Source of the DNA: a virus
Lineage: Duplodnaviria; Caudoviricetes
IMG/VR virus record: IMGVR_UViG_3300008110_000071
Span: 1 to 54,883 of that record
Reading direction: 5' to 3' (one strand)
Length of the DNA: 54,883 bases
Shown piece by piece: positions 1 to 54,883 of the stretch. Position 1 is the stretch's first letter. Each line of letters opens with the position of its first letter. The position numbers and the translations under genes are program-made. The notes beneath the pieces are model-generated. The model was not told the DNA's origin. It did no database searches and saw only the letters and a list, made by a program, of their open reading frames with translations.

Positions 1-414
1 CACGCCCTGCTGTAGCCATTTAGGTAGATTTTCATAGGATAACTGCAATCTGGATAGAAGTTCCCTTGAGGTCTCCGCTTTGTTTGCAAGAATCGCTATT
101 TTTACGTTTGGGTTGAAAAGAGCATAGTGAAGTAGGTAAGAAACCACAGTTGTTGACTTACCAGTTTGCCTAGGAAGCTTTGCAATATTGAATCTATGCT
201 TGTGAAAATTATCAATTAATTTTTCCTGAAAGTCCCACATTTTAAATGGAACCAAACCTTCGTCAAGAGAAACAATTTTGATATATTTTTTAGCAAAATA
301 AATTGGATCCTCTTGACACTTTAAATATTCTTCTAACTGTTCAGACGTAAATTGCATCTGAACGTTAGAAGGTTTTAGGTTAGGATTACCTTTATAACTA
401 GATCTTTCACTCAT
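1..414 (-). CDS. gp17: Terminase large subunit, N-terminal part (runs off window)
   Basis: Hand translation from ATG 414: MSERSSYKGNPNLK...KCQEDPIYF...LPRQTGKSTT (Walker A)...AILANKA; lies downstream of gp16. Confidence 0.96.
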   Translation of the reverse strand, partial: MSERSSYKGNPNLKPSNVQMQFTSEQLEEYLKCQEDPIYFAKKYIKIVSLDEGLVPFKMWDFQEKLIDNFHKHRFNIAKLPRQTGKSTTVVSYLLHYALFNPNVKIAILANKAETSRELLSRLQLSYENLPKWLQQGV

Positions 415-422
415 AGTAATAA

Positions 423-1007
423 TTATGCGTTTTTACTTCTTGGTATAAACACTGTTTTTTGTGGTACTGGTTTTTGATACTGTGGCCCTGTTGTCATTTT
501 TCGTGCCACTTCTGCTTCATGAGGGTTATTAGTTTCATCTCCGAGTTTTCTAATCTTTGCTTGTTTTTTGCGTCGGTTGTGATCTGGATCAATTTCAAAA
601 CTTACTGAATCTGCTTCAGCCATAAACTGTGCGAATGATTTACCTTCTTTCATTGTACGGAGTCTCCTTGAATTCATTTCCCATGCCTCTGGTCCATATG
701 AACATTGAGATTTAGTTTCTTCTTTTTCACACAGATGGCAATAGCGTACCTCTTCCTTTTCTTCTTTGACGGCTTTTTTGCCGTTTCTCCATTCTCCTTT
801 AAGTTTTTTTTCCATCTTGAGTAAATGCTTGTAGTAATCTGGAAATTCTGCTATATGCTGAAGTGCAATATTGTAGGCTTCGTCATGCTTGGTGACATGC
901 TCTCTTTCTACAGTAGAACCAATTTCAGCTTGTCTGATAACGTAATCTACTGAGACGCCATGCTTTTTAGCGATCTCTTTTTCTGTAGGAACTCTTTTGT
1001 GTGCCAT
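423..1007 (-). CDS. Hypothetical protein, DUF5661-like N-terminus; internal KSFAQFMAEA motif
   Basis: GSTVEREH...AYNIALQHIAEFPDYY pattern; internal capsid-targeting-like motif. Confidence 0.6.
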   Translation of the reverse strand: MAHKRVPTEKEIAKKHGVSVDYVIRQAEIGSTVEREHVTKHDEAYNIALQHIAEFPDYYKHLLKMEKKLKGEWRNGKKAVKEEKEEVRYCHLCEKEETKSQCSYGPEAWEMNSRRLRTMKEGKSFAQFMAEADSVSFEIDPDHNRRKKQAKIRKLGDETNNPHEAEVARKMTTGPQYQKPVPQKTVFIPRSKNA

Positions 1008-1558
1008 TATCCACCTACAATCTGCACTTCAGTAATGTGTCCTGTAGCAGCGCCATTTCCATCAGGTTTTACAGAAAACTTGATTGAATTGGAAAGAGTT
1101 GCAGTTCCAGTGAATGCAGCGTATGCAGATGAATCTAGCGCAACTGTAATTGAAGTATCGGTAACTGCTGTAACTGCTAAGTGTGCAATCCCAGTATTGT
1201 ATGCAGCAACGGAAGATCCAGTAAGAGTTACATAATCACCAACTGCAAAAGGATGCCCAGGAGTACCAGTATCAAGTGGAATATTCATTACAGTATTTGT
1301 TGCTCCTTTAGTGATTGAAGTAATTCTTACCTTTTTAGGAGTTGCACACTTTACAATTTCAGAATTTTCTTTTGGAATATGAAAATCATTTCCATCTACT
1401 GCAGTTGGATTGCCACCCCAAGCAACATGAATTGCGTCACTTGCATCAGCAGTGAAACGATAGATTCCACTTCTAACAATGACAGCTGCAGATTGAACAG
1501 CATTGCCACCAGTGCAAGCTACTGCAGAAATATTTTGCACAACTTTAAGTACAGACAT
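1007..1558 (-). CDS. Putative virion structural protein (beta-rich)
   Basis: T/A/V/G-rich, GHPFAVGDYVTLTG motif typical of cyanophage virion proteins; late promoter upstream. Confidence 0.55.
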   Translation of the reverse strand: MSVLKVVQNISAVACTGGNAVQSAAVIVRSGIYRFTADASDAIHVAWGGNPTAVDGNDFHIPKENSEIVKCATPKKVRITSITKGATNTVMNIPLDTGTPGHPFAVGDYVTLTGSSVAAYNTGIAHLAVTAVTDTSITVALDSSAYAAFTGTATLSNSIKFSVKPDGNGAATGHITEVQIVGG

Positions 1559-1568
1559 TAAAATACTC

Positions 1569-1982
1569 CTATTCTTCTATATTATTTATTTTTGATTGTT
1601 TTAGAAATTTTTGAAGTTCTGCAGTAGATCCAACAAACATAGTATTATTAATAGTAGATGGACCCTTCTGAGGAACATCTCCTTCAATAGTTTTCATTTT
1701 CTTTTGGAGATCAATGAGTTTATCAGTCATATCTGACACATGTTTCATCCCCTGGAAAGCAACTTCATATGCTCTTGGGTGATCACTACTTGAAGCTACG
1801 TCTATAATTCCGTCTATAGCTTTTTGACCTTTTTGAATTAACTTGTATAGTTGATTTCTGCTATACTGATAATCGGATTCAATATGATCCAAGTCTGAAT
1901 CTACTTCTACAATTTCTGTAGAGTCATCAAAATCTTTAGGGATTATATTAAAGGCATCGTCTAAATTATCGTATGTTGGCAT
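1569..1982 (-). CDS. gp16: Terminase small subunit
   Basis: DYQYSRNQLYKLI..GQ.AIDGI..VA..SDHPRAYEV, FVGSTAELQK; synteny. Confidence 0.95.
   Translation of the reverse strand: MPTYDNLDDAFNIIPKDFDDSTEIVEVDSDLDHIESDYQYSRNQLYKLIQKGQKAIDGIIDVASSSDHPRAYEVAFQGMKHVSDMTDKLIDLQKKMKTIEGDVPQKGPSTINNTMFVGSTAELQKFLKQSKINNIEE
1583..1589 (-). promoter_or_regulatory. T4-type late promoter ATAAATA
   Basis: ATAAATA 24 nt upstream of ATG 1558. Confidence 0.5.
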
Positions 1983-1984
1983 AA

Positions 1985-2782
1985 TTAGTTAGTCCAAATT
2001 TCATTAAATCCAAAATTGTCATCTGCTTCAACTAATAAATCATCTGCAGAATTAATTTGACCATCATCATTTAAATCTTCCAATGCTTTAGGAGTCACAC
2101 TATAAGTCACATACCTATTAGCATTGATAGCAGTTCCGATATCAATATTGACTTTTTTGATAACATCAGAAGTAGTGACGGGACCGTAAATATAACTTTT
2201 GGCGGTAAATGTTAAAGTATAAATAATTGTTCTTCTTTGAGTAAAGTCTCCTTCATAATCATCTTGAATAGAAACATTATTCAATAAAATTGGAATATCT
2301 TTCTTCTCACTGGTTTCTGCTACCATGTTAATAGTAATTGAAAAGTATGGCTGGAAGAAAGGTAAAATTTGTTCTATAATTTGAACAGCATCATCATTAT
2401 TTTTACTAATAATTCCGACTTCAAAATCTAAATTGTATGGAACCGGTAAGTAATGTGAATAACTTTTTTCAGTTTCACCTGATTTTGCAGTTCTGCATAC
2501 TTGAGTTGGTCCAAGTTTTCTTGATGCATCATATGAAATTGACTTTAGCTCAAAAGAAATTCTTGGTAACTGAATTTGAGTTGGTCTCCTCTTATCTAAA
2601 TCTGATTCTGCTTCTACTCTTGCAAGAAACTTTTCCATGGGTCCGTATGCAAGAGGAACCTTAATTGTTTGTTTAACAACTCCATCTTTATCTTTACGAC
2701 GAAGTTCTATATTGTTGAACAAAGTTCCAAATCCAATAATAGTTTTACGAATAGATTCGTTATAAAAATGTGTACCTAACAT
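1985..2782 (-). CDS. gp15: Tail sheath stabiliser / completion protein
   Basis: MLGTHFYNESIRKTIIGFGTLFNNI, KVPLAYGP, QIIEQILPFFQP. Confidence 0.96.
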   Translation of the reverse strand: MLGTHFYNESIRKTIIGFGTLFNNIELRRKDKDGVVKQTIKVPLAYGPMEKFLARVEAESDLDKRRPTQIQLPRISFELKSISYDASRKLGPTQVCRTAKSGETEKSYSHYLPVPYNLDFEVGIISKNNDDAVQIIEQILPFFQPYFSITINMVAETSEKKDIPILLNNVSIQDDYEGDFTQRRTIIYTLTFTAKSYIYGPVTTSDVIKKVNIDIGTAINANRYVTYSVTPKALEDLNDDGQINSADDLLVEADDNFGFNEIWTN

Positions 2783-3879
2783 TAAAAATCTCCCATATTT
2801 GAATATTCACCAAATGGATTTTTTTCAGACCAGTCAATAATTTGATCTGCCTCATCTTCAAACCATTTGTTTTCATTGAAATCATCATTATCATTTTCTA
2901 TAGAACTGAACGAATAAATTGCCCATTCAGCTCCACTGGATTGTCCAATTAATAAATCATTATCAACAAACGTTCCTACTATATCTATAACCTCAATCTG
3001 TTTAGCACTAACATCATAACGTACTACTTCCGCAGTTGCACCACTAACAGAACCAACTACAGTTTCTTTATATAAATAAGTTCCTTTTGGTACTAATATT
3101 GCCTGTGCAGTTGCCCCAGTTCCTGCTCCATTGATTGCAATTCCTGGAACTGTATTGTATCCTAATCCTGGATTAGTTACATTTATAGCAACAACTTTTC
3201 CAGCAGATATAGTTGCAGAAGCAGTAGCCATAACAGTTTGTCCAACTGAACCAAACGCTACTGTAGTAGATGCAGCAATGTAATTATTTCCTTGATTTGT
3301 AACATTAATTTGTTTAATTCCATCACTAAGTTGAAATGTAATAGAATATCCTTCAGATCTTCTAATTTTATCTATTTCAGATACTCCAGTATCTAACCTT
3401 TCACTGGAGTCTTCCATAACTTCACAGACCAATTGATATGTTGCAATTTGTCCTAATTGCCTAAATGGTTTATTGTGCTCTACAAATTTAATTTGAAATA
3501 ATTGATTTGTCAGTGGAAAATAAATTACATCGCCCTCATTAGGTCTTTTATTAGTAATTAAATTGTTTGAATTATCTATTAAATCTTCCCATCTTCTTTT
3601 TGAAATTATAAACGTAGCTTCTTCTGCAATTCTTACTCCAAATTTAGTTAATAATGTTCCTTCTCCCGTAAATCCTTCATAGTTTGATAGGTACATTTCA
3701 ATCATATAATTTTCATCAAACTTAACTAATGTATCTTCTCCGAATAAGCGATCTGATATGTCAACTTCTCTTGGTAAATAATAAACATCAAATCCATATA
3801 TTTTCAAAGACTCTATGATTAAATCTTCATAGAGTCTTTGTTCAGATGAAGTTCCGTGGGAAAAGTAAACGTTTTTCAT
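2782..3879 (-). CDS. gp14: Neck protein (with inserted beta domain)
   Basis: EQRLYEDLIIESLKIYGFDVYYLPR, RPNEGDVIYFP, DWSEKNPFGE. Confidence 0.95.
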   Translation of the reverse strand: MKNVYFSHGTSSEQRLYEDLIIESLKIYGFDVYYLPREVDISDRLFGEDTLVKFDENYMIEMYLSNYEGFTGEGTLLTKFGVRIAEEATFIISKRRWEDLIDNSNNLITNKRPNEGDVIYFPLTNQLFQIKFVEHNKPFRQLGQIATYQLVCEVMEDSSERLDTGVSEIDKIRRSEGYSITFQLSDGIKQINVTNQGNNYIAASTTVAFGSVGQTVMATASATISAGKVVAINVTNPGLGYNTVPGIAINGAGTGATAQAILVPKGTYLYKETVVGSVSGATAEVVRYDVSAKQIEVIDIVGTFVDNDLLIGQSSGAEWAIYSFSSIENDNDDFNENKWFEDEADQIIDWSEKNPFGEYSNMGDF

Positions 3880-4700
3880 TATCCTACCATATCAAGTGGT
3901 GGTAAGGAATAAGTTGTCATTAAACTTTCTTCCAATTTATCTATTTCTTGTGTTGCGTCATCATATAATTGACGACCATTAAATGTTACTCCACCTGGCA
4001 TTTGAATTCCTTCAAATTTTGATAAATTTTGGCCCCATTGTTTTTTTATCAATGCAGTAGTATATTTTTTAAGCCAGATATCATCATACATTTTAGTGAA
4101 ATCATTTGGATTCAAAGCACGATAACAATCTATTACAATAAAATCATCGACTGATTGCATACCCCAATCTAGATCTACGTATAATCTATTTTGAACTTTA
4201 GTATATCTAATATCTTTGTTTCCTTCTAACATAAAATCCAAGGTCTCAAGATATGTCAAAACCATATAATAATTCATAATATCATATGAATAAAAATTAT
4301 AAAAATCATTCAAAAAAAACTGATATCTAAAACCAAACATATTATTGACAAAGGCATTAGATACTTTAAAAATACCTTGAATTCCAATGACATGATCTGG
4401 AACTGTTAGATATCCTCTACCTTCTTCAAAATTTAATGTTCTTGAATTGTCAGAATCATTTGTATCAGTTTTAGTTGTAGTAAAATTACGTTTTTTGCCG
4501 TTATCAATATCTTCTTGAGTAAGTTTGTATTTTAGATACATTCTTTCCATGCCATCAAATGCTCTATTATTAAACATCTGAATAGCATCATCAATTAGGT
4601 CTTCAATTTGATCATCGTCCACATTAATTTCAATCACTGGCTTCCCAAGTTTACGAAGACAATATTCTTTTAATTGTGTTCTACTACTTGGTTTTGCCAT
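3879..4700 (-). CDS. gp13: Neck protein
   Basis: LKEYCLRKLGKPVIEINVDDDQ, KKQWGQNLSKF.G.QMPGGVTFNG. Confidence 0.96.
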   Translation of the reverse strand: MAKPSSRTQLKEYCLRKLGKPVIEINVDDDQIEDLIDDAIQMFNNRAFDGMERMYLKYKLTQEDIDNGKKRNFTTTKTDTNDSDNSRTLNFEEGRGYLTVPDHVIGIQGIFKVSNAFVNNMFGFRYQFFLNDFYNFYSYDIMNYYMVLTYLETLDFMLEGNKDIRYTKVQNRLYVDLDWGMQSVDDFIVIDCYRALNPNDFTKMYDDIWLKKYTTALIKKQWGQNLSKFEGIQMPGGVTFNGRQLYDDATQEIDKLEESLMTTYSLPPLDMVG

Positions 4701-4912
4701 TATTCTGACCTTTTAGATTTGGTTGGTTCTTTTTCAATTTTTGGAGGTTCATCAAATGATCCTCCATCCGAAACACTAGCTTCTTTAGACATATTATTAA
4801 TGACATTGGTGAGGTAAATTATTTTAGCCTCAAACATGATATTTTGTGATGTCAACTCAGTAATTCTTTTTTGCATCACTGATAATAAATTGCTTATTTC
4901 ATCTTGATTCAT
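4700..4912 (-). CDS. Small coiled-coil hypothetical protein
   Basis: Abuts gp13 start; GGAG RBS upstream. Confidence 0.7.
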   Translation of the reverse strand: MNQDEISNLLSVMQKRITELTSQNIMFEAKIIYLTNVINNMSKEASVSDGGSFDEPPKIEKEPTKSKRSE

Positions 4913-4922
4913 AATTTATCTC

Positions 4923-6710
4923 CTAGTAGCTTCCTCCATCAATAGTTGTAGTCCAAACTGGAACTCCAGAACTATTTACAGTTAAAATTTGATATGATGT
5001 AGTAACATCAGAACCTGTACCAGGGCTTGCCATATTTGCAGCTGCTGTTGAGGTTAAACGTTTATATGAATCAAAAAATGGAATTCCTTTATTTACGCCA
5101 TCATCTAATTTGACTGTCTTAAAATATGCACTCCCCTTTGTTCCAGAAAATACATTACTATTATTTGTAGCTTCTGGGATGTATGTAAAATAATATGTGG
5201 TCACATCCTCAGATTCTCCAGATTCATCATATCCAAAAAATCCAGTTTTCAAACTTTGATTATAGTATTTAAATTCAATACCACGATCCATATTATCGTC
5301 TGTTGCCTGGGTAAATGTAAATTCAGTTCCGCTTAAAATAGCTCCAGTAATTGCTGAACTTAATGTAATTTGAGTAGATGAATTTACTGTAATAGTAGTT
5401 CCATTTGCAATATTTGAATTTCCAGTAATTAAATCACCAGTATTTAATCCAGTAGTATTGTCTAAAGTTAAAGTTGTAGCTCCATTTGATGCATCAGCAG
5501 TAAGTACTTTATCACTAACTGAATCCCCTAATGTAATAGTTGGGTCATTTATAGTAATTGAATTTGAATTTACAGTGGTTGTAGTTCCACTAATTTTTAA
5601 ATTTCCTCTTACTACAACATCTCCTCCTGATGCACCTCCCGCAGGAAATGGGTCAATAACAATAGTTTGCCCATTAGCATCTCCAGAAATAGTAGCACCC
5701 TTTATTCTAATATCACCAAAATCTACTGTAGTTGATGATGTACCTAAATTTACTGTTGTGGCTGCACCAAACGCATTAATAGTAGTTGCAGTCGCATTTA
5801 GTAAATTAAATGTATTTGATCCTGTGGTCAAACTTGATCCATCAATATTTAAATTATTATCAATATCAACATTTGCGGTGGAAAATTGAATAAGTTCTGA
5901 ATTATCAGTTGTGATAATATTAATATATCTATTATTGCCCTCTTTAATAGAAAATGAATTTGAAATATTATCTTTTATATTTACATTAGTCGCAGAGTTA
6001 GATACGATAATATCTCCACCCTGAACAGTTAAATCTGCAGTTACAGTTAAATCAGAAACTGAAAATGTATTAAGAACACTTAAAGTATTAACAGTTGCAG
6101 TTCCACCTACATGTAAATTTCCTGCAATTCCAACTCCTCCACTTATAGTTAGTGCGCCTGTAGTTGATGATGTTGATGCTGTGATATCATTGATTTTAAT
6201 CGCAACATTATCTGCAAAATTCCAGTCTGCACCTGTAATTTCTAATCTATCATCAGTAGCTTCATCATACGTAATTTTTGTATCTTTACTTGTACCAAAA
6301 GTTAAAAATGTATTATCTGGTATTACTATTTCTCCGTTTCCATTTGGGGAAATATTAATATCTCCATCTGAATTAGTAGATGATATTACATTTCCATCTA
6401 ATCTAAGATTATCTACATTCCAAACATTAATTTTATTTGCGGAATCAACAATTACAGCAGAATTTGCAGTCAGTGTTCCATGCCCATGATCTAGTAAATC
6501 AGTGAAATATTTTCCTCCAATAGCTTCAATATTTGCTGCCAATCCACCAGTTTCTGTTCCAGTGCCAAGAAACAATTTTCCATATGATGTCACTGATGCG
6601 TTTTGTGCATCAGTATAAGTAGAAGTTCCCCAAGAATATCCTAATTCTCCTTGCCCCAAATTTGGAACATTAGAAGTACTGGATCTTTTTATTTTGATGA
6701 GAGTTGACAT
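4923..6710 (-). CDS. Tail fibre-like virion structural protein
   Basis: IKIKRS..P..L..GELGY N-terminus, STTTGALTISGGVGIAGNL, GNLKISGTTTTVNS, DRGIEFKY, IDGGSY C-terminus. Confidence 0.8.
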   Translation of the reverse strand: MSTLIKIKRSSTSNVPNLGQGELGYSWGTSTYTDAQNASVTSYGKLFLGTGTETGGLAANIEAIGGKYFTDLLDHGHGTLTANSAVIVDSANKINVWNVDNLRLDGNVISSTNSDGDINISPNGNGEIVIPDNTFLTFGTSKDTKITYDEATDDRLEITGADWNFADNVAIKINDITASTSSTTGALTISGGVGIAGNLHVGGTATVNTLSVLNTFSVSDLTVTADLTVQGGDIIVSNSATNVNIKDNISNSFSIKEGNNRYINIITTDNSELIQFSTANVDIDNNLNIDGSSLTTGSNTFNLLNATATTINAFGAATTVNLGTSSTTVDFGDIRIKGATISGDANGQTIVIDPFPAGGASGGDVVVRGNLKISGTTTTVNSNSITINDPTITLGDSVSDKVLTADASNGATTLTLDNTTGLNTGDLITGNSNIANGTTITVNSSTQITLSSAITGAILSGTEFTFTQATDDNMDRGIEFKYYNQSLKTGFFGYDESGESEDVTTYYFTYIPEATNNSNVFSGTKGSAYFKTVKLDDGVNKGIPFFDSYKRLTSTAAANMASPGTGSDVTTSYQILTVNSSGVPVWTTTIDGGSY

Positions 6711-6729
6711 GGTTTGTACCTATGGTAAA

Positions 6730-6936
6730 TTAATAGTTTCCTGCATCAATAGTAAGACCAGATGCATCTAGTTTATTAGTTGCATTCCAAGTTTGAGTAG
6801 TGGCATCATATTGCAACAACGCTCCATTTTGAGCATTACTTGCATTAACATCACCCAAAAAATATAATCTTTGAGTAGTATTAGTTGCAATAGTAATAAC
6901 TTGTGGTTGGTTTAGAACTTCTATTTGGGCTCTCAT
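6730..6936 (-). CDS. Small virion structural protein
   Basis: LGDVN...NGALLQYD....W repeat unit, IDAGNY end. Confidence 0.65.
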   Translation of the reverse strand: MRAQIEVLNQPQVITIATNTTQRLYFLGDVNASNAQNGALLQYDATTQTWNATNKLDASGLTIDAGNY

Positions 6937-7265
6937 GTTACTCCTGGATTAATGGTAATGATTCCTTCTATTACTCTAACTTTTTTCCCGGAAGAATCTT
7001 CGATTACTATATCGTATAAATATCTTCCTTGCTCCATAGAAGAAGTTTGTGCCGAAGTAAGAGCAATTATAATAATACCAGTACTTCTATTTGAGTTAAA
7101 TGTCACATTAAATGTGACAGAAGTAGAACTATAATATGATTTTTTTATTTTTGCAGAAGCCGTATACCCAGTTAAATTCCACGGAGCATTGTTATCATCA
7201 TATACAGTAAGCTGTGCATTGAAATCAGTTCCCTGATCAACCGATAAATTTTTTACCGCTGCCAT
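6933..7265 (-). CDS. Virion structural protein (BppU-N/Ig-like)
   Basis: VDQGTDF, NLTGYTASAKIKK, GRYLYDI, RVIEG.I...PGVT. Confidence 0.75.
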   Translation of the reverse strand: MAAVKNLSVDQGTDFNAQLTVYDDNNAPWNLTGYTASAKIKKSYYSSTSVTFNVTFNSNRSTGIIIIALTSAQTSSMEQGRYLYDIVIEDSSGKKVRVIEGIITINPGVT

Positions 7266-7296
7266 GAAGAAGCCACTAGAATATAGATTTCAATAT

Positions 7297-7304
7297 TATT
7301 TATA
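7297..7304 (-). promoter_or_regulatory. T4-type late promoter TATAAATA
   Basis: Exact consensus in the intergenic gap upstream of ATG 7265. Confidence 0.75.
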
Positions 7305-7312
7305 ATAATAGT

Positions 7313-7471
7313 TCATTTCTTAATTAACAAATTCATTACTACATGTTGTTGCATGTGATACAATCTAGCAAATTCCTTTGCGATTTGTTTGGCCCCTTCT
7401 TCATTCAATGTATCAATATCATTATAAATTTTCTGAAGAGTAAATTGTTTAGTGAGAGGTAGATCGTTCAT
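7313..7471 (-). CDS. nblA: NblA-like phycobilisome degradation adaptor (52 aa, absent from ORF track)
   Basis: Hand translation MNDLPLTKQFTLQKIYNDIDTLNEEGAKQIAKEFARLYHMQQHVVMNLLIKK; L-x-L-x-x-Q-F start and two-helix pattern of NblA. Confidence 0.6.
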   Translation of the reverse strand: MNDLPLTKQFTLQKIYNDIDTLNEEGAKQIAKEFARLYHMQQHVVMNLLIKK

Positions 7472-7682
7472 TTAATTCTAATAGCAAATTTTTAATTTGA
7501 GTCATTTCAGATTTTAAATTATGTAGATCATTTTCAATTTGATTAATTTTATCGAATTTGGTTTTTCGATTTTGATAACTTTTCATGTATGACTCATATT
7601 CATATAAGTTATCATTTATTATGGCACCACTTTCAACATCTCTATATAGACCTGGATGACCATCTACCATTAATTTTTTCAT
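7449..7682 (-). CDS. Conserved cyanophage hypothetical protein (start revised to ATG 7682)
   Basis: VDGHPGLYRD..SGAIIN motif plus coiled coil; revised start avoids overlap with upstream gene. Confidence 0.7.
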   Translation of the reverse strand: MKKLMVDGHPGLYRDVESGAIINDNLYEYESYMKSYQNRKTKFDKINQIENDLHNLKSEMTQIKNLLLELNERSTSH

Positions 7683-7686
7683 AATT

Positions 7687-10600
7687 TTAAACTGCGAGAG
7701 AGATAGCTCTAAAGTTTCTAATTTTAATGATATTTGTTTGATCTTCTGCAATCATGCAAATTTTCACTGCGTATTGTTTAAATTCTGGTAAATTTTTCAA
7801 TTCAAATTCAAAGGCTTTATAATCATTTGAATTTGAAGATTTTGGATATGATAGGGATGGCACTTCAACATAACCACTCTGATTAAATGAAGTTAAATTG
7901 CCATCTCCAACAGCTTTAACAAATACTTTTATGTCAGAATAAGATCCATTTAAACCTTGAGTTCTAACTGCATCAAAGAATACTTTAATTGATGTAGAAA
8001 CTCCTTCTAAAGTAACTTTTTTAGTTATATATGATGAATAAAATCCAGATGACGGAGTTAATTCTGCTGAAATATCAATATCATTATCTATAAGTTTTTT
8101 ACTCAATCTGTTTGATACTGTATTAATAGAGGACCCATATAGTTCTATGATAGGACTTACATTATCAGAAGATGAAGACATATTTACATTTAATTTCAAT
8201 GTAGTCGGGGATCCTGGATAATATACTGCAGTATTTGGGGAAGAAGCAATCAATCTAGATGAATTCATTTTACAATATTTTTTATTTTCAATGGATTCTT
8301 GATTTAATTGACTAAATGAATTCTTAGGTCCATATAAAGAACTTCCACTTACACTAGTAAATGTTATAGACATATCCGTAGATGGAAGAACTAAATTATT
8401 TAAATTTGGATATAATTCTTCATATTGAATATTTCTAGAAGCTTTTGCAGTATCTCCTCCACTTCTTAAATCTAATGATGCTTTACTGATAGTTGAAATT
8501 TTATAATTATCAAAATCTATTACATCTACTATTTTATGTACTTTATTAATTTCTATTAATGGAATGCCATTTAAATTATAACACATTACAGGAGAATTTA
8601 AAGAATGGCCAGTTGCAACAGTACCGGCAATACCTCTTTCCGAAACACTTAATGTATTTCCTGATTTTGAAGTATATTTTATAATTTCATTATCTATCAT
8701 TAAATATCCAGGATTAGAAGCACTGACTGGAAATCCATTAACTGTTTGCCATGTAGTTGATGATGCATTTCCTACCGTAATATTTCCAATGTATGTGGAT
8801 GTAATTGAAGTATTTAATATTGTTGCAGGTGCATCTGAAGTAATACCTGAAATTCTAACATAATTTTGTGTAGTATTCATACAATGATTTGGCTGGAACA
8901 CAGTAATATCAGATGAATTTAAAGTCATTTGCAGCGGACTTTGAATTAAAGTCACATCTGCAACTGGATCATTATTTAAAACGCATGTATATGTTGAATT
9001 TGTAGCAAATTTTGCTCTATTGATAGTAAATTTAATATCTTCAAATTGATCTGGAGTCCATGTAGACATATTCTGAGATTTAAATAGTGATCCAGAATAT
9101 GGTTGTTTATCAATAGCGTATGAAGTAGTTACATCAGCTTCATTAAGTCTAGAAATCCAAATTTTGTATAATTTTGAATCACTTTTTACTACAAATGCAT
9201 AATACGTATCTTGATTTAAATATACTAAAGATGGAAATGTAAATTTGGTCGCACGAGAAGCATCGGAAGAAATGTTTACATTAGATGCCTGAACTATTGC
9301 AACTGAGTTTGGAACTACAGTATTAGTAAGTGTTCCGTTTTCCATTGTTCTAATTTCGATAGAAACTGGAGTTGTGGAATCTTTTGACTGAAAATATAAA
9401 TCAATTGAAGATAGGAACACTCCACCCTGAGAATCTACATAGAATGATTGAGCTACTGGATCTCCTCCACCAGCCGGTGGAGGTGGTGGTGGGAATGCAA
9501 TAAATCTTACTGTGGTTCCTCTAATTGGACCAGAAGAAATTTCTGGCAAATCCAGCGACATAACGTTACTGGTTAAATTCACAGTAGTTCCTAAAGTATC
9601 ATATGTAGCTACTGCACTAGTCTCGGAAATACCATAAATTGAAGTTCCAGTAACTTGGTCGCAAACTTTAAAGGATAAGTTGCCAGTCTCAAAAGTATCT
9701 GGAGGAATTACTAGAAATGCTTCCAAGCTACCAGCTGCATCTGTTTTAACTCTGGCTAAATTTAGTAAAGTTACTTTTCCAATTGCACCAGAAGTTTCTC
9801 CAATAATATAAAATGTAGAATTTAAAATTGTTGGATTTAACTGAGTTCCATCAGACGTAGTTGGTGGCTGTATTGATAGATATGTACTAGATGAAGTATA
9901 ATTTCCCAGCGATGAACTAATTACAGTAGTTTCTATAGTAGTTGATTCTGGAGGAGTAGTTACTGTATTAGTATTGGATAAAAATACCTTTTCTCCAATT
10001 ACAAAAGTTCCAGTCCTCTCGGTCATATCAATAATGTCCAGTGGAAAAATCATTTCATCATGTAGAACTTCATCAACAAAGAAATGAATTACAGTATTGG
10101 CTTTTAACTTATTGGCACTTAAATAAACTAGTCTAGAACGAACAAACCTGTTTACTTCAATATTATTAATACTATCTCCAACTTCAATATCTTGAGTAAA
10201 TGTTGTAAATGTATTGTCTACTTCTCCAACATTACTAACATTTAATGTTCCCCCTGCAACTTGAAGTCTAGGAACAATATTTCTATTCCAATCATTCCAT
10301 TGATCTGCTAATGCAGTTGTGCGATCAAATAGTGCTCTAAAAGGAGTGCTTAAATCTATTTGTTGAGTGTTAGTCTCAGTTCTAACAGTATCAAACCATA
10401 CATCTTTATTTGGTTGTAAATTAATTTCTCCATTCCATGAAATAACTTCAAATGGTTGTAGATTTTCTACTCTACTAGCGTATTGCTGACTAATATATTC
10501 ATTTTCAGTGTACGGTAAAGTTACTATAGATCCTGACTTTACTGTAGTTGATGCTTGATCATAATTTACTCCAATTTTAGTTGCATATGGATATGGCCTC

Positions 10601-13600
10601 AATATTGCATTATCAGTATCAATAGATGCAGTATAATTAACATTATTTAAATCTGCAAAATCAGTAGTTTTAAAATTATCTGCAATAAATCCAGTTTTAA
10701 ATCTATTATTTCCAAATTCATCTAGTATTAATAAACTGTTGGTTCCAATTTCTAGTAGATTTAATGATGTTAAATTTTCTACGGTTTCTAAACGTTTATC
10801 AATTGATGAAATATCTTTCATTGTATAACGTTTAAAATCACTAATTTTAACACTTGCCAGAGAAGCATCCTTCATGTATGGTGGAATTGTTACTGTAGCC
10901 AGTAACAATGAATTTTGAACTTCTTGAGGTTCTTGTGGAAAATTAGATTCGGATCCTTTTAGTACTAATAGATTGTTATTTTCATCTAAAAATATTTTAT
11001 CAATTCTTCCAAGATAATAATCATAATCTGCACTAATAATTTCACCTGGATATGTAAATGCAGTAATTGGTCTATTTGAAAGAGATATAGAATTAAACAA
11101 ATCAAATGCAGAATTAGTTTCTACAAAAGGAGATGATAATGTGCCAGAAGTTCCTGAAACTGAAGACGGTAGAGTTTCATATCTAAAATCTACAATATCA
11201 GTGTACGCAATCCCATTATATGTTGTGGGTGTAGTTGAAAATGGTTCTTCCGTAAAATTATATGAATTTGCAGTGTAAAAATCATTCGATGTATTGGAAT
11301 GAATATAATAATCAAATATTACAATAAATTTATTTGTTGGAATTGGCCTTCCATCGTTTCTAACTAATTTTGAAATATTATAAAATTCAGTGGAATCATT
11401 CTTAACTAAATTAAAATTGTTTGTAATATCTATGTAATTTCCATGTGTAACTGAAGTAATAAATTTACCTTGCACATTAGAATTTCCTGCGACTACAATT
11501 TCTAGAGGTTGAGTAAATGTAACTGGAAATTTATTGGATGTTAAATATTTAATATATAATGTATTTCCACTTATAGAAATAACTCTAGCATTAGCTAATT
11601 CATAATAAATTATATCTCCTACTTGTATTTGGCTTGAGCTATTTACTACAACTTTATCAAATAAAGATGTATTTGCATCTGATGCAGATGTAGCTTCATG
11701 TATTGCATGAATTCTATATACATCAGCAAATTTTAATGAAATTTCTTTATCTGAAATTCTAGTTCCATATTTGACGTTTGAACTATTTTTTTGCTTATCT
11801 ACCAATAAACATGTAAATTTATTTGCGGTTTTGAGTTTTAATGATGGATTATTTACTCTTACTTTATATGTAACTAATACTGAAGACCCAATTAATGTAC
11901 TATCAACGTCTAAACGCACACTATTTGACTGAGAAGATTCGTTTACTGTATAATTAATATTTCCTGTGGAACTATTTGAAACACTTATATCTCCGGTTGA
12001 TATAGAATAATCTGAAGTTGTTGAAATGATAATAGACGCACTTGAGCTGACAACTTTAAGTTCATTTACTATTTTATAATATGATAAATCTGTTGTTTCT
12101 TTAACCGTATTTGGAAATTTAGAAAAGAAATTTGCTCCAAAAGTTTTTAATTTTGGAACTAATTTTTTAATAGAATAATAATTTCCATTTCCAATACCAG
12201 GAGAAGATAGAGTTACCGATTCTCCTGAAATTGACTGTATTGTAACAATACTAGTTGCAATTTCAAGTTTCATTCCAGCTTTTAAATCTCTTGAAAAATT
12301 AGTAGAGATTCCAGTTAAAATATTATTTGATACTGTAAATGAAGATCCAGAAATTGAAATTTTTTCCAATTCTAATTCAGCAGTTGCTCCATTGGATGTA
12401 ATAATTGAAGTTATATTTTCAATTTTATAATTTACTGCACTATTAATAATGTATGATGCTGAATTATTACTATTAGTAAATGATACTCCACTGGAAAAAT
12501 CTCCAGTGGTTTGTCGCACAGTAATGTTGTTGCCAGTTATTCCATGAACAACGCCTTGATTTCCATTAGATCCAAAAATAAAATCTCCAACTACTAAAGC
12601 TGGATTTGTGTCAAATGTAGTGATAGTAGAAAATAACGTAACATCACAAACAAATAGTCTTCCACTAGAAATTAATCCCAACGATCTACACTGACCAATT
12701 TGAGTTCCTGAACTTAATAATTGAATTGTAGCTCCAAATGGAATTACTCCACCTGTAATGGTATTAACCTTTAATGTAAAATAATTACCAAAAATTGAAG
12801 AAATTCCTTGATTATTCAAAGATAAAAATGATCTAGGTTTTTCTACTGTTAAATATTTTTTACTTGTATTGGTAAGTTCATATCCTTTCACGTATGCCTT
12901 TAGTGGATCTAGTTCAATAGTATAGTAATCTAACCCATTAATTGCATTACCATCTTCTGCAGTTACAGGTCGATTTAATATTTTTTTTCCATCTGGAAGT
13001 GTATCATTTAATTTATAGACTCCATTATTCTTTCCAGTATTATAAGTTTCACGAATTCTAAGATTAATATCATTAAGAGTATAATTTCCAGACTCATCAT
13101 AAGTTCGTCTAGCTAAGTTTTTTTCTAATTCATCGTAAACTGAAACTTCAACTTGTTCAACTAACTTTCCTCCATCCAGTCTAAGTAATTCAATAAATGC
13201 CGAGTCAGTTCCAAAATTAATATCTTGTTTTGTCAGTACTGCATCTATTTGTAATCTGTCTGCACCCGGAGCAGTGTAGTTGGAAGAACCAACAGCATTA
13301 TCATACAAAGTAGAATCTGTTTCTGCAGTTACTATAGACTCTTGTATAGATAACCCAATTTTATAAGATGGATAGTTGGAATATTGATCTAATATAATAG
13401 TTTGTGTAGGTACAGTTACAAAAAATCCACGAATAAAAAATATTCCTTCTGTGATGTAAGCAGCACTTCCAACATAATCTGTAGCATTTTGAGATGCTGT
13501 CACTGCTACTGGATTATTAAATTCATCGACTAAAATTTCACCACTAGCAAATTTGGCAAACTGAGTTCCATTTACAATATTTCCAGATGAAATATATTTT

Positions 13601-13983
13601 ACATACAATGTAGCTACGGATTTTTCAGATTCTTCAGCACTAATACTATTAACTACAGTTGCAACTACATTACTTGTTAATCCTCTAACAGTCTTTTCAA
13701 CTAAATTTTCTCTAATAGTTTCAAAACTAATAGAGTTTACAGTTGGCTGTACTAATACTGCATGATATTGAGTATTATAACCTGTTTGGCCAGGAATAAC
13801 TACCGAACCTTCTTTAAATACATGCTGTCCAAATTTTTCAATTTGATATTGTAGCATAGACTGCAGAGTGGTTAACTCTCTAGCCTGCACAGGATAGTTT
13901 GGCTTGAATAATACCTTATAAAATTTTTTATTTTCAGTAAAATCATCAAAGTATGGTTGCAAACTAAGATCTGTATTTTGCAT
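7687..13983 (-). CDS. VrlC-like / DUF4815 large virion protein
   Basis: PYFDDF...KKFYKVLFKP..PVQARELTTLQS, APGADR, LARRTYDESGNY, DPVAQSF, GSLFKSQN.STW. Confidence 0.9.
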   Translation of the reverse strand: MQNTDLSLQPYFDDFTENKKFYKVLFKPNYPVQARELTTLQSMLQYQIEKFGQHVFKEGSVVIPGQTGYNTQYHAVLVQPTVNSISFETIRENLVEKTVRGLTSNVVATVVNSISAEESEKSVATLYVKYISSGNIVNGTQFAKFASGEILVDEFNNPVAVTASQNATDYVGSAAYITEGIFFIRGFFVTVPTQTIILDQYSNYPSYKIGLSIQESIVTAETDSTLYDNAVGSSNYTAPGADRLQIDAVLTKQDINFGTDSAFIELLRLDGGKLVEQVEVSVYDELEKNLARRTYDESGNYTLNDINLRIRETYNTGKNNGVYKLNDTLPDGKKILNRPVTAEDGNAINGLDYYTIELDPLKAYVKGYELTNTSKKYLTVEKPRSFLSLNNQGISSIFGNYFTLKVNTITGGVIPFGATIQLLSSGTQIGQCRSLGLISSGRLFVCDVTLFSTITTFDTNPALVVGDFIFGSNGNQGVVHGITGNNITVRQTTGDFSSGVSFTNSNNSASYIINSAVNYKIENITSIITSNGATAELELEKISISGSSFTVSNNILTGISTNFSRDLKAGMKLEIATSIVTIQSISGESVTLSSPGIGNGNYYSIKKLVPKLKTFGANFFSKFPNTVKETTDLSYYKIVNELKVVSSSASIIISTTSDYSISTGDISVSNSSTGNINYTVNESSQSNSVRLDVDSTLIGSSVLVTYKVRVNNPSLKLKTANKFTCLLVDKQKNSSNVKYGTRISDKEISLKFADVYRIHAIHEATSASDANTSLFDKVVVNSSSQIQVGDIIYYELANARVISISGNTLYIKYLTSNKFPVTFTQPLEIVVAGNSNVQGKFITSVTHGNYIDITNNFNLVKNDSTEFYNISKLVRNDGRPIPTNKFIVIFDYYIHSNTSNDFYTANSYNFTEEPFSTTPTTYNGIAYTDIVDFRYETLPSSVSGTSGTLSSPFVETNSAFDLFNSISLSNRPITAFTYPGEIISADYDYYLGRIDKIFLDENNNLLVLKGSESNFPQEPQEVQNSLLLATVTIPPYMKDASLASVKISDFKRYTMKDISSIDKRLETVENLTSLNLLEIGTNSLLILDEFGNNRFKTGFIADNFKTTDFADLNNVNYTASIDTDNAILRPYPYATKIGVNYDQASTTVKSGSIVTLPYTENEYISQQYASRVENLQPFEVISWNGEINLQPNKDVWFDTVRTETNTQQIDLSTPFRALFDRTTALADQWNDWNRNIVPRLQVAGGTLNVSNVGEVDNTFTTFTQDIEVGDSINNIEVNRFVRSRLVYLSANKLKANTVIHFFVDEVLHDEMIFPLDIIDMTERTGTFVIGEKVFLSNTNTVTTPPESTTIETTVISSSLGNYTSSSTYLSIQPPTTSDGTQLNPTILNSTFYIIGETSGAIGKVTLLNLARVKTDAAGSLEAFLVIPPDTFETGNLSFKVCDQVTGTSIYGISETSAVATYDTLGTTVNLTSNVMSLDLPEISSGPIRGTTVRFIAFPPPPPPAGGGDPVAQSFYVDSQGGVFLSSIDLYFQSKDSTTPVSIEIRTMENGTLTNTVVPNSVAIVQASNVNISSDASRATKFTFPSLVYLNQDTYYAFVVKSDSKLYKIWISRLNEADVTTSYAIDKQPYSGSLFKSQNMSTWTPDQFEDIKFTINRAKFATNSTYTCVLNNDPVADVTLIQSPLQMTLNSSDITVFQPNHCMNTTQNYVRISGITSDAPATILNTSITSTYIGNITVGNASSTTWQTVNGFPVSASNPGYLMIDNEIIKYTSKSGNTLSVSERGIAGTVATGHSLNSPVMCYNLNGIPLIEINKVHKIVDVIDFDNYKISTISKASLDLRSGGDTAKASRNIQYEELYPNLNNLVLPSTDMSITFTSVSGSSLYGPKNSFSQLNQESIENKKYCKMNSSRLIASSPNTAVYYPGSPTTLKLNVNMSSSSDNVSPIIELYGSSINTVSNRLSKKLIDNDIDISAELTPSSGFYSSYITKKVTLEGVSTSIKVFFDAVRTQGLNGSYSDIKVFVKAVGDGNLTSFNQSGYVEVPSLSYPKSSNSNDYKAFEFELKNLPEFKQYAVKICMIAEDQTNIIKIRNFRAISLAV

Positions 13984-14016
13984 CTATTTAACCTTCAAAT
14001 TTTTTGTTCTTTTTAT

Positions 14017-14023
14017 TATTTAT
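14017..14023 (-). promoter_or_regulatory. Late promoter ATAAATA
   Basis: Intergenic, upstream of ATG 13983. Confidence 0.55.
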
Positions 14024-14024
14024 T

Positions 14025-15629
14025 TTAAAACTCGATAACCAATTTAACATCTTCAATTTGATCATTAGAACGGAATACTGGTTTTCTATTTTCAACATAT
14101 AAAATATTGCCACTATATGGAGTTATTTCGGAAGTAAAATAACCATTTGTAAACTGAATTGCAGGTAGCCCTGCGATTGTACCTGTGAATGCAGAGTCCG
14201 GTGTAGCAGACCCAGTTGAGCTAGAAATTGCAGAATTTCCTTCAAATGCAATCAATTTATTTTTGCTGCCTACAGATTCTTGAGCTGCTGAAATATATTC
14301 ATTTTGATAATATCTTAAAACTTTGTTTATTGTATCCCAATGAATAACTCTTCCTTTTGCTTCATATGTAACTCCATTGACTGTTCTAGTTTGAGTTATA
14401 ATTTCACCATTTAAAAATGTAGTTGTTTCTGGTGTAGTGTCTAAAAATTTAACTGCTTTACACACTGTTCCAGTAGTTTCAACAAAATCTAAACTACTAA
14501 TTTGAGGATCTTCGATAAGTCCAAATCTTCTAAACTCCATGTTAACTGGAATATCACCATTGCCATCTAAGAATTCAATACTTTTATTAATCATCACCCT
14601 ATATCCACCTAATTCACTAAGTGCATTTTTGCCATGGCCCCCTGGAGGAGAAATAATTGGGATAATATTTGCTGTAGTTGCATTTATTCCCAATCCCACT
14701 ATAGAACCACTTAAATTACTTGTAGAATAGCATTTGGATAAATCAATATATCCAAATGTATATCCAGTACCTACTGCAGAAACGGATGCATTAGTAATTA
14801 CTCCTGAAGAGATTGTAATTTGAACAATACCTCCTGTTCCATTTCCATCAATACTAGTATAAACAGTTCCAGATGTAGTGCTGCCGTTAATAACAAGTCC
14901 AGAACCAGCATTTTGAATAAGTACTTGATCAATTGAACCGGAAATTGCAGCATTTACAACTGTAGATTCTATTTTAACTGGAATAAAATCTGTAGACACA
15001 AATTTGATATAATCTGCAACTCCTATAGTATACATATATTTCCATCTATATCCATCCCCAGTAGTTTGTATAGTTGGAGTAGTTGCAGATGGTTTTACGG
15101 TTGATGGTTTTCCATTAGGATATGCCCCCCCAGCTGGAGTCTGGCCATTGTAAATACATTTGTATACACGAAAATCGTCAGTCAGCACATAAAAACTAGA
15201 ATCATATAATTTTGGTTGTAGTGATGCTTTAGCTAAATTTGATGGTCCATAATCATGCCTATACATATCATATACAATTCCAGATTGCCAATTTCTTTTA
15301 CGAATTACATGAGAAACATCTGCTGGCTGAATTCGTTTAATTGCTATCATATCATCATAAATTTCATTTAGTTCATCTAAGTTATCGACTGGATTTGGGG
15401 GTGTTTGATCACTAACTGATGATAACGAACCATATTTTTCTTTGATTGTGCCATTCACATCATTCCAATTATAAGATCTTCCAATGAACAAATATATTTT
15501 ACTTCTATATGCCTGAGCACTAGTAGAAGAATCTACATCTTGAGTTTGGCCTGTAAAAGGCTCTGCAAGTGATTCTATAAATTGTTGTGCTGCAAACACT
15601 CTAAAATTATCAGTTACTAAAGAAGGCAT
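14025..15629 (-). CDS. gp8: Baseplate wedge subunit
   Basis: YDMYRHDY, FYV.T.DFRVYKCIYN, DGYRWKYMYT, EDVKLVIEF. Confidence 0.93.
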   Translation of the reverse strand: MPSLVTDNFRVFAAQQFIESLAEPFTGQTQDVDSSTSAQAYRSKIYLFIGRSYNWNDVNGTIKEKYGSLSSVSDQTPPNPVDNLDELNEIYDDMIAIKRIQPADVSHVIRKRNWQSGIVYDMYRHDYGPSNLAKASLQPKLYDSSFYVLTDDFRVYKCIYNGQTPAGGAYPNGKPSTVKPSATTPTIQTTGDGYRWKYMYTIGVADYIKFVSTDFIPVKIESTVVNAAISGSIDQVLIQNAGSGLVINGSTTSGTVYTSIDGNGTGGIVQITISSGVITNASVSAVGTGYTFGYIDLSKCYSTSNLSGSIVGLGINATTANIIPIISPPGGHGKNALSELGGYRVMINKSIEFLDGNGDIPVNMEFRRFGLIEDPQISSLDFVETTGTVCKAVKFLDTTPETTTFLNGEIITQTRTVNGVTYEAKGRVIHWDTINKVLRYYQNEYISAAQESVGSKNKLIAFEGNSAISSSTGSATPDSAFTGTIAGLPAIQFTNGYFTSEITPYSGNILYVENRKPVFRSNDQIEDVKLVIEF

Positions 15630-15663
15630 TAGTTTTATCCTTGTAGTTAGTCTTTTGTATAAT

Positions 15664-15670
15664 TATTTAT
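15664..15670 (-). promoter_or_regulatory. Late promoter ATAAATA
   Basis: Intergenic, upstream of gp8 with AAGGA RBS. Confidence 0.55.
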
Positions 15671-18600
15671 TTAAATAAACCCATCAAAATACACGAGTGT
15701 ATTTTGCGTATGTGAAGTTGCATTTGACCCTCGTGTACATCCAAATAAACGTGGATATGCTTCATCTGTATTAATAATGGTATATTCTATTATTTCAGAG
15801 TCTATGATAACTTTATAACTATCATAACCTTCACCTTTATTCTTTAAATTTATAGATGTTATAGTTCCAGAAGAATTTAGTACAGGTTCGATAATACATC
15901 CAAATCCCCCACCTCCAACAACTTTAATTTCTATATCTTTCTCATTATAATTGCTGCCACCATTTATAAGTTGTACTTTAGTTACTCTGCCATTGCTAAC
16001 AAATGGTATAAATGTTGCGCCAGAACCAGTAGATGAATTTACAGTAATTTGAATATTACTAGATCCAAATCTATAGGAATTAAAAATTTTAACAAATTCT
16101 TGACTAGAATTCATTGTTTCATTCAATTTAGTTGCAAATGTAACAGAAGATTTACTAGTTAAATTTTGTTGCTCTACGTATGAGTATGCAGTAGCAACTA
16201 CTGTAGGATTAACATATTGATCATATCCTTCAATTTGAATTTTTACAGGTCCAACTACAGCATTTCCAGAATTTATATCTATGGTAGCACTTCCTACCGC
16301 ATTGTATCCAGAACCCTTTGCAACTAATATAACTGGGTCTGTATAATTATTTCCCCCAGCAGTAATATTAAAACTAGTAACTTTACCATTTGCTATAGTA
16401 GTATTTGCACTAAACCCAGAAGCTTTATTTCCGGTGTATGGCTCAGTTTTTAATACCGTAGGTGATAGTACCGAAGTTACTATTCTAGAATTTTCTTCTC
16501 CATCAATTGCTAATGTATCTCCTGGGGAAATTTGATATGAAATATCTGTTGTATTTACATCAGAATAAGTTCCCCTAAAATCTAAAATTGTTAACTTATT
16601 AGTTCCAGTGATATTATTAGTAAATACTATTTTGTTATTATCAATATAATAATCATACAATGGACTTTGAATATTTCCATTTTTAATAACTAAAATTTGA
16701 TTTTCATGTTTTCTTGGCCTTTCTATAACTGCATTTGGGTAATAATCTGTGGCATCTATTTTCTTTAAATTATATACTTTACCCCCAAACCCGGAAGTAA
16801 TGGTTTGTAATTTTAGGAATGACCCTACAGATTTAACTGAAATTATATCTGTACTAACTGGAGCAGTTGTAAACTGAATTTGACTATTATTATCTCCCTG
16901 TAATGTATAGTCTACACCAGGGTCAAGAATTTTGCCATTTTTAGTTATGATAATACTTGATTCAGAAGCTATTGAATCGTTTTCTATAGTTCCAACTGGG
17001 GTAAAGTTTTGCTCATTTAAGAACATATTGAATTTAGTGTTTACTCCATTATATGGAGTATTGATTTGATCAAGTAATTTTATGAGTCCTTCAAATTTAA
17101 TTCCAAATAGTGTGCTACTTATATTTTGAGTAATATTTAAATCTACATTGTTGGTATTTACATATGAGAAATTTTGTAGTTCTTCAAAACACCATTGTGT
17201 TGTGCCAAAAATACATAAATTTGATCTTTCTGCCGTAGAAATAGACTGACTCAGTGTATATCTATTAGCTGTTCCAGTTGCTGTTAAATTTACTACAGTA
17301 TTACCGTGCATTCTAACCATGAAGATAACATCAGTAGGATTTGGAGGTTGAGTAAAGTACACCATACCCCTTTGTGAAGATAACGTATATTGAACTCCAG
17401 GATGTTGAATTCTCCCATTTATTGATACTAAAATATCTGCATCTGTTACAATATCTGCAACAACTAAATTATTATTATTGTAATAGGTTCTAAATTTAGT
17501 TCTATATCCATCAGTATAATCGTCAAATTTATCAATAGTTGTTGTAGCTACAGTTTTTATAACAAATGCATTTGTAATTGGTATATTTTCACTTAAAGTT
17601 ATAGTATTTCCAGATATAGTAAAATTGTCGTTGTAAAATTGATTAGTTCCATCTAAGTATACAATTATATTTTTATATTGTTCTGGGGGAATTGATGATG
17701 CTAATGTAATTGTAGTTCCATTAATATTTGTAATTGAAATTTTATCATTTCCATGGCAATATAGTAGGTATATGTCATCCTCAACAGTTATGTTCGTAGT
17801 AAATGTAATAAATCCATTACCTGTAGTGTAATCAACTTCAGGATTTTGAACAATACCATTTCGTAGAAGTAGAATATCTGAAATTTCAACTGGATTTACA
17901 CTAGAATAATTTGAAAGTAATTTATAAGTTGATTTTGAATAATTATCATCAAAATCATCTATAATTTCTGTTTCATTAGAACCAATTTGATAAATGTGCA
18001 CTTCACTACCAGCTAATATTCCAGGAATAGTAATTAATGACCCAGATACAGAATATGAAGTAGTAGGTAATTGATATACACCATTTATACTGACAATTAA
18101 ATCTGAATTAATTGGAGGTTCGGTGGCTATCGGTGATCCATTTATTTGTAAACTATAAGTTTCAACTCCAGAAACAGTAGTAATCGTATCAAAAGTTCTT
18201 TTTTGATTTTGAAACGCTAATATTGTAACATTATCAAATGATAAACTAACAAATCCTGCAAAAATTAATCTATTTGTGCCACTATCAAAACTCCAAGAAT
18301 TTCCTACTTGTAGAGTTCCATTTACAAAAATTAAAAGTGTGTTAATATCTACTGCTGGAGTTTGACTTGTATATTGTAAAGTCGTAGTATTATATTGTGT
18401 AAATCTATTTGTAATATTAACTAAATCATTTGATTTATAATTTACAATATGCAATGGCTCTTGTGTGGTCAATGGAGAGTCAAATTGAATATATCTTGCA
18501 TTAGAATTTCCTCCAATAGTATAATCTACATCTGGTTTTTGATAAACTCCATTTCTAGTAATTATCAAATTACTAGAACTATACACTTGAGAACTAACAT

Positions 18601-21600
18601 AGTTTGTTGTTAATGCAAAAGTAGTTCTCACTCCATCTATCTGTTTAAATGTATCTATTGCAAAATTTTGATTTATACCATTATATGCATAATAGCAATA
18701 TATGTTATCAGTTAAAAGTGGAGCATCGGAGAAGGTAATATTTGAACCAGATATAGTATAATCAATTCCCGGTTTTTGATATACTCCGTTTCTAACAACA
18801 AACAAATGATATACTGAGATTGGAGTAAATAAAATTCCGTCTATTGAAATTGGCCAAGTAGTTCTTATTCCGTCAAAAAATTGTAAAGTGTCTAATAATA
18901 CATTTTTAGTATTTGCTGGAGATAATTGTCTATTAAAACGTAAAATATTATAAGTATCGGAATTTGCAGGCGCAGTTTGAAATGTTATTTTATTTTGAGA
19001 TACGGAATGAGTTTGTAAATCTGGTCTTAATAACGAATTATTTTTTATTGCAAATACATCACCAGTATTATTTGTATATTGTGGAACTCCTTTATCAGAT
19101 AAATTAAAAGTTTTTCTAGAAGAATTTTGAACTACATTTAATCTATCAAGGTTAGCCCCTTTAGATGTTAAATTATTTGCAAAATATTTGCTGTTAAAAT
19201 CAATAATAGTACATTTATTTGATGATGTGTACGTTTGCACAAAAGTAATAGACGAACCAGTAACTGAATATTGATCATGATCTAAAACATTATTATCAAT
19301 ATTAACTATTAAATTAATTTCTCCATTAATTGGAGTGTATGTAAGACCATTTCTATATGTTAAATTAAATGTTTTTGAAAACCCATTAAATATAATAGGA
19401 TTCAAAACTTCAACATAACTGGTTGAATATTCAGGGCTAGAATACATAAATTTAGTATCTATGCCATATACAGTATCTGAATTTTCAGTATATACTGTAC
19501 CATCAAGTAAATTTTTTGTTATTTCGTATGTTGATTTTGGAGATTTACTTGAATTGGCTTCAAGGTATTCGGTTAATTTTTGTAAATTTATTGGCTTTAC
19601 ATCAATAATTTTGCGGGTATTAATATCCCCTATATCTACAATTGAACAAGTTACATTTTCATCAATATACCATCCTACTAAATTTACAAAAGGATTATTA
19701 ATTAAATTGCTAAAGATTAACTGATTTCCGCTTAAAGAATAATTGGCTAATGGAGATAAATGAGTTTGATACACTCCATTAACAAATATCATCAAATTAC
19801 ATGTTGTTGATGGAGTGTAATTTATAGTATAATTAGCACCAGCTCCTGTAAATGTTAAAGCTTTTAAATTTGGATGGTATAAAACATTAAGATTATCAGC
19901 TTCTGATAATGTAATTGAATTAAACGTTAAAATATTTCCACTGAGAGTAAACGCTGTTTGTGCTTGTACAACACCATTAATTGAAATTATAAGTTGTTCT
20001 TTAGACGATGGAACTACTGGACTTGAATTCGCAGTTAATGTTACTTGATTTGAAAATAAAGTAGTTGTTAAAATTTGAAACGGACTTTGAATCCTTTGTA
20101 ATATAATATTATCACTGGAAGATACTGTAAACCTTGGAATATAATCTGACTCAGTTAAATAATATGATTCATATGGAAGTTGATATACACCATTACAAAA
20201 AGAAATACCATAATTAGTTTCACTGGCATTTTGATTAATAAATTCTAAGGGTACTTTAAATATATACTCTCCCAATTCAAACTCTACATCACTAATTACA
20301 TTAATCGTGATATAATTTTCATTAATTGCTGTAATAATACCAAATGATTTACTAAAACTGCCATAAACAATATCAGATACTAAAAATGATGATGCATCAA
20401 ATACTGCAATTTTTAATAAATTGGACTTCGGTAAATTTACAGTTAAATCAATTAAATTATTTAATGTAGACTTAAAAATAACTGAACTATTAAATACTTC
20501 TTCTTTTGTCTCAAAAAATTCTCGTTTGTTTTCAATTCTATGTTTTCCAAATACCTTAAATCCAGATACATGAGTATTATCAAGTACTTGATTTTTCCAT
20601 TCGGAAGTATTTCTATTTGATGTTATTGTATATGACCAATCTTGAGTATAATCACTATCAATAATTTTTTGACTTGAATCGCTAACAAAACCAAGATTAT
20701 CTAAAAATTTTGGTGTGTATTTAATATAAGGAGATCTTTTGCAATAAACTGAAGCATTACTAATACTTTGAATATTTCCATATAACACCCCAAGTGGGTC
20801 ATAAATCGCATCCCCATTTGAGATAGTTCCAGATATCACATAGTACTCTAATGTAGATGATTGCGAATCAAATTTTACAACTTCGGCTTTAACATTAGAT
20901 GTGGGAGTTCCAAATGTTAAAATATCACCCTGATTGAGCTGTTTTCTTTTTAATTTTGAATTAAAAGTTGCCCCAAAACCAAATTGGCTTTGGACACCAA
21001 TTGTAGGAAATGAAGTTAAATTATATTTACTTTTTAAAACATTAACTTTTCTAATAATTCCAGAATCAGCTATTATCTCAAACTCATAGTTTAAATCTAT
21101 TACACCATTTACAGTTATTTTATCCAATGAAGAATTATAATTGTTGCCACCATCTAAAACTTCAATAGAGTCCAATTCAAAATTATTAATAAGTTTGGCA
21201 CTGTTTGGAATTTTTAACTGATACTTAGTATTTTTATTACCAATTAGTTCATTGCCAACCGAATCATATGTAAACTTCGTAAGCTTTCCTACCTCAGACG
21301 AATTTAGTTGAATAAGTGCTCCAGTGCCAAATTGAGAATTTATTCCGATTACTTCCGGCAATTTAGAATAATTTTTTCCATAATTTGAAATATTAATGGT
21401 ATTAATAGGACCTAATGCGGTAAGTGAATTAGTAATATACGATATGTTTTCCAATGATAATGTTGTCAAATTTGTTAAATTTTCTACTGCAAATTTAGTA
21501 GTTGATATTACACTGAAAACTGTTTGATTTCCTAAATTAGCATTAAACTTTACCTTGTCTCCAACTAATAAACCATGATTTTCACTAGTCGTAAATACTA

Positions 21601-23713
21601 TACAATTTTGCTCATTAATTTCACTAAAATTAACTAAAGTTAATTGCTTTCCAACAATGCTAGAAATTTGTGCAGAAAATCCACTACCAATATTTCCCAC
21701 ATTGCTTATAATTAATTTATCATTTACTTTATAGTTAGTTCCTGCGTTTTCTATAATTACACTATCTATTTTTCCACTATTATATTGACTAGATTTTAAT
21801 ATAGTTTTATTAAATTTTAACGATGGAACTTCTAACTCATATACATCATTTGAGTACAGTCTACCCCCATCTTCAATAATTGGAGCTGATGGTAGTGCAT
21901 GTAATCGTAATAGAACTGGAGTAGAATTTCTATCTCCATTAACATAACCTTTAATAAAATATGTAAGTTCTCCAGAAGTTAAACAATTTCTACCATATAG
22001 ATGGATATCACTGCCAGATACTACACTAACAGTTCCATTTCCCACTAAAGTACAATTTAAAAATTGAGTATTATTTTTACTTTGGTAGTTTATTATTGTA
22101 TTATTTACAAACAATTTCCCATTAGTCTTTGGAAAATTGAAAGTTGATTCTACTGAAATAGTAGAATTTGATGATGATGTAATATTATTAGTAGTAGAAG
22201 TAACTTTTGTTGATGATGGAAGATATAAATTTTTATACTTTAGTGATTTTTGTAATTCAAACTCATATAAAACATCACTTATTTTTGAAATTTCAGAAAC
22301 TACTAATGATGTACCTGGAATATTATTAGCAGAATCTTTAGATTGCACCAATTCAATTAAATTTATACCATCTAAATTTGATATTGGACTATAATTAGAT
22401 ATCAACTCACAACGTACAGCTATTTTTTCGTAAAATACTGCAGAAGATGGTTTAAATACATAATTTTTTGGATATTCTATAGTAGGATTTTCAGAAATAA
22501 TCTCAATAGCAGGATTTCCTTCTTTGTTGATATCTGTTACTGGATATGCTTTTGAAATAAATGCTCTTGGATTTTCCCCACCTTCTCCAATAATTTTGTC
22601 ATCAATTTTAAAATATCCAATAACATCATACAAAATTAGTTCATTTGTGCCAGAATCCCAGGTATCTACTTTTGCAGTTCCGGTAGTGACTCCATTTGAA
22701 TCTACATTATAAATTTGTTGATCTTGAATAAATGTTCTTGGTCTTATTCTTGCACTAATTGGACCAATATAATTTTCTCCTTCATTTATAACTGAGACCT
22801 GAGTAATAGCACCAGATGAATTCATCTGAGTTACTTTCATTTGAGCTGAAACTGGCACAACAACTTCACCTGGCATTTTTTTACCAATACCAGAACCAAT
22901 AATTTCAATTAATGGTTCGGCAACCAAGTTGCCATTGTCTAATTCGTAATAATAATTATTGCCGCCAGAAATTAAAGTAAATGTATCAATTTTTCCTGTG
23001 TAATTTAAAATATCAATGACCGCACCAGAACCTCTAGGCGTGAGACGTATCTTTACCTTCTTATCGTTAAATAAAATTCTGAATAAAATTTTATGAGATT
23101 CTTCACTTCCTTTAGCGGAATAAAAAGATTTTATATTTTTTAAAAATGTGATTAAATTTAGATCTTTTGCTAATACTTCTGGTAGGATTGGAGAAATTTC
23201 AGATTTTATTCTCTTTAAAAATTCCTGAGTAAAATAATATGCAATATTAACTACTTGAGATCCACCAGCATGAGAAACAGCGACAGAACCTTGTTTATAT
23301 ACTACCTGATTATATGGAACACTTTCAAACACAAACGCAGAAGTTCCACGAACACAGTCAATAAATTGAGTTGCGGTTTTTTCCTTGTAAAAAATTATTT
23401 CTCCATCAATTGAAAGATACCCATTTTTGTCGGGAAATCCTTTAGTGGATATTACGGTGATAATATCAGAACTATCTGTTAAATGAGATTGTAAATTTGT
23501 ATATTGTGTTAAACTAGCTAGAGTATAACTTCCAATATTATAATAATTAATTAAGTTAGTAACTAAATCTAACGAATTATACTTGGTTTCCTGAGATTCA
23601 TAATATGAATTTAAAAATGAAATGAATTTTGGATTATCTTGGGAAACAAAGTTTGGTAACTGCTTTTCAATCAGTGAAGAAATATTTACAATTTTTTCCT
23701 TTAGACTGTTCAT
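15671..23713 (-). CDS. gp7: Baseplate wedge initiator, very large with internal repeats
   Basis: QLPNFV..DNPKFISFL..YYES, KNIKSFYSAKGSEESHKILFRILF, QDWSY, HVSGFKVFG; position between gp6 and gp8. Confidence 0.85.
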   Translation of the reverse strand: MNSLKEKIVNISSLIEKQLPNFVSQDNPKFISFLNSYYESQETKYNSLDLVTNLINYYNIGSYTLASLTQYTNLQSHLTDSSDIITVISTKGFPDKNGYLSIDGEIIFYKEKTATQFIDCVRGTSAFVFESVPYNQVVYKQGSVAVSHAGGSQVVNIAYYFTQEFLKRIKSEISPILPEVLAKDLNLITFLKNIKSFYSAKGSEESHKILFRILFNDKKVKIRLTPRGSGAVIDILNYTGKIDTFTLISGGNNYYYELDNGNLVAEPLIEIIGSGIGKKMPGEVVVPVSAQMKVTQMNSSGAITQVSVINEGENYIGPISARIRPRTFIQDQQIYNVDSNGVTTGTAKVDTWDSGTNELILYDVIGYFKIDDKIIGEGGENPRAFISKAYPVTDINKEGNPAIEIISENPTIEYPKNYVFKPSSAVFYEKIAVRCELISNYSPISNLDGINLIELVQSKDSANNIPGTSLVVSEISKISDVLYEFELQKSLKYKNLYLPSSTKVTSTTNNITSSSNSTISVESTFNFPKTNGKLFVNNTIINYQSKNNTQFLNCTLVGNGTVSVVSGSDIHLYGRNCLTSGELTYFIKGYVNGDRNSTPVLLRLHALPSAPIIEDGGRLYSNDVYELEVPSLKFNKTILKSSQYNSGKIDSVIIENAGTNYKVNDKLIISNVGNIGSGFSAQISSIVGKQLTLVNFSEINEQNCIVFTTSENHGLLVGDKVKFNANLGNQTVFSVISTTKFAVENLTNLTTLSLENISYITNSLTALGPINTINISNYGKNYSKLPEVIGINSQFGTGALIQLNSSEVGKLTKFTYDSVGNELIGNKNTKYQLKIPNSAKLINNFELDSIEVLDGGNNYNSSLDKITVNGVIDLNYEFEIIADSGIIRKVNVLKSKYNLTSFPTIGVQSQFGFGATFNSKLKRKQLNQGDILTFGTPTSNVKAEVVKFDSQSSTLEYYVISGTISNGDAIYDPLGVLYGNIQSISNASVYCKRSPYIKYTPKFLDNLGFVSDSSQKIIDSDYTQDWSYTITSNRNTSEWKNQVLDNTHVSGFKVFGKHRIENKREFFETKEEVFNSSVIFKSTLNNLIDLTVNLPKSNLLKIAVFDASSFLVSDIVYGSFSKSFGIITAINENYITINVISDVEFELGEYIFKVPLEFINQNASETNYGISFCNGVYQLPYESYYLTESDYIPRFTVSSSDNIILQRIQSPFQILTTTLFSNQVTLTANSSPVVPSSKEQLIISINGVVQAQTAFTLSGNILTFNSITLSEADNLNVLYHPNLKALTFTGAGANYTINYTPSTTCNLMIFVNGVYQTHLSPLANYSLSGNQLIFSNLINNPFVNLVGWYIDENVTCSIVDIGDINTRKIIDVKPINLQKLTEYLEANSSKSPKSTYEITKNLLDGTVYTENSDTVYGIDTKFMYSSPEYSTSYVEVLNPIIFNGFSKTFNLTYRNGLTYTPINGEINLIVNIDNNVLDHDQYSVTGSSITFVQTYTSSNKCTIIDFNSKYFANNLTSKGANLDRLNVVQNSSRKTFNLSDKGVPQYTNNTGDVFAIKNNSLLRPDLQTHSVSQNKITFQTAPANSDTYNILRFNRQLSPANTKNVLLDTLQFFDGIRTTWPISIDGILFTPISVYHLFVVRNGVYQKPGIDYTISGSNITFSDAPLLTDNIYCYYAYNGINQNFAIDTFKQIDGVRTTFALTTNYVSSQVYSSSNLIITRNGVYQKPDVDYTIGGNSNARYIQFDSPLTTQEPLHIVNYKSNDLVNITNRFTQYNTTTLQYTSQTPAVDINTLLIFVNGTLQVGNSWSFDSGTNRLIFAGFVSLSFDNVTILAFQNQKRTFDTITTVSGVETYSLQINGSPIATEPPINSDLIVSINGVYQLPTTSYSVSGSLITIPGILAGSEVHIYQIGSNETEIIDDFDDNYSKSTYKLLSNYSSVNPVEISDILLLRNGIVQNPEVDYTTGNGFITFTTNITVEDDIYLLYCHGNDKISITNINGTTITLASSIPPEQYKNIIVYLDGTNQFYNDNFTISGNTITLSENIPITNAFVIKTVATTTIDKFDDYTDGYRTKFRTYYNNNNLVVADIVTDADILVSINGRIQHPGVQYTLSSQRGMVYFTQPPNPTDVIFMVRMHGNTVVNLTATGTANRYTLSQSISTAERSNLCIFGTTQWCFEELQNFSYVNTNNVDLNITQNISSTLFGIKFEGLIKLLDQINTPYNGVNTKFNMFLNEQNFTPVGTIENDSIASESSIIITKNGKILDPGVDYTLQGDNNSQIQFTTAPVSTDIISVKSVGSFLKLQTITSGFGGKVYNLKKIDATDYYPNAVIERPRKHENQILVIKNGNIQSPLYDYYIDNNKIVFTNNITGTNKLTILDFRGTYSDVNTTDISYQISPGDTLAIDGEENSRIVTSVLSPTVLKTEPYTGNKASGFSANTTIANGKVTSFNITAGGNNYTDPVILVAKGSGYNAVGSATIDINSGNAVVGPVKIQIEGYDQYVNPTVVATAYSYVEQQNLTSKSSVTFATKLNETMNSSQEFVKIFNSYRFGSSNIQITVNSSTGSGATFIPFVSNGRVTKVQLINGGSNYNEKDIEIKVVGGGGFGCIIEPVLNSSGTITSINLKNKGEGYDSYKVIIDSEIIEYTIINTDEAYPRLFGCTRGSNATSHTQNTLVYFDGFI

Positions 23714-25878
23714 GAGCAGATATCTGGGGTAACTGGAGTAAAGTCTTCAATAGTTGGATCTGGTGGTGGACATCCATATTCTGCAAGCTTTTGCTTGGTA
23801 TCATTATCCATGTAGTTTTGAGCTTGAATTTTATTATATAGTGCAATGCAAGGATCTACTGGATCTGTTGGTTGCTCTATAGTTTGGCTACCATCTGGAT
23901 TTGTTGTTGTCGCAGTTCCATCATCACCAACTACTGTAACACTTCCATCTGGATTGTTAGTTGTAGTTCCAGGAACATTAGAAACTGGAGGAATTCCTAA
24001 TGGATCACCAATTGGCGTTGTAGGTGGAACTAAAGTATCTGGAGTTGGTAATGGCTGAACAGTACTAGTTTGGGATCCAGTAGAAGATCCTATATCAATA
24101 TAATCCACTTTAATTGGAGTAACTACTGGATATGTGTCGGCTCCTGTGGTTATATCTGGATTATCTGGAATAACATAGATATTTATCGGGGAGGTCTGAC
24201 ATGCAGTTAGGGAAAATTCTACTAATCCAAGTTCATAATCTATAGTTCCTACAATTGCTACGACTCTTCCCTTTTCGGTCATTAAGTATACTGTTCCATC
24301 TTTTTCACAACCAGAAAAATTATTGGAAAATCCAACTAAAAATAGCGGAGTATTATACCCCTTAACGCAGAATGGATCACTGATTAAAGTATACTTACTA
24401 TCAATATTATTTTTTAGTCTAGTATAGTAATCTAAGGTATACCTATAGCGTACATTTTCAAATAACTGAACGATTCTTCTAAATATTGGCTTTACAACGA
24501 CAAACTTAACTGCTGGTTCGATATCTCTAATAAGACAAATTAATTTAGATGATGAAAATAGACCATTGAAATTTTTAAACTCATCATCTAAATTATAATC
24601 TGATATAATTTGTCTTGTTAAATTGATAAGAGTTAATTTATCTTTATTTGTTTTACTCTGATCATAAATGACATCAATGTATAAGTCAATGAAGAATGGA
24701 ATAGCATCTTCTATAACTGGAGTTACAGAACCTACTGCATATTTCTTCAATTCATTGACAATTTTGGTTTTTTCTACAATTGAAATAGTGGAGCCAATCT
24801 TTGGCTTGATTGAGATGAAAACTTTACCAAATTCTGGAGGTGATTTAGTTTCTCCGCCAATAACCCTAATCAAATCTGCATTTGAGTAAATATTTTGCAG
24901 GATGCTTTCATAGTCACTATTTACTACTGCTCTTTGCTGAGATGCATAATATCTAGGGGCTCTATATTTTATTGATTTGATTGATTCAAACTCGGATCCA
25001 CCATCAGTTTTTGCACTGAGTGCAGTTACTGCAATATTTGTAGGAGATATAACTGCGGAATCGCCAGTTATAGTACCAATGAATTTTAATTGTGAAGTTG
25101 CAATCTGATTTGCGACAGATCCACTAGACACAATATATCTAATAATAACAATTTCACCGTTTTGTAGTTTTCTTCCAATTATATCGTCTCCAAAAATAAT
25201 TTCGTATTTTTGATCTTGAACTTCTTCAACAAAAAATACTCTATCTGATGCAGTTATACCTACAATACCAAGTTTTCGTTGATATTCAACTTCTAAATTT
25301 GTTGATGGATCTGAAATTATAAAAACTTTAATAGAATCTGCATCTACAAAGTTATTTGGGACAAAAAAACGTTGGTTTTCGTTGGCATCATTTACAGTGT
25401 ATCTAATGCTAAATTCGGAGCCCTCGACTAACTCTATATTTTGAACTGTTACTGAAGAACTTCCTTGAGTATTTACATTCAGCGCATTTCTAAGTAAAAA
25501 TGTATATACTTTATTATTTTGAGTTGTTGAAAATAGTGGCCCAGCACTAATATTTACTGATTGATAATTTTGAACATTATTTACTGTAATATTATAATTT
25601 ACTTTTGCTGAAGTATATGAATTTGGTGTATATCCTAATCTCTTTGCATGTGAAACTACATTATCACGAAGAACTGCAGTATCTAAGTTAAGTTCATTAG
25701 CCGCCATATTGATGTTATATGACGAATACATGCTATTATACGCTAAAATATCCACTAACATGGATAAGTTAGATCCTTCAAAATCGTAATCTTGGAAATC
25801 AGTCTTACTTCTGATAAAATTTTTAATGGATTCTCTGATTTGATTAAATTCTAAAGCAGAGATAGTAGGTAGTTCCAT
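23710..25878 (-). CDS. gp6: Baseplate wedge subunit
   Basis: LEFNQIRESIK, FQDYDFEGSNLSMLVDILAYN, SIKYRAPRYYASQQRAV, PPEFGKVFISIKP. Confidence 0.95.
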   Translation of the reverse strand: MELPTISALEFNQIRESIKNFIRSKTDFQDYDFEGSNLSMLVDILAYNSMYSSYNINMAANELNLDTAVLRDNVVSHAKRLGYTPNSYTSAKVNYNITVNNVQNYQSVNISAGPLFSTTQNNKVYTFLLRNALNVNTQGSSSVTVQNIELVEGSEFSIRYTVNDANENQRFFVPNNFVDADSIKVFIISDPSTNLEVEYQRKLGIVGITASDRVFFVEEVQDQKYEIIFGDDIIGRKLQNGEIVIIRYIVSSGSVANQIATSQLKFIGTITGDSAVISPTNIAVTALSAKTDGGSEFESIKSIKYRAPRYYASQQRAVVNSDYESILQNIYSNADLIRVIGGETKSPPEFGKVFISIKPKIGSTISIVEKTKIVNELKKYAVGSVTPVIEDAIPFFIDLYIDVIYDQSKTNKDKLTLINLTRQIISDYNLDDEFKNFNGLFSSSKLICLIRDIEPAVKFVVVKPIFRRIVQLFENVRYRYTLDYYTRLKNNIDSKYTLISDPFCVKGYNTPLFLVGFSNNFSGCEKDGTVYLMTEKGRVVAIVGTIDYELGLVEFSLTACQTSPINIYVIPDNPDITTGADTYPVVTPIKVDYIDIGSSTGSQTSTVQPLPTPDTLVPPTTPIGDPLGIPPVSNVPGTTTNNPDGSVTVVGDDGTATTTNPDGSQTIEQPTDPVDPCIALYNKIQAQNYMDNDTKQKLAEYGCPPPDPTIEDFTPVTPDICS

Positions 25879-25881
25879 TTA

Positions 25882-26298
25882 TTAACTTTCTCTTACGAGG
25901 ATAAAATCTACGGTTTGTACTATAGGTGGTAATCCAACAATAAAATAATCTATAATTACTTCAAACTCATTAGAGTCATCTTCTACATTAACTGTAATAT
26001 TATTAAGTGTTATTCTAGGTTCATAGCTGAGTAGTACAGTTTCAATTTCTTCAATCAATGAATTTGCAGAGAATGTAGTAGTTAACTCAAATAGGTAACT
26101 GGTGGTATCAGTTCCAATGAGAGGATTAAACAGTCTTTCTCCCAATTTAGTCAATACTAAATTTTTGACTGATTGCTTAATTGCCTCTTCATTTTTTAAT
26201 ACTACAAGGTCTTTAGTCACAGGATTTAGTCCAAAATTTAAACTAATGTCCTTAAATGACCTAGAAATTTTGCCTAACTCTTGTGAAACAGTTGACAT
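25882..26298 (-). CDS. gp25: Baseplate wedge subunit
   Basis: FKDISLNF..NPVTKDL, NEEAIKQSVKNLVLT..GERLFNP, YEPRI. Confidence 0.95.
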   Translation of the reverse strand: MSTVSQELGKISRSFKDISLNFGLNPVTKDLVVLKNEEAIKQSVKNLVLTKLGERLFNPLIGTDTTSYLFELTTTFSANSLIEEIETVLLSYEPRITLNNITVNVEDDSNEFEVIIDYFIVGLPPIVQTVDFILVRES

Positions 26299-26323
26299 TT
26301 AAATAAAGTACTATAATTATAAA

Positions 26324-26479
26324 CTATTTAGATGTATCTTCAAAGTATTCACAGTAATCTACAGAGTAGATTTTCTTCTTTTTCTTTGGCAAAGGAGCAT
26401 AATCTGTAATTAATCTTGTAGTTCCCCACATTTGCTTCATATATGTGGTATCCCTATCGGGATTTGGATGAATCGCCAT
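26324..26479 (-). CDS. Small conserved cyanophage hypothetical protein (51 aa, absent from track)
   Basis: MAIHPNPDRDTTYMKQMWGTTRLITDY...; GGAGA RBS upstream. Confidence 0.65.
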   Translation of the reverse strand: MAIHPNPDRDTTYMKQMWGTTRLITDYAPLPKKKKKIYSVDYCEYFEDTSK

Positions 26480-26540
26480 CTGTTTTCTCCAAAAAATGGG
26501 TCTAACAGAACTTTTAAAGGGGTTGCTATCCCTTCGGTAG

Positions 26541-26547
26541 TATTTAT
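26541..26547 (-). promoter_or_regulatory. Late promoter ATAAATA
   Basis: Immediately downstream of terminator 26551-26576. Confidence 0.6.
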
Positions 26548-26550
26548 GGA

Positions 26551-26576
26551 CAAAAAAAGGGGTCTTTCGACCCCGT
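26551..26576 (-). terminator. Rho-independent terminator
   Basis: GGGGTC-GAAA-GACCCC followed by T7 on - strand. Confidence 0.9.
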
Positions 26577-26583
26577 TTTAATA

Positions 26584-26727
26584 TTATTTTCCTTGTCCTC
26601 GGTAAGCTTTCTTGCGTCCATTACGACTTGAAGCAGAAAGTCGAGTGTTCTTTGAGCGCCCTTGACGGGTCATCTTGGGATTTCCTGGTGTGTAGCTAGA
26701 TTTGTTGAAACTGGGTGCTTTTGCCAT
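26584..26727 (-). CDS. Small basic conserved phage protein (47 aa, absent from track)
   Basis: MAKAPSFNKSSYTPGNPKMTRQGRSKNTRLSASSRNGRKKAYRGQGK. Confidence 0.7.
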   Translation of the reverse strand: MAKAPSFNKSSYTPGNPKMTRQGRSKNTRLSASSRNGRKKAYRGQGK

Positions 26728-26728
26728 G

Positions 26729-27052
26729 TTAGTTCACGAAAACGTTGGTGGGTACAGGTAGTATTGTACGTGGAGAAACGGTATTTGTCAAGTCCCCTAC
26801 GTGTGCGGATGGCCGACCATTAATAAAGACCTTGCTGGGGGCAATGATAGCCCTGGCAAGAGGAACACAAGTAGTGTCTGGGCATACAGGAAAGCCTGGA
26901 GCAGGGGTTAGAACGTCCCCTGCTTTGGCTCTGGGGCGGCCATTGGCAAATACCGTCGCCACGATAGGAGTGACGATATTTGGGGGGTAGACACAGCATG
27001 GTCTGAATGAAATGGAATCTGGATTTCCTAATCCTGCTATGGGTCTTGTCAT
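26729..27052 (-). CDS. PAAR spike-tip protein (gp5.4-like)
   Basis: VFANGRPRAKAGD, KVFINGRPSAHVGD, NVFVN end; Cys for metal binding. Confidence 0.85.
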   Translation of the reverse strand: MTRPIAGLGNPDSISFRPCCVYPPNIVTPIVATVFANGRPRAKAGDVLTPAPGFPVCPDTTCVPLARAIIAPSKVFINGRPSAHVGDLTNTVSPRTILPVPTNVFVN

Positions 27053-30000
27053 ACGTTTTTGTTCTGAATTGAAATTGGCCAGAATTGAGACAAGTAATTA
27101 TTTTTTTCATAACTATGGTAGGAATAATTGCTGTTTTCAAAAGGAGTCATTGTACTTTCAAACAAGTATACTTCTCCACTTTCTACAGCCCCTGATCCAT
27201 CAGATGTAGCAGTAAACACTGTTCCAACTGTATATCCATCTGGAGCACCATAATCTTTCCAGTTCACAGATCCAAGAGTCTTAATTATATATCTCACATT
27301 GGTTTCAATATCTCCAGTGTTTGCAGTTTTCACAAAAGCAGATGTGGTATCAAACATCTCTCTGGTACATTGTAAAAATTCTGTCTCAGTTTTATCTCTG
27401 TAATAGATAATCTCTTCACCCAGGTAATAATGATATAGGGTTTCATTTCTAGTTTCTGGGTTAATCTCTTTCTTTACAATGTATTTGGGAATAATCAAAT
27501 ATCCTGCAGAAATAAATTCGCTTGTACTATCAACTTTAATTGTAGTATCAGTTGATTTTAGCTCTTGTGTTAGCTTTGCATATGGAGGTTCATCCATATA
27601 TGGATTACCTTTATTCTTGACTGCACTAGAAAGATTCTTACTAACCTCGTTAACTCTAAAGTTTAAGATCTTCTTAAAGGTAACTTGATAGTTAGTATCA
27701 TCTCCATGCCAGAATGTAGTAGGAGCTGGTCCTGCTGCCCATGAAGTAATACTTCCACCTAGTGGTGGAGCAGGGAAAGGTACTGCAGAAATTGTTACTG
27801 TAGTGATAAAACCTTCACTATCAGTGTTAATATTTGCTTGCCAACCAGTTGCACTTGATGGAGTTACAGATCCAGTCCATCTAGGAATAGACTTAATTTG
27901 AATTTCAGTATTGTTTTCATCAGAATCTGGAAAAAGACCTGAATCACTAACGAAGCTAAAGTCTTCAATAATGTATTCAAGTGACTTGAACCTTGGTGGA
28001 ATACGATATGCAGCTTCAGTTTTATAGACTTGGCTTGATTTGTCCTCTCCTTCAATTAGTGGAGGTAGATTTGGAATGGTAGTTTGCTTTGGAACAGAAG
28101 CACCAATAGTAGAAATTGCTTTCAGTAGGGTATTTTGTAGTGAATTTTCATTGGAGATTATTTGTTTGTACATCTCTTCAGGCAAATTAATGCTAGAAAA
28201 GTCAAAACTACCACCAAGATTTGAGGTAACTATAGAGTCTAACTCTTCTTTACTGTAAGTTTTAGGTGTTTTTACGTCAATGCATGGGTCATACTTAGTA
28301 TCATTTTGTATCGGAGCGATATATTCATTAAAAGTATTGAATTCACTATGTGGATAGTAGACTTTTGAGTAGTCTGGGGTGACATTACTATCACATTCAG
28401 AGTCTTTAACTGCTAAAACAGTCTTATTACCAAGCTTTAGCTTCTCAGATTCAATGATTTCCTTCTGAACCGTAAGAAAATCAGAAGCAGTTAGGCGATC
28501 TATCCAACCTTTTAGCTCATTAATCTCTGCTGGTCTACTAAAATAAGTCCAGAAGATGTTGTTTAGTTGATATGCAGTGTCATTTGCAGCTGATACACAT
28601 AAAAACTTCTGCTGAATGTAGTTAGAACCATCATTTAAGACAACATTACCAAGTGTAAATTTACCTAAATCGTCTTCTAGGTAAGTAGATTCGCAGAATC
28701 CATCCCTAGAATAAAATAATGGAGTGTAAGTATAGAACTTTTTATCATTACTAACATAAACACCACAGACTGCAGACCTATCAATGATGCCTCTACCAGC
28801 AATAACTTGAATTCTATTGACTGGAATTAGTGCTTGACCTTGAACTCTAGTGACTGACCAGCCACGAACAAAGGTATTGACCTTATTACTGTCTCTTTTG
28901 AACCATACTTTGAAGCTTTTAGTGTTGACAAATTCAACTTTAGAAGCAAATATGAAAGAGTTTTCCACTCCAGATGCACTTTGATCATCTGTAATAGAAA
29001 TCTGAACATCATTTTTGCTGGTAATTGTAGTATTGTCTAGGAAAGTGACTAAGTAATACTTCCTACTTTCACTATCATTGGAACCACCTTCGTCGTTTTT
29101 ATTGATAGTTTCTACTTTAATATCCTTTGTTGTGGTCAGTTGTATGTTTTTGTTCTTTTTGTCATCAAAAACATGGTAAATCGTGCTTGTATACTGGGGA
29201 GTTGAGGGGGTAGACTTGGAATAGTACTGGTCTTTAACAAAAGGAGCACTACCGCCACTGATCTCAGCATAGCAAAGAATCTGGTTTGAGATATTATTAG
29301 CAAGACCAGTATTAGTAAACTTGACGTTTCTAACCTTTCTCTTGTTTTTATACTTCAGAGGTTTAGTAAGAAAGATCTTAAGTCCCTGAATACTCTCTAC
29401 GTAGGTATCACTCTGAATACCGTAGCCAGTTACTAAGTCTCCGATGTTGATAATTCTATCCTCTGCTCCATCGTTTTTGTTAATAAAGATAAACCCAGGA
29501 GTCTTGTTCTTCTCAGAAACCTTAGAGACTCTTCTTCTAACAGATTCTGTGGTTCTCAAAGACTTCTCATCAAAGTGCTCAGAGTTATAGTTGACTACTT
29601 TGTTGACTGTCCAGCCATTGATGACATCACCAACAGCAATCATATCTTTATTGGAAGTATTCTCATAGTAGAAGAATATCTTATTATCGAGTGTACCTCC
29701 ATGGTAAGCAACGCTTCCTTCAGGTAGGCCAATTACTTGACTGTCCACTCTATTGAGTGTGAATGTACCACTAACGCTGGTACTGGATGTTGCATAGACT
29801 GGGCATTCTGTAGTTTCTGTATTTCCATCATCAGGGGGAGTAGTTACAGTAATACCTCCCACAGGTCGTGCAGGAAGTGTGTGAGTTAAAGGCCACTCAA
29901 AAATATGGTAAAAGTATTGCTCATCATATACTTTGTCTGCCTTGCAGAATCGTTCATAAACTGGCTTACTCTTGATATTATCACCAGAACCAACAATTTC

Positions 30001-30294
30001 ATATTCTGGTTGATAAAATACTTGGTCAACAAAGTTTACATTATCACCGTTAGCGTTCTCTGCATCTAGAGCAGGAACTTGAATTACAGTGCGACGAAGC
30101 TTTTGCTGTTTACTTCCATTCTGAATAGTTTTATTTGCTAAACTAGGTGGCCTGACTTCGTACCAATATGGATCAATATATGGAAATTCTATCGTAATCT
30201 GAGCTGGTGGCCCTTCTTCTGGTGGAGGGCACTCTGGATATGTAAATGTAAGCTTTTTATTTACTGGGTCTTTCTTTGGACTACAATTAGTCAT
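27049..30294 (-). CDS. Large putative baseplate/virion structural protein
   Basis: Coupled to PAAR gene; LKSTDTTIKVDSTSEF..AGYL..GEEIIYY..KT.T.F..CTR module shared with gp7. Confidence 0.6.
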   Translation of the reverse strand: MTNCSPKKDPVNKKLTFTYPECPPPEEGPPAQITIEFPYIDPYWYEVRPPSLANKTIQNGSKQQKLRRTVIQVPALDAENANGDNVNFVDQVFYQPEYEIVGSGDNIKSKPVYERFCKADKVYDEQYFYHIFEWPLTHTLPARPVGGITVTTPPDDGNTETTECPVYATSSTSVSGTFTLNRVDSQVIGLPEGSVAYHGGTLDNKIFFYYENTSNKDMIAVGDVINGWTVNKVVNYNSEHFDEKSLRTTESVRRRVSKVSEKNKTPGFIFINKNDGAEDRIINIGDLVTGYGIQSDTYVESIQGLKIFLTKPLKYKNKRKVRNVKFTNTGLANNISNQILCYAEISGGSAPFVKDQYYSKSTPSTPQYTSTIYHVFDDKKNKNIQLTTTKDIKVETINKNDEGGSNDSESRKYYLVTFLDNTTITSKNDVQISITDDQSASGVENSFIFASKVEFVNTKSFKVWFKRDSNKVNTFVRGWSVTRVQGQALIPVNRIQVIAGRGIIDRSAVCGVYVSNDKKFYTYTPLFYSRDGFCESTYLEDDLGKFTLGNVVLNDGSNYIQQKFLCVSAANDTAYQLNNIFWTYFSRPAEINELKGWIDRLTASDFLTVQKEIIESEKLKLGNKTVLAVKDSECDSNVTPDYSKVYYPHSEFNTFNEYIAPIQNDTKYDPCIDVKTPKTYSKEELDSIVTSNLGGSFDFSSINLPEEMYKQIISNENSLQNTLLKAISTIGASVPKQTTIPNLPPLIEGEDKSSQVYKTEAAYRIPPRFKSLEYIIEDFSFVSDSGLFPDSDENNTEIQIKSIPRWTGSVTPSSATGWQANINTDSEGFITTVTISAVPFPAPPLGGSITSWAAGPAPTTFWHGDDTNYQVTFKKILNFRVNEVSKNLSSAVKNKGNPYMDEPPYAKLTQELKSTDTTIKVDSTSEFISAGYLIIPKYIVKKEINPETRNETLYHYYLGEEIIYYRDKTETEFLQCTREMFDTTSAFVKTANTGDIETNVRYIIKTLGSVNWKDYGAPDGYTVGTVFTATSDGSGAVESGEVYLFESTMTPFENSNYSYHSYEKNNYLSQFWPISIQNKNV

Positions 30295-30304
30295 ATTATT
30301 AGAA

Positions 30305-30487
30305 TTAATCTCCTACTTTATGTATGCGAATACCTGGAGTATCATGATGATCAAAATATTCAAATTCTAAAGTATCACCTTCTTGCCATTGCATTTCATC
30401 TACCAGCTCATCTGGAAATGTAATAAAATATTCACCTGTTTTATCGTCATATTGTACCTCAGTAGTAAACGAAGAAAATGTTGACAT
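30305..30487 (-). CDS. AbrB/MazE (SpoVT)-like small protein
   Basis: GEYFITFPDELVDEMQWQEGDTLEF. Confidence 0.7.
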   Translation of the reverse strand: MSTFSSFTTEVQYDDKTGEYFITFPDELVDEMQWQEGDTLEFEYFDHHDTPGIRIHKVGD

Positions 30488-30519
30488 ATGTGTATTTAAA
30501 ACTACAGTATATAGCCGAA

Positions 30520-30526
30520 ATAAATA
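30520..30526 (+). promoter_or_regulatory. Late promoter ATAAATA for the + strand operon
   Basis: ATAAATA 20 nt upstream of ATG 30547. Confidence 0.6.
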
Positions 30527-30546
30527 ATTAAAAATTTTTTAACCTA

Positions 30547-31722
30547 ATGACTAATCTATTAGAAGCCTATCAATCTATGTATGAAGATCAAGATTGGAAG
30601 GAAAGAAATTTTAGATCAATGCCAGATAAAAGTATTCCTAAGGTTGCAGATAAAGCTAGAAAGTTGCAGGCAGATATCAAGTCTCAGAAATCAAGACCAT
30701 TAGCAAGATTTCGCCCTGGAATTAGAAAAGACGTAAAGAATAAGAATAATCAGCTTAGAAATATTATACATTCACTTAGAATGAAACAAGGTGATGTAGA
30801 AGCTAGAAAAAGAGCACATGATAGTAAAATTGATCATATTAGACAAAAAGCACACGAACTAGGAGTTAGGATTCACAATCTTAATAAACCACAAAGTGTT
30901 ATTGCACCTGGACCAAAAAACTGGAATAGACCCTCAAATAAAAAGGTAAATGCATCAAATACAATCAAGAGATTTCGTAGAGAAGATATTGAGTATATTC
31001 TAGATTATCTTGTAAATGAAGGCTATGCAAACTCCTATGAAAGTGCTGCAGGAATTTGTGAGTCTATGTCTGATGCCTGGGTAAATTCAATCTTAGGTGA
31101 AGTTATTGTAGAATCTTCTAGAAGATCACAAGTTGCATCAAAGCAAGGTAGAACACCAAAGCCAGGTGCAAAGAGTGGCAAATCTAGTGCACCATTGGAT
31201 ATCAAGATGGCTGGAATGCCTGGCTCTGGTAAATCAACAATGGCAAAAAGGCTAGCCAAAAAGACTGGCGGAACTGCAACTGGATATGACGATGCACGAG
31301 AAACAATTCATGGTAATAGATCTAATCAATCTAAGTTTCCTGAAGTCCACAAACTTACAATGGATCGACTAAGAGACGCAAATAAATCTAAGCCAAGAAT
31401 TCAAGACAACACTAATGTTAATCCAAAGTTCAAACAGAGTACTGATGATAGTCTAAAGAAAGATGCTGGATTTAGATCAATTACAACAGTATCACCTAGA
31501 ACATCACAGAGGAGATCATTTGCACGAAATGCAAAGAGAGATCAGCCAGTTCCAAGATTTGTGATGAAAAGTATGGCATCACAAGAAAAAGAGTTTAGAA
31601 AGTCTAGAGAAGGTAAAGGTGCAGTTAAGACAGGTAAGGACCTGACTAAGAGATTCAGATTAAATCGTAGATCTGCAAGAGCAAGACTAGGAGTTGAAAA
31701 TCCAAAGAGAGGTCAAGCATGA
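30547..31722 (+). CDS. Basic putative internal head protein with C-terminal AAA_33/PNK-type P-loop kinase
   Basis: LLEAYQSMYE start, EYILDYLVNEGYA..ESA..I..SMS..W repeat domain, GMPGSGKST, DDAR, DNTN, RNAKR..PVPRFV. Confidence 0.65.
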   Translation: MTNLLEAYQSMYEDQDWKERNFRSMPDKSIPKVADKARKLQADIKSQKSRPLARFRPGIRKDVKNKNNQLRNIIHSLRMKQGDVEARKRAHDSKIDHIRQKAHELGVRIHNLNKPQSVIAPGPKNWNRPSNKKVNASNTIKRFRREDIEYILDYLVNEGYANSYESAAGICESMSDAWVNSILGEVIVESSRRSQVASKQGRTPKPGAKSGKSSAPLDIKMAGMPGSGKSTMAKRLAKKTGGTATGYDDARETIHGNRSNQSKFPEVHKLTMDRLRDANKSKPRIQDNTNVNPKFKQSTDDSLKKDAGFRSITTVSPRTSQRRSFARNAKRDQPVPRFVMKSMASQEKEFRKSREGKGAVKTGKDLTKRFRLNRRSARARLGVENPKRGQA

Positions 31723-32354
31723 AAACGTACTCTGAATTTTTAGTAGAGTCTGAACGTAGAATTGGAAGGGCATTGAGCCCTAGAGGGCCATCTTCAACTA
31801 GAGGGTTTATGGCTCGTAATAGAACTTATGGTGAATATGATAATACTCCTCCAACACAACAAAGAACTCAACGAAGAGCTATGCTCAGAAGGCATGGACT
31901 TCCAAAAGGATCTGCAAACTTAAAAACTCCCGAAACCAAATCCATCAAAAATGATGGAATGGAAACGAAAGTTACAACCCATAAAAACTCTGGACACTTT
32001 GCAAACGAAAGACTTCGTACTATGCAAATGTTTAAGTCACCAAAGAAAGATCAACATCAAGTTGTTAAGAGTATTACAAAACACTTAGGAAGAAACCACA
32101 GAAAACCATTTTCTGATGTTGATATCTACAATACAAACAAAGATGACTCTAAGATGACAAGTGGTAGAAAGTTTATGAAGGCAGTGAAAAATGTTCCAAA
32201 GGATGTTAGGTCTGTAGGTGGAAAATCTTTTGGTGGAGTTCCAACAGATATGAATACTGGAAGACACTCTCCAAGTCGTGAGAAGTTATATCGTGATAAA
32301 CTTAAAATGACTAGACAAGATAAAACTACTCGATATCAATTCAAAAGAGGTTAA
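31719..32354 (+). CDS. Basic putative internal head protein
   Basis: N-terminus MKTYSEFLVE resembles T4 IP capsid-targeting sequence MKTYQEFIAE. Confidence 0.6.
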   Translation: MKTYSEFLVESERRIGRALSPRGPSSTRGFMARNRTYGEYDNTPPTQQRTQRRAMLRRHGLPKGSANLKTPETKSIKNDGMETKVTTHKNSGHFANERLRTMQMFKSPKKDQHQVVKSITKHLGRNHRKPFSDVDIYNTNKDDSKMTSGRKFMKAVKNVPKDVRSVGGKSFGGVPTDMNTGRHSPSREKLYRDKLKMTRQDKTTRYQFKRG

Positions 32355-32356
32355 GC

Positions 32357-32962
32357 ATGAAAACATTTGCTCAGTTCCTAGAAGAAGCAAAGCAACATAC
32401 TCAACTTTTAGATGATGCTTGGATTCCACCTGCATCAAAGAAATTGAGAGCTGGAACAGAAAGTCCATTAAGTCTTGCAAGAAAGAAGGGAACGGATGTT
32501 AATAAAGTAAGAGCATCAGTTGGAAAATTCGCAGAACCAATCAACAATCCAAGGCATCCTGATATTGATTATAAAAAGGATGAAAAGTCAGGAACTCATA
32601 CATTCACACACAAAAAACATCCAATTCAAGTAACCTATACCCCAGGAGATAAACCAAATACATTTATTCAGAATACAACTAAAACTGGAGAAACAACTGA
32701 TAGAATTGGTGCAGGTAAAGCAATGCAGGATATTAAAAAGAAAGTATCATCTTCAGCAAGACCTGGAACTACATTAGTATCACAACCAGTAGGAGATCGT
32801 AGGGCATCATTGAATACAAGATCCCAGGGAATGAGTGAACCAAATGAAAAGGGAGTACAAGCAGGAATTACAAGAAATCGTTCACCAAAACAAAAGGCGA
32901 GAGGTGCAAAGCCTTTAGATCCAGTGAAACATACTGGGACATTTATTGATCCTAATCATTAA
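32357..32962 (+). CDS. Basic putative internal head protein
   Basis: N-terminus MKTFAQFLEEA; K/R-rich. Confidence 0.6.
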   Translation: MKTFAQFLEEAKQHTQLLDDAWIPPASKKLRAGTESPLSLARKKGTDVNKVRASVGKFAEPINNPRHPDIDYKKDEKSGTHTFTHKKHPIQVTYTPGDKPNTFIQNTTKTGETTDRIGAGKAMQDIKKKVSSSARPGTTLVSQPVGDRRASLNTRSQGMSEPNEKGVQAGITRNRSPKQKARGAKPLDPVKHTGTFIDPNH

Positions 32963-32988
32963 ATCTACAAACTCAAATAAATTATTTT

Positions 32989-33023
32989 TTCCGAGGATCT
33001 AAACGGTTCTCGGAATTTTTTTT
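32989..33023 (+). terminator. Probable terminator of + strand operon
   Basis: TTCCGAG-N13-CTCGGAA followed by T8. Confidence 0.5.
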
Positions 33024-33352
33024 GTTGAAAATTTTTTCCGAGATTATTTTGATACACTCGGTAAGACAAAGGGCGATATATGTGAATTGCTCGGAATATG
33101 TTGTGCGGGTTGGGAGGGGCATATGGGGAAACCTTGGATGGGCTTGGAGATTGGTGGAAAATTTTTGAGTTGATTGAGTATCTCTCTGGCTTTCTGGGTA
33201 CGTTATAGCTTAGGGTAGTTAGACGTTTTTCACGGGTACGGGCCGGGGCGACCCATAAGGGCCGTTTATACTGCCCCTGCCCACTGATAAGGACTGCTGA
33301 TCGATCAGGATTGCTGATCAAAGGGGGAGCCCCGGAGGGCTCCCGCTGCGGG

Positions 33353-33529
33353 TCAGTGGAACACCACAGAAGTGCAGTGGCAGCCGAAGCTCTCAAACCA
33401 CTGATCCAGCTCCTCCCACGTGGGGAAGGACACCTGCCCGCCTTCCGTGGGGGACAGCATGTAGCTGGCGCTGTAGGCCACACGGGTGACCGTGGTGTTC
33501 TGAGCGGTGACGGTGACGGCTTTAGTCAT
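33353..33529 (-). CDS. Early micro-ORF, 58 aa (absent from track)
   Basis: MTKAVTVTAQN...SFPTWEELDQWFESFG; GAGGA RBS, repeated leader, TAGGAT -10. Confidence 0.65.
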   Translation of the reverse strand: MTKAVTVTAQNTTVTRVAYSASYMLSPTEGGQVSFPTWEELDQWFESFGCHCTSVVFH

Positions 33530-33541
33530 GATCCTCAGGCA

Positions 33542-33568
33542 GTGCGGGCACCGATCGGCCCGCTTGAG
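33542..33568 (-). repeat. Repeated 5' leader hairpin, copy 1 of 3
   Basis: GTGCGGGCACCGATCGGCCCGCTTGAG also at 34171-34197 and 34519-34545. Confidence 0.95.
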
Positions 33569-33624
33569 ATAATCCTACAGGATGGGCGGGCCAGCCGTGG
33601 CTGAGCTGGCCCTAAAGTTCATAT

Positions 33625-33813
33625 TCAGTAACCTAGCCAGACCAGCCACTCCCCGGCGTCAACCCCATTGGGCCAGCCTATGGCTGAGCCATACAGGGCC
33701 AAAAACTCTTGCCCGACACCGTGGCTGATCGATTCACTGAAAGCATCCTGATAGGGGATGCAGCCCTGCTCGTTCATGCGGGCTTCTGTGGCTTCCCTAA
33801 GGGTTTCGTACAT
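33625..33813 (-). CDS. Early micro-ORF, hypothetical
   Basis: Fits cassette between hairpins; VDAGEWLVWLGY C-terminus. Confidence 0.65.
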   Translation of the reverse strand: MYETLREATEARMNEQGCIPYQDAFSESISHGVGQEFLALYGSAIGWPNGVDAGEWLVWLGY

Positions 33814-33845
33814 GGTGCTTGTGCTTGTGGGGTGTAGGTAGGAAG

Positions 33846-33876
33846 GGGGACCCCGTAGGGTCCCCGGCTGGGCTCA
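33846..33876 (-). repeat. 31-bp post-stop hairpin repeat (GGGGACCC-TACG-GGGTCCCC), copy 1 of 2
   Basis: Identical copy at 35148-35178; begins at upstream gene's TGA. Confidence 0.95.
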
Positions 33877-34158
33877 CCAGTCGCTGGGATCGTACTGATC
33901 GCAGCGCCAATCCTCACGCTCCTCATCTGTCATGGGCCGGGTGAGGCTGAGCGGGCCACATGCCCACAGTTCTACTTCCTCGCCGTGCTCGGGCTCACAA
34001 GCCCAGCTCAGAACCAACCCAGCTGGCAGATACAGCCAGCCCCGTGTGGGCTGGTTTGCTGCTGTATCTACGTACAGCACGTGAAGTATCGTCTGGAACT
34101 TAGGCGGGAGGCGCAGGTCGCCTACCGAGCAGGGAGTGAAAAGGTCAGAGCTTTGCAT
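33874..34158 (-). CDS. Early micro-ORF, hypothetical
   Basis: AAGGA RBS and repeated leader upstream. Confidence 0.7.
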   Translation of the reverse strand: MQSSDLFTPCSVGDLRLPPKFQTILHVLYVDTAANQPTRGWLYLPAGLVLSWACEPEHGEEVELWACGPLSLTRPMTDEEREDWRCDQYDPSDW

Positions 34159-34197
34159 GGTCCTTAAGCGGTGCGGGCACCGATCGGCCCGCTTGAG
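34156..34197 (-). repeat. 42-bp leader+RBS+ATG repeat
   Basis: Identical to 34504-34545. Confidence 0.95.
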
Positions 34198-34201
34198 ATT
34201 A

Positions 34202-34240
34202 AGTGTACAGCATGGTGGGGCAAGCCGTCAAGCTTGCCCC
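34202..34240 (-). promoter_or_regulatory. sigma70 promoter with -35 inside inverted repeat
   Basis: GGGGCAAGC-TTGACG-GCTTGCCCC...TACACT (18-nt spacer); second copy at 34550-34588 with TACTAT. Confidence 0.75.
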
Positions 34241-34248
34241 GGTTGGGT

Positions 34249-34506
34249 TTAGAGGTTGAACGCCAGCTCTAGGGCATTGGCATAGCCTTGTGCCGTATTC
34301 GCCAGCTGCAGCAGCGCCTTCCGTTCGGGCGACATGTAGTGTCCCCGTTCCATCTCACACCACTGTGCAACCCAGGCCCAATCGGCTTGCTGCTGCCAGC
34401 CACGGCAGGCCATAGCCTCATCACTCCACCCCCAACGGGTGTACTGCTCGACTTGCTGGGAGTCGAGCTTGCGGATGCCAGCGTAGACAAGCTCAGTCAG
34501 GGTCAT
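34249..34506 (-). CDS. Early micro-ORF, hypothetical
   Basis: AAGGA RBS and repeated leader. Confidence 0.7.
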   Translation of the reverse strand: MTLTELVYAGIRKLDSQQVEQYTRWGWSDEAMACRGWQQQADWAWVAQWCEMERGHYMSPERKALLQLANTAQGYANALELAFNL

Positions 34507-34596
34507 GGTCCTTAAGCGGTGCGGGCACCGATCGGCCCGCTTGAGTTCAATAGTAGAGGGTGAAGGGGCAAGCCGTCAAGCTTGCCCCGGCTGGCC

Positions 34597-34797
34597 TCAG
34601 GCGTCGAATAGCAGTTGGGAGCCGATCTCCAGCTCGACTGCTCGCCGATACTGAGCGAGCGCCAGCCGCTTGGCTTGCCGGTCGCCCCGGTAGCCAGCGT
34701 TACAGGCAAGACACCACCACATCTCCCACCTACCGGTAGAGGGGGGCAGCCCTTCCGGGCGATCGTAGGCGGTGTGTGTGCTGATGGTGCTGATCAT
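34597..34797 (-). CDS. Early micro-ORF, hypothetical
   Basis: Cassette position; TACACT -10 upstream. Confidence 0.55.
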   Translation of the reverse strand: MISTISTHTAYDRPEGLPPSTGRWEMWWCLACNAGYRGDRQAKRLALAQYRRAVELEIGSQLLFDA

Positions 34798-34835
34798 CGT
34801 TCTAGTGGGTTGGCTTGTGCAGTGTAGGGAGAGAT

Positions 34836-34871
34836 GGGGCCACCAGCTGGTGGCCCCGGTGGTGATCAGCC
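34836..34871. repeat. Perfect 22-bp palindrome GGGGCCACCAGCTGGTGGCCCC plus GGTGGTGATCAGCC
   Basis: Variant at 35471-35503. Confidence 0.9.
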
Positions 34872-35105
34872 AGCCTCGCCGGGCTGGAATCGGATGCTGC
34901 CATCCGCTAGCACGTCAGCCTGCCTCCCAGGCCGGCGCTGCAGCCAGGCCATGGCACCCCGTAGGGCAGCCATGCGAACCTCGGCCATGGCCTGCCAGCC
35001 GGTGAGCCGAAGGCACGAGTCGCCTCCGGCAGCCGGAACGGCGTAGTAGGTCAGCAGCTGACCCTCACGGGTGGTGTGCTGGCTGATCAGGATCGGAGAA
35101 GGCAT
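34866..35105 (-). CDS. Early micro-ORF, hypothetical
   Basis: TGcTAAGAT -10 and C/A-rich leader upstream. Confidence 0.6.
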   Translation of the reverse strand: MPSPILISQHTTREGQLLTYYAVPAAGGDSCLRLTGWQAMAEVRMAALRGAMAWLQRRPGRQADVLADGSIRFQPGEAG

Positions 35106-35175
35106 TGGTCTGGGTTGGTTTGGGACTTGAGAATCTTAGCAGGTGGTGGGGACCCCGTAGGGTCCCCGGCTGGGC

Positions 35176-35430
35176 TCAGATGCAGTTGTCAGCCAGCCAA
35201 TCCCGGATCTCGTTCGGGTAGGTGGCCCATGCCTGCAGGGCTTGTGCGAGCATGTCGCACTCTAGGTAGCCTCTGTCAAAAGCCCATAGTGTGCCGCCGT
35301 TTCCGGTGAGGGAACACCAGATAGAAAAGGTGCTCGGCTTGCGATCATCCTCGCTATCGGCCCAGCTCAGCAGCCTCTCCACGGCGTAGGTGGCCTGTTC
35401 AACGGTGAGGCGGGTCTCGGTGGTTGCCAT
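35176..35430 (-). CDS. Early micro-ORF, hypothetical
   Basis: GYLECDMLAQALQAWATYP; TACACT -10 upstream. Confidence 0.65.
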   Translation of the reverse strand: MATTETRLTVEQATYAVERLLSWADSEDDRKPSTFSIWCSLTGNGGTLWAFDRGYLECDMLAQALQAWATYPNEIRDWLADNCI

Positions 35431-35497
35431 GGTGGGTTCCGTTTGGGACTTCTACAGTGTACAGCATGGTGGGGCCAGCTTGTGGCCCCGGTGGTGA

Positions 35498-35704
35498 TCA
35501 GCCGATCAGCTCACCCAGGCGCTGGGCCATGGCCCCGCTTTGACGCCACAGGCGCTCGATTGCCTCCCGGTCACGACCGTTGGCGGGGTCTTGAAAAGCT
35601 TCCTGCAGGATGCCAAACCAGTAGGAGCTGGAATCAAAAGCCATACGGCGCAGGGCCTCGGCCTCCCAGGCGGTGAGGGTCAGGGTGACGGTTTCGGATT
35701 GCAT
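35498..35704 (-). CDS. Early micro-ORF, hypothetical
   Basis: VTLTLTAWEAEAL N-terminal strand; TTGCAA...TAGTGT promoter upstream. Confidence 0.6.
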   Translation of the reverse strand: MQSETVTLTLTAWEAEALRRMAFDSSSYWFGILQEAFQDPANGRDREAIERLWRQSGAMAQRLGELIG

Positions 35705-35870
35705 CGCTGTAGTGCGGTGTACGTAGGGAACACTAGCAGGCCGCTGCTGCAGCTTGCAAGGGGTCAGAGTGACAGCTTAGAAAGTGGCACAGCTGTGGCA
35801 GTTCTAGAACTGGCCCACTAGGGTTTAGCGTGGGCCAGTGTGCCAGCAGGCCAGCTGGCCCTGTGCCAGC

Positions 35871-36080
35871 TCAGGCCCTGGCCCTGCGACGCCTGATCTC
35901 GTCACCATACGTGCTTGCTTCATCGCTGTAGCGGCCCTCGGCGATGGGGTTCCAGCCTCGCATCGCCTGCTCGGCCTTGCGTGCATCCTGTGCACTGTAG
36001 ATCAGCTCAGCCAGGGTCATGGCCTTTGCCTTGGCTTCCCAACGGGCGAAGTCTTGTGGAGTGGCGTGGTTGGCGATCAT
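35871..36080 (-). CDS. Early micro-ORF, hypothetical
   Basis: TGcTATACT -10 upstream; EGRYSDEASTYGDEIRRR. Confidence 0.7.
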   Translation of the reverse strand: MIANHATPQDFARWEAKAKAMTLAELIYSAQDARKAEQAMRGWNPIAEGRYSDEASTYGDEIRRRRARA

Positions 36081-36268
36081 GGCCTTTGGCTGAACTGAGA
36101 TCAGTATAGCAGGTGGGCTGGCGTGGTGTGGGCCAGCTGGTGGCCAGCCCTTGGATTGTCACAATGTGAAATGTATGTACATTGTGCCCCTACGTGTGTG
36201 TGGGGGAATGTATGGTTAAGTATTACCTATTACGGTTAATAATTTGTAATACTGTTAATAATTTTATA

Positions 36269-36418
36269 TTATTGATAATAATTCTTGTCTACCAGAATAT
36301 CATTCTCCCAAACTACATTGGTAGTATTAAATATAACGCTTAATAATTCTTCAGTCAATTCAATGTAACCCATAGTGTTCAATTCTTCCACTTGTGCGTT
36401 GGTGAGAAAGGGATTCAT
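36269..36418 (-). CDS. Micro-ORF, 49 aa (absent from track)
   Basis: MNPFLTNAQVEELNTMGYIELTEELL...; promoter-like spacing upstream. Confidence 0.5.
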   Translation of the reverse strand: MNPFLTNAQVEELNTMGYIELTEELLSVIFNTTNVVWENDILVDKNYYQ

Positions 36419-36508
36419 GGGGTTGCCTTTGTTTGACCTTTATATAGTCCCATAGATCCTGGCCAGAGTCTAGTGGTCTTGTGCCAGTGGTCAAACTGGT
36501 TCTAGGAC

Positions 36509-36538
36509 TTGACTGGGGGCCGGACGGCGTGCTAGAGT
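36509..36538 (+). promoter_or_regulatory. Antisense sigma70 promoter
   Basis: TTGACT-N18-TAGAGT with extended TG; second TGcTAGGAT at 36613-36621. Confidence 0.55.
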
Positions 36539-36626
36539 GAAGGTAGACTCTATTTGTCTGTGTGACGATTTGTATACTGTCTGTAATTTGGCTCTGTTGG
36601 GGGGTGGTGCCGTGCTAGGATGTGAT

Positions 36627-36690
36627 CACAACCGAGAGAGGGCTGGGGTAAGCCTGATGATGAAATGGTCGCCACGCCCCCTGCCATAAA
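36627..36690 (+). ncRNA. Candidate small structured RNA
   Basis: Follows TGcTAGGAT; AGAGGGCTGG pairs imperfectly with CCACGCCCCCT; no ORF. Confidence 0.3.
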
Positions 36691-36709
36691 ATAGTTAATA
36701 AAAAAAGAC

Positions 36710-36736
36710 AAAAAAAGGGCTTGCTGTCAAGCCCCG
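36710..36736 (-). terminator. Terminator GGGCTTG-ACAG-CAAGCCC-T7 (contains TTGACA)
   Basis: Hairpin plus T run downstream of ORF 36749-37063. Confidence 0.75.
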
Positions 36737-36748
36737 GTGTGCCACTTG

Positions 36749-37063
36749 TCAAACTGCGCTAGGGCGATCCTGGCTCCACTGGCGCAAGCGACGGGTGCTG
36801 GCCTTGCTGTAGACACGGTTGGTGATCGGGTCGCCGTTGGCCTTGGTGGCGATATTGCGGCCTGCAGCGTCAGCAGCAGCCTGCAGTGCCTTACGGCCCA
36901 GCTTGCGTTCAGCCTCTAGGGCGTTCTCATTGGTGGCCAGGTCAAACAGCCATTGTGCACGGTGGCGGCCAACGATGTGGGGCTGACGGATGGTGATCTT
37001 GGCAACAGCCACAGCAACCACGGTGGGGATGCTGGTGCGGGTCAGGCGATCGTTGCGGGTCAT
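36749..37063 (-). CDS. Basic hypothetical protein
   Basis: Own promoter and terminator. Confidence 0.65.
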   Translation of the reverse strand: MTRNDRLTRTSIPTVVAVAVAKITIRQPHIVGRHRAQWLFDLATNENALEAERKLGRKALQAAADAAGRNIATKANGDPITNRVYSKASTRRLRQWSQDRPSAV

Positions 37064-37168
37064 TGTCTCGTGGGGTGTGTGGGGGATCTCTGCCCCCGTG
37101 ATCTAAGTATAGGGCACCGGGTAGACCCTGGCTATGGGTCAGACCCGGTTTGTTGCAAAGCTTAATCT

Positions 37169-37927
37169 TTACACTTTAGCGGTCAGAATAGCCTGGCGCT
37201 CTTTAGCGTAACCACTAAACTGTCCAGCCTTGCGACGTGCCCACACTGCTTTGCCATAGGTTGAACCTTTAGGCTGGGTTGAATGCACGAGAAGTGCAAA
37301 CGGTTTGTCACCAAAACAATGCGAATCGTCGTGATCAACCTCTAACCCAAGCGCTGCAGCTTCTTCATCGTTGTGCACAACTTTACTGTAGCGGGAGAAC
37401 ACACCAGCATCAATGTAGTGGTCAAACTTACCACCATAGCTGGCAGTAAAGTAAAAGTTGGAGGGAAGCTCCAAACCTACAAACAGTGGCAGATTCTTGC
37501 TGTAGCAGTAGAACTTAAGATCAGGGTTCAGCTTAGCTACTTCAATCCAAGCATCCAGATAGGCACCCGAGAAGAAATCACCAGACTCGTGGATTCTCAC
37601 CAGCTTGCTGTTCTTCTTGCGAGCATTCTGCAAGCTTCGATCAATTAAACCTACCAAATTGTTGGCTTGCATCGCTTCCACAACCATTTCAAGGTTGCGA
37701 GCCCGAGCATAGAAAGGGCCATCGTATTGTGCCTCGCTAGTTGCAGCAAAGCAACGGAATTGAGTCTGTGGGCCATCCTGAACTTTACGTTTGCCGTCTT
37801 CAGTAACAACAGCAAAGGACAAACAGAACAGAGCGCCAGGGCAGGTTTTACCAGCTGGCAGACTAAAGATCAGTGTGCCCTTGCCAAGCTTGGCGTTACC
37901 GTGGGAGAAGGTGAGAAGGTCGGTCAT
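37169..37927 (-). CDS. GP88-like (radical-SAM-related) protein
   Basis: GNAKL...FSLPAGKTCPGA..C...CFAA, RIHESGDFFS..YL.AW, FYCYSK. Confidence 0.8.
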   Translation of the reverse strand: MTDLLTFSHGNAKLGKGTLIFSLPAGKTCPGALFCLSFAVVTEDGKRKVQDGPQTQFRCFAATSEAQYDGPFYARARNLEMVVEAMQANNLVGLIDRSLQNARKKNSKLVRIHESGDFFSGAYLDAWIEVAKLNPDLKFYCYSKNLPLFVGLELPSNFYFTASYGGKFDHYIDAGVFSRYSKVVHNDEEAAALGLEVDHDDSHCFGDKPFALLVHSTQPKGSTYGKAVWARRKAGQFSGYAKERQAILTAKV

Positions 37928-38005
37928 TGGTTCGGGTGTTGAACTTGAGTGAATCCTAGCAGCTGGTGGGGGCTTGGGAAGCCCCCGACTGATTAGCGTT
38001 GCTTA

Positions 38006-38170
38006 TCAGTACCCGTTCAGAAACTCGTGCAGGGCTTCCTGATACTGCTCCTCGGTGTGGAAGGTCCGAGTCCCGATGGTGCAAGGGAAGGTGCGACGGG
38101 GAGCGGCAGCCTTGCTGGGCTCTTTGCCCTGCTGCTGCAGCTGCTGAACATAGGGGTTCTGGCTGGTCAC
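38006..38170 (-). CDS. Micro-ORF, 54 aa, GTG start (absent from track)
   Basis: SQNPYVQQL...FPCTIGTRTFHTEEQYQEAL; TGcTAGGAT promoter. Confidence 0.6.
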   Translation of the reverse strand: MTSQNPYVQQLQQQGKEPSKAAAPRRTFPCTIGTRTFHTEEQYQEALHEFLNGY

Positions 38171-38249
38171 GGTGTCGTTTGTGGTTGACTCTGGAATCCT
38201 AGCAGCTGGTGGGGAGCCCTGAGCCCCCCTTCGTTACAAATCGAAATAA

Positions 38250-38441
38250 TTACATCACCAGTAGCCAATCCTGGTCATTGTGTACATTAACCCAGAAGAA
38301 GTTCTTGCCATTCATAGAACGCAAGAATACTCTATCACCTTTGTGCTGTTCAATGATACAATGTGGGCAGGATTGCATTTGGTTAGCCATCCTGTTTTTA
38401 GCCTTTTTGCTGATGGGTTGAACTGAAATCATCGGAGCCAT
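38250..38441 (-). CDS. Conserved cyanophage micro-ORF
   Basis: VQPISKKAKNRMANQM...IIEQ...FLRSMNG.NFFWV...D.DW. Confidence 0.7.
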   Translation of the reverse strand: MAPMISVQPISKKAKNRMANQMQSCPHCIIEQHKGDRVFLRSMNGKNFFWVNVHNDQDWLLVM

Positions 38442-38562
38442 GATGTTAGTTTGCGGTTAGCAACACTCAGTAGCTTAGCAATAACCAGCAGTGCAATGAG
38501 TTCGGCTGTCACAATCTGTAATAATGTAGTGAAAAGGGGGAATTGCTTCCCCCTAGATCCTA

Positions 38563-38826
38563 TCACACGGTGACAGGCTTCAGTTCTTCAGTCTTGCGAG
38601 CGTCTGCAATAGTAGAACCAATGCTTACAGTCTTCAGGATCTCATCGTTAGTCATAAGATCACTCAGGAACTGAGCATATGACTCGGTAGCAGTAAAGTT
38701 ATAGGCTTTGTCAGGATTGCTGTGGTAAGTGATAATAATATCAGTGTTGTCTACAGTGATAGAGTTAATAGCACTGGACTGTTCTTTGGTGAATGAACGA
38801 TGAACAGAAGCGATTGCAGTTGCCAT
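38563..38826 (-). CDS. KTSC-like domain protein
   Basis: SSAINSI.VD...IIITYHS....Y.F...SIG pattern. Confidence 0.5.
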   Translation of the reverse strand: MATAIASVHRSFTKEQSSAINSITVDNTDIIITYHSNPDKAYNFTATESYAQFLSDLMTNDEILKTVSIGSTIADARKTEELKPVTV

Positions 38827-38853
38827 GATGTTTGTGCTTGGTGTACGGTTAAT

Positions 38854-38882
38854 AATTTACAGGATGGGGCTCAGTCTGTCAA
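38854..38882 (-). promoter_or_regulatory. sigma70 early promoter
   Basis: TTGACA-N17-TAAATT. Confidence 0.75.
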
Positions 38883-38907
38883 GCCCCTGATTGATTAGTA
38901 ATACTAA

Positions 38908-39042
38908 TCAGAACTCGATTTCGTCTAGTGTGGGTTCCGACATAGTATCATCAGACTCATCTGCTAGCATGTTGAGAATACTAAGAATCTCGTTGCCAGT
39001 TTGACCCTTACGAAGCATTGAAATTAGCAGTGCTTTAGACAT
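38908..39042 (-). CDS. Micro-ORF, 44 aa (absent from track)
   Basis: MSKALLISMLRKGQTGNEILSILNMLADESDDTMSEPTLDEIEF. Confidence 0.6.
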   Translation of the reverse strand: MSKALLISMLRKGQTGNEILSILNMLADESDDTMSEPTLDEIEF

Positions 39043-39048
39043 AATAAT

Positions 39049-39177
39049 TCAGAAGTCGATGTTAGAGTTAATAAATTGACGAAAGTTTGCTTCACTTTCA
39101 TCATCATCAGCAGCAGGAATTAGTAAATCATCCTGCCACTCAGTTTCAAGATCAACAAAGTCGTAGGTGGTTTCCAT
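39049..39177 (-). CDS. Acidic micro-ORF, 42 aa (absent from track)
   Basis: METTYDFVDLETEWQDDLLIPAADDDESEANFRQFINSNIDF. Confidence 0.6.
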   Translation of the reverse strand: METTYDFVDLETEWQDDLLIPAADDDESEANFRQFINSNIDF

Positions 39178-39186
39178 TGTTAATAA

Positions 39187-39360
39187 TCAACCTTCAAGAA
39201 GTTCAGGGTAATGATCACTAATTTCAGTGATCAGTTCTTCAGCAGTATAACCCTCAAAGCAATTCACCAGCATGTCGTATGCGTACTGTTCAAGAGTTTT
39301 CATGTCCATGCTGTCCAGAATTTGCTGGGCGTAGGCATCAATCAGATCAGAACGGTTCAT
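39187..39360 (-). CDS. Acidic micro-ORF, 57 aa (absent from track)
   Basis: MNRSDLIDAYAQQILDSMDMKTLEQYAYDML...YPELLEG. Confidence 0.7.
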   Translation of the reverse strand: MNRSDLIDAYAQQILDSMDMKTLEQYAYDMLVNCFEGYTAEELITEISDHYPELLEG

Positions 39361-39383
39361 TGGTTCAGGTGGTGAACAATAAT

Positions 39384-39412
39384 AATTTACCAGGGCTGGG
39401 GGCTGGAGTCAA
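39384..39412 (-). promoter_or_regulatory. sigma70 early promoter
   Basis: TTGACT-N17-TAAATT. Confidence 0.75.
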
Positions 39413-39424
39413 CCCCCTGATTGA

Positions 39425-39604
39425 TTAGTGTTGCTTATGGTTAATATCTAAGGCACCATATTTGTTTAGTTTGCCTGCACAAGGCTTGTTGTCATAAACT
39501 CCAAAATAATACTTGCCGATACTAATACCGAATTGTTCGTCGCCTTGATTAGCCTTGGTGTTTGCACCAATGTAGAAGAGTTTGGAATCAAGTGAGAATT
39601 TCAT
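39425..39604 (-). CDS. Micro-ORF (start revised to ATG 39604)
   Basis: Track start lies inside promoter; leader GTTCACCACCGAACCC precedes MKFSLDSK. Confidence 0.6.
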   Translation of the reverse strand: MKFSLDSKLFYIGANTKANQGDEQFGISIGKYYFGVYDNKPCAGKLNKYGALDINHKQH

Positions 39605-39626
39605 GGGTTCGGTGGTGAACGAGTTA

Positions 39627-39655
39627 AGTATGGCATGGATGGGGGCTGGAGTCAA
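39627..39655 (-). promoter_or_regulatory. sigma70 early promoter
   Basis: TTGACT-N17-CATACT. Confidence 0.7.
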
Positions 39656-39684
39656 CCCCCTGAATGATTAGCGTTGCTTATCGG

Positions 39685-39882
39685 TTAAGCTTCATTGTAA
39701 ATGATAGTGCTAATACACCAACCAAAACAATCAGAGATTGCATCAGTCAGGTATTCTTCATCATCAACTTCCCATACTTTTTGCTTTGCTTCTTCAACAA
39801 TAGCCTGTTGATAATCCACAGAAGGAAACTCATCGTCTTCCATCTCAAAATCAAACTCAATGTGAGCGACTTGGAACTGCAT
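39685..39882 (-). CDS. Acidic micro-ORF (start revised to ATG 39882)
   Basis: MQFQVAHIEFDFE...WEVDDEEYLTDAISDCFGWCI. Confidence 0.7.
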   Translation of the reverse strand: MQFQVAHIEFDFEMEDDEFPSVDYQQAIVEEAKQKVWEVDDEEYLTDAISDCFGWCISTIIYNEA

Positions 39883-39905
39883 GGGTTTGGGTGGTGAACG
39901 ATTCA

Positions 39906-39934
39906 AGTATGGCCTGAATTGGGTCAGGAGTCAA
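39906..39934 (-). promoter_or_regulatory. sigma70 early promoter
   Basis: TTGACT-N17-CATACT. Confidence 0.7.
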
Positions 39935-39955
39935 GCCCTGGAATGATAATAATCT

Positions 39956-40177
39956 CTAATCAATCATATTAGTACTGATAAGTGATTCTAATAGATTGGC
40001 ATTGATAAAGCTTTCTAGATGGGTCAGCTGTTCGCCATCCATAGAGGTTACATATTCCTCAATGATTTGTTCCATTAGTTTATAGTTATTACTATAAAGT
40101 TCTTCTGTTAATACTTCAATCATCTCATCTTGTTTCATGGATGGGCTGAAGAATTGTACCACGTCAGGGTAGTGCAT
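39956..40177 (-). CDS. Acidic micro-ORF
   Basis: Preceded by promoter at 40202-40230. Confidence 0.65.
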   Translation of the reverse strand: MHYPDVVQFFSPSMKQDEMIEVLTEELYSNNYKLMEQIIEEYVTSMDGEQLTHLESFINANLLESLISTNMID

Positions 40178-40201
40178 GTGGGGTGTCTCAGTGACATATG
40201 T

Positions 40202-40230
40202 AATATACCTGATCCTGGGCGGCCTGTCAA
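40202..40230 (-). promoter_or_regulatory. sigma70 early promoter
   Basis: TTGACA-N17-TATATT. Confidence 0.75.
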
Positions 40231-40353
40231 GGGGTCTTTGATTAGTAATGCTAATGGATGGCCTCGGAGGGATTTGGAATGCTTATATTAGTGATACTTA
40301 TCGGTGGCCTCGAAATGATTTGGAGTTCTTATGAGTTTTTTGGGCCGGGGGGC

Positions 40354-40382
40354 TTGACAATTTCGGCGGGGTGTGATATACT
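40354..40382 (+). promoter_or_regulatory. Near-consensus + strand promoter firing into non-coding DNA
   Basis: TTGACA-N17-TATACT with extended TG. Confidence 0.8.
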
Positions 40383-40554
40383 GCGGGCCAAGACCGCTGC
40401 ACCTCCGAACATTTCAGATACTTTCTCTGACATACTCGGAAACATAGGATATAAGGTTAATAATTCTAGGCATACAGGGTATAAGGTTAATAATTTCTAA
40501 CTCATACTCACTACGTATAACACACAAACATATATTTTTTATTACATTTAATAA

Positions 40555-41169
40555 TTACACTAAATCATACATACCATTCCGCAATACATCTATCCATCTA
40601 TTCAATCCATCAATAATTCTTTGATCTGTTTCCTTTGTTAGATAATAATCTTGAATATACTTTATCTTTGCTTGTACATATACTTCATGTGCTTCTTCTG
40701 GTGTTTGATAATAACCTAGTGAAACATACTTACCATTCATTTTAATGCGTGATCGAAAGAGTTTAACTTGTTTACCTTTATTAGGATGTTTAACTACTCC
40801 AATAGGATATTTTCCTCTATTTGCAGTTGATTTAATTAGTAATTTATTTAATTCATCTGATACGTATACACATTTATCTGGTCCATAGACTTTATTCCCT
40901 GGATAGATAATATCTTTATCTAATTCTAATCCCTCTGTATAATTTTGTTGATTATGCCAGGCTTTGAAGTTAGAGAATTTGTGCCATTCTGGTGCTACAG
41001 TACAACCAGCATAGGTTGGTCTAGTCATTTGGTATTCTTCAGAATAACAACGCCTGAGCATTCCATGCCAATTAGCATATTCTCTACGTACTATTATTTT
41101 TGCATTGATTTTAGAAGTCACTGTGCAGTCAACATCATTGATTCCTACACCATAAACTAATTTTGTCAT
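40555..41169 (-). CDS. HNH-like endonuclease with C-terminal AP2 domain (homing-endonuclease type)
   Basis: YGVGIND, W.GML.RCY, PTY..CTV..EW..FSNF, ELDKDI..GNKVYGPDKC, LGYY.TPEEAH..Y. Confidence 0.8.
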   Translation of the reverse strand: MTKLVYGVGINDVDCTVTSKINAKIIVRREYANWHGMLRRCYSEEYQMTRPTYAGCTVAPEWHKFSNFKAWHNQQNYTEGLELDKDIIYPGNKVYGPDKCVYVSDELNKLLIKSTANRGKYPIGVVKHPNKGKQVKLFRSRIKMNGKYVSLGYYQTPEEAHEVYVQAKIKYIQDYYLTKETDQRIIDGLNRWIDVLRNGMYDLV

Positions 41170-41180
41170 AATAATAATAA

Positions 41181-41534
41181 TCAGTGTTTGTTTTGGTTCA
41201 TTTTTTCGATTCTTCGGATGATTTCTGCTTGTTCATCCTCTCTATCTGCATCTTGTCTTCTCTTTTTCTTATAGTTCTCTACTCTATCTCTTTCTGCTTG
41301 TAGTCTTTCTGCTTGTCTTTGATTCAGTTGTTGTTGTTTCTGTTGTACATCTTCACCTAGCTTATACTCTCTTGGGCCTTGGTTTGGATTCTCTTCATTG
41401 TACTTTCTGATTGCTTCAGCACCATGGCCTCCTTGTTTCTTTATAAGATCCATGATATGCTTCTTAGAGTACAGTGGCTTTGGTTTCTTATCCTTCTTCT
41501 TTGCTTCTTCTAGGAACTGTTTAAACGTAATCAT
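41181..41534 (-). CDS. Putative internal head protein (start revised to ATG 41534)
   Basis: MITFKQFLEEA N-terminus; late promoter ATAAATA at 41559-41565. Confidence 0.6.
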   Translation of the reverse strand: MITFKQFLEEAKKKDKKPKPLYSKKHIMDLIKKQGGHGAEAIRKYNEENPNQGPREYKLGEDVQQKQQQLNQRQAERLQAERDRVENYKKKRRQDADREDEQAEIIRRIEKMNQNKH

Positions 41535-41608
41535 GATTGATCTAAACATGGTTAATTCTATTTATTTTCGGGTTTAGGTTAGGTTGGGTGGAGGTGGGGG
41601 TTTTAGGG

Positions 41609-41749
41609 TTAAAAAGTGGGTTTTTTCTGTGATGGATACTTGGCTTTGATATGGTTCAGTGATTGTCTACGTGCCTTGAGTTTGGCTTTTGACATGCCTT
41701 TGGTGGTTTTTGGCTTGTTAGAGTGGTGTTGCCAATTTGGAGTGTTCAT
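41609..41749 (-). CDS. Small basic ORF, 46 aa (absent from track)
   Basis: MNTPNWQHHSNKPKTTKGMSKAKLKARRQSL... Confidence 0.55.
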   Translation of the reverse strand: MNTPNWQHHSNKPKTTKGMSKAKLKARRQSLNHIKAKYPSQKKPTF

Positions 41750-41801
41750 TAGTCTGCTGAATATAAAAATGCGGAACTGAAAGTATCAATTCCGCAGATG
41801 C

Positions 41802-41939
41802 TTATTTAGTTGGAGTAGAGATCATTTCTAGTCCATCTTCCAGTGATGTATTCTTTGGAAACTTAATATAGGTATGAAGTGTGCCAAAGATTTTGATGGT
41901 CTTGGGCTTTGGATTGTGGTGATAGGGTTTCTTGCTCAT
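41802..41939 (-). CDS. Small ORF, 45 aa (absent from track)
   Basis: MSKKPYHHNPKPKTIKIFG...; overlaps stop of upstream gene. Confidence 0.4.
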   Translation of the reverse strand: MSKKPYHHNPKPKTIKIFGTLHTYIKFPKNTSLEDGLEMISTPTK

Positions 41940-42241
41940 AGTGCTTGTACCTCTTCTAGAATGTTGTTAATGTCTTGTTCATCACGATGACCTAATACAT
42001 CATCAGTGATTGGTGTATCATAGGTGAGTTCCCAATCATCTTCTGTGCCTTTTAGAATGGCAACTTCATACAGATCATCTTGGAAACCATAGGAACCAGG
42101 AAACCTGACTACAGAAACACCATAACCATTAGGGAAAAAGTGTTTAGCTTGAATACCATCTTCTTTGTAGTGAGGATGAGGCTGGAAGTTCAGTTCAGTG
42201 AAGTTCATTTGCAGTGATGATGATTGGGGTACTTGGTGCAA
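41936..42241 (-). CDS. Conserved phage hypothetical protein (true start probably MNFTEL)
   Basis: FPNGYGVSVV..SYG...LYEVAIL...YDTPITDDVLGH. Confidence 0.8.
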   Translation of the reverse strand: MHQVPQSSSLQMNFTELNFQPHPHYKEDGIQAKHFFPNGYGVSVVRFPGSYGFQDDLYEVAILKGTEDDWELTYDTPITDDVLGHRDEQDINNILEEVQAL

Positions 42242-42559
42242 TACAGTTTGTGTACTGCTCTGTATTCAGTGTCGATTAGTTTGCCATTGTCACGAAGGAT
42301 TGCAAGTACATTCCATCCAATAATAAAACTGATTCCGCATAGAATAACTGGTACGTATTTCATGCGTTGTAGCCTTCTGATTTGAGTAGTGCACGACGTG
42401 CATCATAAGCATCAAATTGTGACTTGAATGTTGCTACCTTTTGGAATGGTTCTAGTCTGTAAATAGACCATTTAGTTGAACCAATCTCTTGCATAATCCT
42501 GTACGGATTATCAATGCCAAGTGGGTAGGGTTTCATTTGGGTCCCTTGACTACCTTTAC

Positions 42560-42588
42560 AGATTAACCGATTTGCGGTGGCATGTCAA
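42560..42588 (-). promoter_or_regulatory. sigma70 early promoter
   Basis: TTGACA-N17-TAATCT. Confidence 0.65.
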
Positions 42589-42787
42589 CCTCTGACTCAT
42601 TAGCTTTCCTGATGCGTGCGGAACGTTTCCGCATTTCATACTGATGGTTCCGTGTGAAAGAGTAAACAATCACAACAAGTGCTCCAGCTAATCCAGCAAC
42701 TGCTGCGATTGCATTCACTTCAGTCGGAAAAGTAGTAGCTTCAATCATTAGTAATCGTTTCGATGTGGTCAAGACAGAGTGTAACAT
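42563..42787 (-). CDS. Small membrane protein
   Basis: Hydrophobic AIAAVAGLAGALVVIVY. Confidence 0.5.
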   Translation of the reverse strand: MLHSVLTTSKRLLMIEATTFPTEVNAIAAVAGLAGALVVIVYSFTRNHQYEMRKRSARIRKANESEVDMPPQIG

Positions 42788-43034
42788 AGGTTTGATCTTC
42801 TTCGATCAATTCACGATACTCTGCATACAGAGCATCAGCGATTCGGAAGTTCTTGTGCTTTGTTTTGTAGGTCTTAGCCTTTACTGCACGTTTGTTGAAC
42901 TTTTCCAGTCTATCTAGTGCATTCATATGAGAAAGATAGATTGAAAAATCAGTGTCGTTCATAATGTGGGTCTCCTTTCCCCTCAAGTGATTTTGCAAGA
43001 AGTTCAGCATACTTCTCCAGATATGCTGTATCAT
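42741..43034 (-). CDS. Hypothetical protein (true start probably MNDTDF)
   Basis: GGAG RBS before MNDTDF; promoter TTGACA-N18-TATGAT at 43030-43059. Confidence 0.5.
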   Translation of the reverse strand: MIQHIWRSMLNFLQNHLRGKETHIMNDTDFSIYLSHMNALDRLEKFNKRAVKAKTYKTKHKNFRIADALYAEYRELIEEDQTYVTLCLDHIETITND

Positions 43035-43100
43035 AGGCTGCTAGATGGTTCTTTGTCAACTCATTGTGCATGTTGCTAAGGTTGATCCAGTCTTCATCGT

Positions 43101-43733
43101 TCATAGTTCTAGGTCTACGTAATTTAACTCACCCAAACCAATATATTCTACATCATTGTGTATGGTGTGATGATTAACATGCCAATGACCATGAATGAAT
43201 AGATCTGGTTTGTGGATGTGTATGATATTATCAAGAAACTGACGAGTGATTGAAGTATCGTCAAATTTCGTTATGTTATGATTCGCACACACTATGTATG
43301 TTAGGCTTTCTGGCATTTCATGTGCAACAATGACAGCTGGCTTGAGCTTTTCATACTCATCATACATCTTTAATAATTTTGAATATGATAATTCTTCATC
43401 GGGCCACCAGTCATAACCTTCTGTTCGGTAGTGAGAATCAATAGACTTTGCACCACCAACACAGAAGATCTTATCATGGACTATAGTACCATCAGGTATC
43501 CAGAATGGATGTGTGTTACATACATTTGGATTATCATGATTGCCACGAATAAAGCGATGATCACCTTTCTTCATGGAATCATATGGTGGATTGGAGTGAA
43601 CTGCCTCAGTGATCTTACTAATAAAGCCCACTCCAAAGTCACCAACCTGAATAGAAGTATCGCAGTCATTGATGATCTTCTTGTATTGTTTCCATTTACC
43701 ATGAACATCACCAATGAAGCGAATACTTTTCAT
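43101..43733 (-). CDS. Calcineurin-like metallophosphoesterase
   Basis: GDVHG, QVGDFG, RGNHD, H, HGHWH. Confidence 0.9.
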   Translation of the reverse strand: MKSIRFIGDVHGKWKQYKKIINDCDTSIQVGDFGVGFISKITEAVHSNPPYDSMKKGDHRFIRGNHDNPNVCNTHPFWIPDGTIVHDKIFCVGGAKSIDSHYRTEGYDWWPDEELSYSKLLKMYDEYEKLKPAVIVAHEMPESLTYIVCANHNITKFDDTSITRQFLDNIIHIHKPDLFIHGHWHVNHHTIHNDVEYIGLGELNYVDLEL

Positions 43734-44059
43734 TTCTTAAACCATTTGTAGATACAATAGATGACAAAACCAATGATAGCAATCAAGATTACATATCGAA
43801 ATACATAAACTGCCATCATTGCACCGAAGAGCAATATCCAGAACATGCCACCATCAGATGAACCAGAAGAATAACTGGATCCAGAACTGGATGATGAAGA
43901 AGGTGAACTGATAGGATTACAGGTAACAACCTCCTTTGCACCATAAGTTGATTTAACTTGTGCAATAGCATCTTGTCGTACAATGCCTGGTGTCTCAATC
44001 TCAACATTCTGTAGAACATTAGATTGAGTTCGGATTGTTGCTCTCCAGAGTTGTGCCAT
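43730..44059 (-). CDS. Hypothetical membrane protein
   Basis: Ser-rich linker and hydrophobic C-terminus. Confidence 0.65.
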   Translation of the reverse strand: MAQLWRATIRTQSNVLQNVEIETPGIVRQDAIAQVKSTYGAKEVVTCNPISSPSSSSSSGSSYSSGSSDGGMFWILLFGAMMAVYVFRYVILIAIIGFVIYCIYKWFKK

Positions 44060-44239
44060 GTCAGCGACTCATGCGATAGATGATACAACGCTTGAACTCT
44101 TGCCATTCAGTATCACTAAAATTGTCGCTAGCATAAGGAATGCCAACATCAGAGGCACATTGCTTTGCAACACTTTCAGGAACAGGAGTCGATAGGAAAT
44201 CATACTGAACGATTGTAGCCAGGAGAAAAGGAAGCATGA

Positions 44240-44473
44240 TCAGACAGCGTATTCGGAAGGTTCAAAACGATCAACCCAAAGAGTAAAAAACAACTCTTGA
44301 AGGGTATCTAGTGTTGCTTGCCGTTGGACAATTTCATTATCAAGAGTAAGAGATGCAAATGATTCAGAAGAAGGAATTGCAAAGTTGAATGCTTCTTGTG
44401 CATTTGTCAGAACCTCAACCATCATTTCATGTTGAGATTCAGTGAGTGTAACCGTGATGTTGCCAGTTTCCAT
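44240..44473 (-). CDS. Hypothetical protein
   Basis: In operon; ITVTLTE start. Confidence 0.55.
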   Translation of the reverse strand: METGNITVTLTESQHEMMVEVLTNAQEAFNFAIPSSESFASLTLDNEIVQRQATLDTLQELFFTLWVDRFEPSEYAV

Positions 44474-44479
44474 GATAAA

Positions 44480-44716
44480 TCAGTTTTTGTTTACAGTAAC
44501 AAGGCCAGAGAATACAAGTCGAACACCTAGAATGATGCCCCAGACTTGCCAAAGAGTGAGTACAGTGTAGTTGAACAAGTTCACTAGAATCCAGTGAACA
44601 ATCCATGCTACAGGAATCATGAGCAGTGCACTCAAAGCGAATGCAAATACTGCAACGATAATGATTCCTATGAATGTACCTAGCAATTCTGGCCAGGTAT
44701 AGTTTTGGTTGTCCAT
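44480..44716 (-). CDS. Small membrane protein
   Basis: Two hydrophobic segments; promoter TTGACA-N17-TATTGT at 44767-44795. Confidence 0.65.
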   Translation of the reverse strand: MDNQNYTWPELLGTFIGIIIVAVFAFALSALLMIPVAWIVHWILVNLFNYTVLTLWQVWGIILGVRLVFSGLVTVNKN

Positions 44717-44822
44717 GCGTTTGCGTCGTCGTGTGTAGGTCAGAGAACCTCCGTGTCAACAAAGACACAATAGGTCAAATTGGCTGGGCTGTCAAGTGGT
44801 ATGTGACAGCCCGTGAACTGGC

Positions 44823-46064
44823 TCAGTCAACATAGTACTCAGGTGGGATGCCCTGCCTGAATACGAAGTCTACCACACTCTGGAGCCGCTGCTGGGTGTT
44901 CTTGCCATAGTTCTTGTGAACTGGCACAGTCACGAAGCCATATGATTTCCGATAGGATAGATAATCACCAGGAGTGAGTACACCATTGGCCATATCTTGT
45001 GCATCTTCTCTATCCACACGAATAACTCGGCCAATAGTTTGACACATTTCAATGACGTTGAGATTTCGCAGCAGCACAGAGTGGGTGAGCCCTGGGCAGT
45101 TGATGCCTTCACTCAAAATAGAATAGTGAAATAGTACAAACTTCTTATGCTTGTCTTGACCCCATTTAGTCATGGTATCAAAGAATACTTCACGATTCAC
45201 TTTCTTGTCATTGACATATGCACCTTCCTTTGATGTGATGTGCATAATCTCATAGCCACGTTGCTTGAATTGATTCATGACATCAGTTCGGAATAGCATC
45301 TGGCATAAAACCTTGGTACTAGGTGCAGCAACTAGTACTTTTTGAGCTTTATTTTCGTCTAGGCCATCAAGGATAGATAATAACGTTTTAGCATCATGTT
45401 TTGCTGCATTATCTTTGTCACGCTCACCATCTACTTCATGGATTTGCACCATAGGAGGAATGATGCTACCATTCTCGATCAGTTCAGGTGCAGGTACATT
45501 CTCGATCACCTGACCAAACACAATAGAGTTATTCATGCCACGACCTTTAGGACTTTGTGACAGTTTAGGTGTAGCAGTAAAATAATATGCAGACTCTGCA
45601 TGTTGTGACATCATTGCAGTAGAAACAAAGAAGTCTCGCTTACAGGCATTGTGAGCCTCATCGAAGTAGACTGTATCAATGTGTATTCCACTATCGACAA
45701 CACGATGAAGAGAATGATAAGTAGTGAAAAGTAATTGGTGTTCATTGTTAGATTTAACCATGTTGTGGAACATGGTGAGATGATCAGGATTGGTTGTAGA
45801 ATAATGCTTGGTCTCACCAGAATGAATGTGAGCAACTACAGCATTTTTAATATCTTGTGTGAACTCTGCACATAATTGATTCGCAAGCAAGATGCGAGGA
45901 GCAACAATCAGTGCAGTGAATGGTTTGTCTGATTCTTCTAATCTACGCATGAGATCACGAATCATAATCAGAGTTTTGCCACCACCAGTGGGAACGTAGA
46001 CCTGGCCCATACGAACCAGTTCCATCTTGGTGAGGCTTCGGGCTTGGTGGGGACGGAGCTTCAT
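44823..46064 (-). CDS. SF2 DEAH helicase (Res-subunit-like); start revised to ATG 46064
   Basis: LRPHQ, PTGGGKT, DEAH, TATP, LSEGIN, QTIGRVIR. Confidence 0.9.
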   Translation of the reverse strand: MKLRPHQARSLTKMELVRMGQVYVPTGGGKTLIMIRDLMRRLEESDKPFTALIVAPRILLANQLCAEFTQDIKNAVVAHIHSGETKHYSTTNPDHLTMFHNMVKSNNEHQLLFTTYHSLHRVVDSGIHIDTVYFDEAHNACKRDFFVSTAMMSQHAESAYYFTATPKLSQSPKGRGMNNSIVFGQVIENVPAPELIENGSIIPPMVQIHEVDGERDKDNAAKHDAKTLLSILDGLDENKAQKVLVAAPSTKVLCQMLFRTDVMNQFKQRGYEIMHITSKEGAYVNDKKVNREVFFDTMTKWGQDKHKKFVLFHYSILSEGINCPGLTHSVLLRNLNVIEMCQTIGRVIRVDREDAQDMANGVLTPGDYLSYRKSYGFVTVPVHKNYGKNTQQRLQSVVDFVFRQGIPPEYYVD

Positions 46065-46085
46065 GGGTGATGAACGAATGGGTCT

Positions 46086-46114
46086 ATCGTACCATGGAGC
46101 CCCAGCCCTGTCAA
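46086..46114 (-). promoter_or_regulatory. sigma70 early promoter of helicase
   Basis: TTGACA-N17-TACGAT with TG. Confidence 0.75.
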
Positions 46115-47931
46115 GACATATAGAAGTGTGGCACCGTATCAAACTCTTTTATATTTTTGATCATACTCTTTGTAACTTGTGCTCTAATTGCACTTACAAT
46201 TTGAGTTGATTTAAATATTCCATTTGGATTCTTTTGAAGATATACTTTATATGCTTTCTTTGTAATTACACCAAATACAGTTAGAAATATTCGTTGCTTT
46301 AAGTATCTGTGCATTTTCATACCACCACGAGTTAAAAAGTATGATATTTGTGCATTTTCATAATGAGTTTTAATCATAGCAGAATCTGTATTATTCATGC
46401 CTGATGTAATTGGATTCTTTAAGATTAAATTGACAACTGCAACTCGATATGTATCTAATACTCTTTGATTTTGAGTAATCTTTTCATATTCTGATATGAA
46501 TTTAACTAACTTATCTTGCCTACTAGCACCAACAGCAAATACTGGCTGTGATATTTCTCTTTTTGCTCTCTCATATAAAGTTTGAATGTTTCTAATTTGC
46601 ATCTTATAGGTTTTAGTTTTTGATGATGGTTTACGTCCATAATCATATTTTCCATAAGATCCCTTTTTGTATTCCATTCTGGAATACATTCCTTCATCAG
46701 TATATGGTGTGATTGGATCTTTATTCTTTCCTGTCGTTTTCAATTTTCTATATTTTGCTTCTCGCCCAGCTCCATATGGTTTACTTACATCAACTTCAGT
46801 ACTTATTTGTTGATTTAAGTTTGGAGTTTTGTTTATACTTCCAGTTAGTGCATAGTTTAATGCTTTTCTTCTAATGGAAATAAGTTCATTGTTTATTTTG
46901 TTAAATTGTGGATATTGGAATAAAAATTCCTCAAGAGTTTTTACACCAGTCCCTCCAACCCATTGAGTGCTGTATCCTGGAGTATTGAAAAATTGACCAT
47001 TAAATCCAGCAGAGCCTCCACCATCATCTTGTGACTTTGGCCATGCCATTAGATTAAATTTAACATCTGTTTGATGTATTCCCAACCTTCTATATCTAAA
47101 AGTTACAGGAAATTTCCATTGGCCAATTCTATTCACATCAATGTTAGTATGTAAAAATACAGTTTCATCTATCACCTTGTCTATGTCTGTCTTTGGATCT
47201 GAAAGCATTGCCATAAACTTACTATATGGATCCACCGCCTTTAACATTTTCTTTGCCACTGCATTTTTTGGCTTTCCAACTACCTTGATATTCTTTGTTC
47301 CATTAGTTGAAGGTAGTTTCAATGATACTCCAAACAATGAATGTTTTTCCCAATACTCCTCCAATATTTGATTGTACTTATCAAAGTTATTGATTAGATA
47401 TATGTCAGACTTTGATAATATCTCGTCCTGAAAATCTTTTTTAATGGTATTCTTTTCTGCCTTTTTTACAATATAGATATCAGCACTTGATAAAATATCT
47501 CCTTTGATTGGAAGCTTTAAAGCTTTAATTATTTTATCCAAGCAGTTGGTCTTTATAACTTTCATAAATGGATCTGTTTGATCCAAAAACTCATACATAT
47601 TAAAATTTTTGGATATTAAATTTCTTTCATATAAAGTCTTGGCTACATCATATACTATTTTAACAGCAATTTCTACACTCTTTTCATTTGTTGATGGAGT
47701 AACTGTAGTTTCCCAGTTATCAAACACTCTATCAAATTGGAAATTTTCTCCTAAATGATTTTGATACTTACGTAATTGAACTTCATCGTTTGGTATATCA
47801 GGATCAAACAAATCATAGAATGACTGCTCATGCTTTGCAGATTCTCTAACAGAATACTTATATACAGCAAAATGAGCTAATGCAATACACTGCATTAGCT
47901 CTTTACCTAAGTCCCATTTTTCTTTTGCCAT
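46111..47931 (-). CDS. Putative PD-(D/E)XK-like nuclease-fold protein
   Basis: KELMQC, SSADIYIVK, LFGVSLK; AT-rich. Confidence 0.45.
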   Translation of the reverse strand: MAKEKWDLGKELMQCIALAHFAVYKYSVRESAKHEQSFYDLFDPDIPNDEVQLRKYQNHLGENFQFDRVFDNWETTVTPSTNEKSVEIAVKIVYDVAKTLYERNLISKNFNMYEFLDQTDPFMKVIKTNCLDKIIKALKLPIKGDILSSADIYIVKKAEKNTIKKDFQDEILSKSDIYLINNFDKYNQILEEYWEKHSLFGVSLKLPSTNGTKNIKVVGKPKNAVAKKMLKAVDPYSKFMAMLSDPKTDIDKVIDETVFLHTNIDVNRIGQWKFPVTFRYRRLGIHQTDVKFNLMAWPKSQDDGGGSAGFNGQFFNTPGYSTQWVGGTGVKTLEEFLFQYPQFNKINNELISIRRKALNYALTGSINKTPNLNQQISTEVDVSKPYGAGREAKYRKLKTTGKNKDPITPYTDEGMYSRMEYKKGSYGKYDYGRKPSSKTKTYKMQIRNIQTLYERAKREISQPVFAVGASRQDKLVKFISEYEKITQNQRVLDTYRVAVVNLILKNPITSGMNNTDSAMIKTHYENAQISYFLTRGGMKMHRYLKQRIFLTVFGVITKKAYKVYLQKNPNGIFKSTQIVSAIRAQVTKSMIKNIKEFDTVPHFYMS

Positions 47932-47961
47932 TATTTTCTCTTGAGAATGGTTGGTGACAGA

Positions 47962-48240
47962 TTACATATTATTTGTCTTACCTGCTCTTCTGAATGCTTC
48001 TTCAAGGAACTGAGAGTATGACTTGCATTCTGCAAAGTTTCCAGTAGCTTGTGCTCTTCTGCGAAGTGCTTGAATCAATGGACTGTCACCAGGCGGCATT
48101 CCTGGTTTCTTCTTTAAATTTTCTCTTCTTTCTTTTTCAAATTTATATTGATTGGCTGCACTTCTTTTCTTTTTTGGAACTAAACCACCAGTTTTAGAAC
48201 CAATTTCTACTTCGTCTTTTTCTCTGATTATTTCGTACAT
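47962..48240 (-). CDS. Basic late protein with C-terminal KSYSQFLEEA motif
   Basis: Late promoter TATAAATA at 48263-48270. Confidence 0.55.
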   Translation of the reverse strand: MYEIIREKDEVEIGSKTGGLVPKKKRSAANQYKFEKERRENLKKKPGMPPGDSPLIQALRRRAQATGNFAECKSYSQFLEEAFRRAGKTNNM

Positions 48241-48262
48241 TGATCAGCTGATTGATTTTAAG

Positions 48263-48270
48263 TATTTATA
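48263..48270 (-). promoter_or_regulatory. T4-type late promoter TATAAATA
   Basis: Exact consensus directly after terminator. Confidence 0.75.
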
Positions 48271-48294
48271 AAAAAAGGGGGCTTATAGCCCCCA
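48270..48294 (-). terminator. Rho-independent terminator
   Basis: GGGGGCT-ATA-AGCCCCC-T run. Confidence 0.85.
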
Positions 48295-48299
48295 TATAA

Positions 48300-48710
48300 T
48301 TACTTATTCATTTGTAGTGTTGGAACTGGCATTCCACCTTCAGTTGGAACATAGATTGTTACATTACCATTCTTGGCACCATCTTCAATACCAGTGATAT
48401 ACAGATACTGAAGATACTCACGATTGTCTTTTAGGCTATCACCAATGATTTGGTTTGCCTTTGCAACACCTTGAGCACGAATGATCTCTGCTTCAGCAAG
48501 TTGTGATGCAGAATCTTTCTTTGCTTGTGCTTCAAGAACTGCTACTTGGCGAGTGAATTCTGCCTTTTGCAGTTCTGCTTTACCAGCAAGAGATTGTTGC
48601 CACACATTGTATTGAGGCCCAACAATAAAGACGATGCCAAGAATAATAGCACCCCCACTGATAACAGCAAGAATAGCAGGGTCAATAAAGCCATTACGAT
48701 CAGTCTTCAT
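48300..48710 (-). CDS. SPFH/band-7-like membrane-anchored coiled-coil protein
   Basis: TM helix, AEAEIIRAQGVAKANQIIGDSL, IYVPTEGGMPV. Confidence 0.65.
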   Translation of the reverse strand: MKTDRNGFIDPAILAVISGGAIILGIVFIVGPQYNVWQQSLAGKAELQKAEFTRQVAVLEAQAKKDSASQLAEAEIIRAQGVAKANQIIGDSLKDNREYLQYLYITGIEDGAKNGNVTIYVPTEGGMPVPTLQMNK

Positions 48711-48891
48711 AAATCATTCCTTCCATTTGTGCAGAGAGTACAGTGAGTTCATTCTTGAGTTTTAGATTTTCTTCTTGAAGAATCTGGAGCTGTCGTTTCA
48801 GTTCCAGATTTTCAGAGTACAGACACATTGCATCAAGTTCTGCATCTGTGTATTTGTTTGGTACATTGGTGGTGATTGTGAAATCATTCAT
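48700..48891 (-). CDS. Small coiled-coil hypothetical protein
   Basis: Heptad pattern, coupled to neighbours. Confidence 0.5.
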   Translation of the reverse strand: MNDFTITTNVPNKYTDAELDAMCLYSENLELKRQLQILQEENLKLKNELTVLSAQMEGMIYED

Positions 48892-49041
48892 TTGATGCCA
48901 ACCTCTTTGAGATAATCATGATACCGCATGAATCTGGTGAGTGATGGATGGCCTGGCGGTTTCAGGCTCCAACAGCATTCAGTATAGGACAGAAACTCGT
49001 ACCAGGGAGTCGTTGGGTCCAGTACGTGAACTGGCACATCG

Positions 49042-49278
49042 TTAGAGTTTTCCACCTACCACCCCTTCGTAAAGTTTACTTTCTGAAAAACCTTCTTGCC
49101 TACCTTTGAGGATGAATCTGGTTGCAGAGATGCAAGATTCCCTTGTGAGAGAAGTAACAAGTGGGTCCCCATTCTTATGAAAACTCTTCCAAGTTTTCCA
49201 GCGAGATTCCTCGACACGGAATTGATCATCAATCCAATCTACCTCTGCAATTTCAGGATGCTCGTTTTGGTCCTTCAT
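49042..49278 (-). CDS. Conserved cyanophage hypothetical protein
   Basis: WIDD.F.VE..RW.TW.S...G..LVTSL...C..ATRF.LK..QEG...YEGVVGGKL. Confidence 0.75.
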   Translation of the reverse strand: MKDQNEHPEIAEVDWIDDQFRVEESRWKTWKSFHKNGDPLVTSLTRESCISATRFILKGRQEGFSESKLYEGVVGGKL

Positions 49279-49595
49279 TCAAATTCTCCAGTGCGGTTCT
49301 TGATTGTGCCTGACGAATATACTCCGTCAATTCTGGTGTCTCCATCCATTCCCAGATGGTTCCGTCTTTCTGAGTAAAGCTTTTCGGCATAGTTTGAATT
49401 TTCATAGATTTCAACCTCAACGTTAATTTCTCTATCATTCCAGTGTCGAATAACACCAGCAACAATAAAGCAGTTTGTTACAAGATATGTAGTGAAAATA
49501 AGGGTACGCACAATTGCAACCTTATCAGCTACTTGATCTTTTTTGTGTGCTTTTTCTCCGAGTGCGAGTGCCCACAGGTGCCACAGGTGTTTCAT
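49275..49595 (-). CDS. Conserved cyanophage membrane protein
   Basis: WALALGEKA...ADKVAIVRT.IF.TYLVTNCFIVAGVIRHWN. Confidence 0.75.
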   Translation of the reverse strand: MKHLWHLWALALGEKAHKKDQVADKVAIVRTLIFTTYLVTNCFIVAGVIRHWNDREINVEVEIYENSNYAEKLYSERRNHLGMDGDTRIDGVYSSGTIKNRTGEFE

Positions 49596-49800
49596 CTGGT
49601 GTAAAGAATGTGTCTAGATCAGAGAACAGTTGCTGTTTCTTCTGTTTTTGTTTGATTGTTTGAATACTTGCATTTGTTGGTTTGTACCTGGCAATATACT
49701 TTTGAAGGTGATCTTCGCAAGTAAACCAGCAAACTCGTTCATCCTTTCCATCAATGTATTCTAGTCTGTATGGAAAGCCTTCGTATGGAAAATCACTCAT
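49525..49800 (-). CDS. Conserved cyanophage hypothetical protein
   Basis: FPYE.FPYRLE...VCWFTCEDHLQKYIARY. Confidence 0.7.
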   Translation of the reverse strand: MSDFPYEGFPYRLEYIDGKDERVCWFTCEDHLQKYIARYKPTNASIQTIKQKQKKQQLFSDLDTFFTPDETPVAPVGTRTRRKSTQKRSSS

Positions 49801-50162
49801 CTAAGTATTTCAATGTGTGTAATCTTACCTGATTTAAAACATATACTACATCGTGGCCAGCATTCCCATTTTGCATTTGGATTTTGTTCTGGATATACTT
49901 CAATACAGTCAGTAATGTATTGAGGACGAACAACTCCATGATTACCATTAGGAACCCATTGAAATGTAGCCCAAGGTGGAAGTGATTCATCATCTAATTC
50001 TACAAAGTCTGCAGTCATAGATTCATCAATTTCAAATAGCTCACCAATAGGACTAATCCAATACTCTGACATTGTATTGGTTAATCCTTTGGTTTGTAGC
50101 ATATTATTATTGAAGTGTTCGTTGATTGGGTATGAACAACGAATCCGATCAAACATTCCCAT
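49797..50162 (-). CDS. Conserved phage hypothetical protein
   Basis: MGMFD, QTK, YWISP.GEL, PNGNHG.V.P. Confidence 0.75.
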   Translation of the reverse strand: MGMFDRIRCSYPINEHFNNNMLQTKGLTNTMSEYWISPIGELFEIDESMTADFVELDDESLPPWATFQWVPNGNHGVVRPQYITDCIEVYPEQNPNAKWECWPRCSICFKSGKITHIEILR

Positions 50163-50635
50163 TAGAAATCACCTCTATCTTGGGAGACATCAAAGGTAAA
50201 TATACCACGTTCCTGCCACATTGTCAAGACCCTCTTGCGATCATCAAAGACTGCAAAGATTTGATACTGTTTCTCGATCTCATCAGCGATCTCTGCTTTC
50301 ACAATGCCATCATCACGATGGTCTTGATACTTTCTCATATATAAGCCATTATGATCATATGGTGTGATACCATGTTTCTCAAGCCATTCTACAGTTACAC
50401 CACGATAGTCATCTGAGCGACCACTAACAAAGAATATAGGATACAGGTACTTCAATGCACAAAATATTTCAAGTACCTGTTCTACAGGTTTATCATTGAT
50501 GATTCCTTTGTTCCATGCATCCCAGTTACGAGGCTTGGTTGCAACAAACTGCCTACGATGTGACACATCGCAAAGTGTACCATCTAAATCAAAGATGATG
50601 CACTTTTGTTTAGGAGTATTCGTAGAGGAATCCAT
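50162..50635 (-). CDS. HAD-family polynucleotide 3'-phosphatase (PseT C-terminal domain-like)
   Basis: DLDGTL, VSGR, LYMR...DHRDD..VK, FDDR. Confidence 0.88.
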   Translation of the reverse strand: MDSSTNTPKQKCIIFDLDGTLCDVSHRRQFVATKPRNWDAWNKGIINDKPVEQVLEIFCALKYLYPIFFVSGRSDDYRGVTVEWLEKHGITPYDHNGLYMRKYQDHRDDGIVKAEIADEIEKQYQIFAVFDDRKRVLTMWQERGIFTFDVSQDRGDF

Positions 50636-50987
50636 GGTTTGTGGTGTAGTGAACGTGAGTAATACCAGCTTCTTTGAGTGCTAGCTGGCAGATAGGACAA
50701 GGCCGAGCCATACGTAGTTTACCTTGGGGATTGACCCGTGCAACAATGATAGTATCAACTTCTTCACGACATTTAACAAGGGCTGCGATCTCTGCATGTA
50801 GATAGATCTTTTCTTTGAGACCAACACGCTCTGCAAACTTAGCTTGAATTGGGTGTGATTTGGTCTCAAGATTGGTTGCTGCTACAATTACCTTGTTTTT
50901 GTTAAGTAATAGAGCACCAACCTGTTTTTTAGATGGAGAAGACTTTGCAGTTACAATAGCCTGGTCAAATACCGAGTCAGAAATCAT
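50610..50987 (-). CDS. Zn-dependent cytidine/dCMP deaminase-like protein
   Basis: HAE...RPCPIC. Confidence 0.85.
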   Translation of the reverse strand: MISDSVFDQAIVTAKSSPSKKQVGALLLNKNKVIVAATNLETKSHPIQAKFAERVGLKEKIYLHAEIAALVKCREEVDTIIVARVNPQGKLRMARPCPICQLALKEAGITHVHYTTNHGFLYEYS

Positions 50988-51487
50988 CAGGCCACCTGCA
51001 ATTTCAAATGCGACCCATCGTGAGTCATGATAACATCAAAACCTTCATCTTCAGTTGGCATTTCAAATTGATGATACATGCGAGTTATTACAGAACGTGG
51101 AATGAATTTGTTTGCTCGTTGAGAGTTGCGAACAATAGCTTCTTCAAGACTGATAGGAAGAACTACAGCAGTCTTGGTATAAGTATCAGGAATCTTTTTT
51201 AGTTTCTTGATACGAGACTTTCTAGAAACATTTGTTTGGTCCCAGATAATAGATTTACCTAGCTGAATAGCACGTTCTAGGTCTTTATACATCCTGGTGG
51301 TAGCTTCACCAATGACATCATCAAAGACTTCATTGTAAGTCTTGTTGTTTGCTTTAGCATACACTTCAATGTAATCATCTGTGGAGATGATTACATATTC
51401 ATCAAACACATCAGTGTTTTCGGTTCCTCTGCGAATGTAGCTTGATTTGCCTGCACAAGGAATGCCACACATCATAATCAGTTCCAT
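50987..51487 (-). CDS. AAA_33 / polynucleotide 5'-kinase (start revised to ATG 51487)
   Basis: MCGIPCAGKS, STDD, WDQTN, RNSQR...IPRSV, PTEDEGFD. Confidence 0.85.
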   Translation of the reverse strand: MELIMMCGIPCAGKSSYIRRGTENTDVFDEYVIISTDDYIEVYAKANNKTYNEVFDDVIGEATTRMYKDLERAIQLGKSIIWDQTNVSRKSRIKKLKKIPDTYTKTAVVLPISLEEAIVRNSQRANKFIPRSVITRMYHQFEMPTEDEGFDVIMTHDGSHLKLQVA

Positions 51488-52647
51488 GAAATACCTCCGA
51501 ACATCCAGCGTGAATCGTTTAGTTTGGTTTGAGAAGTTAAAGACTTTTCGATTGAATCCATGAGCATTTGCTTGCATTCCTTACCCTGCTTCATGCCGAA
51601 CATGAATGGGCGATGAATAGGAAGAAGCATTCGGTTTACAAACTCAACGGCAAACTCCTTCTTGTCTGGATACATCTTATCACCACCATCAAAGATGGCG
51701 GTAAGGTCTTGTGCCACTTCATCAACTGCACTCCAGAACTCAGACTGGAACTTTCGCAGTCGAGTAGCATCATCCTCAGTGAGCAGTGGAATCATATCAT
51801 CCACTGTATCATTCAGAATAACTTGAATGATATTCTTCTCTGAGTTGATTTGTTCTTTGGAGCGATGGCGAAGAATATATTCATCTGCTTTGATTTTGAC
51901 CATGTGACCATCATCAAAGCGAATCACTACACCTTCATCATCATCCCATTTACGGATGTGATCAACAATTTTAGCGAGGTCAGTTTCATCACCAGCAATT
52001 GCTTTCACAAAAGGAATACTATAATGTTCTGCAAGTTCTACCATGTTAAAGTATGGTAGATAGTTACCTTTGGTGAGATTACGAATACCAGTGAGAATCA
52101 GCTGGTCTTTTGGATAATCTACAACAATACGATTCTTGCGAGAGCACCATTCAAATATAGGTGTCATGCCACCTTCAATCATGGCACGAATGAAAGTATT
52201 ATATTGTGGTTTATCACCAATGAACACTTCTGCATTCATTGCAACATCAGTAATACCAGCCTTCGTACCTAAACGGAATCCTTCTGGAGTTGGAATAGGA
52301 CGAATCATCGAACCATCTAGCTTCTCCAGAACTACATGTGCAGCACTCAGATCTAGTCTATCAATCTGAGTTTCTACTCGTTCACCTACATTGAAGAACT
52401 TGTGATATGGCCGGGAAATAAGTTGACCAGTGGCATTATCAAAGATGAGACCACGACATTCACGACGTACCCACATATTGTAATGTGTACGATGACGAAT
52501 GAGTGAGAATGTATCTTCAAATGCAACCATGTAGTTGATAACAGTGTACCAACCTTTGTCCATCACTTTGAATTCAGGACGATCCTCAATGTGAGGGATC
52601 ACATTATCAAGGTGAGTAATTTCAGGAAATGTGTAATTCATCATCAA
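51478..52647 (-). CDS. rnlA: RNA ligase 1 (T4 Rnl1 family)
   Basis: RECRGLIF, RPYHKFFNVGE, EKLDGSMI, FEW, EGVVI, VKIK. Confidence 0.92.
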   Translation of the reverse strand: MMMNYTFPEITHLDNVIPHIEDRPEFKVMDKGWYTVINYMVAFEDTFSLIRHRTHYNMWVRRECRGLIFDNATGQLISRPYHKFFNVGERVETQIDRLDLSAAHVVLEKLDGSMIRPIPTPEGFRLGTKAGITDVAMNAEVFIGDKPQYNTFIRAMIEGGMTPIFEWCSRKNRIVVDYPKDQLILTGIRNLTKGNYLPYFNMVELAEHYSIPFVKAIAGDETDLAKIVDHIRKWDDDEGVVIRFDDGHMVKIKADEYILRHRSKEQINSEKNIIQVILNDTVDDMIPLLTEDDATRLRKFQSEFWSAVDEVAQDLTAIFDGGDKMYPDKKEFAVEFVNRMLLPIHRPFMFGMKQGKECKQMLMDSIEKSLTSQTKLNDSRWMFGGISWN

Positions 52648-52807
52648 AAGTAAAGTATTCGTAGATCTGAGACATTACAGCATCATTGATACGATCAATG
52701 ATTACATGTTCTTCTGGATTTTCTACATATTTGTGAGCAAGACGCCAACCACGGTTAACACCTTCTTCAATAGCTTGTTCTAGAATGACACGAGTTTTAA
52801 CTTTCAT
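52622..52807 (-). CDS. Conserved phage hypothetical protein
   Basis: ILEQAIEEGV.RGW..AHK..ENP...I.EYF.FD. Confidence 0.7.
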   Translation of the reverse strand: MKVKTRVILEQAIEEGVNRGWRLAHKYVENPEEHVIIDRINDAVMSQIYEYFTFDDELHIS

Positions 52808-53004
52808 GATTTATCCTCCAGTTGTCGATAAGCAAACTCAACTTGTTCCCATGCCATTTCTTCACGTTGACGAAGGTTTGTGATGACAGCAGCAGCAATC
52901 TCAGGCCACTCATCTTTGCTATTCTGCCACCAATCTTTGAAGTCAGGTGGCATTACTTTGGAAAGCTCATCATCATAAGCTTTGAGTCGTTCAAGATCAG
53001 TCAT
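52804..53004 (-). CDS. Hypothetical protein
   Basis: LSKVMPPDFKDWWQNSK.EWPE; coupled. Confidence 0.65.
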   Translation of the reverse strand: MTDLERLKAYDDELSKVMPPDFKDWWQNSKDEWPEIAAAVITNLRQREEMAWEQVEFAYRQLEDKS

Positions 53005-53356
53005 TGTCCCAAGGTGCAGGTCGAGAGAGTAATTGTCGTAGAAATGGTGTGGGTGGATCTGGATTATTGATCTTCTCCATCATAGAGTCAAAAGCTTCTT
53101 CTGTCAAGTAGATGGTCTCTGAGAGGTCATCAGGAGAACTTATACCCATCATAGATTCTTCTGTGCCTGGGTCATTGATGAAAGCATCATACTCCATGGT
53201 CCACCAGCCATTGTTTAATTCATACCAAAAATCTGCATATAAATGTCTGTCATCAAGACGATAACCTTGATGACAGTACAGACGATACCAATACCAGAAT
53301 GGAGTGTACTTAATCGGTTTAAATCCGATTATCCATTTGTTTATTACTGTCATCAT
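52997..53356 (-). CDS. Hypothetical protein with DUF1778/TacA-like C-terminal tail
   Basis: TIYLTEEAFDSMMEKINNPDPPTPFLRQLLSRPAPWD. Confidence 0.6.
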   Translation of the reverse strand: MMTVINKWIIGFKPIKYTPFWYWYRLYCHQGYRLDDRHLYADFWYELNNGWWTMEYDAFINDPGTEESMMGISSPDDLSETIYLTEEAFDSMMEKINNPDPPTPFLRQLLSRPAPWDND

Positions 53357-54000
53357 AATGCATCATCAACCCAAAAGAATCCAAGACAAGTTTTCATAAA
53401 GAACCTCACCAAACGATTAGGTTTTTCAGGCATATAATACCTGAAATATCGTCGATTTCCAATCGTATAATAACCTTCGTGTTTGTTTCCCTGTTTGATT
53501 ACAAAAGAGGTTTCAGCATAAGGATTAGTACTCAATCCAGTTCCATAAGTAAGTTTTGCGTAAGGTGGAAACTCTCCGTGCTCTTTCGCATACTCAAAGT
53601 TATCACTAATTCTATCAAACTTATATTCGTAATTTCTCTCCGCAGTTAGTTTAGAGGCATAAAAGTTTCTCTTCGTTTTCTCTATTAGTGCATCAATCTT
53701 CTCATCAAACTCTTGTTGGATTTCGTCCAGAGTTTTGGGTTGCTCTGGAATATCCAAGTATGGTTTGATTACATCAAAATACTCATAATCTTCGTTGTAA
53801 TAAAATGCACCAAGAAACAAATAAGGAGTAATGTATTGAGGTGCTTTCGCAAGTTTCTTTGGGTCAAGTTTATATCCTGTTGGTCCTATTTTTAGGGTTC
53901 CTTGTGGTGGAATATAAGTGTTGTTTTGAATGCTTGCTGGGTAAGTATCCAATACTGGTTGTCCTATGTTTTGTTCTGTTGGTTTCCAATCGTTATTCAT
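53353..54000 (-). CDS. Hypothetical protein
   Basis: KPNRLVRFFMKTCLGFFWVD C-terminal motif; coupled. Confidence 0.65.
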   Translation of the reverse strand: MNNDWKPTEQNIGQPVLDTYPASIQNNTYIPPQGTLKIGPTGYKLDPKKLAKAPQYITPYLFLGAFYYNEDYEYFDVIKPYLDIPEQPKTLDEIQQEFDEKIDALIEKTKRNFYASKLTAERNYEYKFDRISDNFEYAKEHGEFPPYAKLTYGTGLSTNPYAETSFVIKQGNKHEGYYTIGNRRYFRYYMPEKPNRLVRFFMKTCLGFFWVDDAL

Positions 54001-54464
54001 TTTTGTGATGCCTCAAATCCTCTTTTGAAAGATGCCCAACACTTATGGTCATCAACAGATTTCAATTCATTTGGATATACACCATAATTATCCTTAAATG
54101 CTTCCACTACTGGTGTTCGTTGAGAATAAGGTGAAACCCAGTTGGATTTTACAAAAATACTATAAGGTTCGGGTCTAAATCTATCATCAAGTTTATTTGA
54201 CCTAATATCCACAGAAACATCAAGATTGAGTTGTTTAGCAATCTTCTCAATCCTTTCTTTACAGAATTGTAGTTGTGCGTAATTTTGTGAATGGTGGTCA
54301 ATAAACTCCACTTCTGTTCCAGGATTTTCTACTGCTTTTCCAAGTGCTTGGAGCATCCTCCCCAATGTCCTTCCTGTTGCTCTTTTTGTTTCGTTTTCCA
54401 TTGTTGTATCTCCATAAACTTTAAAAACTTTACCAAAGATGGCATCTTTATCAGCACTATTCAT
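53997..54464 (-). CDS. Hypothetical protein (degenerate RATGRT P-loop-like)
   Basis: Coupled ORF. Confidence 0.55.
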   Translation of the reverse strand: MNSADKDAIFGKVFKVYGDTTMENETKRATGRTLGRMLQALGKAVENPGTEVEFIDHHSQNYAQLQFCKERIEKIAKQLNLDVSVDIRSNKLDDRFRPEPYSIFVKSNWVSPYSQRTPVVEAFKDNYGVYPNELKSVDDHKCWASFKRGFEASQK

Positions 54465-54625
54465 TTTGCCTCCCCAAATCTAAAATCATAAAGTCGTTTC
54501 ACACCACCAGAACCATACTTGATTTCATTTTCCAGTTGTTTGATATACACAAGAACATCGTCGGGAACCTTGTAGTGTTCCAGTTTTAGTGTTTCTTGAT
54601 TATAGCACGAAACATAAGAACTCAT
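54461..54625 (-). CDS. Small ORF, 54 aa (absent from track)
   Basis: MSSYVSCYNQETLKLEHYKVPDDVLVYIKQLENEIKY; ATGA-type coupling on both sides. Confidence 0.6.
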   Translation of the reverse strand: MSSYVSCYNQETLKLEHYKVPDDVLVYIKQLENEIKYGSGGVKRLYDFRFGEAK

Positions 54626-54825
54626 TTCCGTGCCTCCATAGCACTAATCACAGCATCACGAGCACTTTTACCTTTTGCTCTATTCATAGGAAATCCAGTA
54701 TTTATAAACACCCAATCACTCTCACCATTCATTTTGAGAGAATGTGGTTTGAACTGATTGAGTAGAAACTCAAGGATTTCTGTGTCTGTTGGTTCAGTCA
54801 TTTTCTTCATCGGGTAGTTTTTCAT
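54622..54825 (-). CDS. Hypothetical protein
   Basis: PTDTEILEFL...ARDAVISAM. Confidence 0.6.
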   Translation of the reverse strand: MKNYPMKKMTEPTDTEILEFLLNQFKPHSLKMNGESDWVFINTGFPMNRAKGKSARDAVISAMEARK

Positions 54826-54883
54826 TCAAATCAATACCATCTAAAACTTTATCAGACCATTTTAGCACATTCTCAATCAGTTT

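Follow-up and report, generated by a model that had tools for sequence, protein, structure and literature searches.

A probable promoter/stem-loop cassette array with GC-rich cargo in a T4-like cyanomyovirus

Introduction

PeSLs (promoter-early/stem-loop) combine sigma-70-like promoters with G-run/C-run stem-loops, and the two can overlap at the -35 box; the report describing them (Arbiol 2010, PMC2839356) places them in hyperplastic regions beside ORFans that differ between close relatives (RB49/phi1). The same pattern appears for T4/PST and KVP40/nt-1 in a later study (Comeau 2014, PMC4122927). Lambdoid morons each consist of one gene with a promoter and terminator; according to PMC2839356 they lack conserved flanking connectors, and entry is thought to be by illegitimate recombination. 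In the literature searched, the PeSL question was raised for one cyanophage only, S-PM2; that study (PMC4503421) reports only an isolated promoter and stem-loops and judges the PeSL mechanism unlikely there.

Here we describe a region in the virus record IMGVR_UViG_3300008110_000071, of which a stretch of 54,883 nt ("the window") was analysed. The virus is a T4-like cyanomyovirus of a psbA-carrying lineage, and its hosts are freshwater cyanobacteria. A family search of ten larger window ORFs detected baseplate wedge, RNA ligase and helicase families, the nearest isolates are cyanomyoviruses (~42% identity), and a psbA-type protein is among those of a complete 172-kb relative (G001). We consider it highly probable that the region described here forms a hyperplastic cassette array of the PeSL type.

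Results

The array spans 33,286-40,302 at the end of a leftward (minus-strand) non-structural gene block and holds 21 ORFs of 42-252 aa, 19 of them below 100 aa, between 33353 and 40138 (Table 1). About 17 of the 21 have no protein family match in PHROGs or Pfam, and the matched families are all of unknown function: PHROGs (g2, g4, g7, g8, g9), Pfam GP88 (g10) and DUF7326 (g4). The array ORFs are under purifying selection: of 18 pairs yielding a dN/dS value, 17 lie at 0.05-0.33 and one at 0.58.

Table 1. Coordinates of genes, connectors and repeated parts, from the HNH gene leftward.
Feature	Position	Strand	Remarks
HNH endonuclease gene	40555-41169		borders array
Spacer, HNH gene to g1	40139-40554	minus	long
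Palindrome motif copies in g1 spacer	40240-40255, 40287-40302
g1 promoter-like site	40230-40202	minus	TTGACA, 17 nt, TATATT
g1	39956-40138	minus	60 aa, GC 31%
Connector upstream of g2	39883-39955	minus	imperfect hairpin with TTGACT, 17 nt, CATACT, leader
g2	39685-39882	minus	65 aa, phrog_2460
Connector upstream of g3	39605-39684	minus	palindrome 39666-39682, hairpin 39641-39660 (TTGACT loop), CATACT, leader
g3	39425-39604	minus	59 aa
Connector upstream of g4	39361-39424	minus	hairpin 39398-39417 (same as at 39641), TAAATT, leader
g4	39187-39360	minus	57 aa, DUF7326, phrog_1352
g5	39049-39177	minus	42 aa
g6	38908-39042	minus	44 aa
Connector upstream of g7	38827-38907	minus	perfect 19-nt palindrome including g6 stop (38893-38909), hairpin 38866-38887 with TTGACA, TAAATT, leader
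g7	38563-38826	minus	87 aa, phrog_4357, dN/dS 0.11-0.13
Spacer upstream of g8	38442-38562	minus	hairpin + T run 38537-38553, terminator-like
g8	38250-38441	minus	63 aa, phrog_1653
g9 cassette	38006-38249	minus	connector 38171-38249 (hairpin 38211-38229, TAGGAT)
g9	38006-38170	minus	54 aa, GC 61%, phrog_649
Connector upstream of g10	37928-38005	minus	palindrome 37991-38007, hairpin 37968-37986, TAGGAT, leader
g10	37169-37927	minus	252 aa, Pfam GP88 (E 5.8e-44)
g11 + spacer	36749-37168	minus	g11 36749-37063, 104 aa, GC 63%; spacer 37064-37168
Low-GC inset	36081-36748	minus
Predicted true terminator in inset	36716-36735	minus	hairpin + T run
Promoter-like site in inset	36494-36467	minus
g12	36269-36418	minus	49 aa, GC 32%
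AT-rich spacer in inset	36081-36268	minus	two AATTATTAAC copies
g13	35871-36080	minus	69 aa, GC 62%
g14 cassette	35431-35870	minus	spacer 35705-35870; g14 35498-35704, 68 aa
g14-cassette connector	35431-35497	minus	hairpin 35471-35489, TACACT
g15	35176-35430	minus	84 aa, GC 60%, dN/dS 0.13-0.21
g16 cassette	34866-35175	minus	connector 35106-35175 (hairpin A 35148-35167, TAAGAT); g16 34866-35105, 79 aa, GC 68%
g17 cassette	34597-34865	minus	connector 34798-34865 (hairpin C 34836-34857, TACACT); g17 34597-34797, 66 aa
g18 cassette	34249-34596	minus	connector 34507-34596 (hairpin B 34565-34588 with TTGACG, TACTAT, 5'-UTR hairpin leader); g18 34249-34506, 85 aa
g19 cassette	33874-34248	minus	connector 34159-34248 (hairpin B 34217-34240, TACACT, same leader as g18); g19 33874-34158, 94 aa
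g20 cassette	33625-33873	minus	connector 33814-33873 (hairpin A 33846-33865); g20 33625-33813, 62 aa
g21 cassette	33353-33624	minus	connector 33530-33624 (hairpin 33588-33612, TAGGAT, same 5'-UTR hairpin leader as g18/g19); g21 33353-33529, 58 aa
Conserved right anchor, array end	33286-33352	minus	hairpin 33325-33344, tandem palindromes 33286-33301 + 33303-33318
Leader copies	33527-33570, 34156-34199, 34504-34547	minus	89-91% alike
Hairpin A copies	33846-33865, 35148-35167	minus	identical; 31-nt repeat ending on stop codon
Hairpin B copies	34217-34240, 34565-34588	minus	identical
Hairpin C copies	34836-34857, 35471-35489	minus	87% over 38 nt
-10 block	34202, 35456	minus	recovered also by a second search
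GGGGGCTGGAGTCAACCCCC block	39398, 39641	minus

Most spacers share a layout of stop codon, GGGG..CCCC hairpin (often with TTGAC in its loop), -10 box, A/C-rich leader and ATG, with no Shine-Dalgarno sequence in the leader; by our criteria 15 of the 21 upstream spacers contain such a hairpin. GGG..CCC hairpins occur well in excess of chance, with 18 in 33000-40600, where 100 local shuffles that preserved composition gave 4.0 +/- 2.0 (largest 9), and only 5 in the remaining 47 kb of the window. Sigma-70-like sites are likewise enriched (23 found vs 7.0 +/- 2.7 in shuffles), and minus-strand sites of TTGAC, 17-18 nt and TAnnnT lie upstream of g1, g2, g3, g4, g7, g18 and g19. Hairpins stand 8 nt past stop codons, with the -10 box 17-18 nt from TTGAC, and the minimum-energy fold includes the hairpin in 12 of 14 intergenic segments. 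In the hairpin-A family, compensatory changes are found in 4 of 8 pairs and 96.9% of cells pair, a value matched by none of 500 shuffles. T-run terminators are not enriched in the terminator scan (9 found vs 7.4 expected); T runs are absent from most hairpins and a recognisable -35 box is missing in several GC-rich connectors.

An earlier note on this DNA had described about 20 micro-ORFs, most with this layout, and six recurring parts in different combinations; we confirm this observation, and all six parts were found where it had placed them. Its statement that repeats end at start and stop codons also stands: two repeat families (D3, D4) start with the CAT of three ATGs, and in a third (D7) the last three letters are the TCA of two stops. 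That all genes lie on a single strand, and that half of the array forms a strong GC island, had escaped it, as had two further repeated parts: a 16-19 nt palindrome of the low-GC half, and a 5'-UTR hairpin carried by one leader type. A single hairpin occurs with no fewer than 8 distinct promoter/leader/ORF combinations downstream of it, a single leader precedes 5 different ORFs, and a 21-nt block (35131, 37951, 38194) is common to GC-rich and low-GC cassettes. The g4-g5-g6 spacers are 9 and 6 nt long and connector-free, so that these genes form one unit.

The GC-rich half (g9, g11, g13-g21) has 57-68% GC and GC3 of 0.66-0.83, in a genome of about 30-40% GC whose structural genes have GC3 of 0.12-0.28. 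A gene that distant relatives have conserved is still GC-rich in them, and of 80 related loci 58 contain a segment of at least 55% GC, in most cases directly downstream of the GP88 gene. At least one family of this half has further members in GC-rich cyanophages whose morphotype differs, and the g13 family is common to Cyanophage S-2L, Synechococcus phage S-SRM01 and 123 viral-contig stretches. The GC-rich half probably belongs to a gene pool with host-like composition.

Across nine relatives, cassettes are gained, lost, replaced, duplicated and reordered, with breakpoints at connector parts. In relative L009, whose source is a complete genome bearing terminal repeats, 14 of the 21 ORFs are retained; g2, g9 and g14 are missing, and g4, g16, g18 and g21 are replaced. 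In L005 and L011 the position of g12-g21 is occupied by one unrelated cassette, and L005 has the order of g3 and g1 swapped; L098 lacks g10 and g15-g19 and carries the g5-g6 pair twice. The conserved anchors are g10 (present in all 80 related loci, which were fetched with g10), g11, whose helical protein matched no known fold and which forms the left anchor of the GC-rich variable segment, and the array end, where homology resumes (33319-33345) in 8 of 8 relatives compared. The most widespread small ORF is g8 (56/80 loci), and g1 has relatives in 4/80.

Aligned junctions show identity through the ATG, then none, resuming at the stop codon and hairpin. An unrelated 92-aa ORF takes the place of g4 in L009 and L006, and a 65-aa ORF that of g18 in the same two; in L009 a 97-aa ORF takes the place of g21, and the g16 connector heads two other ORFs, with identity stopping at the ATG in both cases. 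L009 homology also stops at 39393, between the hairpin and -10 box of the g4 connector; L009 retains the g17 leader behind a hairpin-A variant, and lacks 35431-35701, which joins the g14 ATG position to the g15 ATG. Among seven relatives, 50 of 60 homology ends fall in spacers or no more than 6 nt from the end of an ORF (expected fraction 0.34; binomial p 3.5e-15), although the 60 ends are not independent, because L006 and L009 share many of them, and ends at ORF borders are also expected under any replacement mechanism if only intact genes survive. The other 10 lie inside ORFs, five of them at 9-19 nt from the stop codon of g11, another at a locus edge.

Contigs from other samples carry deletions at repeats. 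One from an RNA library skips g2 (joint 39671>39927), which is also missing from L006; RNA-library contigs cover 25 of 30 bins and are possibly DNA-derived. Others lack g18+g19 (33874>34597), g20 (33572>33846) and g9 (37950>38194). The g9 cassette lies between 21-nt direct repeats at 37951 and 38194, and the 21 nt common to both sides of its joint are the direct repeat itself. Neither circles nor other excised forms were observed, the single raw-read run having yielded 4 reads.

Discussion

The analogy with T4-type promoter/stem-loop cassettes proposed in the earlier note holds, and the gene content and order that it suggested comparing among relatives vary, with breakpoints at the repeated parts; the array is very likely of the PeSL kind. 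As in the PeSL phages, dense rows of small ORFans lie in the hyperplastic region of a T4-like myovirus, with a sigma-70-type promoter and stem-loop composite before each ORFan. Their composites too bound insertions, deletions and replacements between close relatives, with a dedicated recombinase absent. The differences are that the host group here is cyanobacteria, that leaders are A/C-rich and lack a Shine-Dalgarno sequence, that the AT-rich upstream region is replaced by the defined palindrome in the low-GC half and is missing from the GC-rich half, that one leader type has its own hairpin, and that half of the cargo and connectors is far richer in GC than the genome. In addition, promoter/terminator activity, predicted here, was demonstrated for RB49/phi1, as were mini-circles. 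Like lambdoid morons, the cassettes would be single genes that bring their own expression signals into a phage genome; unlike those of morons, their exchange points are marked by shared connectors. A further close counterpart is a small-gene cluster of S-SRM01 (MW015081.1, 91.8-93.1 kb), annotated as hypothetical proteins only, which shares a g13 homologue (63% aa identity), the order of stop, GGGG..CCCC hairpin, TACACT/TACATT, SD-less leader and ATG, and an adjoining HNH endonuclease gene, but whose cassettes have 41-46% GC, near that of the surrounding DNA.

Among the alternatives, the least improbable, though still unlikely, is that the repeats are conserved regulatory signals only, with turnover by HNH-started gene conversion or selection-filtered illegitimate recombination. 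An HNH gene does lie at the array border, and HNH-like genes lie at its far end (L008, L005) and beside the S-SRM01 cassettes, but the variable ORFs are 1-7 kb away from HNH genes. Between the window and L006, connectors (68-83% identity) are no more conserved than ORFs (70-81% nucleotide identity), and thus give no signal of ongoing connector homogenisation. The g9 joint, however, shares a direct repeat on both sides, and the same hairpin or leader stands next to many different neighbours, which requires crossovers inside connectors. The identical 20-24 nt palindromic units at several sites might instead be REP- or MITE-like mobile elements spread into spacers while genes stay put. We regard this as very improbable: the units are parts of promoters at set distances from -10 boxes and stops, they stay while whole ORFs differ between relatives, and no transposase or RAYT-type gene emerged when the 21 array ORFs and ten larger window ORFs were compared with protein families.

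An integron-like system, in which hairpins act as attC-type sites and a site-specific recombinase moves cassettes, is slightly less probable still. Both kinds of array are one-directional rows of exchangeable single-gene cassettes with hairpin-forming repeats between them, ending here at gene borders, and the hairpin structure is conserved with compensatory changes. Yet neither the window nor the complete 172-kb relative yielded a PF00589 tyrosine recombinase (controls matched in 14/14 genomes), the hairpins are short (17-25 nt) and perfect, unlike attC sites, each cassette has its own promoter-like site as compared to promoterless integron cassettes, and breakpoints fall at several connector places (hairpin, -10 box/leader, ATG, stop) with no single crossover point. 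The GC jump from 36% to 57-63% at 33 kb might also suggest an assembly chimera or contamination, a reading to which we give almost no credence: the same junctions recur in independent contigs (L009, L006, L098, L008), 15 rows from 13 studies contain 76-96% of the sampled words with possible source samples excluded, connector parts such as the 21-nt block are common to both halves, and most related loci have a GC-rich segment as well.

We favour the PeSL-type array, in which the small genes, singly or in short groups, are probably transcribed as separate units. Each connector would carry a host-type sigma-70 promoter with its -35 box in the hairpin loop and the promoter spacer in the 3' arm of the G-run/C-run hairpin; the same hairpin may also close the upstream gene, and the A/C-rich leader would then lead to the ATG. 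Promoter and terminator activity are predicted, presumably with early timing. The few interchangeable connector versions therefore provide homology patches of 20-100 nt flanking unrelated ORFs, and the phage's own homologous recombination may act on them, whether inside a single genome or between phages that co-infect a cell, to delete, insert, replace, duplicate or reorder expression-ready genes with neighbours undisturbed. Exchange would be homologous and not site-specific, and the cargo may serve host takeover or, as the earlier note also proposed, anti-defence.

New here are the GC island, the cassette family shared with the siphovirus S-2L, and the palindrome and 5'-UTR hairpin as connector parts. 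Connector-based swapping is a known T4-type mechanism, and in this cyanomyovirus it appears with unusually GC-rich cargo.

Anatomy of the array

The array comprises 21 ORFs (g1-g21, 42-252 aa), all on the minus strand and numbered from its high-coordinate end, between an HNH gene and a plus-strand operon that converges on it; coordinates are collected in the table below. The usual order within a spacer, read on the minus strand, is a stop codon, approximately 8 nt, a G-run/C-run hairpin, 5-11 nt, a TAnnnT box, an A/C-rich leader of 20-45 nt and the next ATG, a unit that we refer to as a connector. No Shine-Dalgarno (SD) sequence was found in any array leader. A repeat search recovered, each in its place, all of the repeated parts that an earlier note on this DNA had listed, and the repeats do end on start and stop codons as it had said. 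The same parts are combined in varied sets: hairpin A leads into two different -10/leader/ORF sets, hairpin B is followed by two different -10 blocks and the same leader, one -10 block lies downstream of two different hairpins, and the leader has three hairpins upstream and three unrelated ORFs downstream.

GGG..CCC hairpins number 18 in 33000-40600 as compared to 4.0 ± 2.0 (largest 9) in 100 local shuffles, and the remaining 47 kb contains only five, so that 18 of the window's 23 sit in 7.6 kb. A hairpin is present in 15 of the 21 upstream spacers; the minimum-energy fold includes it in 12 of 14 spacers, and in 8 of these 14 an equally good fold is reached by no more than 5 of 200 shuffles. 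A complete relative has approximately 8 of its approximately 14 distinct motif sites within 5 kb. Among 13 sequences of the hairpin-A type (8 distinct), four of the eight pairs are changed on both sides and 96.9% of cells pair, a level reached by none of 500 shuffles, and we read the connector hairpins as being under structural selection. Rfam gave no match at E <= 1 on either strand of 32500-41500.

Promoter-like sites are also in excess (23 in the region, with 7.0 ± 2.7 expected). From sequence only, sigma-70-type -35/-10 sites are predicted upstream of g1, g2, g3, g4, g7, g18 and g19, and most GC-rich connectors lack a -35 match and show only a TAnnnT box, at a constant position downstream of the hairpin. 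Ahead of g2, g3, g4, g7, g18 and g19 the hairpin loop carries TTGAC 17-18 nt before the -10 box, which would place the -35 box in the loop and make the 3' arm the promoter spacer. Hairpin-plus-T-run terminators showed no enrichment (9 against 7.4 expected), the only clear ones lying after g11 and between g7 and g8. Contigs from an RNA library (X19) covered 25 of 30 bins; they cannot show starts or ends, and we did not take them as evidence of transcription.

The low-GC half carries a further repeated element, the palindrome ATHAGYNNYNCTDATC, with 11 matches at 8 distinct sites, all within 33286-40302, against an expectation of 0.11 that flatters the pattern, since it was derived from its own copies. 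Its best copy, 19 nt long, is perfectly palindromic and takes in the TGA stop of the gene upstream. Six sites immediately precede connector hairpins in the low-GC half (g1 twice, g3, g4, g7 and g10), and the other two form a tandem pair in a conserved block that ends the array, where relatives have 2-4 tandem copies. The distance from palindrome to hairpin is fixed among relatives, and the element looks like a putative operator or binding site for a dimeric protein. The shared leader has a hairpin of its own, with compensating stem changes in the related loci L006 and L008 and a changed loop in L007; it may be a regulatory site or, as a guess, serve mRNA stabilisation.

Two other motifs were observed. 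AATTATTAAC has 5 copies (0.46 expected), all on the minus strand and all in 36.2-40.5 kb, and could represent a second class of promoter or a site for a regulator. CTGGCACA occurs 8 times in the window (1.4 expected; 3 of the 8 in the array), often within GTGCCAG..CTGGCAC palindromes, and in many related loci it is found in spacers upstream of g13 homologues.

Positions of features in the window, unless a related locus is named
Feature	Position	Remark
Structural genes	1-30300	
Plus-strand operon	30547-32962	
HNH-type gene, window	40555-41169	array edge
HNH-type gene, L008	12957-13547	array edge
HNH-type gene, L005	11627-12004	array edge
HNH-type gene, L085	1620-2057	array edge
ATHAGYNNYNCTDATC palindrome, 16-19 nt	33286-33318, 37991-38007, 38893-38909, 39423-39438, 39666-39682, 40240-40255, 40287-40302	
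Leader hairpin, 6-7 bp	33542-33565, 34171-34194, 34519-34542	near predicted mRNA 5' end
Hairpin A	33846, 35148	identical copies
-10 block	34202, 35456	two different hairpins upstream
AATTATTAAC	36235-36263, 38848-38857, 40456-40495	AT-rich spacers around g12, upstream of g7 and g1
CTGGCACA	35839-35869, 36480-36487	long spacers of GC-rich half
Hairpin-plus-T-run terminator	36716-36735	after g11
Hairpin-plus-T-run terminator	38537-38553	after g7, upstream of g8
g12	36269-36418	AT-rich flanks, spacers 36081-36748
g14 cassette	35431-35701	missing in L009
Sequence in place of g10, L098/L099	3338-4002 (locus)	~660 nt
Other-sample contig joint	33572>33846	g20 lost
Other-sample contig joint	33874>34597	g18 and g19 lost, stop codon to stop codon
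Other-sample contig joint	37950>38194	g9 lost; 21 nt common to both sides, a direct repeat
Other-sample contig joint	39189>39354	g4 affected
Other-sample contig joint	39671>39927	g2 lost

The ORFs as genes

Several observations bear on the ORFs as genes. dN/dS was 0.05-0.33 in 17 of the 18 pairs giving a value and 0.58 in the remaining pair (g21), the ORFs compared being g7, g8, g11, g13, g15, g17, g19, g20 and g21, each with one to three relatives. In the called frame the GC-rich ORFs show the order GC3 > GC1 > GC2. PHROG families, all function-unassigned, were matched by g2, g4, g7, g8 and g9, five of the ten ORFs in that batch, and by none of the ten ORFs g12-g21. Pfam assigned GP88 to g10 and DUF7326 to g4, with nothing above cut-off for g11 and g13-g21. 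The all-helical structure model of g11 (pLDDT 77) had no PDB match at E <= 0.001, and its one tblastn match among phage isolates was Synechococcus phage Sf-FR1 (48%). For g19 the same isolate search gave no match, a large protein search gave 15 clusters only (62-100% identity, unnamed or "hypothetical", all on short contigs) that offer no clue to its origin, and a single-protein locus search gave three loci only.

Virus identity and distribution

The IMG/VR record lies complete in the window (54,883 bp, linear, estimated 30% complete). Among its large genes are T4-type families for baseplate wedge subunits (phrog_438 and phrog_219), RNA ligase A (phrog_562) and a UvsW-like helicase (phrog_16). 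A baseplate wedge protein matched 534 phage records by tblastn, mostly Synechococcus or Prochlorococcus myoviruses and all at less than 60% identity (best approximately 42%), and by this gene content we classify the genome as that of a T4-type myovirus. Just left of the array the window is 98% identical to G001, the complete relative that contains locus L009 (172,253 bp, with terminal repeats), which encodes a psbA-type reaction-centre protein; this argues for a distinct lineage of "photosynthetic" cyanomyoviruses. The very low GC had led us to consider the pelagimyophages, as described in the available part of PMC7029224, an identity that we rejected on account of the psbA in the complete relative.

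A near-identity DNA search with 33000-40600 found no match among phage isolates, and a tRNA scan found none. With possible source samples left out, 76-96% of the array's sampled words were present in 15 runs drawn from 13 studies; their labels are freshwater, lake water, "fungus" and crustacean, with marine occurring once. The lineage is widespread and, by run labels, mainly freshwater.

Cassette turnover among relatives

A search with g10 collected 80 related loci. Relatives of g8 were found in 56 of the 80, of g6 in 26, g7 in 25, g11 in 21, g4 in 16 and g13 in 9; g2 and g3 have relatives in 8 each, g12 in 7, g19 in 5, g1, g5 and g20 in 4 each, g9 in 3, g15 and g17 in 2 each and g21 in 1, and g14, g16 and g18 in none. 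Gene content and order are variable among the relatives, and the fixed arrangement that would have spoken against the plug-in array proposed in the earlier note was not found. For instance, L009 is without g2, g9 and g14, has unrelated ORFs of 92, 65 and 97 aa in place of g4, g18 and g21, respectively, and at the g16 position has two unrelated ORFs, each preceded by a copy of the g16 connector. Beyond the changes of L009, L006 also has g13 replaced, and it keeps g21. In L008 g11 leads directly to g19, followed by another three GC-rich ORFs. One unrelated cassette stands in place of g12-g21 in L005 and L011, and in L005 the order of g3 and g1 is inverted with respect to the window. L098 lacks g10, g15-g19 and g21, has g9, g13 and g14, and contains the g5-g6 pair twice. 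The GP88 gene, g10, on which all 80 loci above are anchored, is replaced by other sequence in the IMG/VR contigs L098 and L099, and from its absence in such close relatives even this "anchor" gene is a replaceable cassette.

The identity between the window and L009 is a mosaic, falling from 98% left of the array to 96% in g19-g20, 92% in g17, 90% in g15 and 84% in g10-g13, with 87% in g5-g8 and 82% from the HNH gene to g1. Low-GC HNH-type endonuclease genes border the array on one side or the other in the window, as they do in two relatives and the freshwater myovirus S-SRM01, and homing-driven co-conversion of flanks may be an extra source of turnover.

Most ends of homology lie in the spacers or close to ORF borders. 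Between the window and seven relatives (blastn blocks of at least 150 nt), 50 of the 60 ends fall in spacers or at most 6 nt from an ORF end, positions that make up 34% of the array (binomial p 3.5e-15, the 60 ends not being independent, as many are common to L006 and L009). Of the ten exceptional ends, five lie close to the g11 stop (9-19 nt away) and another falls at the edge of a locus. Base by base, identity extends across the leaders and ATGs of g14, g16 and g21 and is lost from the next codon onward; after a replaced ORF, identity returns at the stop codon and terminal hairpin. In L009 the window's g14 leader is joined to the g15 ORF at the common ATG, and g17 has its own leader with a hairpin-A variant upstream where the window has hairpin C. 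When all fetched loci are taken together, copies of hairpin A with no more than 2 changes lead into eight or more different downstream sequences, and one leader stands before five different ORFs; in an exact IMG/VR search the 22-nt leader occurs only in the two closest relatives.

Four runs were aligned to the window, the single raw-read run (X23) placing 4 reads on it. Contigs from other samples contain five joints at which cassettes are lost or affected (table), variants at the level of populations. Read from assemblies, not single molecules, these joints would be the expected remains of recombination between connectors. A joint in contig set X17 that "goes back" (35072>33844) was not taken as a rearrangement, being explained by the identical copies of hairpin A.

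The GC-rich half and the g13 family

GC3 is 0.12-0.28 in the structural genes, 0.19-0.46 in the right-arm non-structural genes including the HNH gene, 0.31-0.52 in g1-g8 and 0.49 in g10, and it reaches 0.66-0.83 in g9, g11 and g13-g21, which are 57-68% GC overall. Independent contigs contain the same junctions, and connector parts recur on both sides of the GC boundary, which argues against an assembly artefact. In 58 of the 80 g10-centred loci a 400-nt stretch reaches 55% GC or more, mostly just downstream of g10, and the island is a property of the lineage. A simple "recent import, not yet ameliorated" fails to explain g11, since in 17 of 21 loci its homologues are 60-69% GC, also where amino acid identity is no more than 43-55%, and the loci themselves are 36-45% GC.

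Two further observations concern composition. The baseplate genes and two giant ORFs (2098 and 2680 aa) among the structural genes have an extremely low GC3 of 0.12-0.18; a complete relative has psbA, and the contrast with a presumably GC-rich host is unusually large. Inside the island, g12 is a mini-gene of 32% GC, 96% conserved in L009, L006 and L098, downstream of the island's only strong hairpin-plus-T-run terminator.

The g13 family, the only cassette with a visible range, extends beyond this lineage. A distant DNA search with 33300-36150 gave a sole match, of 189 nt, to the GC-rich siphovirus S-2L, where the g13 relative is 71% identical in amino acids and the gene is approximately 70% GC in a 70% GC locus; the relative in S-SRM01 is 63% identical and 46% GC. 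The family is present in 123 viral-contig stretches, and among 82 loci scored the flanks are at least 55% GC in 14 and below 45% in 56, the g13-family gene being on average 14 points GC-richer than the rest of its locus. Where the surroundings are low in GC, hairpin/TAnnnT/leader connectors of many sequence types almost always flank it, and in GC-rich contexts it lies in tight operons without connectors. At least one cassette family is therefore shared across phage morphotypes, and we assign the connectors to the myoviruses. A host origin of g13 was also considered. Prokaryote genomes scanned with the g13 alignment yielded six loci, none in a cyanobacterial genome, and the three real relatives among these lie on short MAG contigs or on a contig that is also in IMG/VR as a viral one; a host origin is therefore unsupported.

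Discussion

The promoter-early/stem-loop (PeSL) cassettes of T4-type phages are the closest known system. The available text of PMC2839356 and PMC4122927 describes them as sigma-70-like early promoters with stem-loops that "generally involve GGGG...CCCC", located between the boxes or overlapping the -35 or -10, concentrated in hyperplastic regions upstream of ORFans and flanking the indels and replacements by which close relatives differ; overlap of the stem-loop with the -35 box is one of the five subclasses given in section 14 of PMC2839356. In RB49 and phi1, reporters showed that the stem-loop attenuates transcription and that the composite drives expression, and recombination between neighbours releases mini-circles. 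The array is similar in having a G-run/C-run stem-loop (in 15 of 21 upstream spacers), in being dense in a hyperplastic region directly before small ORFs without known function, and in having indels and replacements between close relatives bounded by the composites. It differs in that its leaders are without an SD sequence, weak SD use being common in cyanobacteria, in that a defined palindrome replaces the diffuse AT-rich upstream part in its low-GC half, and in that its shared leader has its own hairpin. As the SD and the AT-rich part are descriptive, non-defining features, we still file the array under PeSL, as a variant. Anatomy and turnover together support the analogy to T4-type cassettes, and the modular shuffling, that the earlier note had drawn. 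The host-takeover or anti-defence role that it proposed for the genes is a putative one.

Alternatively, an array of mobile cassettes might be moved by a site-specific system, as in integrons. Integron cassettes are promoterless and end in attC sites, whereas the array's spacers have promoter-like sites and its hairpins are perfect and 17-25 nt long, unlike attC sites. There is also no IntI-type tyrosine recombinase beside the array: a search for PF00589 was negative in both the window and the complete relative, with the control genomes positive in 14 of 14 cases, which argues against an integron-like system and leads us to read the array as homologous exchange in the connectors, presumably performed by the phage's general recombination machinery.

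The GC-rich half invites more speculation. A tentative and, in our judgement, rather unlikely reading is that it represents a long-maintained GC-rich compartment, a market of expression-ready mini-genes that circulate between unrelated cyanophage families and are plugged into myovirus connectors. The composition of the g11 homologues and the islands in 58 of 80 loci are evidence that such a compartment persists. Exchange would take place between GC-rich siphoviruses (e.g., S-2L) and low-GC myoviruses, with the myovirus connectors as standard sockets for the mini-genes, in the manner of an integron that has no integrase. Their host-like codons might let the mini-genes be translated with the host's tRNAs soon after infection begins, within minutes and ahead of takeover by phage AT-codon tRNAs and the low-GC programme; cyanomyoviruses have been argued to offset their low GC with tRNAs (PMC3152331, available part). 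GC richness could possibly be kept up by continued exchange with a GC-rich pool, or possibly by selection for host-like codons in genes translated before the phage tRNAs act; GC-biased repair at a recombination hot spot may also contribute. Among open-licence papers and preprints our searches yielded no account of such GC-rich islands of mini-genes in cyanomyoviruses.

PeSL shuffling has been documented in enterobacterial and vibrio phages. The only cyanophage checked in the open-licence literature searched, S-PM2, was judged to be without a dense array; in the available part of PMC4503421 it has an isolated promoter and two stem-loops, and a PeSL mechanism was considered unlikely there. No other discussion of PeSLs in a cyanophage was found among open-licence papers and preprints. 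The present array is textbook-dense and belongs to a widespread cyanophage lineage whose natural variants can be read straight from metagenomes, and as such it represents a natural system for watching phages trade small, presumably early genes. It also provides a catalogue of ready-made connector parts (predicted promoters, hairpins and leaders) for cyanobacterial hosts. Finally, cassettes of GC3 approximately 0.75 beside structural genes of GC3 approximately 0.15 pose a compositional puzzle that bears on how low-GC cyanomyoviruses express their genes in high-GC hosts.
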